Position numbers and translations under genes: made by a program
The notes under the pieces: generated by a model
The model's input: only the letters and a program-made list of their open reading frames with translations
Told to the model about the DNA's origin: nothing
Databases searched by the model: none
In this document: positions 1-64,000 of the stretch, one piece after another
Layout of the letters: each line of letters starts with the position of its first letter
How positions within the stretch are numbered: the stretch's first letter is position 1
From: a virus
Reading direction: 5' to 3' (one strand)
IMG/VR virus record: IMGVR_UViG_3300037961_005793
Location: 1-64,000 of that record
DNA length: 64,000 nucleotides

Positions 1-2213
1 ATCCACATAGCTGGGGGGACATTAAGTCCATGACCAACTGAATAATTAGAGCTAGTTTGTGCAGGAGTCGTCGCAGTCAGTACAGAAAATCCAGCAGACG
101 CATTGGCGCGGACACTAGAAGTGATGCTGCCGTCAGTGTTGCTAACCGTTGACGTTCCAGCGTCCCAGGTCCACGCAACCCAGGTTCCAGATCCATTTGC
201 ACCTGTATCAGTACCTAAGCTGAAACCGTCGCTATTAAATGCAGTAACACCAGAGACTGTTTGTTCAGCAGAAGTACTATTACTGCTTAAGTAATTATTG
301 GCACCTCTAATAATGTCAAACAATCCGTGACTTGAAGCTGCGCTGCGGTGTTTGTACCACACAAAATCAGGGCTGTGGTTGATGCCAGAAATGGTTTGAG
401 CGGTTCCGCCATTTCCGTTGTACAAAGTTACACCCATCGCCGTCGAGCCGTCGGCAATCGTTGGGTCGGCGAGATTCTGTGAGCAGGGTGACAAATGGTC
501 TGTTGGTGGTGTAAAGGCAAACTGGTGTTGGCCGAAGTTAGCCACAAACACTGTTGTGTTAACGCTACTGCCAGCCGAAACTGCAGGATGCCATGGTCCA
601 AGCGTTGGGTCAGGATTAAATGCAACGCCTTGACTGACTCCGTTCTTGTAAAAAGTAATAGTTTTGGTTGCTGAATCTAAATCAAGAGCAACACCAATAA
701 TATCTCTGTATGTATAAGTTGCGCCGTAAGGACTGTCTACGCCAGAGGTATTGCCACCCTGTTTGTAACCAGTAACGCTGTAGTAAGCCATAGCACCAGC
801 GCCGTTCAAGTTGTCGGTTTTTGCTTTGGTGTTTAAAGCAATGCCAATCATCCCAGGCGTAGTACCGGGTGCTGGATATACTTCCCAATACCACTTACCA
901 GAAGTAAAACCAAACGTAGCTTGGTAGTGTTTATTTCCAGCATTAGTCTCAAGCTCTAGATTGCCTTCGGAAAAAGTACCGTCGCTTTGGTATAGAGGGT
1001 TCCAAGTGCAATAGTTACCGCCGTTATTACCGGAGTCTGCTTCGTAATTTGTCGGTGTATCGATCAGGCTGTCAATTGTTACAGGCTCTAATTCTGTATA
1101 CCCGGTTTGAACCACACCGTTGACTTCAATTGCATAAAGACGTACCACACCATTACCAGGTTGAGAAATACCGATAATGTTATATACGTCTATTGCAGAG
1201 CCAGAATACACACTCTTCCACTCTGCGGTGGTTGAACCAGATCCTATACTCGTGTTGTTATATCCATAATTAGAGGTCCCGTACCAATACAACCGAAGAC
1301 TGGTTACGCCAGTTATAGGTGGATTGAAATGGATTTTGCTTGTAGTTCCGTTGTTATATGTGCCGTCAGCGTATGTACCTGTGTTTCCGTCGAACGCATT
1401 TGCGATGCTACCCCAACCGGTGTTGTCAGGTTTTTTATCTAAAAAAGTTTTAGTGGAAGGGCCGTAAGTAATATTATTACTCGTCCAATTATTTCCATTA
1501 CCCGAAGAATCGGTTCCCAGTGCAGAGTTGCTGCTGTTGTCTGCAAACTTCAGATGAAAACCATTAGTTCCAAATGTTAAACCAGATGTATCTTTCGGGT
1601 TCCAGTTGTCATCGGAGTCGTATGCACCGAAGTCAGATGCTGCAAGTGCTTGACCATCGATAAAATTTACTTCGGCTAGGTAAAAATTACTTTTAGCGTC
1701 TGCGTTTTCAGAAATAGCGCCAATAGTGTGACGAACCCCTTGGTTGATCCCGTAATCTCCATTTTGCGATAAAGCGTTTTCTGTTGCCTTAGTTAATTGC
1801 TGTCCATTGACATACATCTTAATTTGATCACCTGCACTTGACTGCGTGGAATCAAAAGAAATAACTACGTGGTACCAAGCCGAATAATCTCTGAAAACCC
1901 CACTACTTTTCGCCCAAAGAGTATTCCAACCAGTGACTCTTAAAGAATCATCGCTTTCAAATTCAATAGACGTAAATCCAGTGTCAGACTGAGATGTCCC
2001 GCCGCCAAACAGGACACCGCGTGAAGACTTAAATTTTTTTACCCACCCGCTCCAAGTCCACGTCTTGCGATTACTTGCAGACGACGGAGTTCTATCAAAA
2101 TGTGTACTGTCAGAAGTGTTAAACCGCAAGCTACGAGTAACTTGAAGGGGTGTAGCCCCACCAGATTGAGCAGCGGCTGCTTCAAAAAACTGTTGAGCCT
2201 GACCAGGAATCAT
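1..2213 (-). CDS. Tail fibre / receptor-binding protein with LamG(ConA)-like and SPRY-like domains, runs off the window edge
   Basis: Not in the ORF track because it has no stop in the window. ATG at 2213 overlaps the upstream stop (ATGA). Reads MIPGQAQQFFEAAAAQSGG...RSLRFN...NRKTWTWSGWVKK and, in the same frame at the edge, ...SVGHGLNVPPAMW; these are motifs of marine phage lectin-like fibres. Confidence 0.8.
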   Translation of the reverse strand, partial: MIPGQAQQFFEAAAAQSGGATPLQVTRSLRFNTSDSTHFDRTPSSASNRKTWTWSGWVKKFKSSRGVLFGGGTSQSDTGFTSIEFESDDSLRVTGWNTLWAKSSGVFRDYSAWYHVVISFDSTQSSAGDQIKMYVNGQQLTKATENALSQNGDYGINQGVRHTIGAISENADAKSNFYLAEVNFIDGQALAASDFGAYDSDDNWNPKDTSGLTFGTNGFHLKFADNSSNSALGTDSSGNGNNWTSNNITYGPSTKTFLDKKPDNTGWGSIANAFDGNTGTYADGTYNNGTTSKIHFNPPITGVTSLRLYWYGTSNYGYNNTSIGSGSTTAEWKSVYSGSAIDVYNIIGISQPGNGVVRLYAIEVNGVVQTGYTELEPVTIDSLIDTPTNYEADSGNNGGNYCTWNPLYQSDGTFSEGNLELETNAGNKHYQATFGFTSGKWYWEVYPAPGTTPGMIGIALNTKAKTDNLNGAGAMAYYSVTGYKQGGNTSGVDSPYGATYTYRDIIGVALDLDSATKTITFYKNGVSQGVAFNPDPTLGPWHPAVSAGSSVNTTVFVANFGQHQFAFTPPTDHLSPCSQNLADPTIADGSTAMGVTLYNGNGGTAQTISGINHSPDFVWYKHRSAASSHGLFDIIRGANNYLSSNSTSAEQTVSGVTAFNSDGFSLGTDTGANGSGTWVAWTWDAGTSTVSNTDGSITSSVRANASAGFSVLTATTPAQTSSNYSVGHGLNVPPAMW

Positions 2214-2986
2214 GACAGATTTAAGACAGCAACGCTTTGAATTTCAGTCGGGGACGAAACATAAAACGAGATTACGTCAACCCCGCTCGCAGCCGTAGTG
2301 AGAGTCGGTGCGGTGCCTCCGGCAAAACCAAAAACAGCGTTATACGATATGGTTCTCGAACCAGTGCCATCCTGGCGAATCGTAATAGCGCCACACTGGC
2401 CGCCGCTTGCGTTAGTTGGCGCACCTAAAGTGCCGTTTCCGTCGAGAGTAAATTCAAAATTATTTGCTGACCCAAAATCTAAAGTGATGGTGCCGTTTCG
2501 AACGCCCTGATTACCAACTTCACCAATCGATTGATCCTTGATGGTTACGGTTCCTGTAATAGGTCCACCCGTCTTGTCGTATTTACCTGAGACGTCAGTA
2601 AGTGCTGCGTTACCTGAAGCAAGGGCAGCTGACGCATCAACAATCGCAGCATTACCTGAAGCAAGTGCTGCAGCAGCGTCAACAAGAGCGGCATTGCCAG
2701 AAGCCTGAGCAGCGTTACCTGAAGCAATTGCAAGAGAAATACCTGCGTTACCTGAGGCGAGTGCTTCTAAAGAATCAGTTAAAGCAGCATTGCCGGAAGC
2801 TAGTGCTTCCACAGCGATTTCAAGTGCTGCTCCGCCAGAAGCAGATGGGTGATATCTATTATCTAATACGTCAATTCCGATTCGTTTGTTATCGAAAGTT
2901 GCGCCCGAAACAGTAACAAGCGCCAGGATATCGCCCGACGCAACGGTCGTTTGAGCTGGGAATTGGGATATCTTCTGGCTAGGCAT
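2210..2986 (-). CDS. Tail fibre-associated structural protein with ASGNA repeats
   Basis: KISQF N-terminus, six ASGNA repeats, C-terminal RQDGTGSRT...APTLTTAASGVDV domain common in phage fibres. Confidence 0.7.
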   Translation of the reverse strand: MPSQKISQFPAQTTVASGDILALVTVSGATFDNKRIGIDVLDNRYHPSASGGAALEIAVEALASGNAALTDSLEALASGNAGISLAIASGNAAQASGNAALVDAAAALASGNAAIVDASAALASGNAALTDVSGKYDKTGGPITGTVTIKDQSIGEVGNQGVRNGTITLDFGSANNFEFTLDGNGTLGAPTNASGGQCGAITIRQDGTGSRTISYNAVFGFAGGTAPTLTTAASGVDVISFYVSSPTEIQSVAVLNLS

Positions 2987-2988
2987 AA

Positions 2989-3477
2989 TTAGAGAGCACC
3001 TTCTGTGTCAATTCTAAAGCCATCTTCATCTAGGATAGCATCAACAACCAGACCAGATGCGCTCTCCATAAGAATAATCGAAGTGGTGTTATTAATAAAA
3101 ATTGGACGTTTAAGTTCAACAGCAACACGATCTGCAGTTAAAGCTGTTCCGATTCGAGTTAAATAAAGACCAACAGCAGAAGTATTCTCAACACCAGAAG
3201 CAAAAACAGAGTACTCAGCTAACTCACCATCATCAGATGGGTGTAAAAACAGTGCTGTGCCTGGGGTAAAAGTTGCACTAGGAATAACTGAAACGGAGTC
3301 AACATTACATCTAAAACTCTGACCTTCAGTAACTGTATCTTGAGCAACACCAGCGACTGCAGCTAGTTGTAAATCGCCACCGTCAGCTTGAGCTGGTAAA
3401 GCCAGACCAGAAGTGTTGATATAAACTGCCTGACCAGCAGTAATAGTCCCACCTGCAACAAGACTGACGATCGCCAT
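2989..3477 (-). CDS. Putative virion structural protein
   Basis: 162 aa, AGGTITAGQAVYI beta-rich motif, tightly packed in the tail operon. Confidence 0.6.
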   Translation of the reverse strand: MAIVSLVAGGTITAGQAVYINTSGLALPAQADGGDLQLAAVAGVAQDTVTEGQSFRCNVDSVSVIPSATFTPGTALFLHPSDDGELAEYSVFASGVENTSAVGLYLTRIGTALTADRVAVELKRPIFINNTTSIILMESASGLVVDAILDEDGFRIDTEGAL

Positions 3478-3501
3478 TTTTATTTACTATTTACCATCAC
3501 T

Positions 3502-3621
3502 TTAGCGTCCCTGACCCCGCAATTTTTTCTTACCTTTACGCTTAGGACGAGAGTTAGTTCCTTGCCCTTGGCAAGTCGTTTTCGGACGTGAAGCGATGTA
3601 GTTGCCGTTTTTGGATGCCAT
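3502..3621 (-). CDS. Small basic protein of the cyanophage ...RGQG type
   Basis: MASKNGNYIASRPKTTCQGQGTNSRPKRKGKKKLRGQGR (39 aa); TAATAT 21 nt upstream. Confidence 0.7.
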   Translation of the reverse strand: MASKNGNYIASRPKTTCQGQGTNSRPKRKGKKKLRGQGR

Positions 3622-3645
3622 GAGTTTGGAACGAGCGCCCTGATA

Positions 3646-4452
3646 TTAGGTGCTAATCCAGGAAGTGCCATTCCAAACTTTAAGTGCTGAATCAATCGTG
3701 TCGTACCAACCAGCACCTGCGACGGGAGGACTCGGAGGAGCTGCACCGTACGCAACACTGCGCTGAGGTCCAGTCTCATACCAACCACTTGTAGTCTCGT
3801 CGTAAACAAACAGAGAGCCCACAAGCTGGTTAAACCAGATGTTTCCGTGACGAGGAGGTGCGTTGAGGTTATCTCCCGAGGGAGGAATATCGCTCATAAG
3901 AGCAATACCTTCTGCGTTGGTTTGATACCAAGCACCTGAAGCACCTGCAACTCCAGACACAAACACAAACAAGCGACCTTGGTTTGTATCGAACCAAGCG
4001 TCCCCGTTATTGTGTGCTCCGTCTCCTGGTGAGCCGGAAGCAACGATGGTTCCTCCAGTTGAGGCAGAACCACTGATGACTGCAGTATTTCCGTCGTAGT
4101 TAAGGGAAACAGATCCCTCAGCCCGAGCATCTAAATTAAATAAGACAAGATCACCGCTGATCGAAGCATATAAACCAGAACCAGGAGCAACGCCTGAAGT
4201 GACAATAGGGCTTCCTCCGCCGCCCTGAATACCACTAGCAGTAAGGTTCAAATCTTCTAAAGCCCTTACTATGCCTTCGAAGTTATAGGGATATCCGTAA
4301 GGACAGCGAGAAAAAGAGGTAGTGCCCACGCCAGAAATCGTGTCGATTATTTCCTCGATAACGGTGACGATACCGAAAAAATTGTGCGGATGTAACGCCC
4401 TAGGAGGTGCCCCATGTAAAGGACACGGAGGCGAATTTACTTCTTCGGGCAT
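3646..4452 (-). CDS. Virion structural/tail protein
   Basis: Three G-x-x-W-[FY]-[DN]...L-x-V-x...W repeats; GGAGG RBS and TAGAAT upstream. Confidence 0.7.
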   Translation of the reverse strand: MPEEVNSPPCPLHGAPPRALHPHNFFGIVTVIEEIIDTISGVGTTSFSRCPYGYPYNFEGIVRALEDLNLTASGIQGGGGSPIVTSGVAPGSGLYASISGDLVLFNLDARAEGSVSLNYDGNTAVISGSASTGGTIVASGSPGDGAHNNGDAWFDTNQGRLFVFVSGVAGASGAWYQTNAEGIALMSDIPPSGDNLNAPPRHGNIWFNQLVGSLFVYDETTSGWYETGPQRSVAYGAAPPSPPVAGAGWYDTIDSALKVWNGTSWIST

Positions 4453-4478
4453 TCAATACTCAACCTCCTTATGGAATT

Positions 4479-4628
4479 CTACCTCTTGATTACATGTTTT
4501 TTATTGTCTTCTTGATGAAAAGCATACTCCTCAGCCAATTTCCATGCAGGAATGCCTAAAGTAGATGCCCGCTCTTTCAGTAACTGCCAGGACAAATCAG
4601 AACCTAGCTTGACATCTGAATCAGACAT
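4479..4628 (-). CDS. Small hypothetical protein
   Basis: MSDSDVKLGSDLSWQLLKERASTLGIPAWKLAEEY... (49 aa); TAAGAT 21 nt upstream. Confidence 0.55.
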   Translation of the reverse strand: MSDSDVKLGSDLSWQLLKERASTLGIPAWKLAEEYAFHQEDNKKHVIKR

Positions 4629-4972
4629 GGTGTTCAGTGTATTTCTTGAATCTTAAACTAATTGGTACAAGACTGCTGGCCCACAAAGCTCGCGTCAGAG
4701 TCCTTGCACAAAAACTTTCTCTGTGAGCCGTAGATTTACCCTTAATTGTCGCTAAATTCGTGTATTTATATACGTATAAAATAATCGTATAGGAAAAAAA
4801 AGCGGTTTTTTGTCAAGTGACGCTTGTAGTCAGGTTTTAAAAAACTGAATTCAGCGCCAAACGCAGGCAAAACCCTCTTCTTATAAAAAGTCTTTTATCT
4901 ATGGCTTTTTGAGGATACCTACCCTTCTATGCGCTGTATGCGCTTCTTGCGTCGGTGTGCTAGCTTTAGATC

Positions 4973-5650
4973 ATGAACACCAACATCGATTTCAAAACAA
5001 GGGATGTGAGAGCGGCTCAGCTCTTCCGTCTACTTTCTCCTCCTCCGCCTCCACAGCCGTCCGGTGTCCCCAACGACACAGAGGTCGTCGGTAACTGGAA
5101 AGTGGAGCACTACGACGAAGCAGTCAGATGGACCTGTCTTTGCAGGCGTTCTGAGCCTTTCCTCATGCGCCCTAAAGACGTCCCTAAGGTCAAACTCCCC
5201 TTAGGTGTTGCAGCCTGCGAGGTTTGTCGTGCAGAACTTTCTTCAGCTAACTCACGTTGGAAAAGGATCGACGCTTGGCTTGAACGCTGTCGCTTCACAC
5301 TCGAAGAAGGCAGATGTCTCGAAAGAGACGACACGCCCAAACCCAACCCAAGACTCTTAAGACGCGTATATGAACGCTTTTGGAAAAAATCTGTGGGGTC
5401 TGCGGACTGTGTGAAGTCTGTGTGCTCTAATCCAAATTGTATCAATCCCTACCATCTATGTCTCGTAAAAACACCAGCAAGTCGTCTAACCAAGGAATCA
5501 GAAGAGTTTCTCAAACAGATCCTCCTTGCGGGGGCGACGACAGATACAGCTCTTCAGCTACTGCGAGAGAAGCACTCTTCCGAGTTGTCCAGGAGATCGA
5601 TTCAAAGAATAAGAAAAGATCTAAACAAGTCCAAAAACTGCGCTGGCTGA
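4973..5650 (+). CDS. Zn-binding protein with degenerate HNH (His-Me finger) and C-terminal HTH
   Basis: CLC/CEVC pairs, VKSVCSNPNCINPYHL, helical C-terminus LSRRSIQRIRK. Confidence 0.65.
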   Translation: MNTNIDFKTRDVRAAQLFRLLSPPPPPQPSGVPNDTEVVGNWKVEHYDEAVRWTCLCRRSEPFLMRPKDVPKVKLPLGVAACEVCRAELSSANSRWKRIDAWLERCRFTLEEGRCLERDDTPKPNPRLLRRVYERFWKKSVGSADCVKSVCSNPNCINPYHLCLVKTPASRLTKESEEFLKQILLAGATTDTALQLLREKHSSELSRRSIQRIRKDLNKSKNCAG

Positions 5651-5865
5651 TTTATGAGCTACAGTCGCTACAACCTACGGACGTCCTGACACTTTCTTCT
5701 TCTTTAGGTCAGTGTGAAAACACGACAAGATCCCAGCTTAAAAAGCTTGAGAAACTAGATCTTGTAATTTCAACTCGATTTGAGTTCCACAATCTCTACT
5801 GCATCAATGGCGACTTCAACCAATTCATCCAGGATATTCTCAAACATTTCTTCAGCGGAACCTAA
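5458..5865 (+). CDS. Winged-helix (ArsR-like) DNA-binding protein, start uncertain
   Basis: LSSSLGQCENTTRSQLKKLEKLDLVISTR...LYCIN wHTH pattern; nearest ATG is 5458. Confidence 0.55.
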   Translation: MSRKNTSKSSNQGIRRVSQTDPPCGGDDRYSSSATAREALFRVVQEIDSKNKKRSKQVQKLRWLIYELQSLQPTDVLTLSSSLGQCENTTRSQLKKLEKLDLVISTRFEFHNLYCINGDFNQFIQDILKHFFSGT

Positions 5866-6268
5866 ACCACGCCGCGAGTCTCTCTGGCCTGAGAAGTACA
5901 TCATCGATAACCTTCCTCCTTGGATTTACTCCGACAACCAACCGCCTTCAACAAAAGCTGAGTGTGCTGCAAAGATTTCTTCTATCGAGTACACCATTGC
6001 AGATATCGACATCCAGATGGAGATTCGTCAGTCTGAGATGTCGATCGGTAAAAGTCGGTATGACAACACATATGACTTTGAAAAGTGGAGGTTAGGTGCG
6101 CTCAAAGCAAAACAAAGTCAGTACTACTTACTTAATGCCTATCGTTACTGGCAGGTACTTAATGACAACAAGTACGATGAAGAAGACACCAAGCTAAATA
6201 AACTTATCAAGCTTCTTATCGAAGATCCTAAGGATTTTGTTCAGTTAGCTGAACGATTACTAGACTGA
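5807..6268 (+). CDS. Hypothetical helical protein
   Basis: ORF track frame 5780-6268, ATG at 5807. Confidence 0.65.
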   Translation: MATSTNSSRIFSNISSAEPKPRRESLWPEKYIIDNLPPWIYSDNQPPSTKAECAAKISSIEYTIADIDIQMEIRQSEMSIGKSRYDNTYDFEKWRLGALKAKQSQYYLLNAYRYWQVLNDNKYDEEDTKLNKLIKLLIEDPKDFVQLAERLLD

Positions 6269-6272
6269 TTGC

Positions 6273-6434
6273 GATCGTTTCGTAAGAACCGGCTTAACGA
6301 TCAAAGAGGGTTGGGGTAGCATTTTTCCGGTTTCTGCCCCCACGCAAGTCGCTCTGGTTGCCTGGTATCGGGTGATCGAGAGGAGCCCTCATGCACTTGC
6401 ACGTTCTAAAAACCCTGCTAACGTGCTGGTGCGT
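6273..6434 (+). ncRNA. Candidate structured RNA / cis-regulatory leader
   Basis: Five stems with many plus-strand G-U pairs; loop-loop complementarity AACCGG/CCGGTT. Confidence 0.55.
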
Positions 6435-6444
6435 GATAAATCAC

Positions 6445-6771
6445 ATGGACAACCCTCAACTCACAAAAGCTTTCAAAGAAATTTCAATTGCCTTAACAAA
6501 CATTGACATCTCTCTTCAGCTTCTCAGCGCAGACAAACAACGGCGTACTACAGCTTTCGTAAACAAAAAAGCAGTCGCTCAAAGACTCGGGGTTCCTTCA
6601 GTCACAGTCGACAAATTAATTTATCAAGGCATATCCTCCGGAGGTAACTCAGGACTCGTGGAGGGTAAGCACTACACAAAACTGGATCCAGCTGAGAACA
6701 ACCCTGCGAAGTTTCTGTATGATGTTCATGAAATTCTTCAAGCAGCTTGGAGCAACTTTAAATATGACTGA
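6445..6771 (+). CDS. HTH / excisionase-like DNA-binding protein
   Basis: FVNKKAVAQRLGVPSVTVDKLI...LVEGKHY. Confidence 0.6.
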   Translation: MDNPQLTKAFKEISIALTNIDISLQLLSADKQRRTTAFVNKKAVAQRLGVPSVTVDKLIYQGISSGGNSGLVEGKHYTKLDPAENNPAKFLYDVHEILQAAWSNFKYD

Positions 6772-7180
6772 ATTTAGTAAGAACGCCCAAAAGATCCAAG
6801 CTCTCTTTAAAGGCACAGAGACTGAGAGGATGCTTTCTGCGGGCATTATCCGCACCATCTTGTCAGATATGATCGATATTTACTTTCGAAACAGAAGCGC
6901 TAGAGGTCCTGGATGTCTCGTTTTTAATCCAGAAGATCCCACATCGAGTAAATACGTCACTACATACGACCTTGAGCAAGATTTAGCAATCGCTCAAGAA
7001 GCTATGGACGAAAACTTTAGTGGAATGTTTGAGCAGGTCATTAAGGTTATTGAGAAAGAAGATAACGAGGATGTGGCTATTGTCGCCATGATCCATGACG
7101 ACGGTATGCATATCCATCTTTTGGATGCTATTGAAGCAAACAAAAGAATCGACGAAGCATCCAACGGTCTTATTCTCTGA
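6764..7180 (+). CDS. Hypothetical protein
   Basis: MTEFSKNAQ..., overlaps the previous stop. Confidence 0.65.
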   Translation: MTEFSKNAQKIQALFKGTETERMLSAGIIRTILSDMIDIYFRNRSARGPGCLVFNPEDPTSSKYVTTYDLEQDLAIAQEAMDENFSGMFEQVIKVIEKEDNEDVAIVAMIHDDGMHIHLLDAIEANKRIDEASNGLIL

Positions 7181-7183
7181 ACC

Positions 7184-7453
7184 ATGCCACACGTTTCCCA
7201 AGGTAGAGCAAAACCCAAGTTCAAAGTGGGCGACAAGGTCAAGGAAAAAAGTCGAATCAACAACGTTTGGGTAACCGCCAACGCTGCTTGTAAATCAAAG
7301 TGGTTCAAAGACAGAACTGTCGGCATCGTTCAAGAGGTCTTTACAAAACCTACGAAGGGTGGTGCCCAGTACTTTTATGTAAAAGTTGCTTGGCTTAATT
7401 CGAATCACGTCAGCACTCACAGTCAAATGAGACTTGAAGCTGTTGAAGATTAA
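7184..7453 (+). CDS. Hypothetical protein (SH3/KOW-like)
   Basis: PKFKVGDKVKEK...GIVQEV. Confidence 0.6.
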   Translation: MPHVSQGRAKPKFKVGDKVKEKSRINNVWVTANAACKSKWFKDRTVGIVQEVFTKPTKGGAQYFYVKVAWLNSNHVSTHSQMRLEAVED

Positions 7454-8028
7454 TGCTGGCGTCAAAAGATTTTGTCTCTCCTCCAGAACTTGTTGCTGCT
7501 GCAGCTTCTTTGTTTGGTGGAGAGATAAGTCTTGATCCGGCTAGCAGTAAACACGCTAACGAAGTTGTACAAGCGCAAAGATATTTCAACTGGAAGGACA
7601 ACGGTTTAAAACAAGACTGGAAAAGCAAAAACGTATATCTTTACCCTCCAAGAGATATATCACTCAAAGCTGAGCAACCTAAATCAGACAGGTTATTTAC
7701 AAAAACCTCTTACTTCAAAAAATCAAACCAGAGAGTTTGGCTTGAAGTTGCGTATAAGAAATGGCTCAAACAAGAGTTTGATGAGGCCATAGTTTTTATA
7801 ACCTCATCTGAAGTAGCTCTTATATCCACGCAGAAAACCGGTATCGATTTACCGATGTGTGTTCTTAAAGAACATCCAAGGTTGCTTCACGACAGCGAAA
7901 AACTTGAGCCTTTAAAGCACTCAAAAGTGTTTGGTTTCGTTTTTTATATGCCTTCTACTCAGGACTATCAGAAAAGAATCCATGATTTTCACCAACAATA
8001 TAGTGACCTCGGTCGTGTATTCCTATAA
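7453..8028 (+). CDS. Phage Dam-family N6-adenine methyltransferase-like protein, catalytic motif degenerate
   Basis: LDPASS...DNGLKQDW...VYLYPPR where NPPY is expected. Confidence 0.7.
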   Translation: MLASKDFVSPPELVAAAASLFGGEISLDPASSKHANEVVQAQRYFNWKDNGLKQDWKSKNVYLYPPRDISLKAEQPKSDRLFTKTSYFKKSNQRVWLEVAYKKWLKQEFDEAIVFITSSEVALISTQKTGIDLPMCVLKEHPRLLHDSEKLEPLKHSKVFGFVFYMPSTQDYQKRIHDFHQQYSDLGRVFL

Positions 8029-8266
8029 GACTTTCTTGCGAACCCCAAGACTCATCCGGTCCATAAGTGTCGTAGGCTCCGAAACCAATCCCCACGGGGC
8101 GTGACTTTTGCATCGATTGACGCTTTTCATTCCTTAAAGCTGCTCGATCTGCTGCTTCAGAGAACAATTTTCCTGCCAATCTGAAAGCAGGATTTCTCCC
8201 TACATGCTCAGAGCGTCTGAATATATTACGCTCTGATCTTTTTTCTACAGCACTTCGAGACAGCAT
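7955..8266 (-). CDS. Hypothetical late protein
   Basis: 103 aa directly after 8269-9123; contains RLAG. Confidence 0.55.
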   Translation of the reverse strand: MLSRSAVEKRSERNIFRRSEHVGRNPAFRLAGKLFSEAADRAALRNEKRQSMQKSRPVGIGFGAYDTYGPDESWGSQESLIGIHDRGHYIVGENHGFFSDSPE

Positions 8267-8268
8267 TA

Positions 8269-9123
8269 TCAGGCACCAAAGTCCATTAATCGATCTATTT
8301 CAGGAGAGTCAGCAAAAAATCCAGCCATACGCTGCCTGCCGTAGCGAGAACCAGGGCTACCAGCACCGTAGATAAATTCTTGAGACTGCCCGTCCGAATA
8401 ATCCCTGAGTCTCTTATTTGCTTCATCAAAAAATCGATTAAAGTCTGGCTGTAATTTACTTGTATCTGCCTCTACAACAGGAGGAGCAGTAGCGACATCC
8501 ATGTAATTTTGACGATTAAGGGCACTGTACTTACCCATAGTGTCAAACATTTTATTAGTCGCTTTATCCCCGTAGTCTTCTAAAGAAGTGGGGCCGATCG
8601 CATTTGGATCAAAACCGAAAAGCTGGTTGTATCCTCTTTGAGCTGCGGGTTCAATGTAATCCTTATAACGATTCCTGAATTCTTGAACTGCGTCAGGAAC
8701 AGTATTACCTGTTAAATATGCGATGTCGTTAGCAATACCACCGAGTTGTTCAAGTAATTTTCCATACTCTGTATCTACCTTCGCACGAGCTTCGTCAGCA
8801 TATTTAGGGTCAAATGGATTGCCCAAACCCATATAACCACCGGCTTCCTCGTCGTCTCCACCACGGAAAGTTCGAACAATATCACCGAGTGAACCACCTA
8901 GTGTGCTGATGGAACTCCCAAGATCCCCGAGACCTCCTCCTCCCCCTCCGAAGAAACTTGTTCCCAAAGTTTGGGGTACAGCGCCTGCGGGGATTTGGTA
9001 ATCCAGCCCTCCAAGACCACCGAAATCGAAGTCAAAACCGCCCCCACCCATTTGAAAGGTAGGAGTGCTACCAGGGACGTTATAGCTGAAATTGGAGGGG
9101 AAGTTACCTAAGGAGGGAGACAC
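8269..9123 (-). CDS. Gly-rich putative internal virion protein
   Basis: 284 aa low complexity; TATAAT 22 nt upstream. Confidence 0.65.
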   Translation of the reverse strand: MSPSLGNFPSNFSYNVPGSTPTFQMGGGGFDFDFGGLGGLDYQIPAGAVPQTLGTSFFGGGGGGLGDLGSSISTLGGSLGDIVRTFRGGDDEEAGGYMGLGNPFDPKYADEARAKVDTEYGKLLEQLGGIANDIAYLTGNTVPDAVQEFRNRYKDYIEPAAQRGYNQLFGFDPNAIGPTSLEDYGDKATNKMFDTMGKYSALNRQNYMDVATAPPVVEADTSKLQPDFNRFFDEANKRLRDYSDGQSQEFIYGAGSPGSRYGRQRMAGFFADSPEIDRLMDFGA

Positions 9124-9154
9124 TTTGCTAACGCTCTTTTCTTAAATTATACAA

Positions 9155-10075
9155 TCAGATAACTGATTCTCCTGGTCTGAACTTGTCACGTTGGGCTTGC
9201 GCAGCAGCGTTCAAATAAGCCAAGTTAGCTAAAGGATCTAGTTGTTTGCCCATCTGTTCTCTTCTGCGGGCTTTGGCTTCTGCTGCTTTTTCGTTTGCTC
9301 TTGCTTGTTCAGATTCCATGAACATCTGTGTAAGAGCATCGATCTTCCCTGCTTCTTGAGACTTTGCATAACCTTCCTTCATCTTGGTAAGCACTTCATT
9401 TTTAAATTTCTCATCACTTTCTGCTCTTGTTTTTTCTGCTCGTTCGAAGTCTGCAGTCTGTTGATTTAATTTTTGTCTAAGCTCACCAATTAATATCAAA
9501 GCTGCTGCTTCCTCACTACCGATACCAGTGTTTTCTTGGGAAGTTTCAGGTTGTTCTGGCACTACCTGGTTCTGAACAACTTCAGGAGGTTTCTCGGGAG
9601 CAGGTAGTTGTGCTCGGGGTCCTTGCCCTTGAATCGGTGCGTTAAACGCGTCTTTTACGAACTGAAAATTTCTAGCTTTTTGATTTGGGTAGTAACTGCC
9701 TCCTTCAAGCGTGGGAAAAGCGGCCCACTCGGGTGCCAACTTAGCAACGTTCTGGGGTGTAAGCGGGTCCCGATCAGGGTCCACGCCCCGCCTTCTGATT
9801 AATTCAAGAGCAGCTTGGTCCTGGGAAGACGGAGAAAAGTCGGGAAGATTGAGGTCCCTTTTTACTCCGCTATAAGTACCTGGCATGAACTGGTATGCCC
9901 CAGCCGCAGCGCTTTTGAGCCGCCCGCCGTCAATGACAGTATCAGGGTGTTGGTCGTAATTGGGAAACGTGCCTCCCCCAAACATGATGTTATAACCGCG
10001 TCTGCCGTCACGCATCGTGCCTTCTGCAGCACTGATTGAATTTAACCAGCGTTGAGCGTTAGGAGAGATCTCCAT
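9155..10075 (-). CDS. Lambda-type lysozyme/transglycosylase fused to a Pro-rich linker and coiled coil
   Basis: ISAAEGT...GYNIMFGG...AAGAYQFMPGTY...FSPSSQDQAA...EWAAFP; start reassigned to MEISPNAQ. Confidence 0.85.
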   Translation of the reverse strand: MEISPNAQRWLNSISAAEGTMRDGRRGYNIMFGGGTFPNYDQHPDTVIDGGRLKSAAAGAYQFMPGTYSGVKRDLNLPDFSPSSQDQAALELIRRRGVDPDRDPLTPQNVAKLAPEWAAFPTLEGGSYYPNQKARNFQFVKDAFNAPIQGQGPRAQLPAPEKPPEVVQNQVVPEQPETSQENTGIGSEEAAALILIGELRQKLNQQTADFERAEKTRAESDEKFKNEVLTKMKEGYAKSQEAGKIDALTQMFMESEQARANEKAAEAKARRREQMGKQLDPLANLAYLNAAAQAQRDKFRPGESVI

Positions 10076-10301
10076 CCTCTTCGAGATCGTCGAATACTCC
10101 AATATTAGGATCGACCACGACTCCAAGCTCGTCAGCGACGAACTTGTAAGCGCGTTCGCGACAAACAAAACGCACAATACGATCCCAGAGATACTGATCC
10201 CTTTCTTTACCCCTGAGTTCTTTAGCGCCGTTCTTGATGCGAGTGAGTGTGAATTCGTCTTCAAGCGTAAGACTTACGCTGACGTGACCGGTGTCGTCCA
10301 T
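10059..10301 (-). CDS. nblA: NblA-like phycobilisome degradation adaptor
   Basis: LTLEDEF...RERAYK matches the NblA LSLEQQF...RE-x-x-Y pattern; TAGACT 21 nt upstream. Confidence 0.6.
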   Translation of the reverse strand: MDDTGHVSVSLTLEDEFTLTRIKNGAKELRGKERDQYLWDRIVRFVCRERAYKFVADELGVVVDPNIGVFDDLEEDGDLS

Positions 10302-10364
10302 ATTCAGATACCGATATCTATAAGTCTAGGTCAGCTTTTTCACACAAATAATGTCAGTATATGC

Positions 10365-10616
10365 TCACCATGCTTTACATGACCAGTAACCAGCGGTCAG
10401 TTTCGACTTTTTCTCGTCGCATTTGTGTCTCGCTCTAAAGCTCTTGCGCCGCTCAGGGTCGTTTTTCTTGATGGTCATATTCGCGTCTCCGAAGCGGACC
10501 AGACGCACCGTGTCGCCCTCCTTGGCCGCCACAGCGAACTTCTTGCCTCCTTGCTTGTCCCGCTTGGGTTTGTTGTACCCGCTGAAGCGCTCACCAGCGA
10601 TCCGTATGCCTGCCAT
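10365..10616 (-). CDS. Small basic conserved viral protein (DUF5754-like)
   Basis: KKFAV...VRFGDANM...ERRKSFRARHKC...AGYWSCKAW. Confidence 0.75.
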   Translation of the reverse strand: MAGIRIAGERFSGYNKPKRDKQGGKKFAVAAKEGDTVRLVRFGDANMTIKKNDPERRKSFRARHKCDEKKSKLTAGYWSCKAW

Positions 10617-10744
10617 GCTTTCAGCCGTTCTGCAACAATTCTAAGTCAAACCCATAAAAAAATTATTAATGATTTTTGCTGGGTGACTTTCACGAATCCA
10701 CTGCTAATCTTCTTGCGTTGCGATCATTCAACAGTCTCGTAAAC

Positions 10745-10987
10745 ATGGAATCCAAGAAGCTGCTCACAATCGCTCAAACAGCAGAGCTGTTGAACTGCTC
10801 TACTGGTTTTGTTCGTAAGCGTATTGCACTTACTGAATCACACCAGGATGGTGGTTGGCCTAAAAGCACTTACGTAAACCTGCAACCTAAAGGTGCTAAA
10901 TCCCTGTTCCGCATCAACAAAGATGCTCTCGAAGAGTACCTGAAAGGTCAGGAAGAGCAGGCTACAGTAGTGTGTCCGATGAAATGA
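10745..10987 (+). CDS. Excisionase-like HTH protein
   Basis: LLTIAQTAELLNCSTGFVRKRI...FRINKDALEEYL. Confidence 0.7.
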   Translation: MESKKLLTIAQTAELLNCSTGFVRKRIALTESHQDGGWPKSTYVNLQPKGAKSLFRINKDALEEYLKGQEEQATVVCPMK

Positions 10988-10995
10988 TTAGGTAG

Positions 10996-11553
10996 ATGAC
11001 CTCCTCTTTTATGGATGGAATGCTTCAGAAGCGGCCCACAGCTCCAACCGAGGAGGTTGTAAAAGAGGAGGTCATCGTAGTAAAAGAGGCCAGCACCGAT
11101 AATCTGATTTTTCAGATGGTCGAATTGGCCTCTTATTTATATCATCTAAACCTTCAAGCACATTTAATTCACCTCAACCTAGAAGCACCTTACTTCTTGG
11201 CTGTTCATAAATTTTTGAAAAAACAATACCAACAACACACTGACGATTTTGACACCCTTGCAGAGTTAGTCCGCAGCATGGATTATCTAATGCCCATGTG
11301 TCAAAAAGGACTGTTAGGGCAGTATAAAAACTTCAAAATGACTAAGACTTACGACGCTGACGAAAGTTTAGTTCTATACGTCAAGAACTTAGAGAGCGGT
11401 GGCTTTATGGCTAAAGATGTTTATGAAGCTGCTCAAAAAGTTGGCGCACCTGACGTGGAGAATCATCTAGCTGATATCGTCGGCAACTTATTTAAGGGAG
11501 CGTGGATGCTTAAAAGCACCTTACGCGGCGGGAACCCAACCGCCTCCAAATGA
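10996..11553 (+). CDS. dps: Dps / ferritin-like protein
   Basis: Dps ferroxidase spacing H-x11-H-x14-D-x3-E in IHLNLEAPYFLAVHKF...FDTLAE; C-terminal WMLKS. Confidence 0.8.
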   Translation: MTSSFMDGMLQKRPTAPTEEVVKEEVIVVKEASTDNLIFQMVELASYLYHLNLQAHLIHLNLEAPYFLAVHKFLKKQYQQHTDDFDTLAELVRSMDYLMPMCQKGLLGQYKNFKMTKTYDADESLVLYVKNLESGGFMAKDVYEAAQKVGAPDVENHLADIVGNLFKGAWMLKSTLRGGNPTASK

Positions 11554-12117
11554 TACGTAAAGTCCGCTCGGCGGATCTACCCGATAGCCAAAGACCCCTG
11601 ATGCAGGGACTGCAGGAAACGCTCCGCTAATTACAGCTATATCTAATCCCGAAGCCACCAAAGCGCCTAAAGCTCCAGACGCAGAAACTGCTCCTAAAGC
11701 TCCAGAAGCGGTGACTGCTCCAAAAGCACCGGAAGCGACCACAGCGCTGTTGGCGACGAGAGCGCCGGATGCAATAGTGACAGTTGCAGAAGCAGCGACG
11801 TCTGCAAAAGCGGCACCCACTTTCTGCCAAGAGCTACCATTCCAAACTGATAAGTAATAAGCGGATGAGGATGAGTCTACCCACGTCTCACCTGTAGAGT
11901 TACCTGTTTCACCAGCTGGCGAGGAATTAGGAGCATTATTTCCGTAATGTGTTCCAGTTACTTTCCGGATGTCGCCTGCTGAATCTTTGAAATAGAGTCC
12001 GTTCTCAGCCGCACCAAAATTGATTGCAAGTTCACCAGCCTGAACTGTTGTATCTAAAGGTCGGTCTGATGCGTTACCGGACCTTTTGGAAAGGAGAGTA
12101 ACCGGAGTGGTTGTCAT
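11521..12117 (-). CDS. Tail fibre-type protein with Mtd-like N-terminal domain and ASGA repeats
   Basis: LLSKRSG...RP...GELAINF...LYFKD; 9-aa VxASGALGA repeats. Confidence 0.7.
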   Translation of the reverse strand: MTTTPVTLLSKRSGNASDRPLDTTVQAGELAINFGAAENGLYFKDSAGDIRKVTGTHYGNNAPNSSPAGETGNSTGETWVDSSSSAYYLSVWNGSSWQKVGAAFADVAASATVTIASGALVANSAVVASGAFGAVTASGALGAVSASGALGALVASGLDIAVISGAFPAVPASGVFGYRVDPPSGLYVSFGGGWVPAA

Positions 12118-13685
12118 TAGTAAGTTCCTCCATTAATGGCTGGTCTGAACAAAGGAGGTAATCCTGATCCGCTCAGATACTCGCCACCATCATAAATAAT
12201 TGATGGTGCAGTACCACTTGTAATTCCATCGATGTATATTCCACCGTCAATGACTGGTCTCTCGTCAGGAGGTACTGGCTGCAGAGGGTTGAATTCATCT
12301 ATATCAAACATGATGAAACCACTCGGAACTAACCGTGTAGTTACACCTGAGGCCAACGTGTCAAAGTTCATGACCTTGACCATTGTCGGGTTCATGTCCG
12401 AATAGAGGACGTGATTAGGAACGGTACTCTTGGCAGGTGAATAAGTTTCCCACCACTGCAGTGCTTCTGTCGACTGGAGGAACGCAGTCTGTTTTGCAAG
12501 CTGGCGATCAAAATATTCTCTGTATCGATCATCTAAGGGTTCGTCTGACGGTTGTGCTAGGAACGGTGCAAGGTATTTGTAGTTGGGGAATCTGTTCTGC
12601 ATATCCCACCACGATGCGTAAATGTGTTTACAAAACCGTGGCTGAAAAAACAAAACATTTGGATCTGAGTAAGAAGAACCAGCGTTGTCTTTGTAATTAG
12701 TTATGTCTAAAAGTTGCTTTGTATATATGAAACCAAAATCTCTCGCAAAACCTGGAAAGTCTCTCGTGTTTACTGGTCGTTCTCCCCCGTAAGTCTCATT
12801 ACCTGGGTCATAGATACCAGGTTTTAAATCTTGCGTGGGCGTAAAGGGATAGTTTCTTTTCTGAGCGTATTTGTATAAGTTAAAATCTTCTCTTCCTAGG
12901 TAGTCTGGGCAGTTGCATCCAAACCTCATAGCAGAAGAAAGAAATTCTCCGACTACCGGGACTGAGTTAGCAGGAACAATAAAACTCTCGTCTTCAATCG
13001 TCGTCCAACTGGTGTCCGCAGTCATAGACAAAAACAGTGTGTCCTGAGTCGCAGCTTCCTGGGGTATAGCGGGTCCTCCGGCTTTAGTTCCGACTGCTAC
13101 GACTGTATAGTTGCTGTATGTAGTTTTAGGTGTGCCGTCTGCCTGAAAACGGTCAGAGACTACTTCTCCCGTCATCAAAGAAACGGGTGCTCCAAAATTA
13201 CTTGTGAGTTCTACACCGATAATTTTGTTAGCAACGTCATAATCAAAAACACTTTTGACAGCTAGACCTAAGTCAAGAAGGTTAATGCTGTCACGAGGTT
13301 TAATTACTGTCATACGCATACCCATGTCCTGTTCGGACGATGGATACATGTACATCAGACCTGGGATCTCTGTACCGCCAGAACCTGCTTGCCCGTTCAT
13401 TGCGTATCTGAACGTGTAGTTCAGACCCACAAGGGCTTGGTTCGTGTACATATAAAGTTCATATCCCCTTCGCCATCTCGACCACATCGACGAGTAGCTG
13501 TAATCGAAGAGGAGACTGAAATCTTTTAGCTGTTGGTCAGGTCTAAATTTTTGATGCCAAGGCATCGACCTGTTTAAAGCTGATGCCGAAGTAGCTCCAG
13601 GAACTTTATCGAAGGAAAAACTAGATTTTTTTGGCGAGTGGTTGTCCCACCCGAAGTAATCAGAACCCTTTTTCCTTTTAGACAC
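12117..13685 (-). CDS. Large protein with SWIM-type Zn finger
   Basis: CNCPDY ... FCKHIYA; three C-terminal [DN]GGxY motifs. Confidence 0.7.
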   Translation of the reverse strand: MSKRKKGSDYFGWDNHSPKKSSFSFDKVPGATSASALNRSMPWHQKFRPDQQLKDFSLLFDYSYSSMWSRWRRGYELYMYTNQALVGLNYTFRYAMNGQAGSGGTEIPGLMYMYPSSEQDMGMRMTVIKPRDSINLLDLGLAVKSVFDYDVANKIIGVELTSNFGAPVSLMTGEVVSDRFQADGTPKTTYSNYTVVAVGTKAGGPAIPQEAATQDTLFLSMTADTSWTTIEDESFIVPANSVPVVGEFLSSAMRFGCNCPDYLGREDFNLYKYAQKRNYPFTPTQDLKPGIYDPGNETYGGERPVNTRDFPGFARDFGFIYTKQLLDITNYKDNAGSSYSDPNVLFFQPRFCKHIYASWWDMQNRFPNYKYLAPFLAQPSDEPLDDRYREYFDRQLAKQTAFLQSTEALQWWETYSPAKSTVPNHVLYSDMNPTMVKVMNFDTLASGVTTRLVPSGFIMFDIDEFNPLQPVPPDERPVIDGGIYIDGITSGTAPSIIYDGGEYLSGSGLPPLFRPAINGGTY

Positions 13686-13688
13686 GAA

Positions 13689-14243
13689 TCAATAGAAGCC
13701 GCCTTGCGCGAAAATATCAATACCTGATGCGCTCATTCCGCCAGAAACAGCGATGCCTGGTGCAGGAATCTGACCGACGCAGAGGATATAACCTTTCTCA
13801 AGGTAAAGTGCTTCCGAAGCACCAAGTTCAATAGGACGTGTCTGGTTCGTAAAACCAACACCAGGAGTCGGCGCAATGACTTTAGGAAGTTCGATTCGTT
13901 GGATTAAACCAAATGTGCTACCTGAGAGACCCACAGTGAATGCAGCGATCTGAAGAGGAACTGCCGTTGAGGGAGCTGACTGGTTAGGTGCATAGACATA
14001 AACACCGAACGAAGCAGCACGAGTACCGCTGTCGTCAGGATAAGCCTCTTTAGAAGTAACAAAAAGATCTTCAATTACCGCTCCGTCTTCAGACGGGAGG
14101 TCGCCCACACGGACGAGTTGTACAAGGTTGGAAAAATTAGGATTAACTACGTCGACAACAGGTGTCGTGCTGTTAAGTCGAGCACCCCGAAAAAAGGGGC
14201 GATCAACCATCATGGGCTGTTTATTGGTGGATGTACTAGCCAA
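13689..14243 (-). CDS. Putative virion structural protein
   Basis: STSTNKQPMMVDRP...AQGGFY, beta-rich. Confidence 0.6.
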   Translation of the reverse strand: MASTSTNKQPMMVDRPFFRGARLNSTTPVVDVVNPNFSNLVQLVRVGDLPSEDGAVIEDLFVTSKEAYPDDSGTRAASFGVYVYAPNQSAPSTAVPLQIAAFTVGLSGSTFGLIQRIELPKVIAPTPGVGFTNQTRPIELGASEALYLEKGYILCVGQIPAPGIAVSGGMSASGIDIFAQGGFY

Positions 14244-14308
14244 AGCCCTTAGCTCACGATCACTGAGTTAATCTTAGCAGTCAATCTTTATCGAGTTTAT
14301 TCTTTAAC

Positions 14309-14665
14309 TTACTGGCGATAAAAATCTTCCCTTCGAATCGGTCGAACTGCATCCATGTACGAAGCAATAGCGTCAAGGTTCAGTTCTGGGTCATCTTGAA
14401 CAGCCTTTCCGATCATTTTTTCCTCTAATTTTTCTTGAGGAGTTTTGCCATCAGCATCCTGCTCCTCTGCTGGATCTAGAGTGTATCCAGCTTGTCTGAG
14501 AAGGTTTTCGAGAGAGTTTGGATCCTCGTAACGTGTTGGACCTGTAAGCTGATTTTGGAAAGAACGTCTGCGTGGTTTGTCCTGGAAAGCTCGGACTACG
14601 TCGTCCACACCTGAAATTACATTCGATGCCAAGTTTATGTACTTGGTGATTTCTTCGATACCCAT
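14309..14665 (-). CDS. Hypothetical late protein
   Basis: 118 aa, TGATG overlap with the upstream gene. Confidence 0.6.
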   Translation of the reverse strand: MGIEEITKYINLASNVISGVDDVVRAFQDKPRRRSFQNQLTGPTRYEDPNSLENLLRQAGYTLDPAEEQDADGKTPQEKLEEKMIGKAVQDDPELNLDAIASYMDAVRPIRREDFYRQ

Positions 14666-16407
14666 CAGCTCATACCTCCCATACGTCCGGCCATGCGCAT
14701 TGCCATCTGTTGACCGAGGAACTGGTCAGGACGCTGAAGGTTGCCGTACTCAATCGGAGCTGCTGCTGCAATCAGTTCGTTGTTTTTCTGAATCGCAGCG
14801 GCTGCTTCCAGATCATTATTGAAATCCCCCGTGTACATCTGAGACGCAGCTGCATTGGCTTGACCTAATGCATTTGCTTCGTTGTTTGTACCCAGAGAAG
14901 ATCCGTAAGTCTGGCTTGTGACTGACTGGCTCTGCTGATTCATTTCAGGTGAAACCAACTGACCTTCACGGTTAATCAGACCCTGACGAAGCATATTTTC
15001 GTAAGCCATTTGAGGGTTGGCTCTAGCAAATGCTGCTAAATTTGCAGCCATTTCTTCATTCGCCGCTGTTGTTTTGATTGAGTCCACAACAGTTTGGAAC
15101 GCACTACCCTCTTCTCTTGGTTGAAGGGATTGAACGAAGCGGGCTCGATCAGCGTAGTAATCACCGATGTTGGCGTACTGTTCCGGTGATTTAGGAGCCA
15201 TAGCACGCACAACCTGAGCAGAAACAGGATCTGATTGTTGAATGGCCGTGATCTTATTCTCGATGTCAGTGGCGAGGGCACCTGACTCTTCAGGGGTCAG
15301 TGCTGGAACAGGGGTCGGTGCTGGAACAGGTGGTCCGTACATTTCCCCCGTCGGAGGCATTGCACCTTCAGGAGCAAAAACGTTATCTAATTTATTACCA
15401 AGTTGTTCTCCAAGGGCACCTAAAGCAACAGCTCCACCAAGCACCCCGGCACCTCGCAATGCCATATCAACTTGCGGCGGGATATTAGGACCCCGTTTGG
15501 GATCAACACTTGGTGTCCTAGGCATACGTGTATTTCCATAAAGTTCATCTAAATCGATCACTTGAACACCTATGGGACGCATTGGATCTTGTTCCATTCG
15601 CATGCGGGCGATGTCATTAGTAGTCAATCGTCCGCCGGGTGATCTTACTAATGCACTAGGGTCAAACTCCGTAATAATGCCTTCTGCAGGTCTTCGACCA
15701 CCCATACCAGGAGCGGTCATAGGGTCAAACTCGCTCATAACTTCACGATTTGACCGGAAATCGAGAGGGAGTTCTCCTTGACCAGGAGAAACTTCAACTT
15801 CGGTTTCACGAACAACTGCCCGACGAGGAGTACTCGGATAAGAACCTTCCATCATCCGGCCACCGATTTTTGTACCAGGTTCGGTGACTCTTCCGGTTTG
15901 AGAAAACATCGTGCCGGGAGCTACTGAACCCTGTGGGTTCCGCATACCACGGATTGCTGGTTGGAAGATGTAATCAGCAGAAGTTGACTCACGCGGTCCT
16001 TGCATCGGACCAATCTCACGGCGGAGTTGCTGAAGTCGACGAATTTCAGGGGAACCCGCAGGCACAGGGAACTCGGGCTCGGGTGCAGCGCCTAGATCTG
16101 CACGGGTCGGAACTGAGCGCTGACCCATTGTGATGCCGCCTGCATCACGAACTTGTTCACCGATTCGAGTGGGTTGAGCTGCACGCTGAGCAGCACGTAG
16201 TTTTTGTGCTGCTTCAGGGCCACCAACACCGAAATTAACCAGAGTATCTCCAAGTTCCCTTGCGCCTGGAAGATTACTATTCCTGAGCATCTCTCCGACA
16301 GAGGTGACCATTTCTGGTCCCCCTTTCTGCATACGCCGGAATAATTCCAAAGCGTCACCGTAACCTTGAGAGCCAGGCGTTCTTAAGCGCTTAGGATTAA
16401 TACTCAC
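14665..16407 (-). CDS. Large Pro/Gly/Gln-rich putative internal virion protein
   Basis: 580 aa low complexity, ends RMAGRMGGMS; TAAACT upstream. Confidence 0.7.
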   Translation of the reverse strand: MSINPKRLRTPGSQGYGDALELFRRMQKGGPEMVTSVGEMLRNSNLPGARELGDTLVNFGVGGPEAAQKLRAAQRAAQPTRIGEQVRDAGGITMGQRSVPTRADLGAAPEPEFPVPAGSPEIRRLQQLRREIGPMQGPRESTSADYIFQPAIRGMRNPQGSVAPGTMFSQTGRVTEPGTKIGGRMMEGSYPSTPRRAVVRETEVEVSPGQGELPLDFRSNREVMSEFDPMTAPGMGGRRPAEGIITEFDPSALVRSPGGRLTTNDIARMRMEQDPMRPIGVQVIDLDELYGNTRMPRTPSVDPKRGPNIPPQVDMALRGAGVLGGAVALGALGEQLGNKLDNVFAPEGAMPPTGEMYGPPVPAPTPVPALTPEESGALATDIENKITAIQQSDPVSAQVVRAMAPKSPEQYANIGDYYADRARFVQSLQPREEGSAFQTVVDSIKTTAANEEMAANLAAFARANPQMAYENMLRQGLINREGQLVSPEMNQQSQSVTSQTYGSSLGTNNEANALGQANAAASQMYTGDFNNDLEAAAAIQKNNELIAAAAPIEYGNLQRPDQFLGQQMAMRMAGRMGGMS

Positions 16408-16437
16408 GAGGCCAAGCCGATAACTTATAAGGTAAGT

Positions 16438-17058
16438 TTAGCGCCAATTATCTCTAAAATAAATTCTGTCAGAGCGTGATACATCAGGAGGACCAGGAAT
16501 AGCCTGGATAAACTCACCGCCTGAACGCTCAAAGCGATAACGAGAGGCAACGGGGTCTCGATAGTTAGGAACGTAAAGCATATGTGCTAAACGATCGCAT
16601 TCATATAAGTAGTTCTCGCGCCACACGCGAGCGGTTTCACGTTTGTCCTGAATGTTGATCGAACGCGAAACGTCACCAAGGATCGTTTCCTGACGGCTTG
16701 TGGCTTTACCTGTCGCTAACTCGGTAAGACGCTCAGCTTCTTCACAACGTTCGATCTGTTGTACGATCTTGTCGTTGTAGTATTCACTTGGAATGCTGTT
16801 ACACGCTTCTACAAGTCTCGCGTAATCACCCGCAGGTACAGTAGCGATGTTATAAGCAAGGTGATAAGCAACACGACTGAAATTGTAGTCATCTAGTTTG
16901 TAACCAAATACTTGAGCTGGGTTACGTGTGATCTGGTTGATCGCAGCGTAAATAACCTCACGCTTTGAAGCGTCGGTCGTCGTGGCGTTGAAAGTTACAC
17001 CCTGCTGAGCCAGATAACTCTGGATCTGCTCTAGTTCGTTTTGGGTTAACTGCGCCAC
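16438..17058 (-). CDS. Structural protein, possible head-completion/adaptor
   Basis: 206 aa helical, capsid-like codon bias, downstream of the capsid genes; function inferred from position. Confidence 0.55.
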   Translation of the reverse strand: MAQLTQNELEQIQSYLAQQGVTFNATTTDASKREVIYAAINQITRNPAQVFGYKLDDYNFSRVAYHLAYNIATVPAGDYARLVEACNSIPSEYYNDKIVQQIERCEEAERLTELATGKATSRQETILGDVSRSINIQDKRETARVWRENYLYECDRLAHMLYVPNYRDPVASRYRFERSGGEFIQAIPGPPDVSRSDRIYFRDNWR

Positions 17059-17080
17059 GGTTTATAAAACATATATGTTT

Positions 17081-17542
17081 TTATTCTACAAACACATCTC
17101 CAGTAGCAAAAACTTCATCCCAATCAATCCGCTTTACGGCTTTAAGTTGATCCAGTTTGGTGAATTTTTCACCTGGAAGACCTTGTTTAAGGTCAATAAT
17201 TTCTTTTGCAGTTTTAATACCAACGCCTGGAAGCACCTGAGTTAACCCCTCAGCAGTCAAGGTGTTGAGGTTGATCCGGTTGTCAGTAGGGACCTGGGGT
17301 TTGACAACGACCTTCTTCTCAGACTTCGGTTGAGAAACTTTTCTGCGTCCACGGCGTGAAAGCCCTTGATTGACGCCCTCGTCATAACCTTTATCTTCTT
17401 CGGGAGGGTCGTTGACTTGATCTTTATGTGCAAAAAACACTTTCCCTGATGTGTCAGAGCGAACCATGTAGTACTCACCGTCGTCATGAATTGACAGGAC
17501 TGTGATTTTAATACCACTGGGTGTGTAGATTTTGCTGGTCAT
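17081..17542 (-). CDS. Helix-hairpin-helix (ComEA/HHH_3-like) DNA-binding protein
   Basis: RINLNTLTAEGLTQVLPGVGIKTAKEII...FTKLDQL. Confidence 0.75.
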   Translation of the reverse strand: MTSKIYTPSGIKITVLSIHDDGEYYMVRSDTSGKVFFAHKDQVNDPPEEDKGYDEGVNQGLSRRGRRKVSQPKSEKKVVVKPQVPTDNRINLNTLTAEGLTQVLPGVGIKTAKEIIDLKQGLPGEKFTKLDQLKAVKRIDWDEVFATGDVFVE

Positions 17543-17609
17543 AACAATCACTATACGAGCAGTAGCTTATATCAGGATGCATTAAAATGGTGAGAGATTT
17601 TAAACTGTA

Positions 17610-18098
17610 ATGCCTGTTCAAGAATCTTTTGGATCTAGAACCAGGCGTTTAGCTGGAAAGGCTTTACCAGGGATACTCGATTCCCTTGGACCCGCTGTAG
17701 AACTCTTTGCTAACCCAAGAGAACCTGACCCGAATCAAAGAGCTTTGAATTCATTGATCGTTGGCGGAGGTGATTTAGCGACATCTGTACTTACCGGCGG
17801 TCTCGACATTCCCGCTCAATTACTTCAAGCTTCAAGATTTTTATATAACGCAGCCGAACGAGACCCAGACTCAGCTTTGGGAAGGCTTCAAAGAGGAGCA
17901 GAAGTTTTTGATCCAGCTAATTATCTGAGATATGCCTCTCAGGCTATTGGTCAAGGGACATTTGACCCACAAGGTGAAGATGTTGAATATGCAAAAGAGG
18001 CTGTAAAAGATGGAATAAAAGCGTTAAACATGGATACACCAAAATATGTACCCATGGCACCTTCCATCGGGGGTCCGATGTTTATGCCTCGTTTTTAA
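17610..18098 (+). CDS. Hypothetical late-type protein
   Basis: 162 aa; TAAAAT 21 nt upstream; contains RLAG. Confidence 0.6.
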   Translation: MPVQESFGSRTRRLAGKALPGILDSLGPAVELFANPREPDPNQRALNSLIVGGGDLATSVLTGGLDIPAQLLQASRFLYNAAERDPDSALGRLQRGAEVFDPANYLRYASQAIGQGTFDPQGEDVEYAKEAVKDGIKALNMDTPKYVPMAPSIGGPMFMPRF

Positions 18099-18385
18099 TT
18101 ATCTTCGCCTGAGATACCTGCGTCCCACATGGGTCCGAAGCGTTGCTCTTTAACCTTCTCAAGATTCTCTAAAAATTTCATTCGCTTCTCCCAAGTGTCT
18201 CCTCCTTCAGAACCTTTCTGAGGGTTTATGCATTTGGGGTCGTTAGCCTTATTGCAAACTAAACCGGCTAAGTCTTTCTCGTTCCCTTTTGCCCCCGTGG
18301 CCCAGTAGTGCTGTCCGTTTAACCAACAAGCACCGCACTTTTCACACTCTTTTCTTTCAAGTGAAAGACTTGAAACCTCATCCAT
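18095..18385 (-). CDS. Small Cys-rich cyanophage protein
   Basis: CEKCGACWLNGQHYWATG...DLAGLVCN...CINP...GGDTW. Confidence 0.7.
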   Translation of the reverse strand: MDEVSSLSLERKECEKCGACWLNGQHYWATGAKGNEKDLAGLVCNKANDPKCINPQKGSEGGDTWEKRMKFLENLEKVKEQRFGPMWDAGISGEDN

Positions 18386-18459
18386 AGTGTTTAAAACTAT
18401 GCCTGATGTAGGCTAGAACACCTATAAATATTTAACAGTGCTGATTATTAAATAAACAC

Positions 18460-18489
18460 AAAAAAAGACCCCTCCCGAAGGAGAGGTCT
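18460..18489 (-). terminator. Rho-independent terminator of the capsid operon
   Basis: AGACCTCTCC-TTCG-GGAGGGGTCT followed by a T-tract. Confidence 0.85.
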
Positions 18490-18511
18490 GTTCTCGTCCG
18501 TCCTAAGAGTA

Positions 18512-19390
18512 TCAGGAAGGGGAGGTGCTGGTGTAGGTCGAAGACTCAACCAGACCGTCGGGTTGCAGAGCAACGTCCTGACGCTCGGGGGGTTCATCGG
18601 GGATGATCCAGCAGACTTCGCAGATTGCGAGAGCCTTGTCGTCACCAGACAGCTTGTTGGCTGCAGCGCGGGGATCATAGATACCAGAGCCTTGAGCCAG
18701 ACCGGAACCGGCAACGCCGCCCAGGTCGGTCGTGGTGAACAGCTTCCACTGAGTTTCAGAACCCAGAGCAGCCAGGCTGCTGGAGTCAATGATGTTGGTG
18801 GAAGCAGTGCTGCCGTTAGCGATAGCGCTGTTGGAGCCGGTGAGGGTGACACCGAACTGACCAGAAACGACAGTGCCGTCGTCTTTCAGACCTTCGCCCA
18901 CAGCGGGAACGAGGGTCAGCTCAGGGGTGGCGTCAGTACCGGCAACACCGGAGCTAACGAGGTCACCGCCGCTGAGACGCAGGGATGCGCGATAGACGTA
19001 AGCAGTAGCCGGAACCTTGATGCCATCGGTGATGTCAGCCCGGACATCCTTATGGAAGTCGGGAGAAGGAACGATGACGTCAGCGTTCAGGAAAGGCTGC
19101 TCAGCGCTGTTCTGACCAGAGCCATAAGGCTTGGTGTAGTAGCTCATCTGGTTAGACGTGCCCAGAGCCTGGTAGCTCATGTCCACGTAACCAACGGCCT
19201 GTTGTGCGATCCAGCCAGGCTGGAAAACAACACCGACAGGGCCGCCGACGGGCTGGTTGGTCAGATTAGTATCGACGCCATTGGCGTTTTGATACTGAAT
19301 CGTCTTTTCTTCGTGCCAGTAACGAAGAACGTTGGTGTAGTTGCCAGGATAGATCTTGGCAACGTGAAGCTGGTTAGAGTTGATTGCCAT
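18512..19390 (-). CDS. Abundant structural protein co-transcribed with the MCP (decoration or tube)
   Basis: GAGGAGG RBS, same strong codon bias as the MCP. Confidence 0.7.
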   Translation of the reverse strand: MAINSNQLHVAKIYPGNYTNVLRYWHEEKTIQYQNANGVDTNLTNQPVGGPVGVVFQPGWIAQQAVGYVDMSYQALGTSNQMSYYTKPYGSGQNSAEQPFLNADVIVPSPDFHKDVRADITDGIKVPATAYVYRASLRLSGGDLVSSGVAGTDATPELTLVPAVGEGLKDDGTVVSGQFGVTLTGSNSAIANGSTASTNIIDSSSLAALGSETQWKLFTTTDLGGVAGSGLAQGSGIYDPRAAANKLSGDDKALAICEVCWIIPDEPPERQDVALQPDGLVESSTYTSTSPS

Positions 19391-19404
19391 TGTTAGTTAC
19401 CTCC

Positions 19405-20520
19405 TCAAGCGTCGAAAGAGTAACCAACGGTCACGAAGTCTGCGTTAAGCAGTTCGAAACCTGCATACAGCGACCAGATCATCTGAATGAAACGACTGAA
19501 ATCGTCGTTGTTGTTCAGAAGCACCTGAGCGTTGTTGCCACCGATGCCGACGCCGACAGATTGCGGGCCGAAGAAGATACCGATCGCAGCGTTGTAATCT
19601 GCGGCGGCACCAGCGATGGTAGCGTTTTGAGTCTGGGAAGGCATGTTGGTGGATTCGAAGAATCGCACGCCCTCGAAGACAAATCCCGTAGGCATAATAG
19701 GCTCACCAGCCACGAAGCTGGCTTGGCCGAAGCCCTGACCCATGTAGATAGCAGCGTTAGGCTGCATAGCTGACATGAGGGGATTGATTTGACCGTTACC
19801 GGGGTAGCGGGCCACCTCACGGAAGTCACTGTTCTGACGCAAGTGCATCAAGAAAGTGGGGTCACAAACGCAACGATAGAAGCCGTCCTGGTAGGTCGGG
19901 GTGTTGCGCTTACGCAGGGACTTGACCACACGGAGGAGGTCGTCCTTAACGTCAAATTTGGCTTGCTCAGCGTTGGTGTAGGTCAGAGCGCCGGTAGCCA
20001 GGTCGCCAGGGAAGTAGTAACCACCCTGTGAGTCAGAAGCCTGACCCTTGGAAACAGCTTTCAGGAGTTCGTTAATAAACACCCGATCTCGCCACCTTCT
20101 ATAGTCGTCCAGCAGGGTCAGGCTGCCGATTGACTGGTGGAAGGTGGTCAGGTTGCCTGTATCGAGCAGCAGACGCTGCGCGGTGATCAGGGTTTCCCGA
20201 GCAATCTTGAAAGTAGAAGGCTGGGTGGGATCGTTCGGGTCTGCAGGTCCGGTGTACTCACGAAGAGTCACCAAAACTTTGTCTTTGACAATGTTCCGGC
20301 TGTTGGCCGTACCGATCGTCTGCTCAGCAGTCCGCTCGCGGGACTCCTTAGAGCCGGGGTTTCCGAAGAACCGGTAACGGTCAAGCTGAACCGTCTGACC
20401 AGGCTGTTTAGAGAAGTCATGGACAACGACGGGCTCAGCCGCCATTTCCACGATGTAAGCCGGGTGAGGCCGATATAACTCGGCACCGAGAATCTTCGGA
20501 AAATCATTATCGATGAACAT
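19405..20520 (-). CDS. Major capsid protein
   Basis: 371 aa; QPGQTVQLDRYRF...VTLREY...G-x-x-FEGVRFFESTN pattern of N4-gp56-like MCPs; strong codon bias. Confidence 0.85.
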   Translation of the reverse strand: MFIDNDFPKILGAELYRPHPAYIVEMAAEPVVVHDFSKQPGQTVQLDRYRFFGNPGSKESRERTAEQTIGTANSRNIVKDKVLVTLREYTGPADPNDPTQPSTFKIARETLITAQRLLLDTGNLTTFHQSIGSLTLLDDYRRWRDRVFINELLKAVSKGQASDSQGGYYFPGDLATGALTYTNAEQAKFDVKDDLLRVVKSLRKRNTPTYQDGFYRCVCDPTFLMHLRQNSDFREVARYPGNGQINPLMSAMQPNAAIYMGQGFGQASFVAGEPIMPTGFVFEGVRFFESTNMPSQTQNATIAGAAADYNAAIGIFFGPQSVGVGIGGNNAQVLLNNNDDFSRFIQMIWSLYAGFELLNADFVTVGYSFDA

Positions 20521-20599
20521 CGATAAGTTCCGTAGAAACTACTTTGTAATCATAAAGGAGATTTGTAAAAGTCAGTATATAAGTGTTGCGTTTTTAGCG

Positions 20600-21808
20600 T
20601 TAAATACCTTTCTGATTCGAGCTATTGACGCTTGAGCTGAATGTTCGAACCATGCCTCGTACACCTTCTCCAAGAACACCATAAGCAGCACCGTAATTAG
20701 GAACGTATGTAGATGCTCTACCTCGGTACATTCCCCTGATTACGTCGTTCATTGTTCCTGGAACATTTGATCTCTCGGCTGATGCAAAAGTCTGACAATA
20801 TACCGGCGGCGCATACTCCCAGCTGGCTCTGCTTTGCCCTGATACGGCGGTGTTGTACAGCATCGGATAACCCCCACGGGGGTACGTACCTGCGCCTCCT
20901 GTAGATCCGCCATTAAAAGCGTCCTGACCAAAAGGAGTATTAAAGGGGTCGTAACCCTGTGAGGAAGGGTGTGCTCCATTCCAATACGTATAAGCTCCGA
21001 TACTTTTCACTCCAGGAATCGGGCCAAACGCTGTTTGAACTGTCGCGTTCGCAGTGCTAATCATCGCCTGACGGCGATAACCGTTGTAAACCGTCAGTAC
21101 ACCAGAAGCGTGCTGCTCGTAGTTGTCATAATTAGTCCAATAACCGCTGATCGTCGGAGGAACAGCTCGCCATTCTGTGCTCTGGTAAATGGGTAAGTTA
21201 TATGGAGGCGCATTAAACGAATAAACAGCCGATCCACCCATCCCTGAGTGAACAGTGCAATAAGGGTAAACAGCTCCTTGTTGCCCCTCAGGAACAACGA
21301 TCTGTAAATACGCGCCTGGGTTACCTTGAACTCCAGAAGTCGTTACTCCGTTTGTAAATTCAACACCACTTGCCCAAATGCCGTAGTCAGTTTCACTTAA
21401 ACGAAATGGATGACTGCTTGTGCTTGTATCTGATAAATCGAAAATGTACGTGCTTCCCTGAATCAGAGTAAGACTTTTTTGAGACACACCGTCAATAGCA
21501 AACTTATTTCCACCGTCGCTTACAACTGTGACTTCTAAAGTTTTTGTTTCTGGGTAAGAAGTAGTTTCGATTCCTAAATCAGCGGGAAAAGCCTGAGGCG
21601 GTCCAGGAGTTACAACACCAAAATTTGCACCTGGTTCAGTCAACGCTACATAAGTCTGTTGTTCTCCGGATGCATAAACATACCCACTCGAAGTCAAAAC
21701 ATAAGTGTCGGTAAGATCTAAATCGTTAGAAGTTCTTTGAGGACCGGACTGGATCTGATGGTAAATATTTTTGTCGTAACGCCAGTTTGTTAAAGCAGCG
21801 TAAGTCAT
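20600..21808 (-). CDS. Structural protein with an inserted cupredoxin-like domain
   Basis: LTLIQGSTYIFDLSD...HPFRLS...YPYCTVHSGMGG. Confidence 0.7.
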   Translation of the reverse strand: MTYAALTNWRYDKNIYHQIQSGPQRTSNDLDLTDTYVLTSSGYVYASGEQQTYVALTEPGANFGVVTPGPPQAFPADLGIETTSYPETKTLEVTVVSDGGNKFAIDGVSQKSLTLIQGSTYIFDLSDTSTSSHPFRLSETDYGIWASGVEFTNGVTTSGVQGNPGAYLQIVVPEGQQGAVYPYCTVHSGMGGSAVYSFNAPPYNLPIYQSTEWRAVPPTISGYWTNYDNYEQHASGVLTVYNGYRRQAMISTANATVQTAFGPIPGVKSIGAYTYWNGAHPSSQGYDPFNTPFGQDAFNGGSTGGAGTYPRGGYPMLYNTAVSGQSRASWEYAPPVYCQTFASAERSNVPGTMNDVIRGMYRGRASTYVPNYGAAYGVLGEGVRGMVRTFSSSVNSSNQKGI

Positions 21809-21869
21809 ACTGTTTAGTCATTTCTTTCACTCTAAATCGGTTTATCATTTATAAAGACAGAGAGGATGA

Positions 21870-22178
21870 ATGCTTGATAAGATCCTCGACGTCATTGTGA
21901 TTGACTGTGACATCGCAGGAGGATCTGTGGCAGGCTCCGTCAGCGAATCCATCGTTCACCCAAAAAAAGGTAAAGACATAGTTTTTCATTTTGCAAGAGC
22001 ACTTTGCGTAGGTTGGGCTCTTGCTGTTTTTGTGTCTCCTGCAGTGTCAGAAAGATTCAAGCTAAGCAAATCCGAGTCGGTAGCAATCGCTTTTATCGGT
22101 GGTTACTGCGGTATAAGACTAATGAGCACTGCTGAAAAAGTTCTCCATAAAAAACTCTCTAAAGAAATTAAAGAGTAA
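21870..22178 (+). CDS. Small membrane protein, possible holin
   Basis: Two to three hydrophobic segments and a basic C-terminus; TATCAT 21 nt upstream. Confidence 0.5.
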   Translation: MLDKILDVIVIDCDIAGGSVAGSVSESIVHPKKGKDIVFHFARALCVGWALAVFVSPAVSERFKLSKSESVAIAFIGGYCGIRLMSTAEKVLHKKLSKEIKE

Positions 22179-22332
22179 TATTTTCATCAAACGACTCTGG
22201 TGCTTCCACGAGCTGCTGCTCTTCTACAGGTTCACGCACAGTTGCCCAAGCCGACTGCCTGACATGAGAAGATTTGCGTCGACCATCGTGACGACGACCA
22301 TCTCTACGACGTGGCTCTCTGCGACGGTTCAT
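22168..22332 (-). CDS. Small Arg-rich/acidic peptide
   Basis: MNRRREPRRRDGRRHDGRRK... (54 aa); TACACT 18 nt upstream. Confidence 0.4.
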   Translation of the reverse strand: MNRRREPRRRDGRRHDGRRKSSHVRQSAWATVREPVEEQQLVEAPESFDENITL

Positions 22333-22359
22333 AACTAAGGTCTTTTCCTAAGTGTAGGC

Positions 22360-22397
22360 AAAAAAAGACCCTGTCAGATGGCGTGACTGACAGGGTT
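22360..22397 (-). terminator. Rho-independent terminator after the scaffold gene
   Basis: ACCCTGTCAG-N9-CTGACAGGGT then a T-tract. Confidence 0.85.
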
Positions 22398-22421
22398 GGT
22401 TCTCTTCCTTTTTAAAGGTAA

Positions 22422-23336
22422 TCAGGAAGGTTCCATGAACAGGAGTTTGCTCCGTAAAGCTTCAGGTTGCATCTGGCTCAGGACGCGCCAAGCGTTCTCA
22501 GGAGAACGGCTCATCACTTCACCAAACTGCTCCCAGGACTGACCATTGGGAACGCCGCCTTGACCAGCTGCGCCTACAGGAGGAGCAGGCATGTCGTACT
22601 GCTGTTGGTAAGCAGCAGCGTTGGGGTCGTACTCCATCTCGTAGTCATCCCCGATATCAACAGGGACCACTTCGGTAAAGTAACGATCGGTGTAGTCGGC
22701 CAGGTGGTCGGGATCTGTCAGGATCTCTTCCATACTGGCGGCGACGTCGAGCACCGTGTCGGTCTTCTGAGCTTGCTCAACGAGCATGTCCTCGAGGGCA
22801 CACGCGTAAGCATTCAAAATTCCAGGGGCCTCGATTCCGAAGTTACGAACGACCTCGGCGCTTGCCTCGCTTAGGCTCTGGTCCGTAGAATCCTGATAAG
22901 AAATCGGGGTCTGTGAGACGCTGGTAGGCGAGGTCTGCTGAACCGGCTGCTGGTAAGCCCAAGGCTGGACCTGCGAAGGCTGACTGATCTGTGTTGTAGC
23001 CTGCTGTGGTGCCTGGGTCTGATACTGTGCTGCCTGGCTGAGGGATGGTGACTGGGAGGTTAGCACCCGCTCCAGGGAACCCATCGCTGCTTCCCAAGGG
23101 TTGCTCGGGGAGGAGTTGTACGTTGACGGGTTGTACTGGGGATTGATAGAAGGATCCGAAGCCGGTGCCACCTGGGACGGCGGTTGGGCTGTAGGAACCG
23201 AAGCTACCGCCGGGGTAGCTCCTTGGACCACCCACTGCTGCGGAGAGACGGTTGTCGAGCCCTGGTCGCTGATTACCGCCGGGGCTGCCGCCGGGGAGAC
23301 CGGGCTCGGGGTTGAAGCTTGGATCTGCTGGCTCAT
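22422..23336 (-). CDS. Putative capsid scaffolding protein
   Basis: Disordered Q/P/S N-half and acidic helical C-half; lies between portal and MCP. Confidence 0.6.
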   Translation of the reverse strand: MSQQIQASTPSPVSPAAAPAVISDQGSTTVSPQQWVVQGATPAVASVPTAQPPSQVAPASDPSINPQYNPSTYNSSPSNPWEAAMGSLERVLTSQSPSLSQAAQYQTQAPQQATTQISQPSQVQPWAYQQPVQQTSPTSVSQTPISYQDSTDQSLSEASAEVVRNFGIEAPGILNAYACALEDMLVEQAQKTDTVLDVAASMEEILTDPDHLADYTDRYFTEVVPVDIGDDYEMEYDPNAAAYQQQYDMPAPPVGAAGQGGVPNGQSWEQFGEVMSRSPENAWRVLSQMQPEALRSKLLFMEPS

Positions 23337-25062
23337 AGCTACCCGAGTAAGTTAGTTCTTCCGCAAGGTGATCGAATGTCCTGTAAAGGAGCGGAGTGAT
23401 ATTCAGTCTAGGATCAGCCGCTAAAGGTTGATCAGGCGCAAGAGGATGCGGAGACTGCAACATCTGGTTTAATAATACCAGGAACTGCTGCATTGACGAC
23501 TGAACTTGTCCGACCATTCTGAAAGGAAATCCTTTCAACATTTCGGCACGTTCAGACTCATTTTTATCAGGGAAAAGGTATTTAAGAGCTTCTACACTCT
23601 CAACACCCAATTCCTGCATGTTGCGGACGACCATTGACTTTTGTAGGACGTCATAAGCAGTGTCTTCGTAGACATCACCCTGGTATCTGTAGCTGACATT
23701 ACGGTCACCATCTTCTGGTAAACCAATAACACCACGAGGCACTTTATTTTCAGTAAGTGCCTTCTTCATCTCTTGATTCAGCTTGGTTTCGAATCGAATC
23801 TGGGCCTTGCGGAACCTTTCAACCGATTCTTCAGTAACTTCTTGAGGTTCTTTAGGTTCTTTTAAGTTAAGAGCCGCGATAAATGACTCACGGAAAACTG
23901 TTTCTTGGTGATAAAGCATCATCTCCAAGAGAGAACAGAAACCGTAGGTCAAAAAGCTCTTATTCTTCCTTGTAGCAGTCGCTTGAGCGCGACCCATCAA
24001 GCCTTTGATCTCCGTAGCAGTAGCGCCTGCCGAAATAGAGATTTCATCGACTCCGCCGAGCGCTGTACGAATTTCTTCGCGTAAAAGAAGCGCGTAACGG
24101 TTCATATCACCACTGATCGGGTCCGGAGTCATGTAACCGACTCGATCAGAAGGCTCAACGTTGGCAATAATGCGTGGAACACGCAGACCACCACCCATAG
24201 CAGAGCCAAAAGGCTCCGCAACCCGTGTTGAAGGCGTATTTTGACCCGCAAAACCAGACTGAGAGCTGATTGTGGGTCTAAAAGTGCTTCCAGAGTCCGA
24301 AGCTTCGACTAAATCGGAGCGCGGACGGCTTGAAATCAGAGTTGGGTTACCAAAAAACTCAATATTTTTCGAAATATTCTTAATCATTTGGTCATGAAGC
24401 ACAATCTGCTCCATGAAGGGGTCAAAATCACCCTCTCCTTCTGTACCACTGGCGTTGGGCTTGTTTAAAACCTCAACAGCAGGGACAAATCCAAGTTGAT
24501 TAGGTCTTTTTCGATCTGCAGTAAGCACTCCACCAGGCTCAAGCTCAAAACTAAGCTCAGTGTCGGACTCGTTTTCAGTAATCTCATTAGCGGTGATGCT
24601 TAGACGAACGTAACGTTTGTTCTGACCGTAAACATCACTGGGTAGACCCAAGTTATTGTTCTTTACCTTGTAATCGTAAAGAATAACAACTTCGTCAATT
24701 TGACCATTAGCATCGTGATACACACGATATTGTTTCTTGTTGAAGAAATAAATCTGATACTTTAGTTTTGGATCTGGGCGAAAGTAAAAAAGACCGCACC
24801 CATCAATCAAAAAGTTTCTAATAATTGCAGGGAATCTTATATCAAGACGGTTTAACTCAATAACGTCGTGGATAAACTTGGTTCTGCTTTTATAAGTATC
24901 TTGATCACAATAAAAAGACAGACCCTTCTTGATCATCAAGAGGGTCATTTGTTGAAGGTGGCTTAAGACCACCATCGTGGCAGCTTGATTCGAACGATCT
25001 TGAGTTCGAGCGGCCTCAAGAATCTCTTCAAACTGATTACGGACGTCAACAGAGGCTGTCAT
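22843..25062 (-). CDS. Portal protein with a long Gly/Pro C-terminal extension
   Basis: 739 aa; NQLGFVPAVEV...GEGDF motif of SPP1-gp6-like portals; downstream of TerL. Confidence 0.75.
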   Translation of the reverse strand: MTASVDVRNQFEEILEAARTQDRSNQAATMVVLSHLQQMTLLMIKKGLSFYCDQDTYKSRTKFIHDVIELNRLDIRFPAIIRNFLIDGCGLFYFRPDPKLKYQIYFFNKKQYRVYHDANGQIDEVVILYDYKVKNNNLGLPSDVYGQNKRYVRLSITANEITENESDTELSFELEPGGVLTADRKRPNQLGFVPAVEVLNKPNASGTEGEGDFDPFMEQIVLHDQMIKNISKNIEFFGNPTLISSRPRSDLVEASDSGSTFRPTISSQSGFAGQNTPSTRVAEPFGSAMGGGLRVPRIIANVEPSDRVGYMTPDPISGDMNRYALLLREEIRTALGGVDEISISAGATATEIKGLMGRAQATATRKNKSFLTYGFCSLLEMMLYHQETVFRESFIAALNLKEPKEPQEVTEESVERFRKAQIRFETKLNQEMKKALTENKVPRGVIGLPEDGDRNVSYRYQGDVYEDTAYDVLQKSMVVRNMQELGVESVEALKYLFPDKNESERAEMLKGFPFRMVGQVQSSMQQFLVLLNQMLQSPHPLAPDQPLAADPRLNITPLLYRTFDHLAEELTYSGSYEPADPSFNPEPGLPGGSPGGNQRPGLDNRLSAAVGGPRSYPGGSFGSYSPTAVPGGTGFGSFYQSPVQPVNVQLLPEQPLGSSDGFPGAGANLPVTIPQPGSTVSDPGTTAGYNTDQSAFAGPALGLPAAGSADLAYQRLTDPDFLSGFYGPEPKRGKRRGRS

Positions 25063-25068
25063 TATTTA

Positions 25069-25890
25069 TTAGACCTCTTGACCGTCAGGTAAGAGGTAGT
25101 TCCGTACTCGCTCTATTCTAAGGGCTGCCTCTGGAAGTTTTGAAACTGGATAAGACGTAATTAAGTGATCCTCACGTCCTAGCATGTCTGTGTTACCTTC
25201 TTTTGGCACAAAATCATCACATAGTTTCTGAACTTCTGGTTTATCCCAAATGTAATACTCCGCGATATTACGAAGCTTTGTTTTACGACGATCGCTGTCG
25301 CCCATCCAGCTCAAGTGCCAACCTGCATCTCGGTCGCCTACATACCAGTTATTCGTAGTAGCCCTCAACGATGAAAGAGTTCCAAAATCTCTTAGTTGAC
25401 CGACAGTCGCCGCAGTGCCGCACCGCCAATCGAACTTTTCTCCTTCAGGCGAGACGAGCTGGCGGTCGGCTCTTCCGTAATGCATAGACATAGATAATCT
25501 GACAGTCTTATCACAGTGAGTATCAACTGCTTCCTTAATCTCCTTCAGTTTTTCTGGGTTTGCGATCTCATCACAGTCACTACATATGAAATAAGCGTCA
25601 TCGGGCAACATGAATAAACCCACACTCAGAGCATCTCGCTGTCCTCGCTCTCGTACCCATGGGTCAGGAGCTTCTTCGTAAGAAGGTAGTTCTACGTGCA
25701 GAACTTGAATCTTTTCTTCAGGCAGACCCAGTTCCTTAATGGTTTCTACGCAAGTGAATTCTTTAGGATCACCTCTGTGTGTGCGGTTTGCGTCTGTAAT
25801 TAAAAAACCATCTACATGGTCTTTAAGGGTTTCTACGCGAAGCTCAAGAATCTCTCTTTCGTTGAAGTAAGGAAAGCAATCGATCAGCAC
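25069..25890 (-). CDS. Glycosyltransferase family 17-like (MGAT3-like)
   Basis: IDCFPYFNE..LELR...SDCDEI...GWHLSW. Confidence 0.8.
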   Translation of the reverse strand: MLIDCFPYFNEREILELRVETLKDHVDGFLITDANRTHRGDPKEFTCVETIKELGLPEEKIQVLHVELPSYEEAPDPWVRERGQRDALSVGLFMLPDDAYFICSDCDEIANPEKLKEIKEAVDTHCDKTVRLSMSMHYGRADRQLVSPEGEKFDWRCGTAATVGQLRDFGTLSSLRATTNNWYVGDRDAGWHLSWMGDSDRRKTKLRNIAEYYIWDKPEVQKLCDDFVPKEGNTDMLGREDHLITSYPVSKLPEAALRIERVRNYLLPDGQEV

Positions 25891-25920
25891 TGCGCCAAAG
25901 CTTAGTAGCAGTATGTTACC

Positions 25921-26226
25921 TCAATTTTGCTCTGCATCACCCATGGCAAAACGTTTTTTACTTCTTTCAAGAAGTAAGTTTTTCATATCTTCTGTGTCCT
26001 GATCTTCTGGAGGAATGGATTCTGTTTGAAATTGTGCAGCTCCGTCGTTAGTCGAAGGCATTTCCGGAGGTGTGGGACCACCCACCTCTTGGTTAAAACT
26101 ACTTTGTTCGTAAGACTCAAAGTCTTCAGTTACAGGTTGCTCTTGTGCTCTCTGTTTATTTGCAGCACCGACCGCCTGGGCGTACCTCTTGGCGAGAATA
26201 TTACCGAACTCTTGAAAATCGCTCAT
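25921..26226 (-). CDS. Acidic hypothetical protein
   Basis: 101 aa, TAATG overlap. Confidence 0.6.
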   Translation of the reverse strand: MSDFQEFGNILAKRYAQAVGAANKQRAQEQPVTEDFESYEQSSFNQEVGGPTPPEMPSTNDGAAQFQTESIPPEDQDTEDMKNLLLERSKKRFAMGDAEQN

Positions 26227-26513
26227 TAGTAAAGAACGACAACGCCGTTAACAGATCCGCCACTTAATGTTACGGCACCCCACTCCAGCTGCATGTCACC
26301 AGCAACATTTTCTACGTGGAGGTACTCGTTAACAGCCATGTCGTTTAAGCGAACATAAAAGTCATCAGTTCCGGGGGTGCTTTTTGATTCAACAAAAAGT
26401 GCCCTACAAGTACCAAAAGTCGTCTCACCGTCAGCAGGCGTCCAAACAAACCCACTACACATCGGCAGTCGAGAAGTCTGTCCGTATACCGTCCCAAAAG
26501 CGCGGATGTCCAT
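26226..26513 (-). CDS. Small beta-rich structural-type protein
   Basis: 95 aa ending VVVLY; TAGACT upstream. Confidence 0.55.
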   Translation of the reverse strand: MDIRAFGTVYGQTSRLPMCSGFVWTPADGETTFGTCRALFVESKSTPGTDDFYVRLNDMAVNEYLHVENVAGDMQLEWGAVTLSGGSVNGVVVLY

Positions 26514-26530
26514 GAAGGATTATTTTTTTA

Positions 26531-26746
26531 TCAGTCTAACGTGCTTATTTCGATAAGTTTACTCAAGTACCACTGAGCTTTTTTCAGGTCCTCTACTCCG
26601 TTCTTGTGTTGAAACCGCCAGAGGTATTTAAAGCAAGAGAGGTGGCAAAAAGACTTGACCCCTTCAACACCTGCTGCTGACATCATCGCGTCTATGCACT
26701 CGATGTCACCTTGTGAGTAGTGTGCGGGATGGTTTACTGCTTCCAT
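26531..26746 (-). CDS. DUF3310 family protein
   Basis: VNHPAHYSQGDIECIDAM...KYLWR...KNGVEDLKKAQWYL. Confidence 0.9.
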   Translation of the reverse strand: MEAVNHPAHYSQGDIECIDAMMSAAGVEGVKSFCHLSCFKYLWRFQHKNGVEDLKKAQWYLSKLIEISTLD

Positions 26747-27618
26747 TACGTCAAAAACATGTTTTCGGTATGAATGGTATCTGATCCTTCGTATAAAGCA
26801 GGGGAGTATTTAACATCAAGATGTCTAACCAAACCGCACGGGTGAATCTGAACTGAATCACCGCATTTAATTAACGGCACAACTCGACGGTGCTCTTGGT
26901 TCGGTTTCAAACCCTCAAAAGCTAAACCCATAGAACTTCGGTCAGCGATCGGCCAGTTACGTTTGCCGACCACACGGTGACTCAGTTGAGGATGACAGCT
27001 TTCACTTTTTATATATTTCTCAGCATCTTCCTGGTCGAGAATCATCAAACCTGCGTAAGGGTTGCCTAGAGATGTGAAGCCAATAAAGTTCTTGTCGTTT
27101 GGCGTCAGTATCGTCCCGCATTCGTAAGGGATATCACCCCACACATCGGGGGTAAGTCCATAAAGGTCCCACTTTTTGTAATTATCAAAAGGTATATCTA
27201 GATCTCTGTACTCTTCATATCGGCAAAAACCAGGCTCAAGATTTAAAGGTTTGAGCACATCTTTGTAATCACGCCAGTAGACGAACTGTTTAGAGCCAAA
27301 GAGCATATCATTTTCTGAATACATATAAAAGTCATATTTTTTATCTCTTACTGCTTTTACAAAACTGGGTTTGTGAGCCCAACAAAGTGCGAAGCCTGCG
27401 TAGGACTCATCTGCGACTGTGAAGCTAACCCTGTCGAGGTGAACATGACTTCCAACAATTAAAGAGAATTCGTCAAGATCATACGAGTGCTCGTGATCGA
27501 TGAAAAACTCTACATAAACCCTCAGAGGTAGAGTTTCGTAAGCTCGTAGGGCAGCAAGTGTCTTCTCGATACGAGCAAGGGGGTTGTGGGCAGTGACGGC
27601 TATATAAATAGATTGCAT
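26746..27618 (-). CDS. Putative GT-A fold glycosyltransferase
   Basis: IYIAVTAH N-terminal strand; YDFYMYSENDMLF DxD-like motif; late His in LVRHL. Confidence 0.55.
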   Translation of the reverse strand: MQSIYIAVTAHNPLARIEKTLAALRAYETLPLRVYVEFFIDHEHSYDLDEFSLIVGSHVHLDRVSFTVADESYAGFALCWAHKPSFVKAVRDKKYDFYMYSENDMLFGSKQFVYWRDYKDVLKPLNLEPGFCRYEEYRDLDIPFDNYKKWDLYGLTPDVWGDIPYECGTILTPNDKNFIGFTSLGNPYAGLMILDQEDAEKYIKSESCHPQLSHRVVGKRNWPIADRSSMGLAFEGLKPNQEHRRVVPLIKCGDSVQIHPCGLVRHLDVKYSPALYEGSDTIHTENMFLT

Positions 27619-29138
27619 CAGTACTCGACGTTGTAGTTGCCTCGTCTTTGGAGGTAGTTAATCAGATGCGTGTAAGCATCGAGCAAGTCATCGTGAGATG
27701 TTGCACCGACGTTCACGATCTGATCCATTAAAGCATCGAACTTACGGTATTTATTAAAGGTAACTTTTTTGTTTTCTAAAATTCCAAGGGTGCCTCTGAA
27801 CCTGGCGATCTTGTCGCCCCTAAACCCTTTAACTTCGTGGATATTTAAGTTGCTTAACCCTCGCTCAACAAGAAGCACACGTTTTAAATCCGCCGCAAGT
27901 GACGCCTGATATGCAACTGCTTCAACTACAAGTGTGATTGTTGAGTAAGTCGGAAAATACTGATCACCTTGTAGCTCTAGGATTCCCCATTCCACAAGCA
28001 TGTCGCACAGCAAATCGATTTTTTCTAAGTTTCCAATCGACCTGACCTGATGAGAGTCGATAATGAAATATTTATCCTTTAGTCGTCCTCCTAGAACAAA
28101 AGCTGTGTAGTCAGAAGTCTCATTCTTACTAGCTGACAAGTCGATACCGACTGCAAGGGTGTCGAACTCAGTTTCAACTTCGCCTTTAACAAGAAGATCA
28201 GGTGAAAGAACAAGATCAGATGTCATCACCGGCTGTTGCTGATACTGGTAAGCAAACGCAACAGGATCTAATTCTTTTTGACCCATAAGGTAACTAACAG
28301 ACCATTGCTCAGGCCAATAACTGACAGGTTCACCTTGTTTGTCGTACGTAAGGGCCTCCTGAGCCACCTGTTTCCAGCCTTTTTTAGGGATAAACATGGT
28401 CTTGTGGATATCCAAAGGATGGAATCTCGTGCCTAGACAAATCGAACGGCCACCCTCAAAAACAATCGGAGCGATAACTGACGACCAGTTGTTATTCATC
28501 TCTTCCCGTACAGCGGGGTTTTTGATGTCAGAGCTTGATTTAATGGGGTCATCCACGATCACGAGGTGTGCCCTTTTCGAGGTAATAGATCCTCGAAGAC
28601 CTGCTGCACGAAGTGTGAATTCTTCATCACCGATCCTGTCGATTCCGGCGTAGTCAAAGTCGATTGACCAACCGATGTCGCTCTGCATACCTGCTTTGAG
28701 CTTTACCTTTGGAAATATTTTTTTAAACGTGGATGAGTCGATGATCTGCTTGATGATTCGACTCTTGGGGATAGCAGTAGCGATGTTGTAAGAACAATAG
28801 ATAATCTGCAGAGGACGTTGTGCAGTTGTGTGCTTACCGATAACCCAAGCTGTAAATAGGTTAAGGACAGTCGATTTAGCCGAACCTCGGGGGCTCAGAA
28901 TATCAAGATTTGGCCCTGCGATATCTATTAGATATTTATTGCTGTCTCCTGTAATCAGTTCCTGATGCCACTCCAGCATATGCTTCGCTGGAGGTTTATC
29001 AAGAAGTGTACAGAATGTCAAAAAGTCATCCTGAGCACGATGAAAAACACTATCTATCGCAGAGTCATTACTATCGATAGCCCTTTGTGCTCGTGCTTTA
29101 AGAGCACGTCGATATGCGTAAGTTTCTCTACTAGGCAT
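27618..29138 (-). CDS. terL: Terminase large subunit
   Basis: PRGSAKST Walker A, VIVDD Walker B, GTRFH, GIDLS/DYTA and HDDLLDA nuclease motifs. Confidence 0.92.
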   Translation of the reverse strand: MPSRETYAYRRALKARAQRAIDSNDSAIDSVFHRAQDDFLTFCTLLDKPPAKHMLEWHQELITGDSNKYLIDIAGPNLDILSPRGSAKSTVLNLFTAWVIGKHTTAQRPLQIIYCSYNIATAIPKSRIIKQIIDSSTFKKIFPKVKLKAGMQSDIGWSIDFDYAGIDRIGDEEFTLRAAGLRGSITSKRAHLVIVDDPIKSSSDIKNPAVREEMNNNWSSVIAPIVFEGGRSICLGTRFHPLDIHKTMFIPKKGWKQVAQEALTYDKQGEPVSYWPEQWSVSYLMGQKELDPVAFAYQYQQQPVMTSDLVLSPDLLVKGEVETEFDTLAVGIDLSASKNETSDYTAFVLGGRLKDKYFIIDSHQVRSIGNLEKIDLLCDMLVEWGILELQGDQYFPTYSTITLVVEAVAYQASLAADLKRVLLVERGLSNLNIHEVKGFRGDKIARFRGTLGILENKKVTFNKYRKFDALMDQIVNVGATSHDDLLDAYTHLINYLQRRGNYNVEY

Positions 29139-29183
29139 TTTCTTAAGACTGCTCGTATACTGTTAGCGAAATTCTAACTCTGT

Positions 29184-30350
29184 ATGGCAAAGATACTCTG
29201 GTACGGTGATGCTGTTTCTAATACTGGCTTCGCTCGTGTAACCCATAGCGTTCTGAACCATTTAAAGAAAGATAATGAAGTCGTGGTGTATGGAATTAAC
29301 TACCAAGGAGATCCTCACGACTATCCATTCAAAATTTACCCTGCATCAGCCCACAACCCTGGAGATCGCTTCGGGGTGGGACGCATTCAGCAAATTGTTG
29401 AAAAAGAAAAACCTGACTTCTTTATCTGTTTAAACGACATCTGGATCTGTAACCAGATCTGGGAACGCATTCACTTTCTCAAGGCTCAGTTCGACTTTAA
29501 ATTTATTGCATACTTCCCTACCGATTCTGAGTGGTATCCGATGCCTATGCTTCGGTACATCAAAGACTGGGATTTTGCGATCACCTTTACCATTGAGCAA
29601 GCTCAACGCTTGATGGCCCACGGAGTTCAACCCAAGAAAATGGGAGTGGTTCCCCATGGGCTAGACCGTGACAAGTTCTTTGAGATCGATCAAACCGAAG
29701 CTCGCAAACGTCTCGGATTACCTCAAGACAAATTCATTGTCTTCAACGGCAACCGTAATCAGCCACGTAAATGTATCGACCAGACAATTAAGGCGTTTGC
29801 TGAGTTCTGTGTAGATAAAGAAGATGCTCTTCTCTACCTAAACATGGCTGAGAAAGACCTTGGCTGGCACATTAAAGAACTGCTTGAAACAGAGCTTCGT
29901 AGACGAGGGGTAGACCCGACTCAACGAGTGGCTTTGACTCCAAATATGAATTATCACGCTGCTCCACCAGACGAAGCACTTAATCTCATCTACAACGCTT
30001 GCGACGTTGGTATTAACACCGCAAACGGTGAAGGCTGGGGTTTAGTTCCTTTCGAACACGCGATGTGTCGTAAAGCGCAAGTAGTGCCTAACCATACTTC
30101 CTGTAAGGACATCTGGAACGGAAGCGCATTACTTATTGATATCGGAGCCTGGGTAAACGACAAAGATCTAAACGTTGAGCGCGGCATTATCGACTACAAG
30201 CATGCCGCAAAACTACTGACAGATCTTTACGAGGACGAAACCTATCGCCAAAAAGTTGCAGACGATTGTTACAGAGTGACCCAAAACCCCCAGTACCGCT
30301 GGGAAGCTGTTGCTGAAGGTTTTGCCAAAGCTATGGAGGTGCTCAAGTGA
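29184..30350 (+). CDS. Glycosyltransferase family 4 (GT-B)
   Basis: TGFARV, NRNQPRK, EGWGLVPFE motifs. Confidence 0.88.
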   Translation: MAKILWYGDAVSNTGFARVTHSVLNHLKKDNEVVVYGINYQGDPHDYPFKIYPASAHNPGDRFGVGRIQQIVEKEKPDFFICLNDIWICNQIWERIHFLKAQFDFKFIAYFPTDSEWYPMPMLRYIKDWDFAITFTIEQAQRLMAHGVQPKKMGVVPHGLDRDKFFEIDQTEARKRLGLPQDKFIVFNGNRNQPRKCIDQTIKAFAEFCVDKEDALLYLNMAEKDLGWHIKELLETELRRRGVDPTQRVALTPNMNYHAAPPDEALNLIYNACDVGINTANGEGWGLVPFEHAMCRKAQVVPNHTSCKDIWNGSALLIDIGAWVNDKDLNVERGIIDYKHAAKLLTDLYEDETYRQKVADDCYRVTQNPQYRWEAVAEGFAKAMEVLK

Positions 30351-31459
30351 CTCAGCAAGCACGTTACGAGACTATGCTCAGCTACGTCGAGCACCCGGTC
30401 GACATTCGTTCAGGGTCAGGGTATCCCACGGTTTATCAGCAAGCGTCGGACATCGGAGGTACGTTCACACGTATCAAATACGGTCTGCCTGATCAATCAG
30501 TAGCAAACTTCAGTCCCTGTTTAATTTCTCACAAGGGTCATCGCTTGATCACCTGGAGAAACCAACCAGAGGCTTTCACATTTAGGCACGACAGCAAATA
30601 TTTTTACTACAACAACACTCCTACTGAGGTTTATGTTGGTGAGTTGATCGGGGACGAAACAATTATCGGAGCGAAGAAAATTCGCGAAAATCCTCATCGG
30701 CTTAGCTACGAGGATCCACGTCTCTTTATCGCTCCTGACGACAATCTCTACTTGCAGTTCATCACGAGTTCCTACGCAAGCAAGTACGACTCATCAAAGC
30801 ACAAAATGGTGAATCAACCAAAAGTGTGTGTAGGGCGTGTGGACGACTTCGGTAAAGTCGTTGACTGTGTTTACCCACCAGCAGGAGATAACCTTACTGA
30901 AGGTAAACCTGAGAAGAACTGGTGTTTTTTCAGCGAAGATCAAAATCTTCGTCTGCTTTATTCGACGATCCCTCTAACGATCAAAACCCCTGGACAACCC
31001 GACAAAACTATCGATTCAAGTAGCCTTAAAAAGGTTACTGGAGAGTATCCAACTTTTAATTCTACATCACCCATCAAAATCGGCAACGAATGGCTCGTAT
31101 TTTTTCACTGGAAATATATGGCCTTCGACAGCAAACATCAGATTACATACCTTCTGTACCACTTAGGAGCGTATACGCTTGACGAAAACTTTACCAAAAT
31201 TACTCGTCAATGCACTGAAGCCCTATTTAGCGGTTCTACAAACGACCGTTTGACCTGGTGGACAGACGTTACAGGGCGTCCAATCTCTAAACAACCCGCT
31301 TGTGTGCTGCCTTTTGGAGGTATTTATAACGAAGAAGACGACGAGATTGAACTAGCTCTTGGGGTCAACGACTCCTTCATGGGTATCTTCAAGTGCCCCC
31401 TCGTCAACATTCTCGCTCTCCTGGAGCCCACGGAAGTAGGCACAAATGAGATCTCTTAG
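30347..31459 (+). CDS. Five-bladed beta-propeller, GH130 / beta-mannosyltransferase-like
   Basis: EDPRLF, EKNWCFF, VLPFGG...LGVND motifs. Confidence 0.65.
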   Translation: MTQQARYETMLSYVEHPVDIRSGSGYPTVYQQASDIGGTFTRIKYGLPDQSVANFSPCLISHKGHRLITWRNQPEAFTFRHDSKYFYYNNTPTEVYVGELIGDETIIGAKKIRENPHRLSYEDPRLFIAPDDNLYLQFITSSYASKYDSSKHKMVNQPKVCVGRVDDFGKVVDCVYPPAGDNLTEGKPEKNWCFFSEDQNLRLLYSTIPLTIKTPGQPDKTIDSSSLKKVTGEYPTFNSTSPIKIGNEWLVFFHWKYMAFDSKHQITYLLYHLGAYTLDENFTKITRQCTEALFSGSTNDRLTWWTDVTGRPISKQPACVLPFGGIYNEEDDEIELALGVNDSFMGIFKCPLVNILALLEPTEVGTNEIS

Positions 31460-31567
31460 CTCGTTATAGCGTAAGTACCAGTCAGGTATGAGACCATAGT
31501 GGGGTAGACACTCTCTATCCCACTCTGTGTTCTCGATGTAATCGATAATTTCTTGACGACTGCTCAA
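31352..31567 (-). CDS. Hypothetical protein
   Basis: 71 aa, start overlaps the upstream stop; 108-nt antisense overlap with the GH130-like gene. Confidence 0.45.
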   Translation of the reverse strand: MSSRQEIIDYIENTEWDRECLPHYGLIPDWYLRYNELRDLICAYFRGLQESENVDEGALEDTHEGVVDPKS

Positions 31568-32088
31568 GACTTCTCTTCACGCTCGATAGTCGACCAAACC
31601 ACTAACGAGGCGTCCTCTAACAGGGATGCCACGGTTGGGGCGTCTTCGAAACTATTCAGAAGCTCACGTAAACAACGATCCGCACCAGCAAGCAAAAGAC
31701 CGCGACGATCAAGACCGTCAGTGAGCTGTCGTACGGCCTGAATATGTGATCTGAGTTCTTTTTGAAGTACGCTGATTTTCGTCGCTGCTGTGGCATGGTC
31801 GAGCATCCCTGTAAGGGTCATCTGCCTTACGTTATCGATATCGGTTTTCAAGGAATCGATCTCGATTAACAAGACCTTGCGTAAATCCTGCTTTGGGTAC
31901 TTCTCTTGAATCCAAGCAGTGATATCTGCAATCGAGCCCTCGTACGAAGGGCGCATGAAACGAGCATACAAATAAGACTCAATATCACTCGTCGCGTTCT
32001 TTGCGTAGTGAAGAAAAGAGTCTTTTTGGGTTTTGTCGAGCGACTGCAGCCAGTCAGCCACAGTGGCTTGAACTTCAGTATCGATCAT
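31564..32088 (-). CDS. Helical protein (possible terminase small subunit)
   Basis: 174 aa coiled-coil; function inferred from position only. Confidence 0.45.
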   Translation of the reverse strand: MIDTEVQATVADWLQSLDKTQKDSFLHYAKNATSDIESYLYARFMRPSYEGSIADITAWIQEKYPKQDLRKVLLIEIDSLKTDIDNVRQMTLTGMLDHATAATKISVLQKELRSHIQAVRQLTDGLDRRGLLLAGADRCLRELLNSFEDAPTVASLLEDASLVVWSTIEREEKS

Positions 32089-32903
32089 GCAAAGAAGTTG
32101 TGACCCGACATTGCCCTAGCCTGAGCATCTCTACGAAGATTAATAGTGGCGGCAGTGTTTCCCCTAATCAAAGCAAGTTTACCTTTGACGTTTGCTTGGT
32201 TACGCGTCAGATCACTAACGGTTTGGGCGTCGTTAAGAGCAAGGGCACCTGCAATACGTTGTGCGCCTGTCGCCAGATTACCTTCTGTAACTGCCCTGGT
32301 GCCCATCGCATAGTTCAAAGCATCAGCATATTTCTGGGCAATGTTGAGCTTGGCTCCTTCTTGTGCAGCTTTAATGCCTAAGTTGGTGCCTCCGAGAGCT
32401 TCGGCTAAACGATTATCTGCATTGAGAGAATCCGAAGCTGCTCTCGAAGCAAACGTTGGATTAAGCATCTCAGATGCCGTCTTCATCTGGCCGACTTCTG
32501 TCGCCAATGAACGACCAGCATCCAACATGCCCATAACTTCTCGCATCTGCCCTTGACGAGCAGCTTGAGAATCCGTGGCAGCATCTTTGAGAATGGTCTT
32601 TTGACCAGAACTCAAACCTTCAAAATAAGTGCCTAAGGCACCCATGTTTGCACCTTGTTGCTGTGCAAAACGTTGAGCTGCAAGAGTGAGCGGTACGTTA
32701 GCTGCTGCAGCTTGAGCACCATAGAGTGTAAAGTATTCACCAGGAATAGCGGCTTGAGCACCACCTCCTCCTCCACCGCTAGGAGAACTACCGCCGCCCC
32801 CACCGAGACCGCCGCTAAGTGCGCCTACTACAGCTCCGCCAGGGCCACCTGAAAGAAACCCGGTAGCACCACCGAAAAGTGCGCCAGGAAGATTGAAACC
32901 CAT
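32085..32903 (-). CDS. Gly/Ala-rich putative ejection (internal virion) protein
   Basis: Gly-rich hydrophobic N-terminus followed by A/Q-rich helices. Confidence 0.6.
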   Translation of the reverse strand: MGFNLPGALFGGATGFLSGGPGGAVVGALSGGLGGGGGSSPSGGGGGGAQAAIPGEYFTLYGAQAAAANVPLTLAAQRFAQQQGANMGALGTYFEGLSSGQKTILKDAATDSQAARQGQMREVMGMLDAGRSLATEVGQMKTASEMLNPTFASRAASDSLNADNRLAEALGGTNLGIKAAQEGAKLNIAQKYADALNYAMGTRAVTEGNLATGAQRIAGALALNDAQTVSDLTRNQANVKGKLALIRGNTAATINLRRDAQARAMSGHNFFA

Positions 32904-32905
32904 GA

Positions 32906-33613
32906 TTAGTTAACCGCTTGACCAGGTTGGAAAGCACGCATCGCAGAGTCAGATGCGACGTTTAATGCACTTAAAACGTTAGCGTTAGGAGTCGCAGCGA
33001 GATAAGCGGTGTTCATCATGGCTGTTGCCATGACGGTGTTGGCGCGAATCTTCTCTTGCTGGATCTTGCGCCACCCGTCGATCACATCACGACGAGTCTT
33101 CTCCCTCATCTGACCCATCTGGGCCTTTGAAAGAAGATCGGTGGCGTACGCTAATTCCTGTTGCCTACGACGCATTGCGTCGTCTAGGTATTCAGGAGAA
33201 GTAATTCGGTCTTGTCGTTGACCTCTTTGTCGTATTTCTTCTCGAAGAACATCAACTAAACCACCCAACCCATTGGTTGTGGGTTGCGGCTGATCACCCG
33301 GTAATCTTGTTGTCCGTTGTGGTTCAATCTTTGAGGAGCCTGTATAAGGATCTACCGGTAATGTTTGTGCAGGAGCAGGAATTAACTCACCTTTTTCTAA
33401 ACGCTCTAGCTTACCGCGTACACTTTCAGCTCCTCCAGGGAGAAAACCGCCAAAAACATTTTTATCTAATTGACCGTAACCACGTTCGATAGCCCGCTCA
33501 ACCCCCTCGGGCAAAAATTTGAAGCCGTAGCGAGTAGGATCGAGCGGGTTATCTCCCATAGCCTCAGCCACGGAAGCAGCAAAAACTTGAGGGAGTCCTT
33601 CGTAAGTTGCCAT
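32906..33613 (-). CDS. Putative internal virion protein
   Basis: 235 aa in a tight operon, helical C-half. Confidence 0.55.
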   Translation of the reverse strand: MATYEGLPQVFAASVAEAMGDNPLDPTRYGFKFLPEGVERAIERGYGQLDKNVFGGFLPGGAESVRGKLERLEKGELIPAPAQTLPVDPYTGSSKIEPQRTTRLPGDQPQPTTNGLGGLVDVLREEIRQRGQRQDRITSPEYLDDAMRRRQQELAYATDLLSKAQMGQMREKTRRDVIDGWRKIQQEKIRANTVMATAMMNTAYLAATPNANVLSALNVASDSAMRAFQPGQAVN

Positions 33614-33618
33614 AATAT

Positions 33619-34140
33619 TCAGAAACCTCTGCTTAAGTTTGCAAGTGCCTGATTAGATCCTACTGGATCTTGAGCTAAAACTTTATTAATTGCAGTTTGA
33701 AGAGTTCTTTCTCCTTCTTGGCCCAAGTTTCCGAGAGTAGCAATGCCTTGACCGATATTCAGCTGTTCACCTTTAACGCGGGCGAGGTAGGCTTCTCGAC
33801 GCGCAGCTTCTTCAAGAGCAGCGTTATTACGCGCAATAGTTGTATCTAAGATCTGGTCAGCATCCAAGTATTCATAATTTGCTCCCATAGCATTGGCTGC
33901 TGCCCGAAGTTTATTTTGTTTTTCAACAAACTGGTATAAACCCAAAACATCAGACTGTGGAATAGTAAACTTACTTGCCGTACCTACTTGTGCCGGGGTG
34001 GAACGTAAAGCGCCTCCCTGACCAAAAAGCCCTTGGATTAAAGCTGCAGCCAGTGTGCTTCCACCTAAGGAATTTAAAAGACCAGCTTTAGTTAAGCCAG
34101 CAGCAGGAAGAGCAGGAAGGGCAGCAGCAGGACCAGGCAT
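33619..34140 (-). CDS. Putative internal virion protein
   Basis: 173 aa, Ala/Gly/Leu-rich. Confidence 0.55.
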   Translation of the reverse strand: MPGPAAALPALPAAGLTKAGLLNSLGGSTLAAALIQGLFGQGGALRSTPAQVGTASKFTIPQSDVLGLYQFVEKQNKLRAAANAMGANYEYLDADQILDTTIARNNAALEEAARREAYLARVKGEQLNIGQGIATLGNLGQEGERTLQTAINKVLAQDPVGSNQALANLSRGF

Positions 34141-34376
34141 TAGTTCACTCCAGGTTTGTCGTACTGTGTTCCGCTAAGCGGTTTCTTTATCGATTTTAAG
34201 TCATTTTCACCAGGAAGCATCGGCGCAACTTGGGATTCCCTCTGCTGTCTAGAAGCAATAGCAGCTGTTTGTGGGAAGTTAGAAGCTAGATAACGACGTA
34301 AGAAGTCACCAGCATCCACACCGGGAACGTTGTTTCGAATGTCCCGTTCGCGTAGTTGTTGTTCGCGGTGGTTCAT
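34140..34376 (-). CDS. Hypothetical protein
   Basis: 78 aa, stop/start overlaps on both sides. Confidence 0.6.
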   Translation of the reverse strand: MNHREQQLRERDIRNNVPGVDAGDFLRRYLASNFPQTAAIASRQQRESQVAPMLPGENDLKSIKKPLSGTQYDKPGVN

Positions 34377-34882
34377 CAGCTCAGTTGTTGATACTGAATA
34401 GAGGGAGGAATGTTATTACTCGAAGGAGCATTCAGCATCGAATAGTTATCACCCATGTTGGGCGTGTCGTACTCTGCAGGGCGTTGAGAAGAAAGTTCGT
34501 CCATGTGCCTGTCGCTCTGCTGCTCAAGCATGTCCAGGAACATCAACATCTCATCCATGAGATCGGGACGCTGACAGACTCGTTCGAGAAGCTCGACGAG
34601 AACAGGGTCCATCGAAGGAGGCTCAACCTCTTCAACACGCAGTCGTGCAGCTAATTGGTTGCGACCCATGGGGTCATCAACATCTGGGTAAGAATTGATC
34701 GACCGTGTGGCTCCGGTATACATGCCACCGGGCTCTCCTTCTAGATTCGGAGCCCGTCCTTGTGCGTACTTACGCAAGACCTCAGCCACGACGGGGGCTG
34801 CAGCAGCTTGCTCGTCCGGAGTAACCGGCGTCGGAAGACCGAGTAAACGAGCCGCAAAAGCGTAATCTTCCCTAGAAAACAC
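34376..34882 (-). CDS. Hypothetical protein
   Basis: 168 aa; TACAAT 26 nt upstream. Confidence 0.6.
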   Translation of the reverse strand: MFSREDYAFAARLLGLPTPVTPDEQAAAAPVVAEVLRKYAQGRAPNLEGEPGGMYTGATRSINSYPDVDDPMGRNQLAARLRVEEVEPPSMDPVLVELLERVCQRPDLMDEMLMFLDMLEQQSDRHMDELSSQRPAEYDTPNMGDNYSMLNAPSSNNIPPSIQYQQLS

Positions 34883-35147
34883 CGGAACCTACAGCAACAG
34901 ATAACCCCATTGTACTCTGTATTGCTAAAACGTCGCCGGGAGAAACATCCAACGTCAAACAGATCTTCTCCAACACATCCGGAGACGGGATATAACGTTC
35001 ATCAGTACATATTTTTCTGGTCGTTGTCGGCGAAAGACTTGCCTGTTTACTCAACGCAAAAGAAGAAATATCCTTTTGCAGGAGTAAGTCTTTGAGGTTA
35101 TTAATTAAATAACCACTAGCTGTATGTGCGGAGTAAAAAGGCATCAC
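34872..35147 (-). CDS. Cro/C1-type HTH regulator
   Basis: LKDLLLQKDISSFALSKQASLSPTT...LEKICLTLDVSPGDVL. Confidence 0.85.
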   Translation of the reverse strand: MMPFYSAHTASGYLINNLKDLLLQKDISSFALSKQASLSPTTTRKICTDERYIPSPDVLEKICLTLDVSPGDVLAIQSTMGLSVAVGSGVF

Positions 35148-35824
35148 CCAAGCTTTAGACCTTCAGAAATGTCAACTAAACCTGTACCGCTGAAATGACC
35201 AAATGAAGTGAGATCAACCTTCGGTGAAGATATAAGTCTCCACAACGGTTGTTCAGTAATCCACTTAATGTCATCCAGGAGCAGCCAACGTGGTTTAGTG
35301 GGAAACTTTAACGTTGAAAGTTTACTCAAAAAAGTTCTCTCAAAGATACCGTCCTTTGGCCCATCACACATAATAAAGTCAGCCTCAGTAAGAAGCTTTG
35401 CTCGTCTTATAAAAACATCATGCTCTTTAAGATCTTCTACTCGTTGAGTGAGTTTTGAAGAAAAGTCTTCTTCAGTGAGGTATGTTTGAGTTGGTGAGGT
35501 GTATGGAACTACATCGAACGTGGTGACCCGATCCTTTTGATCGGAAAAGTCCAGCATCACCCGAGCAGAAGTTCCGTAGTGTGTTCCAATGTCGACCATA
35601 CTGACTGGTCCATTAGAACGATCCAGGTTGAAGATAAGACCAGCAAGAAGCTTATAATGATCACCAGGGAAACAATTAACAAAAGTTCCGTCACAATCAA
35701 TATGACACTGAGTAGCGGTCTTAATACTTCTGAGAACATAATCCCATCCTTGAAAAGTTTGGGCAGCCTGGTCGTCATCAACAGACCAACATTCGCTCGG
35801 GATACGGTGACGTACGTTTTTCAT
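35144..35824 (-). CDS. Class I SAM-dependent methyltransferase (Methyltransf_24-like)
   Basis: VDIGTHYGTS, DFIMCDG, LLLDD. Confidence 0.8.
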   Translation of the reverse strand: MKNVRHRIPSECWSVDDDQAAQTFQGWDYVLRSIKTATQCHIDCDGTFVNCFPGDHYKLLAGLIFNLDRSNGPVSMVDIGTHYGTSARVMLDFSDQKDRVTTFDVVPYTSPTQTYLTEEDFSSKLTQRVEDLKEHDVFIRRAKLLTEADFIMCDGPKDGIFERTFLSKLSTLKFPTKPRWLLLDDIKWITEQPLWRLISSPKVDLTSFGHFSGTGLVDISEGLKLG

Positions 35825-35826
35825 GA

Positions 35827-36597
35827 TCAGAACCCGAGATGCTTGCGGCGGACAAAGCTTAAATCGAATGTCGTGAAACTCGGTGGCATTTCCTCAAGAT
35901 TGAATGGTGTTTTATAAGTTTCCCCCTCAACGTGAGACTGCCAGGACTCATTCCACTTCAGATGAAGATATCGCTTGTTCAGCTCGTGGGCTACGTGAAT
36001 ACCTTGAGCAATCGCTGGTTCGGATCGCCAAGTCTGTGAGCCATCGGAATAATCGTTCTTTTTAGAACCGTGGTAGTAATCAGCTTCAAGATCAAGTATT
36101 CGTTTAACGTCGTCATGGATAAACCTCATGCCGTAGTCCATGTCTTCGCAATAACCGGGATATAGATTTTCATCAAAAAGACCGTACTTCTGAACCATCC
36201 AATCTTTTAACAAGAAAATATCCCAACCACCGCCTGAACCATGGACAATACCGACTTCCTGGTCTTGAGCTTTCTCATTCATTTCTTTGAGAAAACCTGG
36301 CTCAAACCTCACATCGTGGTTTGAAATAACCCAGTAAGGGGCTTTCATAAAACATTTAATAATTAAGTTCCAAGCGCCACTACAACCAACATTTGCAGGG
36401 AGGTGGCAAATATGTACGTTCTTTACGTGACTATTAGGTATCTCTTTTAGGAGATCGACTTCATGATTAATTTGACCGCGACCGTTGTTATTAAAAACGA
36501 CAAAGTTTTCAACTGGATAATCGATACTCATGTACAGACGATGCAGCCAGTAAGGAGTATTAACGATCGCAGTACCTAGAACAGGAATGCTATTCAT
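35827..36597 (-). CDS. Glycosyltransferase family 2-like
   Basis: NVGCSGAWN, SNHDV, GLFDENLYPGYCEDMDY. Confidence 0.82.
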   Translation of the reverse strand: MNSIPVLGTAIVNTPYWLHRLYMSIDYPVENFVVFNNNGRGQINHEVDLLKEIPNSHVKNVHICHLPANVGCSGAWNLIIKCFMKAPYWVISNHDVRFEPGFLKEMNEKAQDQEVGIVHGSGGGWDIFLLKDWMVQKYGLFDENLYPGYCEDMDYGMRFIHDDVKRILDLEADYYHGSKKNDYSDGSQTWRSEPAIAQGIHVAHELNKRYLHLKWNESWQSHVEGETYKTPFNLEEMPPSFTTFDLSFVRRKHLGF

Positions 36598-36620
36598 GAA
36601 GCATCAGCAGTAGCAGCATG

Positions 36621-36809
36621 CTAACACAAATTGAAGTTATCGCCATCTGAATCAATTTGATTCTGAAGATGTCTGTAGAAAGCACCTCGCCTCGGTCTGA
36701 ACTTGCGTGCGGGCTTTTTACTTTGGTTTCTTTTGTATACTTTGACACCTAGTTCATTAATGTAATATTCACCGCCTCTAGCTCCCTTAATCCACTTTTT
36801 CTCTTCCAC
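36621..36809 (-). CDS. Small basic hypothetical protein
   Basis: 62 aa, WIKGARGGEYYINELGVKVY. Confidence 0.5.
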   Translation of the reverse strand: MEEKKWIKGARGGEYYINELGVKVYKRNQSKKPARKFRPRRGAFYRHLQNQIDSDGDNFNLC

Positions 36810-36854
36810 GGAGAAACAAGCAACTTTAAAAATATTAACCTGCGTCAGAGGCGG

Positions 36855-37349
36855 TCAAGACCGCTTCTTAAACAAGTTGCAATCTTGTGAGTCAGGAGTC
36901 ATGTACTCAGGAGTCTCAAAATCACAGCACATCTTCTCTCGATCGTTGTGCATACACATTTGACAAATGAGTGAACTTTTGTCCACAAGCGTATGAGCTT
37001 CTGTCTCAGGCAACTCCACCGTGGTTAGACGGTAATTACAGTTAAGACAGTGTTTCTTGCGACGTCGATGACCTTGCTTGTTAAGCCTGGTCTCTACAAC
37101 AGCTAAAAACCTTTCACCGCAGTTAGGACACTTCTCTCTTAGTCCAGCACGAGCCGCCTTTATCCGTTCTGGTTCTGTCTTGCGTTCGTAAAACTTAGGC
37201 GGCGTCTTGCCAGCACATACAGCAGAACAAAAAGTTTTGGTACGTCCTTTCTTTTGATTTGAACGATGTTCTGAAGCTCTGCGTTTGAATTTGACTCCAC
37301 AGCAATCGCAAGTCAGTTCAACCCAAGAAGTAGAAGTTCGGAGTGCCAT
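36855..37349 (-). CDS. Multi-Zn-finger protein with an NrdR-like ribbon
   Basis: CDCC..FCSAVC; CPNCG...RRRKKHCLNCNYRLTTVE; CQMC...C. Confidence 0.7.
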   Translation of the reverse strand: MALRTSTSWVELTCDCCGVKFKRRASEHRSNQKKGRTKTFCSAVCAGKTPPKFYERKTEPERIKAARAGLREKCPNCGERFLAVVETRLNKQGHRRRKKHCLNCNYRLTTVELPETEAHTLVDKSSLICQMCMHNDREKMCCDFETPEYMTPDSQDCNLFKKRS

Positions 37350-37360
37350 AAAAAATGAAA

Positions 37361-37446
37361 TGCCTGAGGCGAGACTTGAACTCGCATGACCTTTGCAGGT
37401 CGAGGGATTTTAAGTCCCTTGTGTCTACCGATTCCACCACTCAGGC
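37361..37446 (-). tRNA. trnL: tRNA-Leu (anticodon TAA), CCA not encoded
   Basis: GCCTGAG acceptor stem, GGTAGAC D-loop, AGGGA-CTTAAAA-TCCCT anticodon arm, long variable arm, GTTCAAG T-loop. Confidence 0.95.
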
Positions 37447-37550
37447 TATAGCTGATGTGCCAGCACCGGCTGACGTGCGAAATATACCCCAAAAAATCCG
37501 TTGCTCAACCGTTTGTGACTGTTACCATGCTGATGTTTACAAGATGACAA

Positions 37551-38267
37551 GTGACTGCATCCTCTTTCCAAGACCTGATGGGTCAGCTTAAAGAAAATAC
37601 CAGCGTTAAAATCGAAACCAAGAGCAAAAAACAACTGAGTGACCGTTATACCTTCACCGAAGGGTGGTACGACGCCCTGCTAAACAGTGAACATGTAATA
37701 CAAAACAACAACACCGACAAAAAAATCGAATTAGATGCTACAAAGAGGCTCCAAATCGTTGAAATCGGCGTTTATGAAGGTGCTTCGAGCTGTTTTTGGT
37801 CGGATTTTTATCTCAATCATCCTGATTCTCGTCTTATTTCTATTGACCCCTTTACAGGTAGCGAAGAACATCTACGTGAGCCCGAGAAGTACCCCGGATT
37901 ATCTCAGCTCGAAGTAACTGCGCGGGATAACATCGCCAAATCTGATAACGCAGGCAAAGTTGAGATTATCAAAGGTTACTCACACTTAATTTACCCACAT
38001 CTACACCACCGTTACGGTGAAGAACCGTGGATCGATATCCTTTATATCGATGGAGCACATGATTCGACTTCAGTTGCTCGTGACGTTACTTTATACGTGC
38101 CTATGGTTAAGCCTGGCGGGGTGGTCTTTTTCGACGATTACGCGCATCCTGACGTTAAAAGGGCAGTTGATATGTCTCTGAACGCTTTCGCTTCGTTTGA
38201 CATTGCCATGTTCACTGGATGGCAGCTCGTAGGAAAAGTAGCTGACTATAAAAAATCACACGGATGA
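37551..38267 (+). CDS. Class I SAM-dependent methyltransferase (Methyltransf_24-like)
   Basis: VEIGVYEGAS, DILYIDGAH, KPGGVVFFDDY. Confidence 0.85.
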   Translation: MTASSFQDLMGQLKENTSVKIETKSKKQLSDRYTFTEGWYDALLNSEHVIQNNNTDKKIELDATKRLQIVEIGVYEGASSCFWSDFYLNHPDSRLISIDPFTGSEEHLREPEKYPGLSQLEVTARDNIAKSDNAGKVEIIKGYSHLIYPHLHHRYGEEPWIDILYIDGAHDSTSVARDVTLYVPMVKPGGVVFFDDYAHPDVKRAVDMSLNAFASFDIAMFTGWQLVGKVADYKKSHG

Positions 38268-38359
38268 CACTAAGTGAATTAGGGACATTAATTCTTTTAT
38301 TAAGTCCTTTAATGCTCCCTAGCATTCTTCTACTATTTACATTAGTAGCGGGAGGTTAG
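38264..38359 (+). CDS. Single-pass membrane peptide
   Basis: MTLSELGTLILLLSPLMLPSILLLFTLVAGG, ATGA overlap. Confidence 0.45.
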   Translation: MTLSELGTLILLLSPLMLPSILLLFTLVAGG

Positions 38360-38360
38360 G

Positions 38361-38561
38361 GTGCATCTTTTTGCTCTCTTAGGTGCGGTTGTAATTATCA
38401 ACCACACGCCTTCTCACTGGTATATGTCCTGTGCAAGATGGCGAGAGCAAGCATCAAAAATACTCGTTGATCAAAGACTTCCAGAAGAAGCAAGAGTCAA
38501 ATTGGTTTTATATCTTCGCGGCAAAGTCAAAGGCAAGTGCGACTTAATTGTCGGTAAATAA
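38361..38561 (+). CDS. Hypothetical protein
   Basis: 66 aa, GGAGG upstream. Confidence 0.5.
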   Translation: MHLFALLGAVVIINHTPSHWYMSCARWREQASKILVDQRLPEEARVKLVLYLRGKVKGKCDLIVGK

Positions 38562-38885
38562 CGCTTCAAGGCCGCCGTACACGAGAGCGGCCCATCCACG
38601 GAAACTGACACTGTCTTGTGTTACAGCACATCACAGTGTGGGGGATCCAGTTTCAAACAGATGATACCGCTTCATACTCTTGGTGCAAGGCTGCGCCCAC
38701 AGAATATTTTGCACTAGCCAGCCAGGTACGTCGTTTTTTTTTAAAACCCCTTGCACATCCCTTTACCTCTTGCTGCTTGCGCTCTCCCCGTTTTTATTGC
38801 AGCTTGCACTACACAAGTAAATACACCGTAGCCCCTACTGCCACGCTCGTTAAAACTACGACTTAACTTGTAACTTACGAATAAA

Positions 38886-39623
38886 TTAAACGATTAACCC
38901 AGCAGCACCTAATGCTCGTGATGCAAATTGATTTGCAATAGCAGGTAAGCCCGCAGCCATCTGCTTAGACACACGGTCTTCTTCAGTTTCATACCCTTTA
39001 TCTTCTTCCTCACCATCTACCGCACCGTAACCAAAGGTTTCAAGGTAAGCAGGGTTTTGAGTAGCCTGCATGAAACTTGGCATATCATCTGGCACAACAC
39101 CAGCGGGACTGCCGTCCTCAATTAAGAATTTCTCATCCCCGAAGTATCGCGTGGCACCTCCCCTGTCCGGATCACCCATGTAGTAGTCCGCAGGATTGCT
39201 AGGATCACCACCAACGAAATCAAAATAAGATCCTCGGAAAGGAGCATAAGTTGCTTCCTCTTCTCGGACTGGGAAAGGAACCGGAATACCATCATCTGCA
39301 GGAATCGGGTCAACACTTACGGGTTGATCTGAATCCTCGTCTTTCAAATAACCACGAAGCTTATCCAAAGCAGCTTCCGTGGCCCCACCCTGTCTTGAAT
39401 AGGGTTCAACTTCTTCTGCGTAGTCAATAACATATCGAGCAACATCCGACTTCGAGCCGCCAAGATCCCGACCCTTGTCGAACATCTTACGAACATCTAA
39501 ACCACTAAAACGATCTGTAGGTGGTTTCTTATCAGAACCTGCACCAAAAGCTGTACGGTCATAGTCCCGCATATACTTTTCAAACTTCCGGATATCAAAC
39601 TTTTCACCAGCTTGACGTGCCAT
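38886..39623 (-). CDS. Acidic late protein sharing a domain with 59320-61149
   Basis: YMRDYDRTAFGAGS...DRFSGLDVRKMF; TAAAGT upstream. Confidence 0.7.
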   Translation of the reverse strand: MARQAGEKFDIRKFEKYMRDYDRTAFGAGSDKKPPTDRFSGLDVRKMFDKGRDLGGSKSDVARYVIDYAEEVEPYSRQGGATEAALDKLRGYLKDEDSDQPVSVDPIPADDGIPVPFPVREEEATYAPFRGSYFDFVGGDPSNPADYYMGDPDRGGATRYFGDEKFLIEDGSPAGVVPDDMPSFMQATQNPAYLETFGYGAVDGEEEDKGYETEEDRVSKQMAAGLPAIANQFASRALGAAGLIV

Positions 39624-39664
39624 ATTTCTACTGAGCAGATATCTTCTACTTTAGCTTAATCACC

Positions 39665-40528
39665 CTAAACAAATCCAGGTAATTGCGGACCTGCGTTACG
39701 AGGTACAGGTGGTGTCATAGGGACAAAACCACGTTTAATACGTTCATCCATAAAAGGTGAATCAAAATTAGGTGGAGGAGATCCAAATACACCGCCCGGT
39801 CTATAACTACCGCGAATGTAACGAGGCATCTCAGCCATCAAATCACCGTCCATCGAACTAGCGCGTCCACGGTTGTATTTCTGCCTTTCCAGATCCCGAA
39901 TAGCTTTTTGAATGTTCGGATCAGTTAAAGGACCGATCTCGCCCTTACGTAAGGAACGGAGAAGCAATTCACCTGTGGGATCCAACTGCGCCATTTCGTC
40001 GTTGTTAAGCGTACCATCATCAGGATTAGCATAACGACCAAACATTTGAGTCTTAGGACCCATCACTTCTTTGTTTTGCTCAAGGTACTGATACAAGTAA
40101 TCGCGCTTACCAGTCTCTGGAGTCAAAGGCTGAACTTCAACCTTATCTTCAGGACGGTAAACAGGCTTTCTTATATCAAAGTTATCTGTGGGGCGAAACA
40201 GTAAATCCTTTAATGCGTCTTGCTTACCACGCGGATCTAACATTTCATAAATACGCATGAAGCTATTTACTTCATCAAGACCTTTTTTAAATTCATCTAG
40301 ACCGCGCATTTCCGTTGATACACCCATCGGGTTAGAGCCCGGTGTAATTGATGGACCGCGTGGATCAACTCCGCGTCCATAACCACGAGGCTCTGGCTCC
40401 ACACCGTACGGATTTGGGTCCGGAGTAAATTGACGAGTATCTGGCCCATGAACAGGTCCTCCAAAACGGGGGCGGCTGTAGATCTGCCCGTTTCTAAAAA
40501 TACGTTCACGGGTGTCTTGAATACTCAC
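39665..40528 (-). CDS. Pro/Arg/Gly-rich putative virion protein
   Basis: 287 aa; TAAACT upstream. Confidence 0.6.
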   Translation of the reverse strand: MSIQDTRERIFRNGQIYSRPRFGGPVHGPDTRQFTPDPNPYGVEPEPRGYGRGVDPRGPSITPGSNPMGVSTEMRGLDEFKKGLDEVNSFMRIYEMLDPRGKQDALKDLLFRPTDNFDIRKPVYRPEDKVEVQPLTPETGKRDYLYQYLEQNKEVMGPKTQMFGRYANPDDGTLNNDEMAQLDPTGELLLRSLRKGEIGPLTDPNIQKAIRDLERQKYNRGRASSMDGDLMAEMPRYIRGSYRPGGVFGSPPPNFDSPFMDERIKRGFVPMTPPVPRNAGPQLPGFV

Positions 40529-40557
40529 AACACTCTGACAAAAACAATAAATTTAGT

Positions 40558-40734
40558 TTAGTCGATACGAAGGTTGCCATCTTCGTCCCAAGTTAAATGA
40601 GCCATTAATTGGTAGTTCACCCGGCACCCGCGTTCATCACAACAAATCAAAGATTTGCATTCACCGTGGTTAACTAGCGGAAACAGCTTGGACAGCGGTT
40701 CCCACACAGAAGAACCCAAAAGCTTGTCAAGCAC
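40558..40734 (-). CDS. Small hypothetical protein
   Basis: GTG start, MLDKLLGSSVWEPL...TWDEDGNLRID (58 aa); TAGACT 21 nt upstream. Confidence 0.5.
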   Translation of the reverse strand: MLDKLLGSSVWEPLSKLFPLVNHGECKSLICCDERGCRVNYQLMAHLTWDEDGNLRID

Positions 40735-40782
40735 TGCGTTTTTTGTCGCTGATTTAGTCTATGTGCCCTAGTGTACGCTCGT

Positions 40783-41109
40783 CTAATCTCTAAACCCTTC
40801 GTCATCTACGAACCACTTGCGCTTAGACGTAAACCACTCAGCAATAGAAGTTGGATCTTGCGGGCCAACTAAGTGATCTGTGGGGTCAGGATCGCCGATA
40901 TCCATATCATCAAGAAATTGATCTAACCCTCCGGCAGCTTGGTCACCTCTGAGAGCTTCTCTCCTGGCCCTACGAAGCATCGAATCGACACTGTGGTTGC
41001 TTTTCGCCCATTTTTGTATCCAAATCATGTCTGAAACTTGTACTTCCGCCCCGTTTGCTATTCGATTACAAATATATTCCGCCTTTTTCCGTACTTCAGT
41101 CGAAAGCAT
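40783..41109 (-). CDS. Conserved cyanophage hypothetical protein
   Basis: MLST...ICNRIANG...DMIW...GDPDP...EWF. Confidence 0.75.
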   Translation of the reverse strand: MLSTEVRKKAEYICNRIANGAEVQVSDMIWIQKWAKSNHSVDSMLRRARREALRGDQAAGGLDQFLDDMDIGDPDPTDHLVGPQDPTSIAEWFTSKRKWFVDDEGFRD

Positions 41110-41144
41110 CCAACTATCCCTTTGTTACCAGTCTAGTTAAGCTT

Positions 41145-41324
41145 TTATTCGTCTAGAAGCAACTCTAAAAGAGCTTTATCTAACTCAGTACGCATCGCGA
41201 CAAGCGAAACTTGCTCCTGCGGATCACCGCCAGGCCACCTTTCTAAGAAATACGCGACAGACTTCCTCAGTAAACGCAGTGAGGCCACGTCGGCTGAGAA
41301 CTCAACGCGTGATCTGTCGTCCAT
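41145..41324 (-). CDS. Small WPGGDP-motif cyanophage protein
   Basis: ...YFLERWPGGDPQEQ... (59 aa), TAATG overlap. Confidence 0.7.
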   Translation of the reverse strand: MDDRSRVEFSADVASLRLLRKSVAYFLERWPGGDPQEQVSLVAMRTELDKALLELLLDE

Positions 41325-43546
41325 TAGCGTCCAAAGATGAGTTCACTAAGACCAAACTCACCGCGCCGTGGATTAAACCGTTCTCCAGCTAAATCAGTCC
41401 TGAACTGAATCTCATCCCTGAACTTCTGAAGACCACTCCGAGGCTCAGCAATACCCAGAGTTGGGATGGGTTCTGGCTTTGTAGGAATCTCGTAAGGTTT
41501 ATCTGCTAAACCAGTCCTCTGTCGAGTCCCTAAAAATTGACGCAACTTAGGAGCAATGCCTTCACCCGTCTCTTGGCGCACCGCTTCATCCGCTGCTTCC
41601 ACAGCTGCAGAACCAATTAAACCTAAACCAACACCAGGAGCCAAAGGAGCAACTGCAGGATTAGCTAAAACTGGTGTTAGTGCGGCAGAAACAGGTAAAC
41701 CAGCAACAAAATCCTGTGCCATTTGTTTACCCATTGCTTCAGGTCCCTGCTCATAACCTGCGCGAACAGCTTCAGCACTAGGAATCAGATCAGCAACACC
41801 AGGCGCAAGAGAAGAAGGTGTGCGTCGAATGTCCTTAGCTAAGTTAGCTAAGTTATCGGGCGTTACACCAGGAACTAAGGTTGAATAAAATCTTGGCTGA
41901 GAACTATAAGGAGCCGCAGGTCTAGAAAAAGCTCCTTGCTCATCGACAAGAACACGACCAACTAACGGACTTTCAGGAGGTTCCATTTGAAGAGGAACCG
42001 CGTTGCCTTCTATATCGATGTATGTAAGCTGATCACCTTGTCTAGAAACAGGACCGTAACCAGCCAAAGTGTATGCCTTCCCTCTAATAGAAGGAGCAAA
42101 AACATTCTTAGCTTCAAACGGTGCAGCTGATCTTAAGTAACTACTTGTCTTTTCATCTAAACCCTGCTCCCTAGCTCTCTCAAGTAAGTCTGTGTTATCC
42201 ATCGGATGGTTATAAAGCATCGATCCTGCTCGTCTATCAGCCATCGATGCTTCTTGCACGTAACGCATAATCGGACGCTTCATATTCTCAGGCAAATCTT
42301 CTAGGGTCGTATAAGACATCTCCTCCCCAGGAGTTCCAATTTTGAACAACACATCTTGTGCTACATAACCGGGGTTATCTTTCAAGAACCTAACTACGTT
42401 TCTTGATACTGGATAATCCTCAGGTATTGATTCAAGATCTTCGAGACGATTTCGATTAACCCCCCTACCCACGCTGACTTTGTAGCCGTCTGCGTCGAAC
42501 TCATCGATTTCATCAATAAACTCTGTGGGAGAATAAAAAGTTCTTTCTGTATCTGTGTAATATTCAGGTCGATTTATTCCTGGAAACTCTCTTTCAAGCA
42601 AGTCCCCAGTTCTAAAATCCATATTCCTCAAAAATTCATCTACGTCCGAAGCCCTCTGTCTGATGTATTTAATGTCATCACTTTCTTTAGGTGTTGTATA
42701 CCCACCGCCGCCGATGATTGGTTTTCTTTCCTGAAAAGCAGGTTTTTCGATTAGAGCAATATCAACTCCAAGATCCATCATCTTCTCACGACCAGCCTGC
42801 TGTAACTTGGGGTCTCCTGATGTATACAGCTGCTCTGCTTCCGCTAGTTCTGGGGTGGCATCATAACCATCGTCACCTAAAGACTTAATAACACGGCTAT
42901 AAAGATTTTGACGAGCTGTGGGATCAGAGTATTTTTGTTCTAAATCTGTGTACTGCTTATACTTTTCAAACGACTTAGGGTCAATACGCGAAGCTACTTT
43001 GCCGAAATTTTCTACAGGCAGACGATAAAACGCATCTAATTCAGGATATTTTTGAAGTAAATTACGAAAGCTTTGAACTCCTTGTTGAGTTCTTATATTT
43101 CTTATTTTCTCATTCGAATCAACAATTTGGCTAGATAAACCAGGAATTATTTCTTGATAAACATCTCCTCCTACAAATTCTGAGGTGAAAGGCACCCGAG
43201 TCTCCTGTGGACGCACCCTTTCTTCGTAATCGATTAAGGGTTGACGCCTGTCTGCACGACGAGCATCTGCTCTGCGTCGACCACGGATTTCATTGATAAC
43301 ATCATCACGCCCTTGTTCACCAAGTGCCTCGAACACCTGAGGCAACATAGAACCTCTTATAAAATCTGCCTCATCGAAATATTGCATAGACGAAGAAGCC
43401 TCTGGACTCAGAGGAAACTGCCTTTGCATCTGCTGTGGGCCTTGACGCGGCGAACTCGCCGGACGATACAAACCCTCTGATTGAGATTCACGACCTCGGT
43501 TTAACTCACGATCAAGAAATTTATATCCGTACTCAGGAGCAGGCAC
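41324..43546 (-). CDS. Large putative internal virion protein
   Basis: 740 aa, hydrophobic Gly/Ala segment near the C-terminus; TAAAAT 22 nt upstream. Confidence 0.7.
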   Translation of the reverse strand: MPAPEYGYKFLDRELNRGRESQSEGLYRPASSPRQGPQQMQRQFPLSPEASSSMQYFDEADFIRGSMLPQVFEALGEQGRDDVINEIRGRRRADARRADRRQPLIDYEERVRPQETRVPFTSEFVGGDVYQEIIPGLSSQIVDSNEKIRNIRTQQGVQSFRNLLQKYPELDAFYRLPVENFGKVASRIDPKSFEKYKQYTDLEQKYSDPTARQNLYSRVIKSLGDDGYDATPELAEAEQLYTSGDPKLQQAGREKMMDLGVDIALIEKPAFQERKPIIGGGGYTTPKESDDIKYIRQRASDVDEFLRNMDFRTGDLLEREFPGINRPEYYTDTERTFYSPTEFIDEIDEFDADGYKVSVGRGVNRNRLEDLESIPEDYPVSRNVVRFLKDNPGYVAQDVLFKIGTPGEEMSYTTLEDLPENMKRPIMRYVQEASMADRRAGSMLYNHPMDNTDLLERAREQGLDEKTSSYLRSAAPFEAKNVFAPSIRGKAYTLAGYGPVSRQGDQLTYIDIEGNAVPLQMEPPESPLVGRVLVDEQGAFSRPAAPYSSQPRFYSTLVPGVTPDNLANLAKDIRRTPSSLAPGVADLIPSAEAVRAGYEQGPEAMGKQMAQDFVAGLPVSAALTPVLANPAVAPLAPGVGLGLIGSAAVEAADEAVRQETGEGIAPKLRQFLGTRQRTGLADKPYEIPTKPEPIPTLGIAEPRSGLQKFRDEIQFRTDLAGERFNPRRGEFGLSELIFGR

Positions 43547-43656
43547 TTTACTTACCGCACTTTTATCTATTTTAAACCGTATTTATAAACTACCTGCCTC
43601 CACGGGGTGCTATATTTGCGGCTTGCACAGCGCACCGTTTTTTCTTGAACAACTCC

Positions 43657-43980
43657 ATGATGATTATCGAGATCTACAGGCACCATGGCACATGGGCTTT
43701 CACTGATCCCTACAAAGGACTTGAAAACGAACCGTTTGTGGCGGGCATACCGGAAATCATCGACGAATTCATCGAAAAATTCAGTGACAAGACCCAAGAG
43801 ACGCACCGAATCACCTTTTCTTCGTCTGATTTCCCTGGTTCACACGGGAAACTAACCAAAACAAACCCCGAACAAGGAGGTGCTTGGTACAAATACGGCA
43901 AAAAAGAAGGTTGGTTGTGTCCGGCCACGCTGCACTACTTCCCAGAACACCCTGAGGAGCTTTTCGTACGGTTTAGCTAG
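43657..43980 (+). CDS. DUF6717-like protein
   Basis: TWAFTD...EPFVAG...GWLCPA..HYF. Confidence 0.7.
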   Translation: MMIIEIYRHHGTWAFTDPYKGLENEPFVAGIPEIIDEFIEKFSDKTQETHRITFSSSDFPGSHGKLTKTNPEQGGAWYKYGKKEGWLCPATLHYFPEHPEELFVRFS

Positions 43981-44419
43981 CCTGATTTTTTTTCAGGCCG
44001 CTGTTATTATATTGCTACCCTAGAACTTTTACCCCCAAAATACCTAGAAGATACCCAGACCCTTCTCGCCCACGCCGTCGTATATGTCAAATAAGTAAAA
44101 AAAGGCAACATTGCGGGGTGCCGGGGAGGGGGGATAAGTATACCTTATGGATAAATGTAGTAAGGGGTAGTGTGACTTGGTGGGGGAGTCTCCTCCTATC
44201 ATTGTTTCAATTGGTGAACCACGGTGGGGTGGTGTGATACAATCGCGCACGCGCACGCAGTTCCTCTTAGTTACAAGGAGCGAACACAATGTGCCAATCA
44301 CATCTCCGCACACCATTCTCACCAACGTCACCGGATCCGTGGTCTACTTAATGGTGTCGAAGGGAGAGCGAGGCATGAGACCTCAGCACCGGAGACAATC
44401 TTCGAACTGTCACCAGTTC

Positions 44420-44448
44420 TTGCCGAGTTCGGCACAATCCCGTAACTT
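44420..44448 (+). promoter_or_regulatory. Sigma70-type early promoter
   Basis: TTGCCG-N17-TAACTT. Confidence 0.6.
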
Positions 44449-44457
44449 GGTTCACAA

Positions 44458-45047
44458 GTCAGGCAACTGACCCACAATCCAACCAGCTTTGTTCAGTCCT
44501 TCGGGACATGTAACTAAGGCAGAACCTCGACAATCGAATCAGGATTAGCTAAGGGCAAAGGAGTTCCTCCTCCCTGGTGTGGCAATTGCCTCGCTTTAGT
44601 TATCTCCTGCTCTTCTTAATAGTTATGTGCCAGGTGTGTAGGGATAGCCTGCACTGCCACACGTCCGGCGTTCCGGTGTGGAGGGTGAACAGTAATGTTC
44701 TGATCGGCGGAATCGTCCGAGCCCAGCAGCACAGTTTTTAGTTACCTTCCCCATACAGGCGTGGTGTCTCTGTACATCAGGCCCCAGGGGGAAAGCTTCC
44801 TATCCTCATTTTGCTTCAGACCATACAATTTAATACTTTTGACATCATTTTGTGCGCTTTATGCGCTCTTTTTTGTTTTTGCTGGGTAGGGTTGACTTAT
44901 GTCTAAGGGTTTGCAGTCTTGTAGTACCCATAGATACAGCAGCTCTACCTCAGTTTATGTTGTGATCATCCGTGATCATGACCTTTTCTGGAGTTTATGA
45001 ATCCTCCCATGAGCCTTTTCGGTTCATTGAAGGACTCTAATCCTTCA
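44458..45047 (+). ncRNA. Candidate long structured leader / ncRNA array
   Basis: Successive hairpins and multibranch domains with GNRA/UUCG loops and plus-strand G-U pairs; no credible ORF. Confidence 0.55.
44486..44534 (+). promoter_or_regulatory. boxB hairpin plus boxA-like antitermination element
   Basis: UUCG hairpin followed by AGAACCTCGACAA, resembling the cyanobacterial rrn boxA GAACCTTGA(A/C)AA. Confidence 0.5.
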
Positions 45048-45073
45048 CCAATTGTTCTACGTTCATTCCAAAC

Positions 45074-45409
45074 ATGCGTAAGATCGAAACTCTCATGAAC
45101 AAAGCCCTCATTAACAGCAAGAACTGGAAACTTGCAAACACTGAGGTTACTTTCGACCAAGAATCTGGTCACTCTCGTGTATATCTACATGGCAACCACA
45201 TTGCCACCCTTGGTGAAACCTTCCTCACAATTACAGACGCTGGGTATCAAACAAGGACCACAAAGTCACGACTAAATGCAATCATCCGCACATTTTGTTT
45301 CGAGGGTGAGAGTATTTATCAGAAACGTGGCGAGTGGTTTGTGAAGAAGCAAACAGTAGATGGTAAAGACTTTGAGAACATTCCTTTTTACGGTACTTAC
45401 ACTTTCTGA
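45074..45409 (+). CDS. Early hypothetical protein (cyanophage family)
   Basis: MRKIE...VYLHGNHIA...TTKSRLNA. Confidence 0.75.
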   Translation: MRKIETLMNKALINSKNWKLANTEVTFDQESGHSRVYLHGNHIATLGETFLTITDAGYQTRTTKSRLNAIIRTFCFEGESIYQKRGEWFVKKQTVDGKDFENIPFYGTYTF

Positions 45410-45414
45410 TAATC

Positions 45415-45744
45415 ATGTCATCTCTCACAATCAAGACAAACAATCATCCACGCCAGCTTATGTCTGGTCTCACGCTAGATCTGCATGTGGGTGAGAAGAA
45501 GGCTGTTGAGATTCGTCAGCAGTTTGATTACCTGAACGACGAAGAATTTGAGAACGAAGACTTCATAACTTACAAAGGTTATACATATGCTATGTGTGAC
45601 TTTATGCGAAACAATGATCATCCTGACAGCGAGTTTGCAAAGTGGGATGGGTATCACGCTGACTCTTATTTCAGCGGAGTTCTTCTCAAATATGTAGAAG
45701 ATTCTGACTACAACGAAGTTATTCTTGCCACCTATTTTTCTTGA
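45415..45744 (+). CDS. Early hypothetical protein
   Basis: IKTNNHPR...WDGYHADSYFSG. Confidence 0.7.
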   Translation: MSSLTIKTNNHPRQLMSGLTLDLHVGEKKAVEIRQQFDYLNDEEFENEDFITYKGYTYAMCDFMRNNDHPDSEFAKWDGYHADSYFSGVLLKYVEDSDYNEVILATYFS

Positions 45745-45746
45745 TC

Positions 45747-45929
45747 ATGGCTTCAACTTACATCACCAAAGCCCAGCGCAAAATCTTGATCGACTCTTAT
45801 ATAGAGTGCGCTGACGAGATGGGTCTTGATGACCTGGATGAAACTCAAGCAAGACTTGAGAAGCTAAGCAACACAAAGCTCATCGCAGAATGTGTTGCAT
45901 TTGTGCCTGATTGCATGGAGGAAATTTGA
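45747..45929 (+). CDS. Early hypothetical protein
   Basis: TGATCATG start context. Confidence 0.6.
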   Translation: MASTYITKAQRKILIDSYIECADEMGLDDLDETQARLEKLSNTKLIAECVAFVPDCMEEI

Positions 45930-45931
45930 TC

Positions 45932-46081
45932 ATGATTATTGAATTAAACAACGACGAGATCGAACTTCTTTATTACTGTCTGGAACAACAGGAGTATGAA
46001 TTCAACTTTGACGAACAAACATTGTGTAATCAAATGATTTGTAAGTTTCAAACTGCTCAAGCAAACTCGACTGAATCATGA
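45932..46081 (+). CDS. Early hypothetical protein
   Basis: MIIELNNDEIELLYYCLEQ... (49 aa) with GGAGG upstream; fills the gap exactly. Confidence 0.55.
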   Translation: MIIELNNDEIELLYYCLEQQEYEFNFDEQTLCNQMICKFQTAQANSTES

Positions 46082-46290
46082 ACATCCAACTGAACTACGA
46101 TCAGATTCTGACTGTTACTCTTCCTGATGGTCAGACTGTCGAGATTGACGCTCGATCCCGTGCCGAAACTGACATTTATGTCAACAATCCGCATGGTGAT
46201 TGCTATGAGTCACTAAGCTTTGCAGAGTGGCAAGACGATCAACCTGATCCCTCTCTGTCTGCCACTGAACGTAACCCTAACCTCCGCTGA
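46078..46290 (+). CDS. Early hypothetical protein
   Basis: Ends DPSLSATERNPNLR. Confidence 0.65.
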   Translation: MNIQLNYDQILTVTLPDGQTVEIDARSRAETDIYVNNPHGDCYESLSFAEWQDDQPDPSLSATERNPNLR

Positions 46291-46292
46291 TC

Positions 46293-46577
46293 ATGACTCC
46301 TGAACAACGCAACCAGCTGATCAAGGACTACTGCTATGCAGCTGTGATGGATTTATCTGTCAACGAACTGTGCGAATTTGTCGTTGAGCTGATGATTGAT
46401 GGCTTTGCTGAAACCTCAGATGCAGATCTGATCAAGCAAGTGAAAGCAAACTATCCCGAAGTTTTCGAGGACAATGATGATGACGATGCTGATGTTGGCT
46501 CTGTTGTAATTAAATCTAAGCCTGCACCTGTTTCAAAATCTGCACCACCTTGGGCACCTAAAGGATTCAAGAATTGA
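46293..46577 (+). CDS. Early hypothetical acidic protein
   Basis: ORF track, TGATCATG context. Confidence 0.65.
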   Translation: MTPEQRNQLIKDYCYAAVMDLSVNELCEFVVELMIDGFAETSDADLIKQVKANYPEVFEDNDDDDADVGSVVIKSKPAPVSKSAPPWAPKGFKN

Positions 46578-46579
46578 CC

Positions 46580-46837
46580 ATGGATTTACAACAACGTTAC
46601 CAAGAGTATTTAAGTGACTTTGATCCCACGCCTCAGTATCTCTACGACGAACCTTATTCGCCGCTTGAGTATGAAGAATGGGTCGAAGAATCACACCCTG
46701 AGATGCTCACACAGTTGACTTATTCGCAACTGAATGATGCACACCATCAAACGTTAGTTGCTGATGCACACACTCCCATGTGGTGCAGATACTTCTACGC
46801 TTACCTGGAATTTATCACGGACAATGATCATGACTGA
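46580..46837 (+). CDS. Early hypothetical acidic protein
   Basis: MDLQQRYQEYL... Confidence 0.6.
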   Translation: MDLQQRYQEYLSDFDPTPQYLYDEPYSPLEYEEWVEESHPEMLTQLTYSQLNDAHHQTLVADAHTPMWCRYFYAYLEFITDNDHD

Positions 46838-47054
46838 CAAGAATTCTCCGCTGACTGTGGATGAGATCAGCAAAGCTGCTGATGAATTCTTTCCTCTCTT
46901 CAATGAGATTCTGACTCGTATGCCAGACGGTTCAAAGATCGAAGACACTCTCAAAGTTATGGAGAATGTCGCTCGTGTTGCACAGCGCAATCGTGCTGAG
47001 GAACGTGAGAAGTTTGGCTTTAACAAACTGAACGGAGGTAATGCTGATGGCTAA
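46830..47054 (+). CDS. Early hypothetical protein
   Basis: MTDKNSPLTVDEI...KFGFNK. Confidence 0.65.
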   Translation: MTDKNSPLTVDEISKAADEFFPLFNEILTRMPDGSKIEDTLKVMENVARVAQRNRAEEREKFGFNKLNGGNADG

Positions 47055-47235
47055 GAGAATCAAACGCATCATTATCACTCGCACGATTGTTTACGACCGT
47101 GTTGTATTTGATCAGAAGCAAGGTATCACCGACGACGAACAGTTTGTTCGATGGGTGAACGACGTTGCTGATGATGATTTCAAGTATCCATCTAATTTCA
47201 CAGAAGACTTTTCACTTCAACAATCAAATGGCTAA
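47047..47235 (+). CDS. Early hypothetical protein
   Basis: GGAGG RBS. Confidence 0.55.
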   Translation: MAKRIKRIIITRTIVYDRVVFDQKQGITDDEQFVRWVNDVADDDFKYPSNFTEDFSLQQSNG

Positions 47236-47920
47236 ACCAAACGGCTACGTTCTTCAGCGTGGTTTCTCTCCTATTGACGGGAAACCTTTCGTGGTGATCA
47301 TGACCATGAACAGCAACAATCGCAAGACCGGGAAGATGCTTCAGGTCTGGATTCTTAACGAGAGTGTGAATCCTGTGGAAGCTATCGCAACAGGAGCAGA
47401 CTACACAATCTGCGGAGATTGCCCACACCGCAAGCAATCTGACGGTTCACGCTCTTGTTATGTAAATGTGGGTCAGGCCCCAAACAGTATCTGGAAAGCT
47501 TACAAACGTGGTAGCTACGGCAACTTGTCCGACCTTGATCTGGCTGACATCAAAGGCAAGCGCATCAGGTGGGGAGCTTACGGCGATCCATCCATCATCG
47601 ATCGCTACTTAGTTAAAGCACTCAATAAACATGCTGCTGGTCACACTGGTTACACACATCAGTGGAGACAACCATGGGCACAATGGTGCAAAGGTTTGTT
47701 TCAAGCATCGTGTGATGGCATGGCTGACTACTTAGATGCAACAGCTCACGGCTGGAAAACATTTGCTGTGATCCCGCAAGGTGGTGAGGCATACAGTGGT
47801 AAACTCTGCCCTGCCACGGCTGACAACAGTCAGGCAACTTGTGCGACATGTAAGCTCTGCGATGGTGCCAAGACTGACATCTTCGTAGAGGCTCACGGGA
47901 CTGGCGCTAAGTACGTCTAA
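47228..47920 (+). CDS. Cys-rich gp88-like / radical-SAM-fold-like protein
   Basis: NRKTG, CGDCPH...CYV, RWGAYGD, GYTHQW, CP...CATCKLC...H. Confidence 0.65.
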   Translation: MAKPNGYVLQRGFSPIDGKPFVVIMTMNSNNRKTGKMLQVWILNESVNPVEAIATGADYTICGDCPHRKQSDGSRSCYVNVGQAPNSIWKAYKRGSYGNLSDLDLADIKGKRIRWGAYGDPSIIDRYLVKALNKHAAGHTGYTHQWRQPWAQWCKGLFQASCDGMADYLDATAHGWKTFAVIPQGGEAYSGKLCPATADNSQATCATCKLCDGAKTDIFVEAHGTGAKYV

Positions 47921-47980
47921 CCGTAGATCTCATTACTCTCTTCTCTCTAGTATTAACTTGGTTCAATTATGGGAATGATC

Positions 47981-48163
47981 ATGGATCTTTCTACAACAGA
48001 AGCTAACTTTCTTGCACATGCTGTTGAAGTTTGGTCGGGTGTCCAGCCAGGAGAGAAGGACGGCAAGCTAACCTACATCGACACGAAGGACGAGAAGATC
48101 TTGCTCACCAGTGACGAGATCGAATCCCTTTACAAACGACTCGAATTCAGGAGCTGCACTTGA
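47981..48163 (+). CDS. Hypothetical protein
   Basis: ORF track frame. Confidence 0.55.
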   Translation: MDLSTTEANFLAHAVEVWSGVQPGEKDGKLTYIDTKDEKILLTSDEIESLYKRLEFRSCT

Positions 48164-48372
48164 AACGCAACCACAGAGCTAAGACGGTTCTTTATATCCA
48201 GAAGCGCAGTTTTAACTCAGCAGGCAGGGTTCAAATTGAAACTGTCGCTGAGTGCAAAACTAACAAGGAGGCCATCAAACTTATCAACAAATTCTCCTCT
48301 GAGGATCCCAACGCAAAGTATTACACAATGCACCGTCCTTGTGACGCGTACATAAATCAAACCAACACCTAA
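48160..48372 (+). CDS. Hypothetical protein
   Basis: TTG start with AGGAG upstream. Confidence 0.55.
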   Translation: MKRNHRAKTVLYIQKRSFNSAGRVQIETVAECKTNKEAIKLINKFSSEDPNAKYYTMHRPCDAYINQTNT

Positions 48373-48378
48373 TTTCAA

Positions 48379-48657
48379 ATGGCTAAAACTTACAAACTTC
48401 CGATGTCTCGTGAAGACTGGCAGTGTTACTTAGACACACCGCAAGAAGTTGTTGATCTGATCAACACCAGCTGCCAGCGAGCACTCAAAGCATCACAAGA
48501 TCCGCACACAGGTCTACGCCGTGTTTACATGGTTCTGAATGACTTCGTGGAGTTCGGTCTGCGAGACACAGAGTGTGACCACGTTGCTGTTGCTGTGGTT
48601 AACGCACACTTCAAAGATCAACCTGACGTCAACAGGTATTCAGTTGGTTTCGTTTGA
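48379..48657 (+). CDS. Hypothetical protein
   Basis: FGLRDTE motif. Confidence 0.6.
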   Translation: MAKTYKLPMSREDWQCYLDTPQEVVDLINTSCQRALKASQDPHTGLRRVYMVLNDFVEFGLRDTECDHVAVAVVNAHFKDQPDVNRYSVGFV

Positions 48658-48667
48658 ACATCATCAC

Positions 48668-48697
48668 TTGACACCATCTGCATTTTGCTTTTATATT
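48668..48697 (+). promoter_or_regulatory. Sigma70-type promoter
   Basis: TTGACA-N18-TATATT. Confidence 0.65.
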
Positions 48698-48728
48698 GCC
48701 AACGTTGGCACAATCCCATCAAAACAAC

Positions 48729-48845
48729 ATGACCTTACGCTCCTGGCGCATCAGTGAGAACAACTTCGTGACGACTGACATCTACAAGTCACCACGCTTG
48801 CGTCACACTCTCGCTCGTTTCATTGCACGTTTGCTCCGTATCTAA
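48729..48845 (+). CDS. Small basic peptide
   Basis: MTLRSWRISENNFVTTDIYKSPRLRHTLARFIARLLRI. Confidence 0.5.
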   Translation: MTLRSWRISENNFVTTDIYKSPRLRHTLARFIARLLRI

Positions 48846-48847
48846 TC

Positions 48848-49024
48848 ATGAAACTAACTAAGTACGACATCAACTTGCTCATTCAGAAACTTGATGATGA
48901 TCTTGATGAACTGAGGAAAGGTAACTGGTGGTCAGTTGCTGCTGCTCAGGCACAGATCGTTGAGATTCAAAGCAAGTTGTACAACCATCTCGTGGAAGTT
49001 TTGGAGGAGGATCCAGGCGAATGA
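48848..49024 (+). CDS. Small hypothetical protein
   Basis: MKLTKYDINLLIQKL... (58 aa), ATGA overlap with the next gene. Confidence 0.55.
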   Translation: MKLTKYDINLLIQKLDDDLDELRKGNWWSVAAAQAQIVEIQSKLYNHLVEVLEEDPGE

Positions 49025-49431
49025 CAACTAAGATCGACGAGAAACTCTCAAATGCAATTCTCACAGGGTGTGATCTCAAGGCCAGCAAGTACCGAGTGGA
49101 TCACTTTAAGTTCCCTTGGCTACCTGAGACTGAGATACAATCTCGCATCGACATCTACTTCCAAGACAAACGCATCGTTGAGATAACTGACGAACACGTC
49201 AGGATGAATCACCAGGGCTTTAACACTCAAGCTTTTGCATCTCGCTTGCGGTGCATTTTCAAAACGGCTTGTGACAATCTCCACGACATCCAATATGGAA
49301 ACGGGAGGATCTATGTTAGAACACCGAGTGATGTAGAAGGTATTCAATACAACTTCTACTTACTTGATCAAGATCCAAACTGGGTCACAGTCAGACGCCC
49401 TTCACACAAAGAATCTAATGTCAACGACTGA
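49021..49431 (+). CDS. Divergent paralog of 45074-45409
   Basis: Colinear similarity, e.g. GFNTQAFASRL vs GYQTRTTKSRL. Confidence 0.65.
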   Translation: MTTKIDEKLSNAILTGCDLKASKYRVDHFKFPWLPETEIQSRIDIYFQDKRIVEITDEHVRMNHQGFNTQAFASRLRCIFKTACDNLHDIQYGNGRIYVRTPSDVEGIQYNFYLLDQDPNWVTVRRPSHKESNVND

Positions 49432-49621
49432 TGAGGTTTACACAGAGGCAATTCTGTTCATGCTCGATAGCATCGCGCCTACCGAACGCTTGAACATCAA
49501 GAATGATCTGAAGCTTAAGCTCGAACGAGCATACGAACTACAGCCTTCAACCCTTGCTGGACTGAAGGCTCTAGAACGTATTCTTTTGGCGTCAGACTTC
49601 TCACGCCAGCTCAGTGGTTAA
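49418..49621 (+). CDS. Hypothetical protein
   Basis: MSTTDEVYTEAILF... Confidence 0.5.
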   Translation: MSTTDEVYTEAILFMLDSIAPTERLNIKNDLKLKLERAYELQPSTLAGLKALERILLASDFSRQLSG

Positions 49622-49768
49622 CTTCACGTAAGGGACACCGCGATAGACGAGAACTTGTTCTTTGACCACAGCGTTCTCCATCATCATGCGGTCGAGTTGG
49701 TTTTTCACTTCAGCGCGATGGGCACGAGCCTTGTTGCGGTTGAGGTGAAGCAGGAAAGCAGCGTTCAT
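49601..49768 (-). CDS. DUF4278-like (YRG-motif) small protein
   Basis: MNAAFLLHLNRNKARAHRAEV...LVYRGVPYVK (55 aa). Confidence 0.65.
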   Translation of the reverse strand: MNAAFLLHLNRNKARAHRAEVKNQLDRMMMENAVVKEQVLVYRGVPYVKLTTELA

Positions 49769-49782
49769 GACGTTTGCAAACT

Positions 49783-49800
49783 GTAGTAATTGCTACTTTA
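49783..49800 (-). promoter_or_regulatory. -10 element overlapped by an NtcA-like box
   Basis: TAAAGT at 49795-49800; GTA-N8-TAC at 49783-49796. Confidence 0.45.
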
Positions 49801-49840
49801 ACACTGCACATTCTTCTTTGTAGTTCACTCTGTAACACAA

Positions 49841-50059
49841 ATGAACAACCAAAACCTATCACCATTTTTCACGTTTGGTCTCGCGGGACTGGCAGGATTT
49901 GTCCTTTGCATGGCAACCACGCGGATCATGGTTGAAGTAGCAAACTCGAAAGCTCGACAAGAATGTCGGGTCAACCATCATCGCAGATACATTTACATGC
50001 ACACTGTCGTCGGTGACACCTGGCACTGCGTACCTGCTCACTTCTTCCATCAAGAATGA
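49841..50059 (+). CDS. Small membrane-anchored protein
   Basis: N-terminal TM segment, two Cys. Confidence 0.6.
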   Translation: MNNQNLSPFFTFGLAGLAGFVLCMATTRIMVEVANSKARQECRVNHHRRYIYMHTVVGDTWHCVPAHFFHQE

Positions 50060-50385
50060 TGAAATTGTCTCAACTCATGCGAATTGTTGACGAGCACAAA
50101 CTTACACCGTCTGCGATGCGTTTGTTCTTTCTTGTCTGTGAAGAATATCCTGTGGGTGTTGACCAGTCTCAAGTTGCTAAATACCCTCCCACGCTCGGTA
50201 TGTCTGCATCTTCAATTGGACGACACCTTCGCAAGTTCGAAGAGCTGGGTTGGCTGAAACGGTCTCTCGTAGATAAGAAATCATTTCAAATTGATCTAAC
50301 TCATCGAGGTTTAACTCTGTGGCATCAATTCTCAGACTATAGTGTTCCCGAGATCACCCACGCTCACATAAATGATCCTGCCTGA
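50056..50385 (+). CDS. MarR-like winged-helix protein
   Basis: MSASSIGRHLRKFEELGWLKR...IDLTHRG. Confidence 0.75.
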   Translation: MMKLSQLMRIVDEHKLTPSAMRLFFLVCEEYPVGVDQSQVAKYPPTLGMSASSIGRHLRKFEELGWLKRSLVDKKSFQIDLTHRGLTLWHQFSDYSVPEITHAHINDPA

Positions 50386-50890
50386 TTTCGAAATTGCTCG
50401 TATGTGTTTGGGCGGATTAGTAACTCCTTTTGACTCGACACTAATCAACCCGGCATCACTCGATGTTCGTCTGGGCGACAAGGTTTTACTCGAAGTCGAA
50501 GATCAAAGAAACTTCAGAGCATTTGATATCTCTATTTACAACCGAGACACACCCTTTTTACTTGATCCAGGAGAGTTTATTTTGGCTCACACTCTTGAAA
50601 CTTTTAACGTCCCTGATGACGTAGCGGGTCAGTTTGCACTCAAAAGCTCAGTTGCGAGGAGCGGAATCGAACATTTGATGGCCGGTTATATAGATCCTGG
50701 ATTTAACAATAGTGTTCTTACGCTTGAGTTAAAGAACGCAAGAAGAAGTCATCCAGTGTTCTTGTGGCCTGGGATGCGGATTGGTCAAATCATTTGGCAA
50801 AGAATGGCAGCGACACCGACAACAAGTTACCGAGAGTCAGGTAGGTACAACGGAGACAAGTCAGTCACAGCATCAAAAGGACTTCTATAG
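50372..50890 (+). CDS. dcd: dCTP deaminase
   Basis: INPASLDVRL, KSSVARSG, AGYIDPGF, LTLEL, PGMRIGQ. Confidence 0.92.
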   Translation: MILPDFEIARMCLGGLVTPFDSTLINPASLDVRLGDKVLLEVEDQRNFRAFDISIYNRDTPFLLDPGEFILAHTLETFNVPDDVAGQFALKSSVARSGIEHLMAGYIDPGFNNSVLTLELKNARRSHPVFLWPGMRIGQIIWQRMAATPTTSYRESGRYNGDKSVTASKGLL

Positions 50891-51038
50891 GAGTCTCGTG
50901 CGAACGACGGACGGTCTTGAGGTATTTAATAGACCTCAGCTTATTTAACTAACGTAAACAAACGTCAATCGATGGTAAACAATCTCTTGTATAGAAAAGT
51001 TTTTTTATTAACACTTTTGAGTTTGGTATCTCATCACG

Positions 51039-51095
51039 GTATCCGTAGTTACATCCTGTAAAATGCTTGACACCAGCTAACTCCTGGCATACACT
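51039..51095 (+). promoter_or_regulatory. Strong sigma70 promoter with an upstream NtcA-like box
   Basis: TTGACA(51067)-N17-TACACT; GTATCCGTAGTTAC at 51039-51052. Confidence 0.7.
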
Positions 51096-51145
51096 GCTCT
51101 CAGTGACAAACCAAGTCACTCAAATGTACATCAACAGTCTTTTGT

Positions 51146-51559
51146 ATGAAACTCTCTGAACTCATCAACCGAGGTCACGACACTGCTCTTAAGTGGAGCG
51201 AGTGCGACGAAGCATTGGTGGCCGTAAACGAAACTTTCGGTGAGCCCTACGAGTCAGCTCGCAAAGCTCTTCACAACGATCTTTTGGTTGCCACGTCGCG
51301 TGAGATTCCTCTCGATACTTTCAAAGGAGATAACAATCCGCTTCGCTTTGAAGACCTCAAAGTGCTTGTGGTTGTAAAACCTTCGCTCGTACCCGCACCA
51401 GATAAGAAACTCGAAAACATCGACACAAGAATCGAAAGGCTCGAACAAGAGTTGAAACTCGCTCGAACCGAGCGCAAGTCGATCATCGAGAAGCTCAAGA
51501 TCAAAGATCATGAGTTTGTTATCAGTCAAATCAGCACACAATTCCGCCACATCAAATGA
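51146..51559 (+). CDS. Hypothetical coiled-coil protein
   Basis: First gene after the promoter. Confidence 0.7.
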   Translation: MKLSELINRGHDTALKWSECDEALVAVNETFGEPYESARKALHNDLLVATSREIPLDTFKGDNNPLRFEDLKVLVVVKPSLVPAPDKKLENIDTRIERLEQELKLARTERKSIIEKLKIKDHEFVISQISTQFRHIK

Positions 51560-52764
51560 ACCAAGATCAAGTTTTCATTCTTCACTGCTCGATCAGCGCA
51601 AGTGTTCGGCAGAGTGTACAGATTGCTTTCGAAGACTACAAACTTCCTCAGGATGTTGTAGAGACACTTCGGGAAGCTAACTCAATCTCGATTCGACCCA
51701 ACCTTTCTCAAGCACTTAAGAAATCACTTGATGAGCTTCGGCTCATGCAAAGATATCTTTACGACCGATGCACTATTCACCACGGTGATGTTCACTTTCT
51801 CCACGCTGATTATTTCGACGAAGCAAAGCAACGCATCGAAGAAATCAAGGAGCATGCATCAACTTCTAATGCCAAACTTCGTGAAGCGTGGGCTGAAGAA
51901 CTAGAGAAGTGGAAACAAACAGTTGATAACTTCTTCTCTCCTTTATTTACAGACGAAGAACAGTTAGCGTTGGTAAGAGAAGCGTATCTACGCATCTTCC
52001 CGACACAGAAAGAATACAGTAATCCTATTTCTGTAAACGTCGTTGGTCCTTACCCAGCTGTTATTGAACGTTGTGATGACCCGCAAGATGTTCAACAGAT
52101 TATCGCCAACGAAGCTTCGATAAATACTGAGCAGGTTCTCAAAGCCGCCCGAGAGGGAGCAGTTGATTCGAGTCTGGGTAAAATCGCAGAGCTTCTGGAC
52201 GATTTGGATGCACGCCCTGCAAACAAAGTAGGAGAGCGAGTGCTTAGCGATAACCCTAAGAAGCGGGGTACGTGGCAAATAATCGCACAAGAGATATCTC
52301 TTGCTGCTAAACACAATCCAATGCTCGTGGACATGGCGAAGCTTTGTGAAGACCTTCTCAAAGTTGGAGAACTTATGCGCGATCCGTCGTCTGGTTCAGT
52401 CAGAGCTGCTGCGTTTCAACGTTATACAGATGTCAGGCAAGACATCGCAGATGAAGCTAAGAACCTTATGCTCAAGGCTTCGTCATCTAAGGGTCTTGAA
52501 CAACTTCAAAAATCCGTTGCTTTGACTGGAACTTACCAGTCACTGATTGGAGACCTCGCTGGTTGTCAGACAGAAGAAGAGTTAACTCTTCTGAAAGATA
52601 AGATTGACACAGAAACATCTATCTACAAACACCGTGCGAAACATCTTTCGAGGCTTCTTCAGAAGGTTGAGGAACGAATGGCTTTATCTGACGCTATCGC
52701 CGACGCTACTGTTTCTCTACAGGAAGCCATCGACGAAAACAAATCGTTCGAGGTAGATTTCTGA
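51556..52764 (+). CDS. DUF3150-like helical protein
   Basis: 402 aa, helical; position upstream of AAA+/vWA; weak motif resemblance only. Confidence 0.5.
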   Translation: MNQDQVFILHCSISASVRQSVQIAFEDYKLPQDVVETLREANSISIRPNLSQALKKSLDELRLMQRYLYDRCTIHHGDVHFLHADYFDEAKQRIEEIKEHASTSNAKLREAWAEELEKWKQTVDNFFSPLFTDEEQLALVREAYLRIFPTQKEYSNPISVNVVGPYPAVIERCDDPQDVQQIIANEASINTEQVLKAAREGAVDSSLGKIAELLDDLDARPANKVGERVLSDNPKKRGTWQIIAQEISLAAKHNPMLVDMAKLCEDLLKVGELMRDPSSGSVRAAAFQRYTDVRQDIADEAKNLMLKASSSKGLEQLQKSVALTGTYQSLIGDLAGCQTEEELTLLKDKIDTETSIYKHRAKHLSRLLQKVEERMALSDAIADATVSLQEAIDENKSFEVDF

Positions 52765-52790
52765 GTCGACTTAGCTAAGTCGACTAAGCT
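52764..52790. repeat. Perfect 22-bp palindrome formed by a 14-bp-period tandem repeat
   Basis: AGTCGACTTAGCTAAGTCGACT (52764-52785). Confidence 0.85.
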
Positions 52791-52821
52791 CACCTGAAAC
52801 TAATCACCCTTCATCAATCAA

Positions 52822-54027
52822 ATGAACAACACTTTGTTTACCAACTTCCAGAGCTTTCGTGCCTCACTGAACGGATCGTTCCTTGACAGATCAGATGTTA
52901 TCGACGGTCTACTGACAAGCCTCATAACTAAACAGAATGCATTTTTGTTTGGTCCGCCAGGAACAGGTAAGTCTGAGCTGGTTCGTGCAATTACTGGTGG
53001 CTTCGACGGATCAAAGTATTTCGGGTATTTGCTGAGCCCAACCACAGATCCATCAGAACTGTATGGTCCTGTCGCTGTCAGCAAACTTCTCAAAGACGAG
53101 TACACCCGCGATGTTTCTGGTTATCTGCCAGATTGCAACGTTGCTTTTCTTGATGAGTTGTTCAGAGGTTCTTCAGCTGTCTTAAATTCCCTGCTGCAGA
53201 TCCTGAACGAAAGAACATTTAATAACGGCAAGCAAGCTATCGACACTGAGATACAGTCGATCGTCGCTGCGACTAACTCGTTCCCAACTGAAGAAGCACT
53301 TCAGGCATTTTGTGATCGCTTCTTGTTTCGTCCAACAATTACTGGGTTGAAATCACCTACACATAAACGAACGCTCATGCGTTGGGCGGTGGCTCAGGAC
53401 AACGAAAATAGTCGCCCTGAAGTTCAGTCAACTTTGACTTACAAAGATCTGGTTGAGCTTCAGAAACAAGCTGCGAAAACAACTGTGCCTGATGCTTTCA
53501 TCGATCAGTTTGCAGAAATCCTCGACATGTTGGAGTCACGAGGTATCTCAGTGTCTGATCGTCGACGAGTTCAAATTCTTTCTTTTATGAAAGGTTGGGC
53601 TGTCGTTCAGGGTGAGACAGAGGTCCACGCTGCCATGCTTCATCAGACCTTAAAACATATTATTTACACCAACCCTGACGAAATTGAAGACATCAATGAG
53701 GTCGTTAAACAAGTTGTTCCAACTGCGGAAGAGTTTATGGCTGGTGTTAAAAGAGCAGCTCAAAATACCATGCGTAGATTCGAATCGACTAAACAATCGA
53801 TCAACGACAGAACTGCCAGTGTCGGTGATTTAAACCGAGCAGTCACAGAGTTCGGAGACATGCTTCGCGAGTTAAAGTTACTGAACCAAAAAGCAGAAGA
53901 AGAGTTAGATAACGGCAACCTTAAATTCACCGCAGCTGCACGCCTTAAGTTCACCAAAATTATTCGTGAACTTGACGTCAATATCAGCACCATCACCACC
54001 ACCATCTCACGTTTCAAAAACGATTGA
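52822..54027 (+). CDS. MoxR-family AAA+ ATPase, RavA-like
   Basis: GPPGTGKS, ELYGP, GYLP..AFLDE, LNSLLQILNER, DRF, SDRR. Confidence 0.9.
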   Translation: MNNTLFTNFQSFRASLNGSFLDRSDVIDGLLTSLITKQNAFLFGPPGTGKSELVRAITGGFDGSKYFGYLLSPTTDPSELYGPVAVSKLLKDEYTRDVSGYLPDCNVAFLDELFRGSSAVLNSLLQILNERTFNNGKQAIDTEIQSIVAATNSFPTEEALQAFCDRFLFRPTITGLKSPTHKRTLMRWAVAQDNENSRPEVQSTLTYKDLVELQKQAAKTTVPDAFIDQFAEILDMLESRGISVSDRRRVQILSFMKGWAVVQGETEVHAAMLHQTLKHIIYTNPDEIEDINEVVKQVVPTAEEFMAGVKRAAQNTMRRFESTKQSINDRTASVGDLNRAVTEFGDMLRELKLLNQKAEEELDNGNLKFTAAARLKFTKIIRELDVNISTITTTISRFKND

Positions 54028-54029
54028 AC

Positions 54030-55565
54030 ATGCAAAACGAAACTATTCGCCTCAACACTGAGCCTCCTCTTGTTCTGAAAGTCGGGGCCATGACTGATTT
54101 TCTTTGGCCCTCTTTTGTTCGTGAGATGAAACCTCGCGTTCAATATCTGGCTGATCGGTTTGACATCAAACGTCTCTCACGTTTTGGAAAAGAACTGTTC
54201 GAGTTCCTCTACATGGGTGGAGACGTTGATCCTGTAGTGAGTCTCGACGCGGTAGAAGAATATTTTCGGGCTAAACAAGATGGACAAAGCGTTGAGTACC
54301 CACGCGGGTACAAACCTGAAAATGCACTGTGGCATTTGATTCTGGAGGATGTAATGAACAGTCCTGTGTATCACACAATGCAACGACACTGCCTTGGTGA
54401 TCACTTCAACTCAGGTAACAACGCAGTCAATATATTGAATGAGCTTGGTCAAGTAGTAGAAAATATGCTTGGCGAAGACACGGTTCTTACAGATGCTTTG
54501 GCTGAAAAAGGAGAGCAGCTGGAGCAGATTCGCTCTCAGTTCGTTGACGCTATGCAACAGGGTGACAGCAAGTCTGCTGCAGAGTTGAGAGCAAAAGGCA
54601 AGCAAATCGGTGAAGAAATGGAGGAGATTCTCAACGCTCTTCACAAAGGCAAGCAGGCAAGTATCCAGAAGGGTATCGAGAAAGCTCACGAGGATGCTGT
54701 TGACCAGCAAAACGCAATGTCGAAGCTGGCAGGCAATGGTGATGGTTTTGGTCATAAGCTCGACAACATCGATGACAAGATAAAACTTGCCAAGAAACTT
54801 CAAAGCAGCCGATTCTTACAGCTGTTTATCGATCGTCTTGGCGCTTTTAAAGCTGCTTGGACTCAACGCAAAAGGGAAAGAACAGTCAAATCTAATTATT
54901 CAAATATTGTTGGGGCTGAACTTTCCAACAACATCACTAAAACATTTCCGTCTGAGCTTGCGTTAGCAGCCACGGATGAAGGTAAGGCTCTTTTCGCCCT
55001 GAAGTATGCACAGAAAACAATGCTGTGCAAAGACTTCGAAGCGAAGAGTAAAAATGTCCAGCAAGGTCCTGTCGTTATGTACGTTGACGTAAGTGGATCT
55101 ATGCACGGTGATGACGAACTGTGGTCTAAAGCTCTCACTTACTGCGTGGTTGAAGAATGCACTAACAACAATCGTCCAATTTACGTGCGTCTTTTCAACA
55201 GTACTATTGCAGACTCAATCGATATCAAACCAAATACAAAAGACAGCGACGACCTTTTGAAATTTATTATGAAATGGGGCACATCAGGTGGCACTTCTTT
55301 CAATCGAGTGATGGTAGACGCTCGACAACTGAAACCAGAGATGACCAAAGCCGACATTCTCATCATTACCGATGGGGAGTGCGAGGTCGAAGACAGACAT
55401 GTGCGAGAGTTCAACAAATTTGTGGACTCTCATAAAATCGATGTGCGTGGTTTTTGTATTGGTAAGAAGTCAGAGTCGATGGAAAAGTTCTGTGATGAAG
55501 TCGTTCTTGTAAACACTTCTAACGACACAGAGATGTCTGAGATATTTCAGAAGGCAATCGGATAA
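54030..55565 (+). CDS. vWA-domain protein, ViaA-like
   Basis: MIDAS DVSGSM, GGTSF, DILIITDGE. Confidence 0.88.
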   Translation: MQNETIRLNTEPPLVLKVGAMTDFLWPSFVREMKPRVQYLADRFDIKRLSRFGKELFEFLYMGGDVDPVVSLDAVEEYFRAKQDGQSVEYPRGYKPENALWHLILEDVMNSPVYHTMQRHCLGDHFNSGNNAVNILNELGQVVENMLGEDTVLTDALAEKGEQLEQIRSQFVDAMQQGDSKSAAELRAKGKQIGEEMEEILNALHKGKQASIQKGIEKAHEDAVDQQNAMSKLAGNGDGFGHKLDNIDDKIKLAKKLQSSRFLQLFIDRLGAFKAAWTQRKRERTVKSNYSNIVGAELSNNITKTFPSELALAATDEGKALFALKYAQKTMLCKDFEAKSKNVQQGPVVMYVDVSGSMHGDDELWSKALTYCVVEECTNNNRPIYVRLFNSTIADSIDIKPNTKDSDDLLKFIMKWGTSGGTSFNRVMVDARQLKPEMTKADILIITDGECEVEDRHVREFNKFVDSHKIDVRGFCIGKKSESMEKFCDEVVLVNTSNDTEMSEIFQKAIG

Positions 55566-55569
55566 AACG

Positions 55570-56013
55570 ATGTATGCTTTAAATAGTTCTCACTTTCTAA
55601 AAGTGAACAGTCTCACAAAAAATTACCAGTGGATAAACGAGCTTGGTAATAAGTATGGAGACTATGCGTGTGACAGTGAACTAAAAGGTTGGCTAACAAT
55701 CTGTTTGCTGAGCGATGAATTTGATGTGATGAGTATGTCCTTCGAGAGTTTCATCGTCACTTATGTTTCATCGTCTGAGTTGTTTAATGTGATAAACCTT
55801 ACTACAGAGGACATTACAGATAAGGAGAAGACAGTACTGATTGATAAACACATCATTAAAAATTTCGGAGTGTCTAACCTCAAGGAGTTACGTAAAAGCA
55901 CTCTGTGCTCTACATGCGATATATGCACATTAATAGACGATATTGAGAGTGACATACGAGGTTGCTTTGTAGTTGACGGAATGTTCAAGAACCGTAAGCT
56001 GACTGGCAGTTGA
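55570..56013 (+). CDS. Hypothetical protein
   Basis: 147 aa, AT-rich. Confidence 0.55.
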   Translation: MYALNSSHFLKVNSLTKNYQWINELGNKYGDYACDSELKGWLTICLLSDEFDVMSMSFESFIVTYVSSSELFNVINLTTEDITDKEKTVLIDKHIIKNFGVSNLKELRKSTLCSTCDICTLIDDIESDIRGCFVVDGMFKNRKLTGS

Positions 56014-56024
56014 ACTTTTTTTCA

Positions 56025-56813
56025 ATGAATGTCCAATTCAATCTGAATGGAATCAGTTTGAAACAATCTGAAGCTGAGACACTGCTTGCCACAGCAGGTA
56101 CTCCTTCAATCCAGCTTGACATCGGCAAGTACTTGAGCAAAGGGCAAGTAAGCGTTAAGAAGCTATTCGATCTAAGCATTGAAAAGCAACGTCCTGAACT
56201 CGCTGCTCTTGCGGCCAAGCTTGCGATCCAAGCTCCCGCACATCAGCAAGACTTTCCAGAACCTAAAGCACGTCAGCGCAGAAAAGGAATTCGACGTCTT
56301 CATGAAATTGAGGCTACGGATGCTCCGGCGATCGAGTGTCTTGACTATCTCCTAACTCATAAGAAGCTTGGCTCGATCGGAGCGGCGATGATTATTGAGG
56401 CTGTAGGGAGCGGACGACCAACAACTCTGCGCGACATTGCGGTCATGCAAGTAAACAAAGCGTGGAACAAAGGAATTACTGAGCACTCCACGATCTTTAG
56501 AGGCTTCGAGGACGACGGTAAATCTTTTGTCCCGATTGTGACCCGTGCAGAAAAGGGAGGTACTACTTTTCACGCCTCTCCGTTGTACAACGCTTTGCGA
56601 GAAGGGTTGAAGTACCTAGTGAAGAATGGCCTCGCTGAGGCGACGGCAAAAACGAGCTGGGGCTCTGACGACAAGGAGCTTACCGAGAACGAGAAACAGC
56701 TTTGTAGAACCGTCTACGAAGTCAACCTCAGCAGCAAAGGAAAGGAGCTTAATGAGATCTGGGGAGACGCTGAGAAGTTTATTTACTCTTATTGGGAAGA
56801 GCGAGTGGTCTGA
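56025..56813 (+). CDS. Hypothetical protein, possible winged-helix fold
   Basis: LYNALREGLKYLVKNGL...VYEVNLSSKGKE. Confidence 0.6.
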   Translation: MNVQFNLNGISLKQSEAETLLATAGTPSIQLDIGKYLSKGQVSVKKLFDLSIEKQRPELAALAAKLAIQAPAHQQDFPEPKARQRRKGIRRLHEIEATDAPAIECLDYLLTHKKLGSIGAAMIIEAVGSGRPTTLRDIAVMQVNKAWNKGITEHSTIFRGFEDDGKSFVPIVTRAEKGGTTFHASPLYNALREGLKYLVKNGLAEATAKTSWGSDDKELTENEKQLCRTVYEVNLSSKGKELNEIWGDAEKFIYSYWEERVV

Positions 56814-56832
56814 CAAAAGCGGACTAACATTC

Positions 56833-56861
56833 AGGGGCTGCGACGGAAGCAGCCCTTTTTT
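56833..56861 (+). terminator. Rho-independent terminator
   Basis: GGGGCTGC-N7-GCAGCCCT then a T-tract. Confidence 0.75.
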
Positions 56862-56867
56862 AATGCC

Positions 56868-58763
56868 ATGCAACTTCGCTACATAACCACGCGGGACCAG
56901 CTCGAACAAGCCTTCACAGAGTTGTGGACAATCCCCAAGCTTTGCTTAGACACGGAAACTACAGGACTAGACGCAAGAGTTTGTGACGTTCGTCTTCTTC
57001 AACTTTGTACGACCCAGGCAGATGTAGAAGACCGTGTGGTTTATGTTATTGATTTATTCAAATGCAAAGACATCGATGGTTTGAAAGCGTTGATCGAATC
57101 ACGCGAAATGATTCTGGGACACAACCTGAACTTTGATCTCCAGTTCTTACTTCAATTAGGTATCGACTTTAAACACAAAATATTTGACACATTTATAGCC
57201 GAACGTTGTTTAGTAGCTGGTTCCAAAGAAAAGAAAGTGTCTCCGAAAACTGAGAAGGTTTTCTTCGGGGAAATCAGCTGTTCCCTCAAGGCAGTTGTTG
57301 ATAGGAGATTGAATTTAGAAATCTCAAAAGAACAACAAGTTTCGGACTGGAGCAAGCTTGACTTAGATATCGAACAGATCGAATACGCAGCAAAGGACGT
57401 AGATATCCTCCCACAGGTTGCGAAGATTCAATTAGCTGAACTGGCTTCTGAAAACCTAGTTGAGGTCTACAGTTTAGAGAGTAAGGTCATACGACCAGTG
57501 GCGTTAATGTGTCACTATGGTTTTGGTGTAGATGTCAGTAAAGTAAGAGAACTAAAAGCCAAGAAGCAGCAAGAACTTGACAGAGCGACTAAATTGTTCT
57601 GTGAGTCTCTTGATGATCGACTTCCTGATGGATTCAAATTACCGAGACAGGATGACGGATCTATCGCCGTGGGAAAGAACGCTAAAAAGGAATTTAATCC
57701 TGGATCAAATATTCAATGCGTCAAATACTTCAACCAAATCGGCACTGCTTTACCAATTGATGATCGAACAGGAAAACAGACACTGTCGCAGGTAGCTCTT
57801 TCAGAGTTTGACAGCGAAGATATTACGCTCAATCTCCTCAGAAAGAGAACAAAAATTGAGACAGCCTTAGCTCACGTTGAAAAAATTCTTGACAACATAA
57901 ACCCCATATCAGACCGAATGCACAGTGGGTACAACACCTACGGAGCAAACAGCGGAAGATTTACAAGCTCAGGATCTAAAAGAGTCACTGGCAAAAAGAA
58001 AAAAGAAACTTGGGGCATCAACATTCAACAAGTTCCAAGAGATAAAGAATTTAGAGAGTGCTTTGTACCGACGCCTGGTTACAAATTTATAATCGCTGAC
58101 TACTCGCAGATCGAATTACGACTGGCAGCAGAGCTTGTAAACATCCCCCAAATGATCAAAGCTTTCAACGAAGGGTTAGATTTACACAGTCTTACAGCGA
58201 GTCTCATTTACCATGTTGAGATTGACAAAGTTGAAAAGCAGCAACGTCAAATGGGCAAGACTTTGAACTTTGCATTGTTGTACGGCATGGGGTTCAGAAA
58301 ATACAAAACATATAGTGCTCAGTCAGGGAATATAATCACCTTGAGTGAAGCGAAGACTGCTCACGCTGGTTTCCACAGGGCGTACCCTCGACTAAGGGAG
58401 TGGCACAGAGAACGGAGTGCCATGGTGGATGACGGTTGGACATATGTAAGGACTCCCATCGGTCGCAGAAGGCTGTTGAGTTACGACGATGCAACAATGA
58501 GTGCGTGTGCAAACACCTTGATACAAGGTGCTGGTGCAGATATTTTAAAGATAGCAATTGCAAATCTAGGTAAGCATGTGAATCAAAAGTTTAGACCTAT
58601 AGCCACAGTTCACGATGAGCTAATCTTCGAGGCACTGGAAGAGAAAGCAGAAGAGTATAAGGTGATACTGGAGACAGAAATGAAAGAGGCTGCTTTGTCG
58701 GTTCTCCGTAAGGTCCCAGTAAAATGCGATGCTAACGTTGCCGAATCCTGGGCCGAAAAGTAA
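56868..58763 (+). CDS. polA: Family A DNA polymerase with 3'-5' exonuclease
   Basis: DTETTGL, HNLNFD, YAAKD; DYSQIELR; RQMGKTLNFALLYG (Phe at the 762-equivalent position); VHDE. Confidence 0.95.
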   Translation: MQLRYITTRDQLEQAFTELWTIPKLCLDTETTGLDARVCDVRLLQLCTTQADVEDRVVYVIDLFKCKDIDGLKALIESREMILGHNLNFDLQFLLQLGIDFKHKIFDTFIAERCLVAGSKEKKVSPKTEKVFFGEISCSLKAVVDRRLNLEISKEQQVSDWSKLDLDIEQIEYAAKDVDILPQVAKIQLAELASENLVEVYSLESKVIRPVALMCHYGFGVDVSKVRELKAKKQQELDRATKLFCESLDDRLPDGFKLPRQDDGSIAVGKNAKKEFNPGSNIQCVKYFNQIGTALPIDDRTGKQTLSQVALSEFDSEDITLNLLRKRTKIETALAHVEKILDNINPISDRMHSGYNTYGANSGRFTSSGSKRVTGKKKKETWGINIQQVPRDKEFRECFVPTPGYKFIIADYSQIELRLAAELVNIPQMIKAFNEGLDLHSLTASLIYHVEIDKVEKQQRQMGKTLNFALLYGMGFRKYKTYSAQSGNIITLSEAKTAHAGFHRAYPRLREWHRERSAMVDDGWTYVRTPIGRRRLLSYDDATMSACANTLIQGAGADILKIAIANLGKHVNQKFRPIATVHDELIFEALEEKAEEYKVILETEMKEAALSVLRKVPVKCDANVAESWAEK

Positions 58764-59281
58764 TGCTGACTGTATGGCTGCCTGAATCCAAGGGCAAAGA
58801 GGTGTTCACCGCTAAAACAGACAGCGGTTATGTGGGTTGCGTACAAACCAACGAGTGTTTCTTGATGACAACCAAATTTTTTGACAAACCATTAGAAGCA
58901 GCGAATGCTGCACGAAAACTGAAAAAACAAATGAAAGAAAAAGGTTCTTTAACAGCTACAGTACAAGTAAAAACTGTAAAAGATAAGACAAAATTAAAAT
59001 CACATGTAAAGTTAACAGGTCGTTTGTACACCCAGTACGACACAGAAGCTATGCCTTTGCTTAGTTTCCAGGAAATTTGGGTTCTTACGCATCCGAAAGG
59101 ATATGTATACGACTGTCTAAATCAAAAAAAGAAACAACTTGTTGCTTTTACATCTGACAGGGAAAAAGCTAAGCGTTTTAAAAGCCACGAGGAGGCATGT
59201 AGGATCATGCGTACGCTCAAAGGAGTAGTTGGTCCAGGGTTTAACCTCACACGTTTTTATATCAAACTAGATAGTGATTAG
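58763..59281 (+). CDS. Basic hypothetical protein
   Basis: 172 aa, TAATG overlap. Confidence 0.65.
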   Translation: MLTVWLPESKGKEVFTAKTDSGYVGCVQTNECFLMTTKFFDKPLEAANAARKLKKQMKEKGSLTATVQVKTVKDKTKLKSHVKLTGRLYTQYDTEAMPLLSFQEIWVLTHPKGYVYDCLNQKKKQLVAFTSDREKAKRFKSHEEACRIMRTLKGVVGPGFNLTRFYIKLDSD

Positions 59282-59319
59282 AATTATTGGGTATAAAAAG
59301 ACAGCTGGGTTTAGGTTCG

Positions 59320-61149
59320 ATGAAATTTGCGCCAGGTACACCTAGATCTGTAGCCGAAGCTGCGTTAATTAGAGCTGGATATCCTGCGCCAAGAAGACCA
59401 GGACCGAAAAGTTTTGTTATGGACACTAGGGGGGTTGACCCTGGTTCTTATGATGCTTTTCCTCGTGCTACCGACTATGCACCTGGTGTGTCTGCGCCTA
59501 AGACGCCTAAGAAGAACAACTATGGCACGGCGATTGATCTGCCTCCAGGTTCGGCAATAACGCAAGTCTTTTTAGACAGTGATCGAGATGGTGTTGATGA
59601 TCGATTTCAAACTGGTCCTGGTATGCCTGATTCGCGTGGTGTAAAACCACCAGGAAAAACTATAATTGACAAAGGTACGAGTAACAACCGATCCATGTCT
59701 TCCTCATATCGGTCAGTAAAAGATAGTGGGTTTGATCCGGCTGCTTACGGTAATCCCGATATTGGTCTGAAAGATGTCTACGAACTGCGGAAACGCGGTT
59801 TTAATCGGAAAGAAATTCAAGATTACGTTGATTATAAGAAAAAAGGAGGAATGAATATCGGTGCGAGAGTCCAGGGCGGCTTATCGCTGATGGGTACTCA
59901 AGGCGATAAGAAAGGATCGATCGCTGACTCCGGGTACAGTTATAAAGATTTTGGTGACGGCAAGGGCGTTGGCTTCCACGACCTCGTGGAACTCACCGGA
60001 CGAGGCTACGGAAAACAAGCAATCTCAGATTATATTGAGGGGCAGCGAAAACAAGGCACCACTATCGGCGGAGCAGTTTCCGACTTGATGGGTTTGGTGG
60101 GACCAGTCGGAGGGAGAGATAAAAAACCTGAAACTCCTGTTACTCCTACCCCGACTCCGACTAAAGTTGTAAACAAGGAAGTCTCGTCCGGAAATAAAGG
60201 ACAAGGTGCTGGAAGCACAGTTGATAACAGGATCAACATAAAAGCCGCTCCTGCGATGAAAGCACCTGCTGCAGCCCCAATGGCAGGCGCAAAGTTTGGC
60301 TTAGCTCCCACAGAAGTGGTTGAGCAAACTCGCGGTCGTGGCTATGGGTTGACATATAGCCCTCAACAGAGAGACGCACAGACCGTTAAATACGGTGGTG
60401 GTCCTCAGAACGTCATCAACTTCAACCCAAATATGGTCCAACAGGCCAACCCCAACATTAACGTTGCGGGTTCTAAGGCTATCAATAAACCGACCACGAC
60501 AAATACAAACATTACCGAAAGTGGTAAAGGTGGTATTGACTATGCCCCTGGTGGTAGTGGAGGAAGCGGTGGCGGCGGTGGCGGTGGAGGAACCGCACCC
60601 GGAAGCGGTGGCGGCGGTGGCGGTGGAGGAACCGCACCCGGAAGCGGTGGCGGCGGTAACCAACCTGGCGCTGGTGGCGGTAACCAACCTGGCGCTGGTG
60701 GCGGTAACCAACCTGGCGGCGGTGGCGGTAACCAACCTGGCGGCGGTGGCGGTAAAAACTACCGAAAGAAGATGAACCGCTACATGCGGACGTTTGACCG
60801 TACTGCAGAAGGAGCCGGTTCCAAGAAAGGGACTGATCGTTTCAGTGCTAAAGACATCCGCACGATGTTTAAGGCTGGTCGGAAAAGGGGTGGCAGCAAA
60901 AAGCAAGTCGCAAGAGACGTTCTTGCTTATGCACGTCGCAACCGTAAGAAGACCAAAATGGGTGGTAAGGCCAAGGCTCAGCTTGACAAGCTGCAGAGGA
61001 TGCTGGGCGCGAGGAGGAAAGAGGAGAAGAAACGTAAGTCAATGACCGCTAAACAACAGCGGAAATTAGATCGGAAGCAACGCAAGCGGGCGAAGAAGAA
61101 GGTCCGGAAGTACCTGAAGCGTCGTCGCAACAAGCGGAAGAACCGCTGA
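59320..61149 (+). CDS. Gly-rich repeat protein with an extremely basic C-terminus
   Basis: Frame open from 59287; TAGAAT at 59279; internal repeats; K/R tail. Confidence 0.75.
   Translation: MKFAPGTPRSVAEAALIRAGYPAPRRPGPKSFVMDTRGVDPGSYDAFPRATDYAPGVSAPKTPKKNNYGTAIDLPPGSAITQVFLDSDRDGVDDRFQTGPGMPDSRGVKPPGKTIIDKGTSNNRSMSSSYRSVKDSGFDPAAYGNPDIGLKDVYELRKRGFNRKEIQDYVDYKKKGGMNIGARVQGGLSLMGTQGDKKGSIADSGYSYKDFGDGKGVGFHDLVELTGRGYGKQAISDYIEGQRKQGTTIGGAVSDLMGLVGPVGGRDKKPETPVTPTPTPTKVVNKEVSSGNKGQGAGSTVDNRINIKAAPAMKAPAAAPMAGAKFGLAPTEVVEQTRGRGYGLTYSPQQRDAQTVKYGGGPQNVINFNPNMVQQANPNINVAGSKAINKPTTTNTNITESGKGGIDYAPGGSGGSGGGGGGGGTAPGSGGGGGGGGTAPGSGGGGNQPGAGGGNQPGAGGGNQPGGGGGNQPGGGGGKNYRKKMNRYMRTFDRTAEGAGSKKGTDRFSAKDIRTMFKAGRKRGGSKKQVARDVLAYARRNRKKTKMGGKAKAQLDKLQRMLGARRKEEKKRKSMTAKQQRKLDRKQRKRAKKKVRKYLKRRRNKRKNR
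60562..60753 (+). repeat. In-frame coding tandem repeats (2.5 x 39 nt; 4 x 24 nt)
   Basis: Encode GSGGGGGGGGTAP and NQPG[AG]GGG. Confidence 0.95.
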
Positions 61150-61164
61150 ACGAGGTAAAAGATT

Positions 61165-61281
61165 ATGAAAAACTTTCTAACTGAGCTTAAGTTCTGGATT
61201 AATCTTTACCGCGTAGTTAAGCGAATGGATGCTGAGGAGAGAGCGAATCTCCTCAGTTTTCCATCAAACGATGTTTACTGA
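61165..61281 (+). CDS. Small hypothetical peptide
   Basis: MKNFLTELKFWINLYRVVKRMDAEER...; GAGG RBS. Confidence 0.5.
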   Translation: MKNFLTELKFWINLYRVVKRMDAEERANLLSFPSNDVY

Positions 61282-61846
61282 GAACTATCAAGTCTCATTC
61301 ACTCGTTCAAACAAAACAATAAAGCTTGCTGTCACAGCTCAGGATGTTGCCCACGCGCAGGCGCAAGCTTTAGACATAACCAGGAGTCTCGAAGCTGACA
61401 AGTTCGAGCTGGGTTATGGTGCTTGTAAAAACAGTCAGTTAAGTGACCTATACAAAAAACTAGCGTACAACGACTTTAGTCACGACCATTGTTACGAATG
61501 GGAGAGTTCTTTAACTAATGGTGTGCCTTCTGTATACGCATTTGGAAGAAGGTATTATGTAAGACCTTTGATACTAGGTTATTTAGATATTCAAAAAGAT
61601 CAAATAGTAAAAAACACATGCGGTAATACAAAGTGCATCAACCCATACCATAATCATTACATGCATTTCAAAAACTCAAAACTTGGTGGCGGGGACATGC
61701 AGATCGCCCTAGCATTCCGAAGCCAAGGCGTGTCTGTTCCGCAGATCGCCAAGGTGCTTAAAGTCCACCGCTCAACGATTTACAGAGCCCTAAAAAATGA
61801 ACGTCTTCTTATTGGGGATAAGGGTCACCGACAAGGCGATCCTTGA
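61271..61846 (+). CDS. Degenerate HNH plus C-terminal HTH protein
   Basis: CYEW...VKNTCGNTKCINPYH; GVSVPQIAKVLKVHRSTIYRAL. Confidence 0.75.
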   Translation: MFTENYQVSFTRSNKTIKLAVTAQDVAHAQAQALDITRSLEADKFELGYGACKNSQLSDLYKKLAYNDFSHDHCYEWESSLTNGVPSVYAFGRRYYVRPLILGYLDIQKDQIVKNTCGNTKCINPYHNHYMHFKNSKLGGGDMQIALAFRSQGVSVPQIAKVLKVHRSTIYRALKNERLLIGDKGHRQGDP

Positions 61847-62444
61847 AGACGGCAAAGCCAACGTCATCGCGGAAGCTCTGCCATCTTCAAACAAACGTGT
61901 CTCAACTAAAGTCCAACTAATCCAAAAAGCTGACCACTACGTAGGAAAGCTCCTTCAAGACCTTCAAGAAAAGCAGGAAGTTCTTGCACTGGGTCCTGTA
62001 AAACCCACGCCGGATGGTGTGTTGGTAATGCAGCCTATGCTTGTTATCAGCAAAGAAAACTTCTCTGACCTTCTCGCCGTCAATGCCTTCATGGCATGCG
62101 GAGGTCTTGGACCAAAGTCTCAAGAAAATGAAGTAGGAGAATCGACCGTCACCAATCGCTCGATTGCGTGGCAGATTCCAGGTGAAACTGAGACGAATTG
62201 GTTCAAGCTCACAGCGTGGAACGAACTATCGACTCAGTTAGCCGAACTTCCCAACGGCACGCCAACTATTGCAGTGGGTCGTGTAAGCACGAGCGAAAAA
62301 GAAAACAAGCAGTACCTGAACTACCAAGCTGACCAAATTCTTTATCTACCTAAGGGCACGAAGTCCGCGCCCAAAAAGGCTGCCGATCCTGAGAAAGGTC
62401 AAGTGGCAGCAGCGGCTCTCGGTTCAATCGACTTTAACCTCTGA
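61797..62444 (+). CDS. ssb: Single-stranded DNA-binding protein, probably two OB folds
   Basis: TNWFKLTAWNELS...AVGRV; C-terminal IDFNL. Confidence 0.7.
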   Translation: MNVFLLGIRVTDKAILEDGKANVIAEALPSSNKRVSTKVQLIQKADHYVGKLLQDLQEKQEVLALGPVKPTPDGVLVMQPMLVISKENFSDLLAVNAFMACGGLGPKSQENEVGESTVTNRSIAWQIPGETETNWFKLTAWNELSTQLAELPNGTPTIAVGRVSTSEKENKQYLNYQADQILYLPKGTKSAPKKAADPEKGQVAAAALGSIDFNL

Positions 62445-62446
62445 TC

Positions 62447-63256
62447 ATGGTATTTATCGCAGGCAAGTTTGCGGCAGATGAAATTCTCTGCCAAGTCCCT
62501 CCGCACACTCTCCGAATCGATCTGCAGCAACGCAGGTGGAAGAGTGATAACGATCCCGATCAAGCGATCACAGACTCGAACGACAATGGGATCCCTATCG
62601 AGTTTATTCTCCTCGGGTTTACTCCCTTCTACGGAAACCTTGGAATGCGTTCCCACGAGGAGTTCATTCGGATTGCATACATTGGTGTTTCTCCTTCGCA
62701 CCGTCTGCTTCCTCCTCGATGTGTTTCAACTAGCGTTATATCCGGTAAGAGTAGTCAAAAGAATTTCATCTCATATTTCCAGACGCTTTACAACAACCGT
62801 ATCAACGTTGCGGAAGTTGTGACTGCGACTAAATTTGTGCAACGTAGCTTCACTCAAACCGACCCTGTGTCGGGAGCTGACGTCGGTAAGGTCAATTACA
62901 ATGTCCTAGAGTTTTCTGATCGTCCAGTAAACGGCGACGATGAAGAAAACCTGGTTAAAGACATTGCGACTTGGCTTACCGGAGACGGAGGAGAGCTGGT
63001 TTCAGCTTCACTTCGTAGTCATATCTCCGGTGCGAATCTGGTTGAGCTACCTCTCGGAACAGACCACGAGGAGATTAAAAATGCTTTTAACGAAGCTCAT
63101 CCAAAACTGGAGGGTTCTAAGGCGCAAGGTCTTAGCGCTCTTCCTGCTGGAGCGGGCGAACCTAAAGCGGCTCCTCCAGAACCTAAGTCAGACAAACCTA
63201 AGGAATTGACTAAGGAACAAAAGGAGGCGCTCAAAGCAGCCGGTTTAGAAGTATGA
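62447..63256 (+). CDS. Conserved hypothetical replication/recombination protein
   Basis: 269 aa directly after the SSB gene. Confidence 0.6.
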   Translation: MVFIAGKFAADEILCQVPPHTLRIDLQQRRWKSDNDPDQAITDSNDNGIPIEFILLGFTPFYGNLGMRSHEEFIRIAYIGVSPSHRLLPPRCVSTSVISGKSSQKNFISYFQTLYNNRINVAEVVTATKFVQRSFTQTDPVSGADVGKVNYNVLEFSDRPVNGDDEENLVKDIATWLTGDGGELVSASLRSHISGANLVELPLGTDHEEIKNAFNEAHPKLEGSKAQGLSALPAGAGEPKAAPPEPKSDKPKELTKEQKEALKAAGLEV

Positions 63257-63295
63257 TCTGACCGGGCGTCGAGCCTTCTGATGTTCGGGGTTTTG

Positions 63296-63324
63296 AGACG
63301 GGTGTTTGCAGCACCCGTCTTTTT
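63296..63324 (+). terminator. Rho-independent terminator
   Basis: AGACGGGTG...CACCCGTCT then TTTT. Confidence 0.75.
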
Positions 63325-63562
63325 ATTTGCCCAGAAGTTTTGCTATCGACGGAAGGGGATAACCCTCTGAGGCAACGTACCGAGCAAGCTCTTTAAACAG
63401 TTGCTTCTGCACTAAATAATTTGCATGAAGGAGATCTATAATTTCATGTAACTCATCTGCATCTCTCAGCTGTCTCGTTTTATTCATAAATTTATGGTGG
63501 TAGAACTCTGATTCCACAGCCATATAATCCCTTAAGCGACCGACAAGATCTTCAGATTCCAT
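63323..63562 (-). CDS. nblA: Second NblA-like protein
   Basis: MAVESEF..KF...QL...ELHEIIDLLHANYLVQKQLFKEL follows the NblA two-helix pattern. Confidence 0.55.
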   Translation of the reverse strand: MESEDLVGRLRDYMAVESEFYHHKFMNKTRQLRDADELHEIIDLLHANYLVQKQLFKELARYVASEGYPLPSIAKLLGK

Positions 63563-64000
63563 GAGCTTTTATCAGGTCCCTCAACAGATTTTAAACCCGG
63601 TCCTCGATCTCAGGATCTTAAGTGGAAGAATCGTATTACCAACAGACCTCGATAAGGGTCTTGCAAAGCAACTTACGAGTGCGGGATTTGACGATCTTGT
63701 AAGCGCAGACGAGTACTCCAACCACATTGACAGATCTTGGTGGCAAGGTCTACCACCTTTTGACTGGACAATCGCCATTACACAAGGCATGGGTGAATCC
63801 ATCGATTGGATTCTTGAACCAGGGTACGAGCTTTCGAAAAAGGGTCTTATAGTTCTTGACAGGATTACTTTCTTGGAACCAACGAGGAAAAGGTTTAACT
63901 TTCTTCAGAAACGACCTTTAAGCAACCTAGTAATTTTAAACCCAAGACCTGAATTCCGTGCGGATCAGAGAAAGTCAAAAGACTCTGTGACTTCTGCGTG
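63561..64000 (+). CDS. DNA methyltransferase-like protein with degenerate motifs, runs off the window edge
   Basis: MSFYQVP...DWTIAITQG...LDRITFLEPTRKR...PRPEF...DSVTSA; no NPPF motif. Confidence 0.6.
   Translation, partial: MSFYQVPQQILNPVLDLRILSGRIVLPTDLDKGLAKQLTSAGFDDLVSADEYSNHIDRSWWQGLPPFDWTIAITQGMGESIDWILEPGYELSKKGLIVLDRITFLEPTRKRFNFLQKRPLSNLVILNPRPEFRADQRKSKDSVTSA

Follow-up and report, generated by a model that had tools for sequence, protein, structure and literature searches.

A conserved pseudoknotted RNA directly precedes a winged helix-turn-helix gene in an uncultured lineage of probable cyanophages

What occupies the 176-nt gap between the end of one open reading frame (ORF) at 6268 and the start codon of the next at 6445 in the early operon of an uncultured phage, and how might it act on the gene that follows? 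The gap lies in a stretch of 64,000 nucleotides (the window; positions 1 to 64,000 of IMG/VR virus record IMGVR_UViG_3300037961_005793), which is part of an 80,883-bp record. The plus-strand early operon extends from 4973 to 8028 and encodes, in order, an HNH-like protein, two small proteins, the RNA element described here, a 108-aa helix-turn-helix (HTH) protein, a PDDEXK-like protein, an 89-aa protein, and a Dam-like methyltransferase. Because its TerL shares 44.7% identity with the TerL of its nearest cultured relative, Synechococcus phage S-EIV1, and because DNA of this phage occurs in marine metagenomes, the phage is probably an uncultured marine relative of the S-EIV1 cyanophage lineage. 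The cyanophage link rests on the TerL similarity to S-EIV1; the “NblA-like” genes named in a preliminary description of this DNA found no counterpart, as a search of the whole virus record with Pfam NblA (PF04485) gave no match at an E value of ≤1. A tRNA gene at 37361-37446 (minus strand; 58.6 bits) is the sole Rfam gathering-level match in the window.

The preliminary description had drawn five stems (P1 to P5) in the gap and two loop complementarities, AACCGG (6287-92) with CCGGTT (6327-32) and AACCCT (6411-16) with AGGGTT (6307-12), and had proposed that they belong to a pseudoknotted, riboswitch-like or orphan RNA. All five stems are present at the positions proposed, as are both complementarities. 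The 176-nt intergenic RNA, folded as the plus strand, reached -62.7 kcal/mol (z = -2.45; 3 of 200 shuffles were equal or better), whereas the opposite strand folded no better than its shuffles (z = 0.06), an asymmetry that fits the location of the G-U pairs on the plus strand. The core at 6273-6390 gave a z of -2.0 by itself. For comparative analysis, a covariance model (R1) was built from 25 distinct sequences with a hand-set structure. The set of homologues came to 78 distinct sequences in all, taken from viral metagenome contigs, and pairing statistics were computed on a 64-sequence model alignment. In that alignment, 89.2% of paired cells were complementary, versus 63.1% after shuffling; compensatory double changes occurred in 31 of 34 nested pairs; and the covariation score was 0.711, compared with 0.231 for shuffled alignments and 0.10 to 0.18 for controls in which the pairing partner was slid. 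P1 to P4 and the loop-loop pairing are thus supported far beyond chance. Both tests that the preliminary description had named, covariation among homologues and folding energy relative to shuffles, came out better than the shuffled controls, and its central claim of a genuine, conserved, pseudoknotted multistem RNA on the plus strand is borne out. R1 also gave a second, weak match in the window at 35861-35981 (plus strand; 14.3 bits, E = 0.5), probably by chance.

The core (plus strand, ~118 nt) consists of the P1 hairpin followed by a three-way junction formed by P2, P3, and P4. The comparative data kept the P2 and P3 helices of the preliminary description and changed their exact ends, with P2 shortened to 6 bp and P3 redrawn. 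In the consensus, P1 has 7 to 9 bp and is joined by a linker of 3 to 5 nt to P2 (6 bp); P3 has 4 + 3 bp separated by a small internal loop; J3/4 has 9 nt; P4 has ~13 bp with one bulge; and J4/2 has 1 to 3 nt. The features of the locus are as follows.

6261..6266 (+): TAGACT hexamer, -10-like, overlapping the end of the upstream ORF, 6 nt before P1
6273..6302 (+): P1 hairpin; stem 6273-79/6296-6302, with an inner pair, G6282-C6293
6283..6288 and 6287..6292 (+): P1 loop; UAAGAA and the kissing bases AACCGG, respectively; family motif GNAA-(G/C)AA-N4
6306..6311 (+): P2, 5' strand; partner strand 6385-6390; closing helix of the three-way junction
6312..6342 (+): P3; P3a 6312-15/6339-42, P3b 6319-21/6335-37, GUA/C internal loop
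6322..6334 (+): P3 loop, 13 nt, UUUU-N-N4-UUUC; kissing bases CCGGUU at 6327-32
6343..6348 (+): lone pair C6343-G6348 within J3/4, closing a GCAA (GNRA-type) tetraloop
6352..6382 (+): P4 hairpin; apex 6363-6370, “tetraloop” GUAU at 6365-68
6385..6390 (+): P2, 3' strand, GCCCUC
6391..6434 (+): P5, a 44-nt lineage-specific hairpin between P2 and the start codon, outside the conserved motif
6445..6771 (+): gene for the 108-aa protein; winged HTH (wHTH) of excisionase/MerR-like type, preceded by a long N-terminal helix

Double changes were found in all seven stem pairs of P1, compensatory changes in all six pairs of P2 (91% of its cells are paired), and covariation in all seven pairs of P3, the loop of which has invariant UUUU and UUUC segments. 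About 25 unpaired nucleotides are invariant across the element. The loops of P1 and P3 pair with each other, as had been proposed: the N4 of the P1 loop is complementary to the N4 of the P3 loop in each of the 74 distinct full-length sequences (20 different combinations), and the flanking AA/UU extend this kissing helix to six pairs in total. These six pseudoknot pairs scored 0.548, versus 0.177 when shuffled (values from the uncorrected model alignment). A further motif, absent from the preliminary description, lies in J3/4. The two columns of its lone pair (98 and 103 of the alignment) read CG in 25 sequences, AU in 18, UA in 8, GC in 7, and other combinations in 6; their covariation score was 1.142, against 0.227 after shuffling, and the enclosed G-Y-A-A is invariant. 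By this pattern of sequence variation, the J3/4 motif is a lone-pair GNRA turn.

The stem of P4 covaries, and below the apex it holds an invariant tandem of wobble pairs (U6359·G6374 and G6360·U6373) followed by two invariant C-G pairs (C6361-G6372 and C6362-G6371); neither the tandem nor the self-complementarity of the apex had been noted in the preliminary description. The four bases of the loop are themselves complementary to one another. Positions 1 and 4 and positions 2 and 3 could pair in all 128 cells (100%); 45 double changes were counted, and the self-pairing score of the loop was 0.956, versus 0.409 when shuffled. The loop is a Watson-Crick palindrome in 65 of 74 sequences and is self-complementary in all 74 if G·U is counted. 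Six Watson-Crick loop types were seen (GUAC, GCGC, ACGU, GAUC, AGCU, and AUAU), and the remaining nine loops (GUGC, GUAU, and AUGU) are G·U intermediates between them. Read as DNA, 41 of 57 distinct P4 sequences have a perfect palindrome in their central 12 nt. Since a hairpin cannot pair the bases of its own tetraloop, this covariation points to intermolecular pairing, and the simplest reading of it is that two copies of the RNA would pair through the P4 apex. The tolerance of G·U in the loop, together with the G·U pairs directly beneath it, argues that selection acts on RNA rather than on DNA. RNAcofold placed the homodimer 11 to 20 kcal/mol below two monomers, a gain that is expected of any palindromic hairpin and so speaks to plausibility only. 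A fully extended P4 duplex (30 bp) seems hard to reconcile sterically with the conserved junction; for this reason, we infer that an apex-to-apex contact, similar to that of the retroviral DIS, is the more likely form of pairing. In the retroviral DIS, a hairpin apex stays self-complementary while its sequence changes, and the P4 apex resembles it in this respect.

The protein encoded downstream found no family in sequence searches of Pfam, PHROGs, and PDB. Its AF2 model (pLDDT of 86) matched a putative excisionase (2kvv; E = 0.011) best in Foldseek, followed by RacA, TerS-N, RdfS, and Xis. The family has ~105 aa and is highly conserved, recognition helix included. To relate RNA and gene, we approached the distribution from both sides. 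A search with the downstream protein yielded 35 viral loci, each of which contains a recognizable homologue of the RNA. Independently of the protein, IMG/VR was scanned with a fixed-length DNA pattern derived from the invariant positions of the RNA, and at least 117 stretches were found. Among the matches listed, R1 matched 62 of 90 loci on new contigs (61 of them with an E value of ≤1.3e-9), and every RNA was then followed by the same gene family 4 to 27 nt on. Finally, from the 118 loci found with a protein profile, the best 80 were taken, 79 of which had upstream sequence. In 78 of these 79 protein-ascertained loci, the RNA lies directly upstream on the same strand, in agreement with the earlier proposal that it is the leader of the HTH gene. 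One locus, L207 (IMGVR_UViG_3300025141_000055, 1140-1190), has lost the whole ~120-nt RNA by a clean deletion and keeps the stop codon of the upstream ORF, a TAAACT hexamer, a CCCCUCC-like pyrimidine tract, and the wHTH ATG within ~40 nt. This arrangement fits the RNA being a dispensable regulatory addition behind a promoter.

The RNA is confined to one uncultured phage lineage. A pattern scan of one genome each of 185,579 prokaryote species gave four matches, none of which was confirmed by the covariance model; the pattern used for these genomes required AAGAA and had the clade with AACAA outside its reach. Among cultured phages (50,697 records), blastn with positions 5000 to 9000 and tblastn with the wHTH protein gave no match, and S-EIV1 has neither an R1 match nor a wHTH protein. 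The gene order around the element is conserved between the window (4973 to 8028) and several relatives (loci L007, L024, L027, L030, L035, and L102). It runs from an HNH-like gene (~230 aa) through genes for proteins of ~110 aa and ~140 to 160 aa (the latter with an LPxWIYxDN motif), in some of these loci with an extra HNH-like 141-aa gene before the RNA; on the 3' side follow the wHTH gene, a gene for ~138 aa, in some loci one for 89 to 103 aa, and the Dam-like gene (192 aa). The RNA sits at the same internal boundary of the operon in every locus compared.

Sequence conservation extends just upstream of the RNA. A TARAMT hexamer lies 5 to 9 nt (mode, 6) before the first base of P1 in 61 of 61 distinct upstream contexts, and it is kept across three reading frames of the upstream ORF, two unrelated families of such ORFs, and amino acid replacements. 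Beside it we found no conservation at -35 and no inverted repeat overlapping it, and a scan with the sigma-70 consensus called no promoter at 6261. The hexamer may well be a -10 element with transcription starting at the base of P1. The element is covered by metatranscriptome contigs, three of which (X16, X17, and X19) run through the domain. X19 (6309-6488) bridges P2 to the ORF. X16 (6188-6380), identical in sequence to the window, runs from the upstream ORF to P4 and crosses the hexamer, so the RNA may also be part of a longer transcript of the operon; DNA in the library is another possible explanation. These expression data are Logan contigs, which show no starts, ends, or levels and whose uncovered stretches are uninformative.

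On the 3' side, 4 to 27 nt separate the 3' strand of P2 from the AUG in most relatives. The linkers are poor in G (7% of bases in 50 linkers, three P5-bearing ones included), and a Shine-Dalgarno (SD)-like 4-mer was present in 0 of 50. SD sequences are rare in this phage as a whole (6 of 49 ORFs), so their absence is not special to the wHTH gene. Many relatives have U-rich tracts after P2. In the window, the linker is filled by P5, which leaves 10 nt before the ATG at 6445; as P5 is a hairpin, P2 and the AUG stay effectively close in this clade as well. P5 is indeed a hairpin in the window (z = -3.9) and in L003 (z = -3.4), is weak in L004 (z = -1.5), and is absent from L010 (z = -0.15). It is confined to close relatives of the window (L002 and L003) and is missing in all other clades, so the part of the earlier proposal that made it belong to the conserved motif does not stand. 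The suggested switch, in which the P5 loop and P2 would pair in a mutually exclusive way, finds no comparative support for the same reason. Nor did an unsystematic comparison of alternative helices reveal a conserved mutually exclusive structure that could serve as an expression platform. The earlier anatomy is therefore largely right, and the switch model is without support. An in-frame ATG at 6391, inside P5, would lengthen the wHTH ORF to 126 aa; it reads ACG in L002, which makes 6445 the conserved start.

Four further candidates for a functional pairing or signal around the core were tried and rejected. Pairing of the upstream hexamer with J3/4 (GACU/AGUC) showed no covariation. Mimicry of the 16S 3' end by the P2 3' strand and the linker was seen in a single clade only. 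A displaced SD formed by GGUG or GAGGAG of the 3' strand of P4 would have too long a spacing, and other clades lack the motif. P2 does not qualify as an intrinsic terminator, since its stem closes a multiloop and no U-run directly abuts it.

The preliminary description had advised a comparison with Rfam. At the gathering thresholds of Rfam 15, neither the window nor 15 diverse relatives gave any family at the element; it is absent from Rfam 15 and may stand anonymously among 10,006 candidate structured RNAs from IMG/VR (PMC10690425). In a permissive E-value scan, the only model to touch it was Atu_At1 (RF02496; “Rhizobiales sRNA”), with 15.9 bits and an E value of 3.1 against a gathering threshold of 60. 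A whole-genome search with Atu_At1 again gave 15.9 bits for the window element, compared with 115.3 bits for the true copy on pAtC58, and the weak match is reciprocal, R1 scoring 15.4 bits against Atu_At1 with 22 positions of P4 deleted. What the two RNAs have in common is specific. In both, an AA-N4 loop (AACCGG) pairs with a 13-nt loop, UUUU-N-N4-UUUC (UUUU-U-CCGG-UUUC in each case), and rhizobial homologues L163 and L165 keep the kissing pairing through sequence changes (AACCGA/UCGGUU and AACCGGG/CCCGGUU). Atu_At1 is likewise a 5'-UTR element, located 55 nt upstream of ligD on pAtC58. Unlike the phage element, Atu_At1 has its own outer helix enclosing both hairpins as well as a small GCC...GGC hairpin (P1 of the window lies outside P2), and it lacks P4, with its GGUG/tandem G·U and palindromic apex, and the UAAGAA loop motif. 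Its genomic setting also differs, consisting of alphaproteobacterial plasmid genes (ligD and SDR), near CsbD, PRC-barrel, and ECF sigma genes, without phage genes. Judged from sequence and pairing, these are separate families that have a tertiary module in common. The Atu_At1 copy at L154:1513-1611 (minus strand) corresponds to NC_003064.2 55165-55272 (minus strand), in the 5' UTR of ligD. Homologues of Atu_At1 occur on ~200 rhizobial plasmids before ligD or an SDR gene, and Atu_At1 resembles a leader that regulates stress or repair genes in cis rather than a free sRNA; a literature search on Atu_At1 found no paper.

Several characterized RNAs resemble the element in part. Junctions of the purine-riboswitch type also lie in 5' UTRs and combine a closing helix beside the initiation region with two other helices and a loop-loop contact that covaries; they differ in that the kissing partner of our element, P1, lies outside the junction, and here there is no metabolic gene and no Rfam match. 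Our leader resembles the pRNA of phi29 in having a three-way junction and a loop-loop “code” of 4 nt that covaries. However, the present phage is not phi29-like (its TerL is closest to that of S-EIV1), there is no Rfam match to pRNA, the element is an mRNA leader and not a gene at a genome end, and the intermolecular pairing is in our case suggested by covariation. In the P4 CI RNA and the c4 RNAs of P1 and P7, a promoter and leader carry complementary boxes that covary as an “address.” Those RNAs use terminator hairpins or pairing with a ribosome-binding site (RBS), whereas here neither loop contains an RBS and there is no terminator. A functional parallel may be offered by the phage HTH regulators Aca1 and Aca2, which bind structured motifs in their own 5' UTRs (PMC13551039). 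Those motifs begin right after the transcription start site and end ~20 nt or less before the start codon, the control is translational and suited to rising gene dosage, and the HTH gene is in the same operon (PMC13551039). The present element shares with them the phage early operon, the 5'-UTR RNA motif near a start codon, and an HTH protein encoded in the operon. The Aca motifs are simple hairpins that arise from the inverted repeat of the promoter (PMC13551039); here, by contrast, the RNA is a 118-nt pseudoknotted three-way junction whose stems contain G·U pairs and vary in sequence, the hexamer lies in no operator-like repeat, the leader is followed by the HTH gene as first cistron, and RNA binding is known for Aca alone.

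We consider it about an even chance that the element is a cis-acting translational leader, most likely with a macromolecular trigger. The association with one gene on one strand, the short and constrained distance to the AUG, and the loss of the RNA as a unit argue for action in cis, and the position of P2, which ends a few bases from an AUG without an SD, favors control of translation. In such a leader, transcription would start from its own -10-like element, TAGACT (6261-66), and the RNA domain would make up essentially the whole 5' leader of the wHTH gene. The 6-bp kissing of the P1 and P3 loops would lock the fold, and the folded domain would gate access of the 30S subunit and so set the translation, perhaps also the stability, of the wHTH mRNA. 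One candidate for the trigger is a second copy of the leader, which could bind through the P4 apex and make self-association dependent on dose; another is the wHTH protein itself, following the Aca1/Aca2 precedent. The self-complementary P4 apex speaks for an RNA-RNA or protein partner, and a metabolite is therefore less likely. A more specific version, which we put forward tentatively and regard as somewhat doubtful, makes the leader a device for RNA-RNA self-recognition, in which the P4 apex pairs with a second transcript and a further pairing in trans may involve the loop code of P1 and P3. The apex would then serve as a variable, always self-complementary “address” of 8 to 12 nt above the invariant tandem G·U.

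Other explanations of the conservation have to be weighed against a translational leader. A riboswitch that senses a metabolite or ion, with ligand-dependent folding of P2 exposing or hiding the AUG-proximal linker, would account for the complex pseudoknotted fold with its invariant unpaired nucleotides, for the presence of a covarying fold like that of an aptamer in the 5' UTR, immediately before an ORF, and for a closing helix that abuts the initiation region. Such sensing is nevertheless unlikely in an RNA associated with a single gene family that encodes a DNA-binding protein, with no metabolic or transport gene, in an operon whose HNH-like, PDDEXK-like, and Dam-like products suggest no ligand pathway. 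The restriction to a single uncultured phage lineage, with nothing confirmed in the 185,579 species genomes, and the lack of a conserved alternative pairing also count against it, and riboswitch logic leaves the self-complementary apex of P4 unexplained. The element might instead be a stand-alone or processed RNA that is simply encoded beside the gene; it might form oligomers, assemble into an RNP with the wHTH protein, or be a same-strand “address” RNA that acts in trans on sister transcripts in the manner of P4 CI and P1 c4. In favor of this, the N4 “addresses” and the P4 apex vary while complementarity is kept. The -10-like hexamer right at the 5' end, the burial of that end in P1, and the U-rich tracts after P2 in many relatives are also compatible with a free RNA. 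There is, however, no intrinsic terminator (P2 encloses a multiloop and lies 3 to 6 nt from any U-run), the spacing to the AUG is tightly constrained, and contig X19 bridges into the ORF, which together make a free RNA unlikely.

The location between two ORFs of a conserved operon could also suggest a self-cleaving ribozyme, or an RNA-processing signal, that separates early-operon cistrons. Although the compact junction-plus-pseudoknot fold, the invariant junction bases, and the lack of a conserved alternative fold would suit a ribozyme, no known ribozyme class of Rfam 15 matches, the conserved -10-like hexamer suggests a 5' end made by initiation and not by cleavage, and RNA contigs X16, X17, and X19 pass through the domain; we regard cleavage as improbable. 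Very improbable, in our view, is a put-like RNA that acts in cis on RNA polymerase in processive antitermination, letting it read through the genes for the downstream 138-aa protein and the Dam-like methyltransferase. The element is promoter proximal and heads a block of three to four genes that ends at the Dam-like gene, as would be expected of such an RNA, but antitermination has no need of a strict, short spacing to the AUG, no plus-strand terminators are evident in the operon of the window before 7490, and put RNAs have a two-hairpin architecture, unlike this leader. Least credible of all is that the conservation reflects a DNA-level element, such as a palindromic operator, an origin, or a recombination site. 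The frequent perfect palindromes at the center of P4 and the inverted repeat of P1 adjoining a promoter-like hexamer are what such an element would offer. It would predict Watson-Crick-only covariation, equal on both strands, and this is contradicted by the frequent strand-specific G·U pairs, two of them invariant in P4, and by the wobble intermediates in the P4 loop. In addition, the minus strand folds no better than shuffles, the nonpalindromic kissing loop and the lone-pair GNRA turn covary, and the bases of the palindrome vary freely while the recognition helix of the candidate binder is conserved.

The element thus adds to the known structured RNAs a well-supported class without an Rfam family; its members, more than 100 in IMG/VR, come from probable cyanophages that form a widespread, uncultured marine lineage. 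It brings together a rare combination of features (a hairpin outside the junction that kisses one of its arms, a GNRA turn closed by a lone pair within the junction, and an invariant tandem G·U), along with covariation inside a “tetraloop,” which is explained by intermolecular pairing alone. Comparison with it also revealed that Atu_At1, listed as an “sRNA” in Rfam, is located in a 5' UTR and uses the same kissing-loop module. If pairing through the apex is real, the leader would be a small, tractable natural model of RNA homodimerization in gene control and possibly an RNA-only dosage sensor for a phage early regulator. Should self-recognition hold, translation of the regulator would track the concentration and the identity of its own mRNA, distinguishing self from a coinfecting relative; sensing of this kind, without a protein or metabolite sensor, would give a DNA phage an undescribed way to gauge gene dosage or kinship.

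Follow-up and report, generated by a model that had tools for sequence, protein, structure and literature searches.

The sequence under analysis, referred to below as the window, covers bases 1-64000 (64,000 nt) of an 80,883-bp IMG/VR virus record that is rated complete. In this window, the late genes are read leftward from position 43546, and a small gene of the DUF6717 family, with a terminator-like hairpin at its end, lies on the plus strand at 43645-43980. A rightward run of small plus-strand early genes begins at 45074 and encodes, in order, a Kyano_Gp96 homologue, a dCTP deaminase, MoxR/VWA proteins and a family A DNA polymerase. Between 43981 and 45073 no credible gene was found, and the small open reading frames of this gap (33-54 aa) are conserved neither in the related contig L003 nor in clade B of the relatives. 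In related phages, the gene-free stretch measures about 0.76-0.93 kb and ends just before the first plus-strand early gene; this gene differs between lineages, and the element always ends just before it.

The nearest isolate to the phage is Synechococcus phage S-EIV1, whose large terminase (TerL) is 45% identical to that of the window, and no closer relative was found among cultured phages by this protein. A neighbouring gene of 740 aa was without match among cultured phages. The phage probably belongs to the uncultured marine lineage reported in bioRxiv 10.1101/325100, although no tyrosine integrase is present in the 80.9-kb record. The pattern of the 5' block had 0 matches in bacterial and archaeal genomes, which thus gave no prophage lead. 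Viral and metagenome contigs were scanned by protein and by pattern, which yielded about 17 distinct regions of homology, all from uncultured marine phages; the pattern match L007 was discarded as a chance hit inside a coding region. In one relative (L005, 1893-4331), about 2.4 kb are inserted between the DUF6717 gene and the upstream block, and the first early gene is unlike that of the window. Some contigs came from libraries labelled 'METAGENOMIC RNA-Seq' (runs X1-X3), which cover phage genes and gaps evenly, as DNA would; the tables of X1 and X2 are identical and are probably one data set filed twice. Among the runs registered as RNA, none contained the region. Since the contigs of the four runs used cover coding and non-coding sequence alike, they are uninformative on expression.

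The gap opens with the most sequence-conserved part of the region across all lineages (43999-44215), which has a folding z-score of about 0: its segment 44015-44215, used as a non-coding control, gave 0.0 on the plus strand and +1.4 on the minus strand. The pattern of this block was matched in 20 viral contigs, and in all relatives it contains AAGATACCNANACCCTTCTCGCCC followed by an A-run. It is probably promoter-upstream or regulatory DNA, or else a short unstructured transcript. Two features were observed within it: at 44002-10 the sequence TG-T-TATTAT, a candidate extended -10 element, and at 44182-44210 a G/C hairpin that covaries and carries a U-rich tail. The latter overlaps the candidate promoter P1, whose spacer consists of the conserved G/C hairpin (44182-96) and then a U-rich run; P1 may therefore be the terminator of an upstream transcript instead.

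Immediately downstream lies P2, of which the extended -10 sequence reads TGATACAAT (44235-43). The pattern TGnTAnAAT is kept in all lineages, and in L011 and L005 it is accompanied by a -35 box TTGACG. Transcription would start near 44250. Internal TTGAC words (44527 in relatives, 44840 and 44893) were considered as further -35 boxes and rejected, because no usable -10 was seen downstream by eye; no antisense promoter of note was found in the region. The predicted start site carries an alternating purine-pyrimidine tract, CGCGCACGCGCACGC (44244-44258), and the same type of tract extends over about 130 nt (GCGTGTGCGCGTGTACATGTGCG...) in L099 (about 3590-3715), L101 and L112, where it would be prone to form Z-DNA. 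In clade B (L095, 2064-2043 in the sense direction), a G/C hairpin with a U-rich run, UUUCUUUUUUU, comes right after the -10. It resembles a promoter-proximal terminator or attenuator and is missing from the clade of the window.

The first-pass annotation of this DNA had described 44458-45047 as an array of discrete structured RNA domains. When each of the hairpins and domains that it listed was folded singly, all of them formed as described, with z-scores from -1.9 to -4.8. As a whole, the plus strand of this stretch folded with a minimum free energy (MFE) of -204.7 and a z-score of -6.02 against shuffles, as compared with -2.32 for the minus strand, and an equal-length coding control (45074-45663) gave -1.9. 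Two further lineages behaved likewise, with sense and antisense z-scores of -7.4 and -4.0 for L099 and of -5.6 and -2.1 for L095 (20 shuffles each). Pair tables confirmed that the wobbles are G-U on the plus strand throughout, and the U-rich linkers between the domains are visible in the sequence. The proposed boundaries had to be revised: the 5' limit of the unit lies about 200 nt ahead of the flagged stretch, near 44250, and the segment from there to 44457 has a z-score of -2.5. We infer that the unit runs from the extended -10 promoter to the last hairpin, H6, which ends 27 nt before the ATG at 45074. The flagged stretch would thus make up most of an untranslated RNA of about 0.8 kb, conserved and heavily folded, with which the early genes begin. 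The domain array that had been proposed is accordingly upheld as conserved, strand-specific and placed directly 3' of a conserved promoter of the sigma-70 type, where the early operon starts. The features are collected in Table 1.

Table 1. Features of the gap and of the putative leader, in 5' to 3' order (window coordinates).
Feature	Position	Strand	Evidence and remarks
Sequence-conserved upstream block	43999..44215	+	Alignments; includes AAGATACCCAGACCCTTCTCGCCC (44048-71) and an A7 run (44098-104)
P1, candidate promoter, TGACTT-N18-TATCAT	44173..44202	+	Prediction only
P2, putative extended -10 promoter	44214..44243	+	TG 44235-36, TACAAT 44238-43, weak -35 GTGAAC
5' hairpin domain	44251..44294	+	z -2.1; outer helix GCGCA/UGUGC, inner hairpin presenting UUAGUUAC, then conserved GUGCCAAUC
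Variable cassette V1	44283..44478	+	Exchanged between related phages (run X6 contig)
GNRA hairpin, GUCAG-GCAA-CUGAC	44458..44471	+	z -3.7; loops GCAA/GUAA/GCGA; stem U-A to C-G covariation
boxB-like long hairpin, UNCG tetraloop (UUCG, 44500-03)	44486..44520	+	z -3.0; loops UUCG/UCCG
boxA-like single strand, AGAACCTCGACAATCGAA	44521..44538	+	Comparison with host boxA; core GAACCTCGACAA at 44522-33
Variable cassette V2 (window type)	44535..44738	+	Folds; branched domain 44540-609 and multiway domain 44626-733; same type in L105
Nested hairpin domain, UUCCCC...GGGGGAA	44747..44793	+	z -2.8; GGC/GCC to GAC/GUC in L009
T1, terminator-like: short G+C hairpin (44852-66) and long U-tract	44852..44880	+	Retained by both clade A and clade B; G-C to A-U changes
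Rod of about 28 bp, candidate RNase III substrate	44882..44953	+	z -4.8; conserved with covariation
GATC hairpin, terminator-like here	44959..44982	+	Terminator scan and homologues; invariant inner stem GAUCA/UGAUC, free loop
Terminal hairpins H4 (44990-45007, tentative), H5 (45009-27), H6 (45028-47)	44990..45047	+	Covariance model, 13 lineages
First early gene, Kyano_Gp96 family	45074..45409	+	Pfam PF23790, E 2.6e-40; outside the RNA element, sets its 3' limit

Within cassette V2, the branched domain has a z-score of -3.45 and the multiway domain, closed by UGUGC/GCACA and containing GAACA-GUAA-UGUUC, one of -1.9; the four hairpins of 44955-45047 together reach -4.2. Two further hairpins of the region, hC1 (44404-19) and a 3-bp hairpin at 44447-57, were not conserved. 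A terminator scan of the window downstream of the boxA-like strand returned two sites, 44852-80 and 44959-82, both with short stems; that of T1 has 5-6 bp. In the L099 lineage, T1 is enclosed in a long-range helix with no U-run directly after it and is not a plain terminator, and H6, with its U-rich tail, also looks like a terminator in L099 and L095. An NtcA-type word, GTA-N8-TAC, was noticed in the 3' strand of the rod (44924-44937); it is kept in L009 and L002, and as it is absent from L003 and clade B it is probably incidental. The model built on the 3' domain also gave a weak match elsewhere in the window, at 4097-4171 on the minus strand (15.9 bits, E 0.29), with the hairpin pair CGAUCA-GCGG-UGAUCU and GAGGGA...UCCCUU, which may be due to chance.

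The window was compared with the covariance models of Rfam. At gathering score, or with E up to 10, no family matched the region apart from a chance mir-998 hit (E 3.3); the sole Rfam match in the window is a tRNA-Leu located elsewhere. The 15 homologous loci searched with E up to 1 returned only tRNAs and chance snoRNA matches. Thus, HEARO, OLE, raiA and the riboswitches and ribozymes of Rfam had no covariance-model match at or near the gathering score. GOLLD and ROOL, which are large and ornate, and the cyanophage motifs manA, wcaG and PhotoRC resemble the element as structured non-coding RNAs of phages that are either large or conserved, and it differs from them by the lack of a covariance-model match and by being tied to the start of an operon, modular and mosaic.

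Compensatory changes, on which the first-pass annotation had made its proposal depend, were found in the helices of the homologues. For the GNRA and UNCG hairpins, five sequences in a plain MAFFT alignment gave 95% pairing, with double-sided changes in 6 of 17 pairs, whereas a control with slid partners gave 17-45%; both loops are kept as classes, and the UNCG hairpin by itself shows double-sided changes in 5 of its 12 pairs (five sequences). Over the 3' 240 nt (MAFFT, seven sequences), 88% pairing was found and double changes occurred in 10 of 38 pairs, six of which belong to the rod, where 6 of 13 pairs differ on both sides between clades A and B. For the last 97 nt, a covariance model found matches in 13 lineages, in front of differing first genes. 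In the resulting alignment, which is fitted to its own model and includes four chance rows, 91.7% of the cells were paired and double changes affected 16 of 28 pairs; pairing fell to 79.2% for shuffles and to 34-51% when the partners were slid. Furthermore, pair-keeping changes were observed for the branched domain in L105 and in contigs of runs X1-X3; in the latter, for example, the changes 44582 G>A and 44589 C>T go together, so that one predicted pair is kept.

The conservation of structure is combined with an extensive exchange of sequence. In close relatives, the flanks are 85-94% identical, while unrelated sequence of near-equal length takes the place of the blocks 44283-44478 and 44535-44738; in the contig of run X6, for example, these positions are filled by 224 and 205 letters, where the window has 196 and 204. 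Cassette V2 is swapped for others in L002, L003 and L009, in clade B and in run X6, and in clade B the segment 44745-44835 is replaced too, so that another module occupies the position of the nested hairpin domain. A tile map showed that modules of 100-200 nt are reassorted mosaically among the phages, and each alternative cassette belongs to a strongly folded whole (L099, L095). This exchange fits the picture of discrete domains, without proving that the domains act separately. The replacement of such large parts would also be expected if the region were a functionless spacer, neutral or in decay, whose hairpins arose by chance. We consider this explanation very improbable, given z-scores of -6 to -7 in independent lineages, the compensatory changes, the near-equal lengths of the cassettes (196 vs 224 nt; 204 vs 205 nt) and conservation across about 17 contigs.

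Several short words of the region invite the question of whether it acts mainly as DNA. The palindrome TGATCA-N4-TGATCA (44963-44978), which has its two GATC sites one helical turn apart, occurs only once in the window and does not vary among 13 lineages. A second palindromic hairpin, TGCCGAGTTCGGCA (44421-34), belongs to cassette V1 and is kept as TGCC-N6-GGCA in the leader homologues. Together with its tail it reads TTGCCGAGTTCGGCACAATCCC (44420-44441) and recurs as TTGCCAACGTTGGCACAATCCC (48696-48717) with a pair-keeping G-C to A-T change; the second copy directly follows the -10 of a strong sigma-70-like promoter, TTGACA-18-TATATT (48668-97). This recurring hairpin may be either an operator or the 5'-terminal RNA hairpin of two early transcripts. 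In addition, the word TTAGTTA or its complement occurs at 44267, 44511 (minus strand), 44596 and 44738. Such words lie near the cassette borders in every lineage, and in L099 two double copies form a long-range helix of 14 bp; pairing among the copies of the window had no covariation support.

In a mainly DNA-level role, these palindromes and words would be protein sites, namely operators, Dam/SeqA-type GATC sites or parts of a replication origin with an RNA II-like primer transcript, and the folds would be secondary. The inner 5 bp of the GATC stem agree with this, since they never covary in 13 lineages while the loop is free, which makes a DNA or protein site possible there. So do the exact recurrence of TGCC...GGCA-CAATCCC at the start site of the strong promoter 4.3 kb away, the presence within 44267-44744, in both orientations, of 4 of the 16 TTAGTTA copies of the 64-kb window, and the family A DNA polymerase encoded by the phage. 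On the other hand, most helices covary, three lineages show a strand bias in stability, loops of the GNRA and UNCG classes are features of RNA, and G-U wobbles on one strand are not required by DNA sites. The region has no iterons and the replication genes are 6-15 kb distant; as for a primer of the ColE1 RNA II type, neither a notable antisense promoter nor iterons were found in the region and nothing speaks for it. We therefore regard a mainly DNA-level role as improbable. An RNA immunity of the P4/P1 type, in which one UAACUA word would pair with several UAGUUA words, was also considered and dropped, because the changes in L002 are not compensatory for the pairings 44266-75/44508-17 or 44508-17/44738-45. 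These changes in the UAACUA/UAGUUA words are compensatory for the local hairpin 44486-520.

The single strand that directly follows the UNCG hairpin carries a short motif, GAACCTTGACAA, the one that is kept even in the most distant lineages. It was found exactly (12/12) in eight homologues and with one mismatch in three more, including the window, whose copy CUCGACAA agrees at 11 of 12 positions. Four homologues (L099, L101, L102 and L112) have two copies 150 nt apart, and the most distant lineage is among these carriers. No canonical match within two mismatches was obtained in clade B (L095, L096), L005, L108 or L103; the homologous place reads GGAACCUUAGUUAUC or GUAGUUCCUGGCCC in clade B, L005 and L108, the former being the sequence of L095.

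This motif is the boxA of the host's ribosomal RNA (rrn) loci. The generic boxA of cyanobacterial spacers is GAACCTTGAAAA (PMC8461337), and all marine picocyanobacteria have in their internal transcribed spacer the boxA GAACCTTGACAACTGCATAG, the reverse complement of primer Picocya-boxA-R (PMC9769826). In our own tally, the rrn loci of Synechococcus, Vulcanococcus and Prochlorococcus read GCAGAACCTTGACAACTGCATAG, and the phage GAACCTTGACAA equals the spacer boxA of marine picocyanobacteria. The identity extends beyond the core: the rrn leader of Synechococcus UW140 contains, about 385 nt before the 16S gene, AGAACCTGGACAATCGAA, which matches the window at 17 of 18 positions and L105 at 18 of 18. 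The exact match to the picocyanobacterial variant supports a marine Synechococcus or Prochlorococcus as host. Taken by itself, the one-mismatch copy of the window is not significant in 64 kb, and the weight of the boxA assignment lies in its conservation, its position and the extended identity. As to position, the conserved extended -10 sits 280 nt upstream on the same strand, and the UNCG hairpin, a boxB-type hairpin with compensatory changes, ends 1 nt before boxA in the window. In S-EIV1 no exact boxA was present, and five one-mismatch words were counted against two in a control. A longer word, the 14-mer CAGAACCTTGACAA, was set aside: it occurs in at least 118 viral contigs, a number that chance alone would give by a rough estimate of the collection size. 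In the literature, we found no paper linking boxA to cyanophages.

Among the functions offered by the first-pass annotation, that of an antitermination RNA gained sequence support from this host-type rrn boxA, which follows a boxB-like hairpin and precedes terminator-like hairpins. The order of promoter, folded RNA, boxB-like hairpin and boxA, terminator-like hairpins, rod and gene is the one expected of an rrn/nut-style leader. Our preferred reading, to which we give a probability of about 0.55, is that the region (roughly 44250 to 45073) is an antitermination leader of about 0.8 kb for the rightward early operon of a marine cyanophage related to S-EIV1. The presence of a copy of the host rRNA boxA suggests that the virus probably borrows host machinery for uninterrupted transcription; transcription, Nus binding, antitermination and processing are all predicted from the sequence.

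In such a leader, the host RNA polymerase would start at P2 and transcribe a chain of autonomous hairpin domains. About 270 nt into the transcript, it would pass the boxB-like UNCG hairpin and then the single-stranded host-type boxA which, by analogy with rrn operons and lambda nut, may recruit NusB-NusE(S10) and other Nus factors to the polymerase. Thus modified, the polymerase would run fast and without stopping through the leader, T1 (44852-80) and the site at 44959-82 into the early genes. The 28-bp rod and the three terminal hairpins could be used for RNase III-type processing and could shield the early mRNA at its 5' end, and the variable cassettes would be exchangeable peripheral modules.

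The closest parallel is provided by the cyanobacterial rrn loci, with boxA in the leader and boxB-boxA-D4 in the 16S-23S spacer. The phage shares with them the 12-nt boxA itself, in the form that marine picocyanobacteria have (C at position 10), an identity of up to 17-18 nt with a Synechococcus rrn leader, a hairpin preceding boxA and, if the leader is transcribed as predicted, a long untranslated structured transcript from a sigma-70-type promoter. In contrast to the rrn loci, the phage leader heads protein-coding genes rather than rRNA, its hairpin lies 1-2 nt from boxA instead of the 10-16 nt seen in the host loci that were compared, no D4 (CTGCATA) follows boxA, and some related phages are without the canonical motif.

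Phage use of host Nus factors through boxA is known from lambda. Like lambda nutL and nutR, the element would place a signal recruiting host Nus factors near the start of an early operon, upstream of terminators that are here putative. Unlike in lambda, no N-like protein was found among the first early genes and the host is presumed to be Rho-less; the order is hairpin then boxA, as in rrn, and not boxA then boxB, and the leader is far longer and more folded. The put RNA of HK022 consists of two stem-loops of about 70 nt, has no boxA and needs no Nus factors. By its description, it is comparable as a folded early-leader RNA which, as the phage element could, acts in cis on the polymerase against termination. 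In T7, an RNase III hairpin is found just before the first early gene, and the rod, with its candidate stem of 28 bp, may be an analogue of this R0.3 type of hairpin.

Counting against antitermination are the mismatch in the boxA of the window, the relatives without boxA, the weakness of T1 and the lack of an N-like protein, none with the expected arginine-rich character being seen among the first early genes. To our knowledge, cyanobacteria lack Rho. Nus-boxA complexes without a phage N protein counter Rho and not intrinsic terminators (PMC5725501). The benefit of boxA may thus be speed or RNA folding rather than read-through. The model of an antitermination leader also leaves unexplained why 0.8 kb of folded, swappable modules should be needed.

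A further possibility is that the product itself is the functional entity, as a large stand-alone non-coding RNA of about 620 nt from P2 to T1, perhaps cut into smaller stable RNAs, which would act in trans early in infection. It would be synthesized in the manner of rRNA, with boxA aiding co-transcriptional folding, and read-through past T1 would give the early mRNA. Possible roles are those of a decoy or sponge for host proteins (including NusB/S10), RNases or defence systems. Several observations are consistent with it: clades A and B both conserve, 200 nt ahead of the first gene, a hairpin with a U-tract that resembles a terminator; the domains are autonomous and have stable tetraloops; their modules are exchanged quickly and in a mosaic manner, as loci of host interaction usually are; and rrn-type antitermination complexes are described in PMC8632103 as RNA chaperones for structured RNA. 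T1 is weak, however, and no plain terminator in the L099 lineage. Moreover, the most widely conserved folded part (the GATC hairpin, H5 and H6) lies after T1 and adjoins the first gene whatever its identity, which points to a role in cis. We hold a stand-alone RNA to be a tentative alternative, clearly less probable than the antitermination leader. Slightly more doubtful is its fullest form, in which the product from P2 to T1 is a free modular RNA made like host rRNA and its modules of 100-200 nt act in trans and are exchanged like accessory genes.

The element represents a new and sizeable structured RNA family in an abundant lineage of uncultured marine viruses, and the exchange of its modules, with length and conserved joints kept, is an unusual mode of RNA evolution. 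It could make testable what boxA does in cyanophages of presumed Rho-less hosts. If it acts only in cis, it illustrates the way in which a phage shields and drives a long transcript that is not translated. If its modules act in trans, they would form a new class of early phage RNA effectors and, as decoys, sponges or anti-defence RNAs, would correspond at the RNA level to the cassettes of early anti-defence genes that other phages carry.
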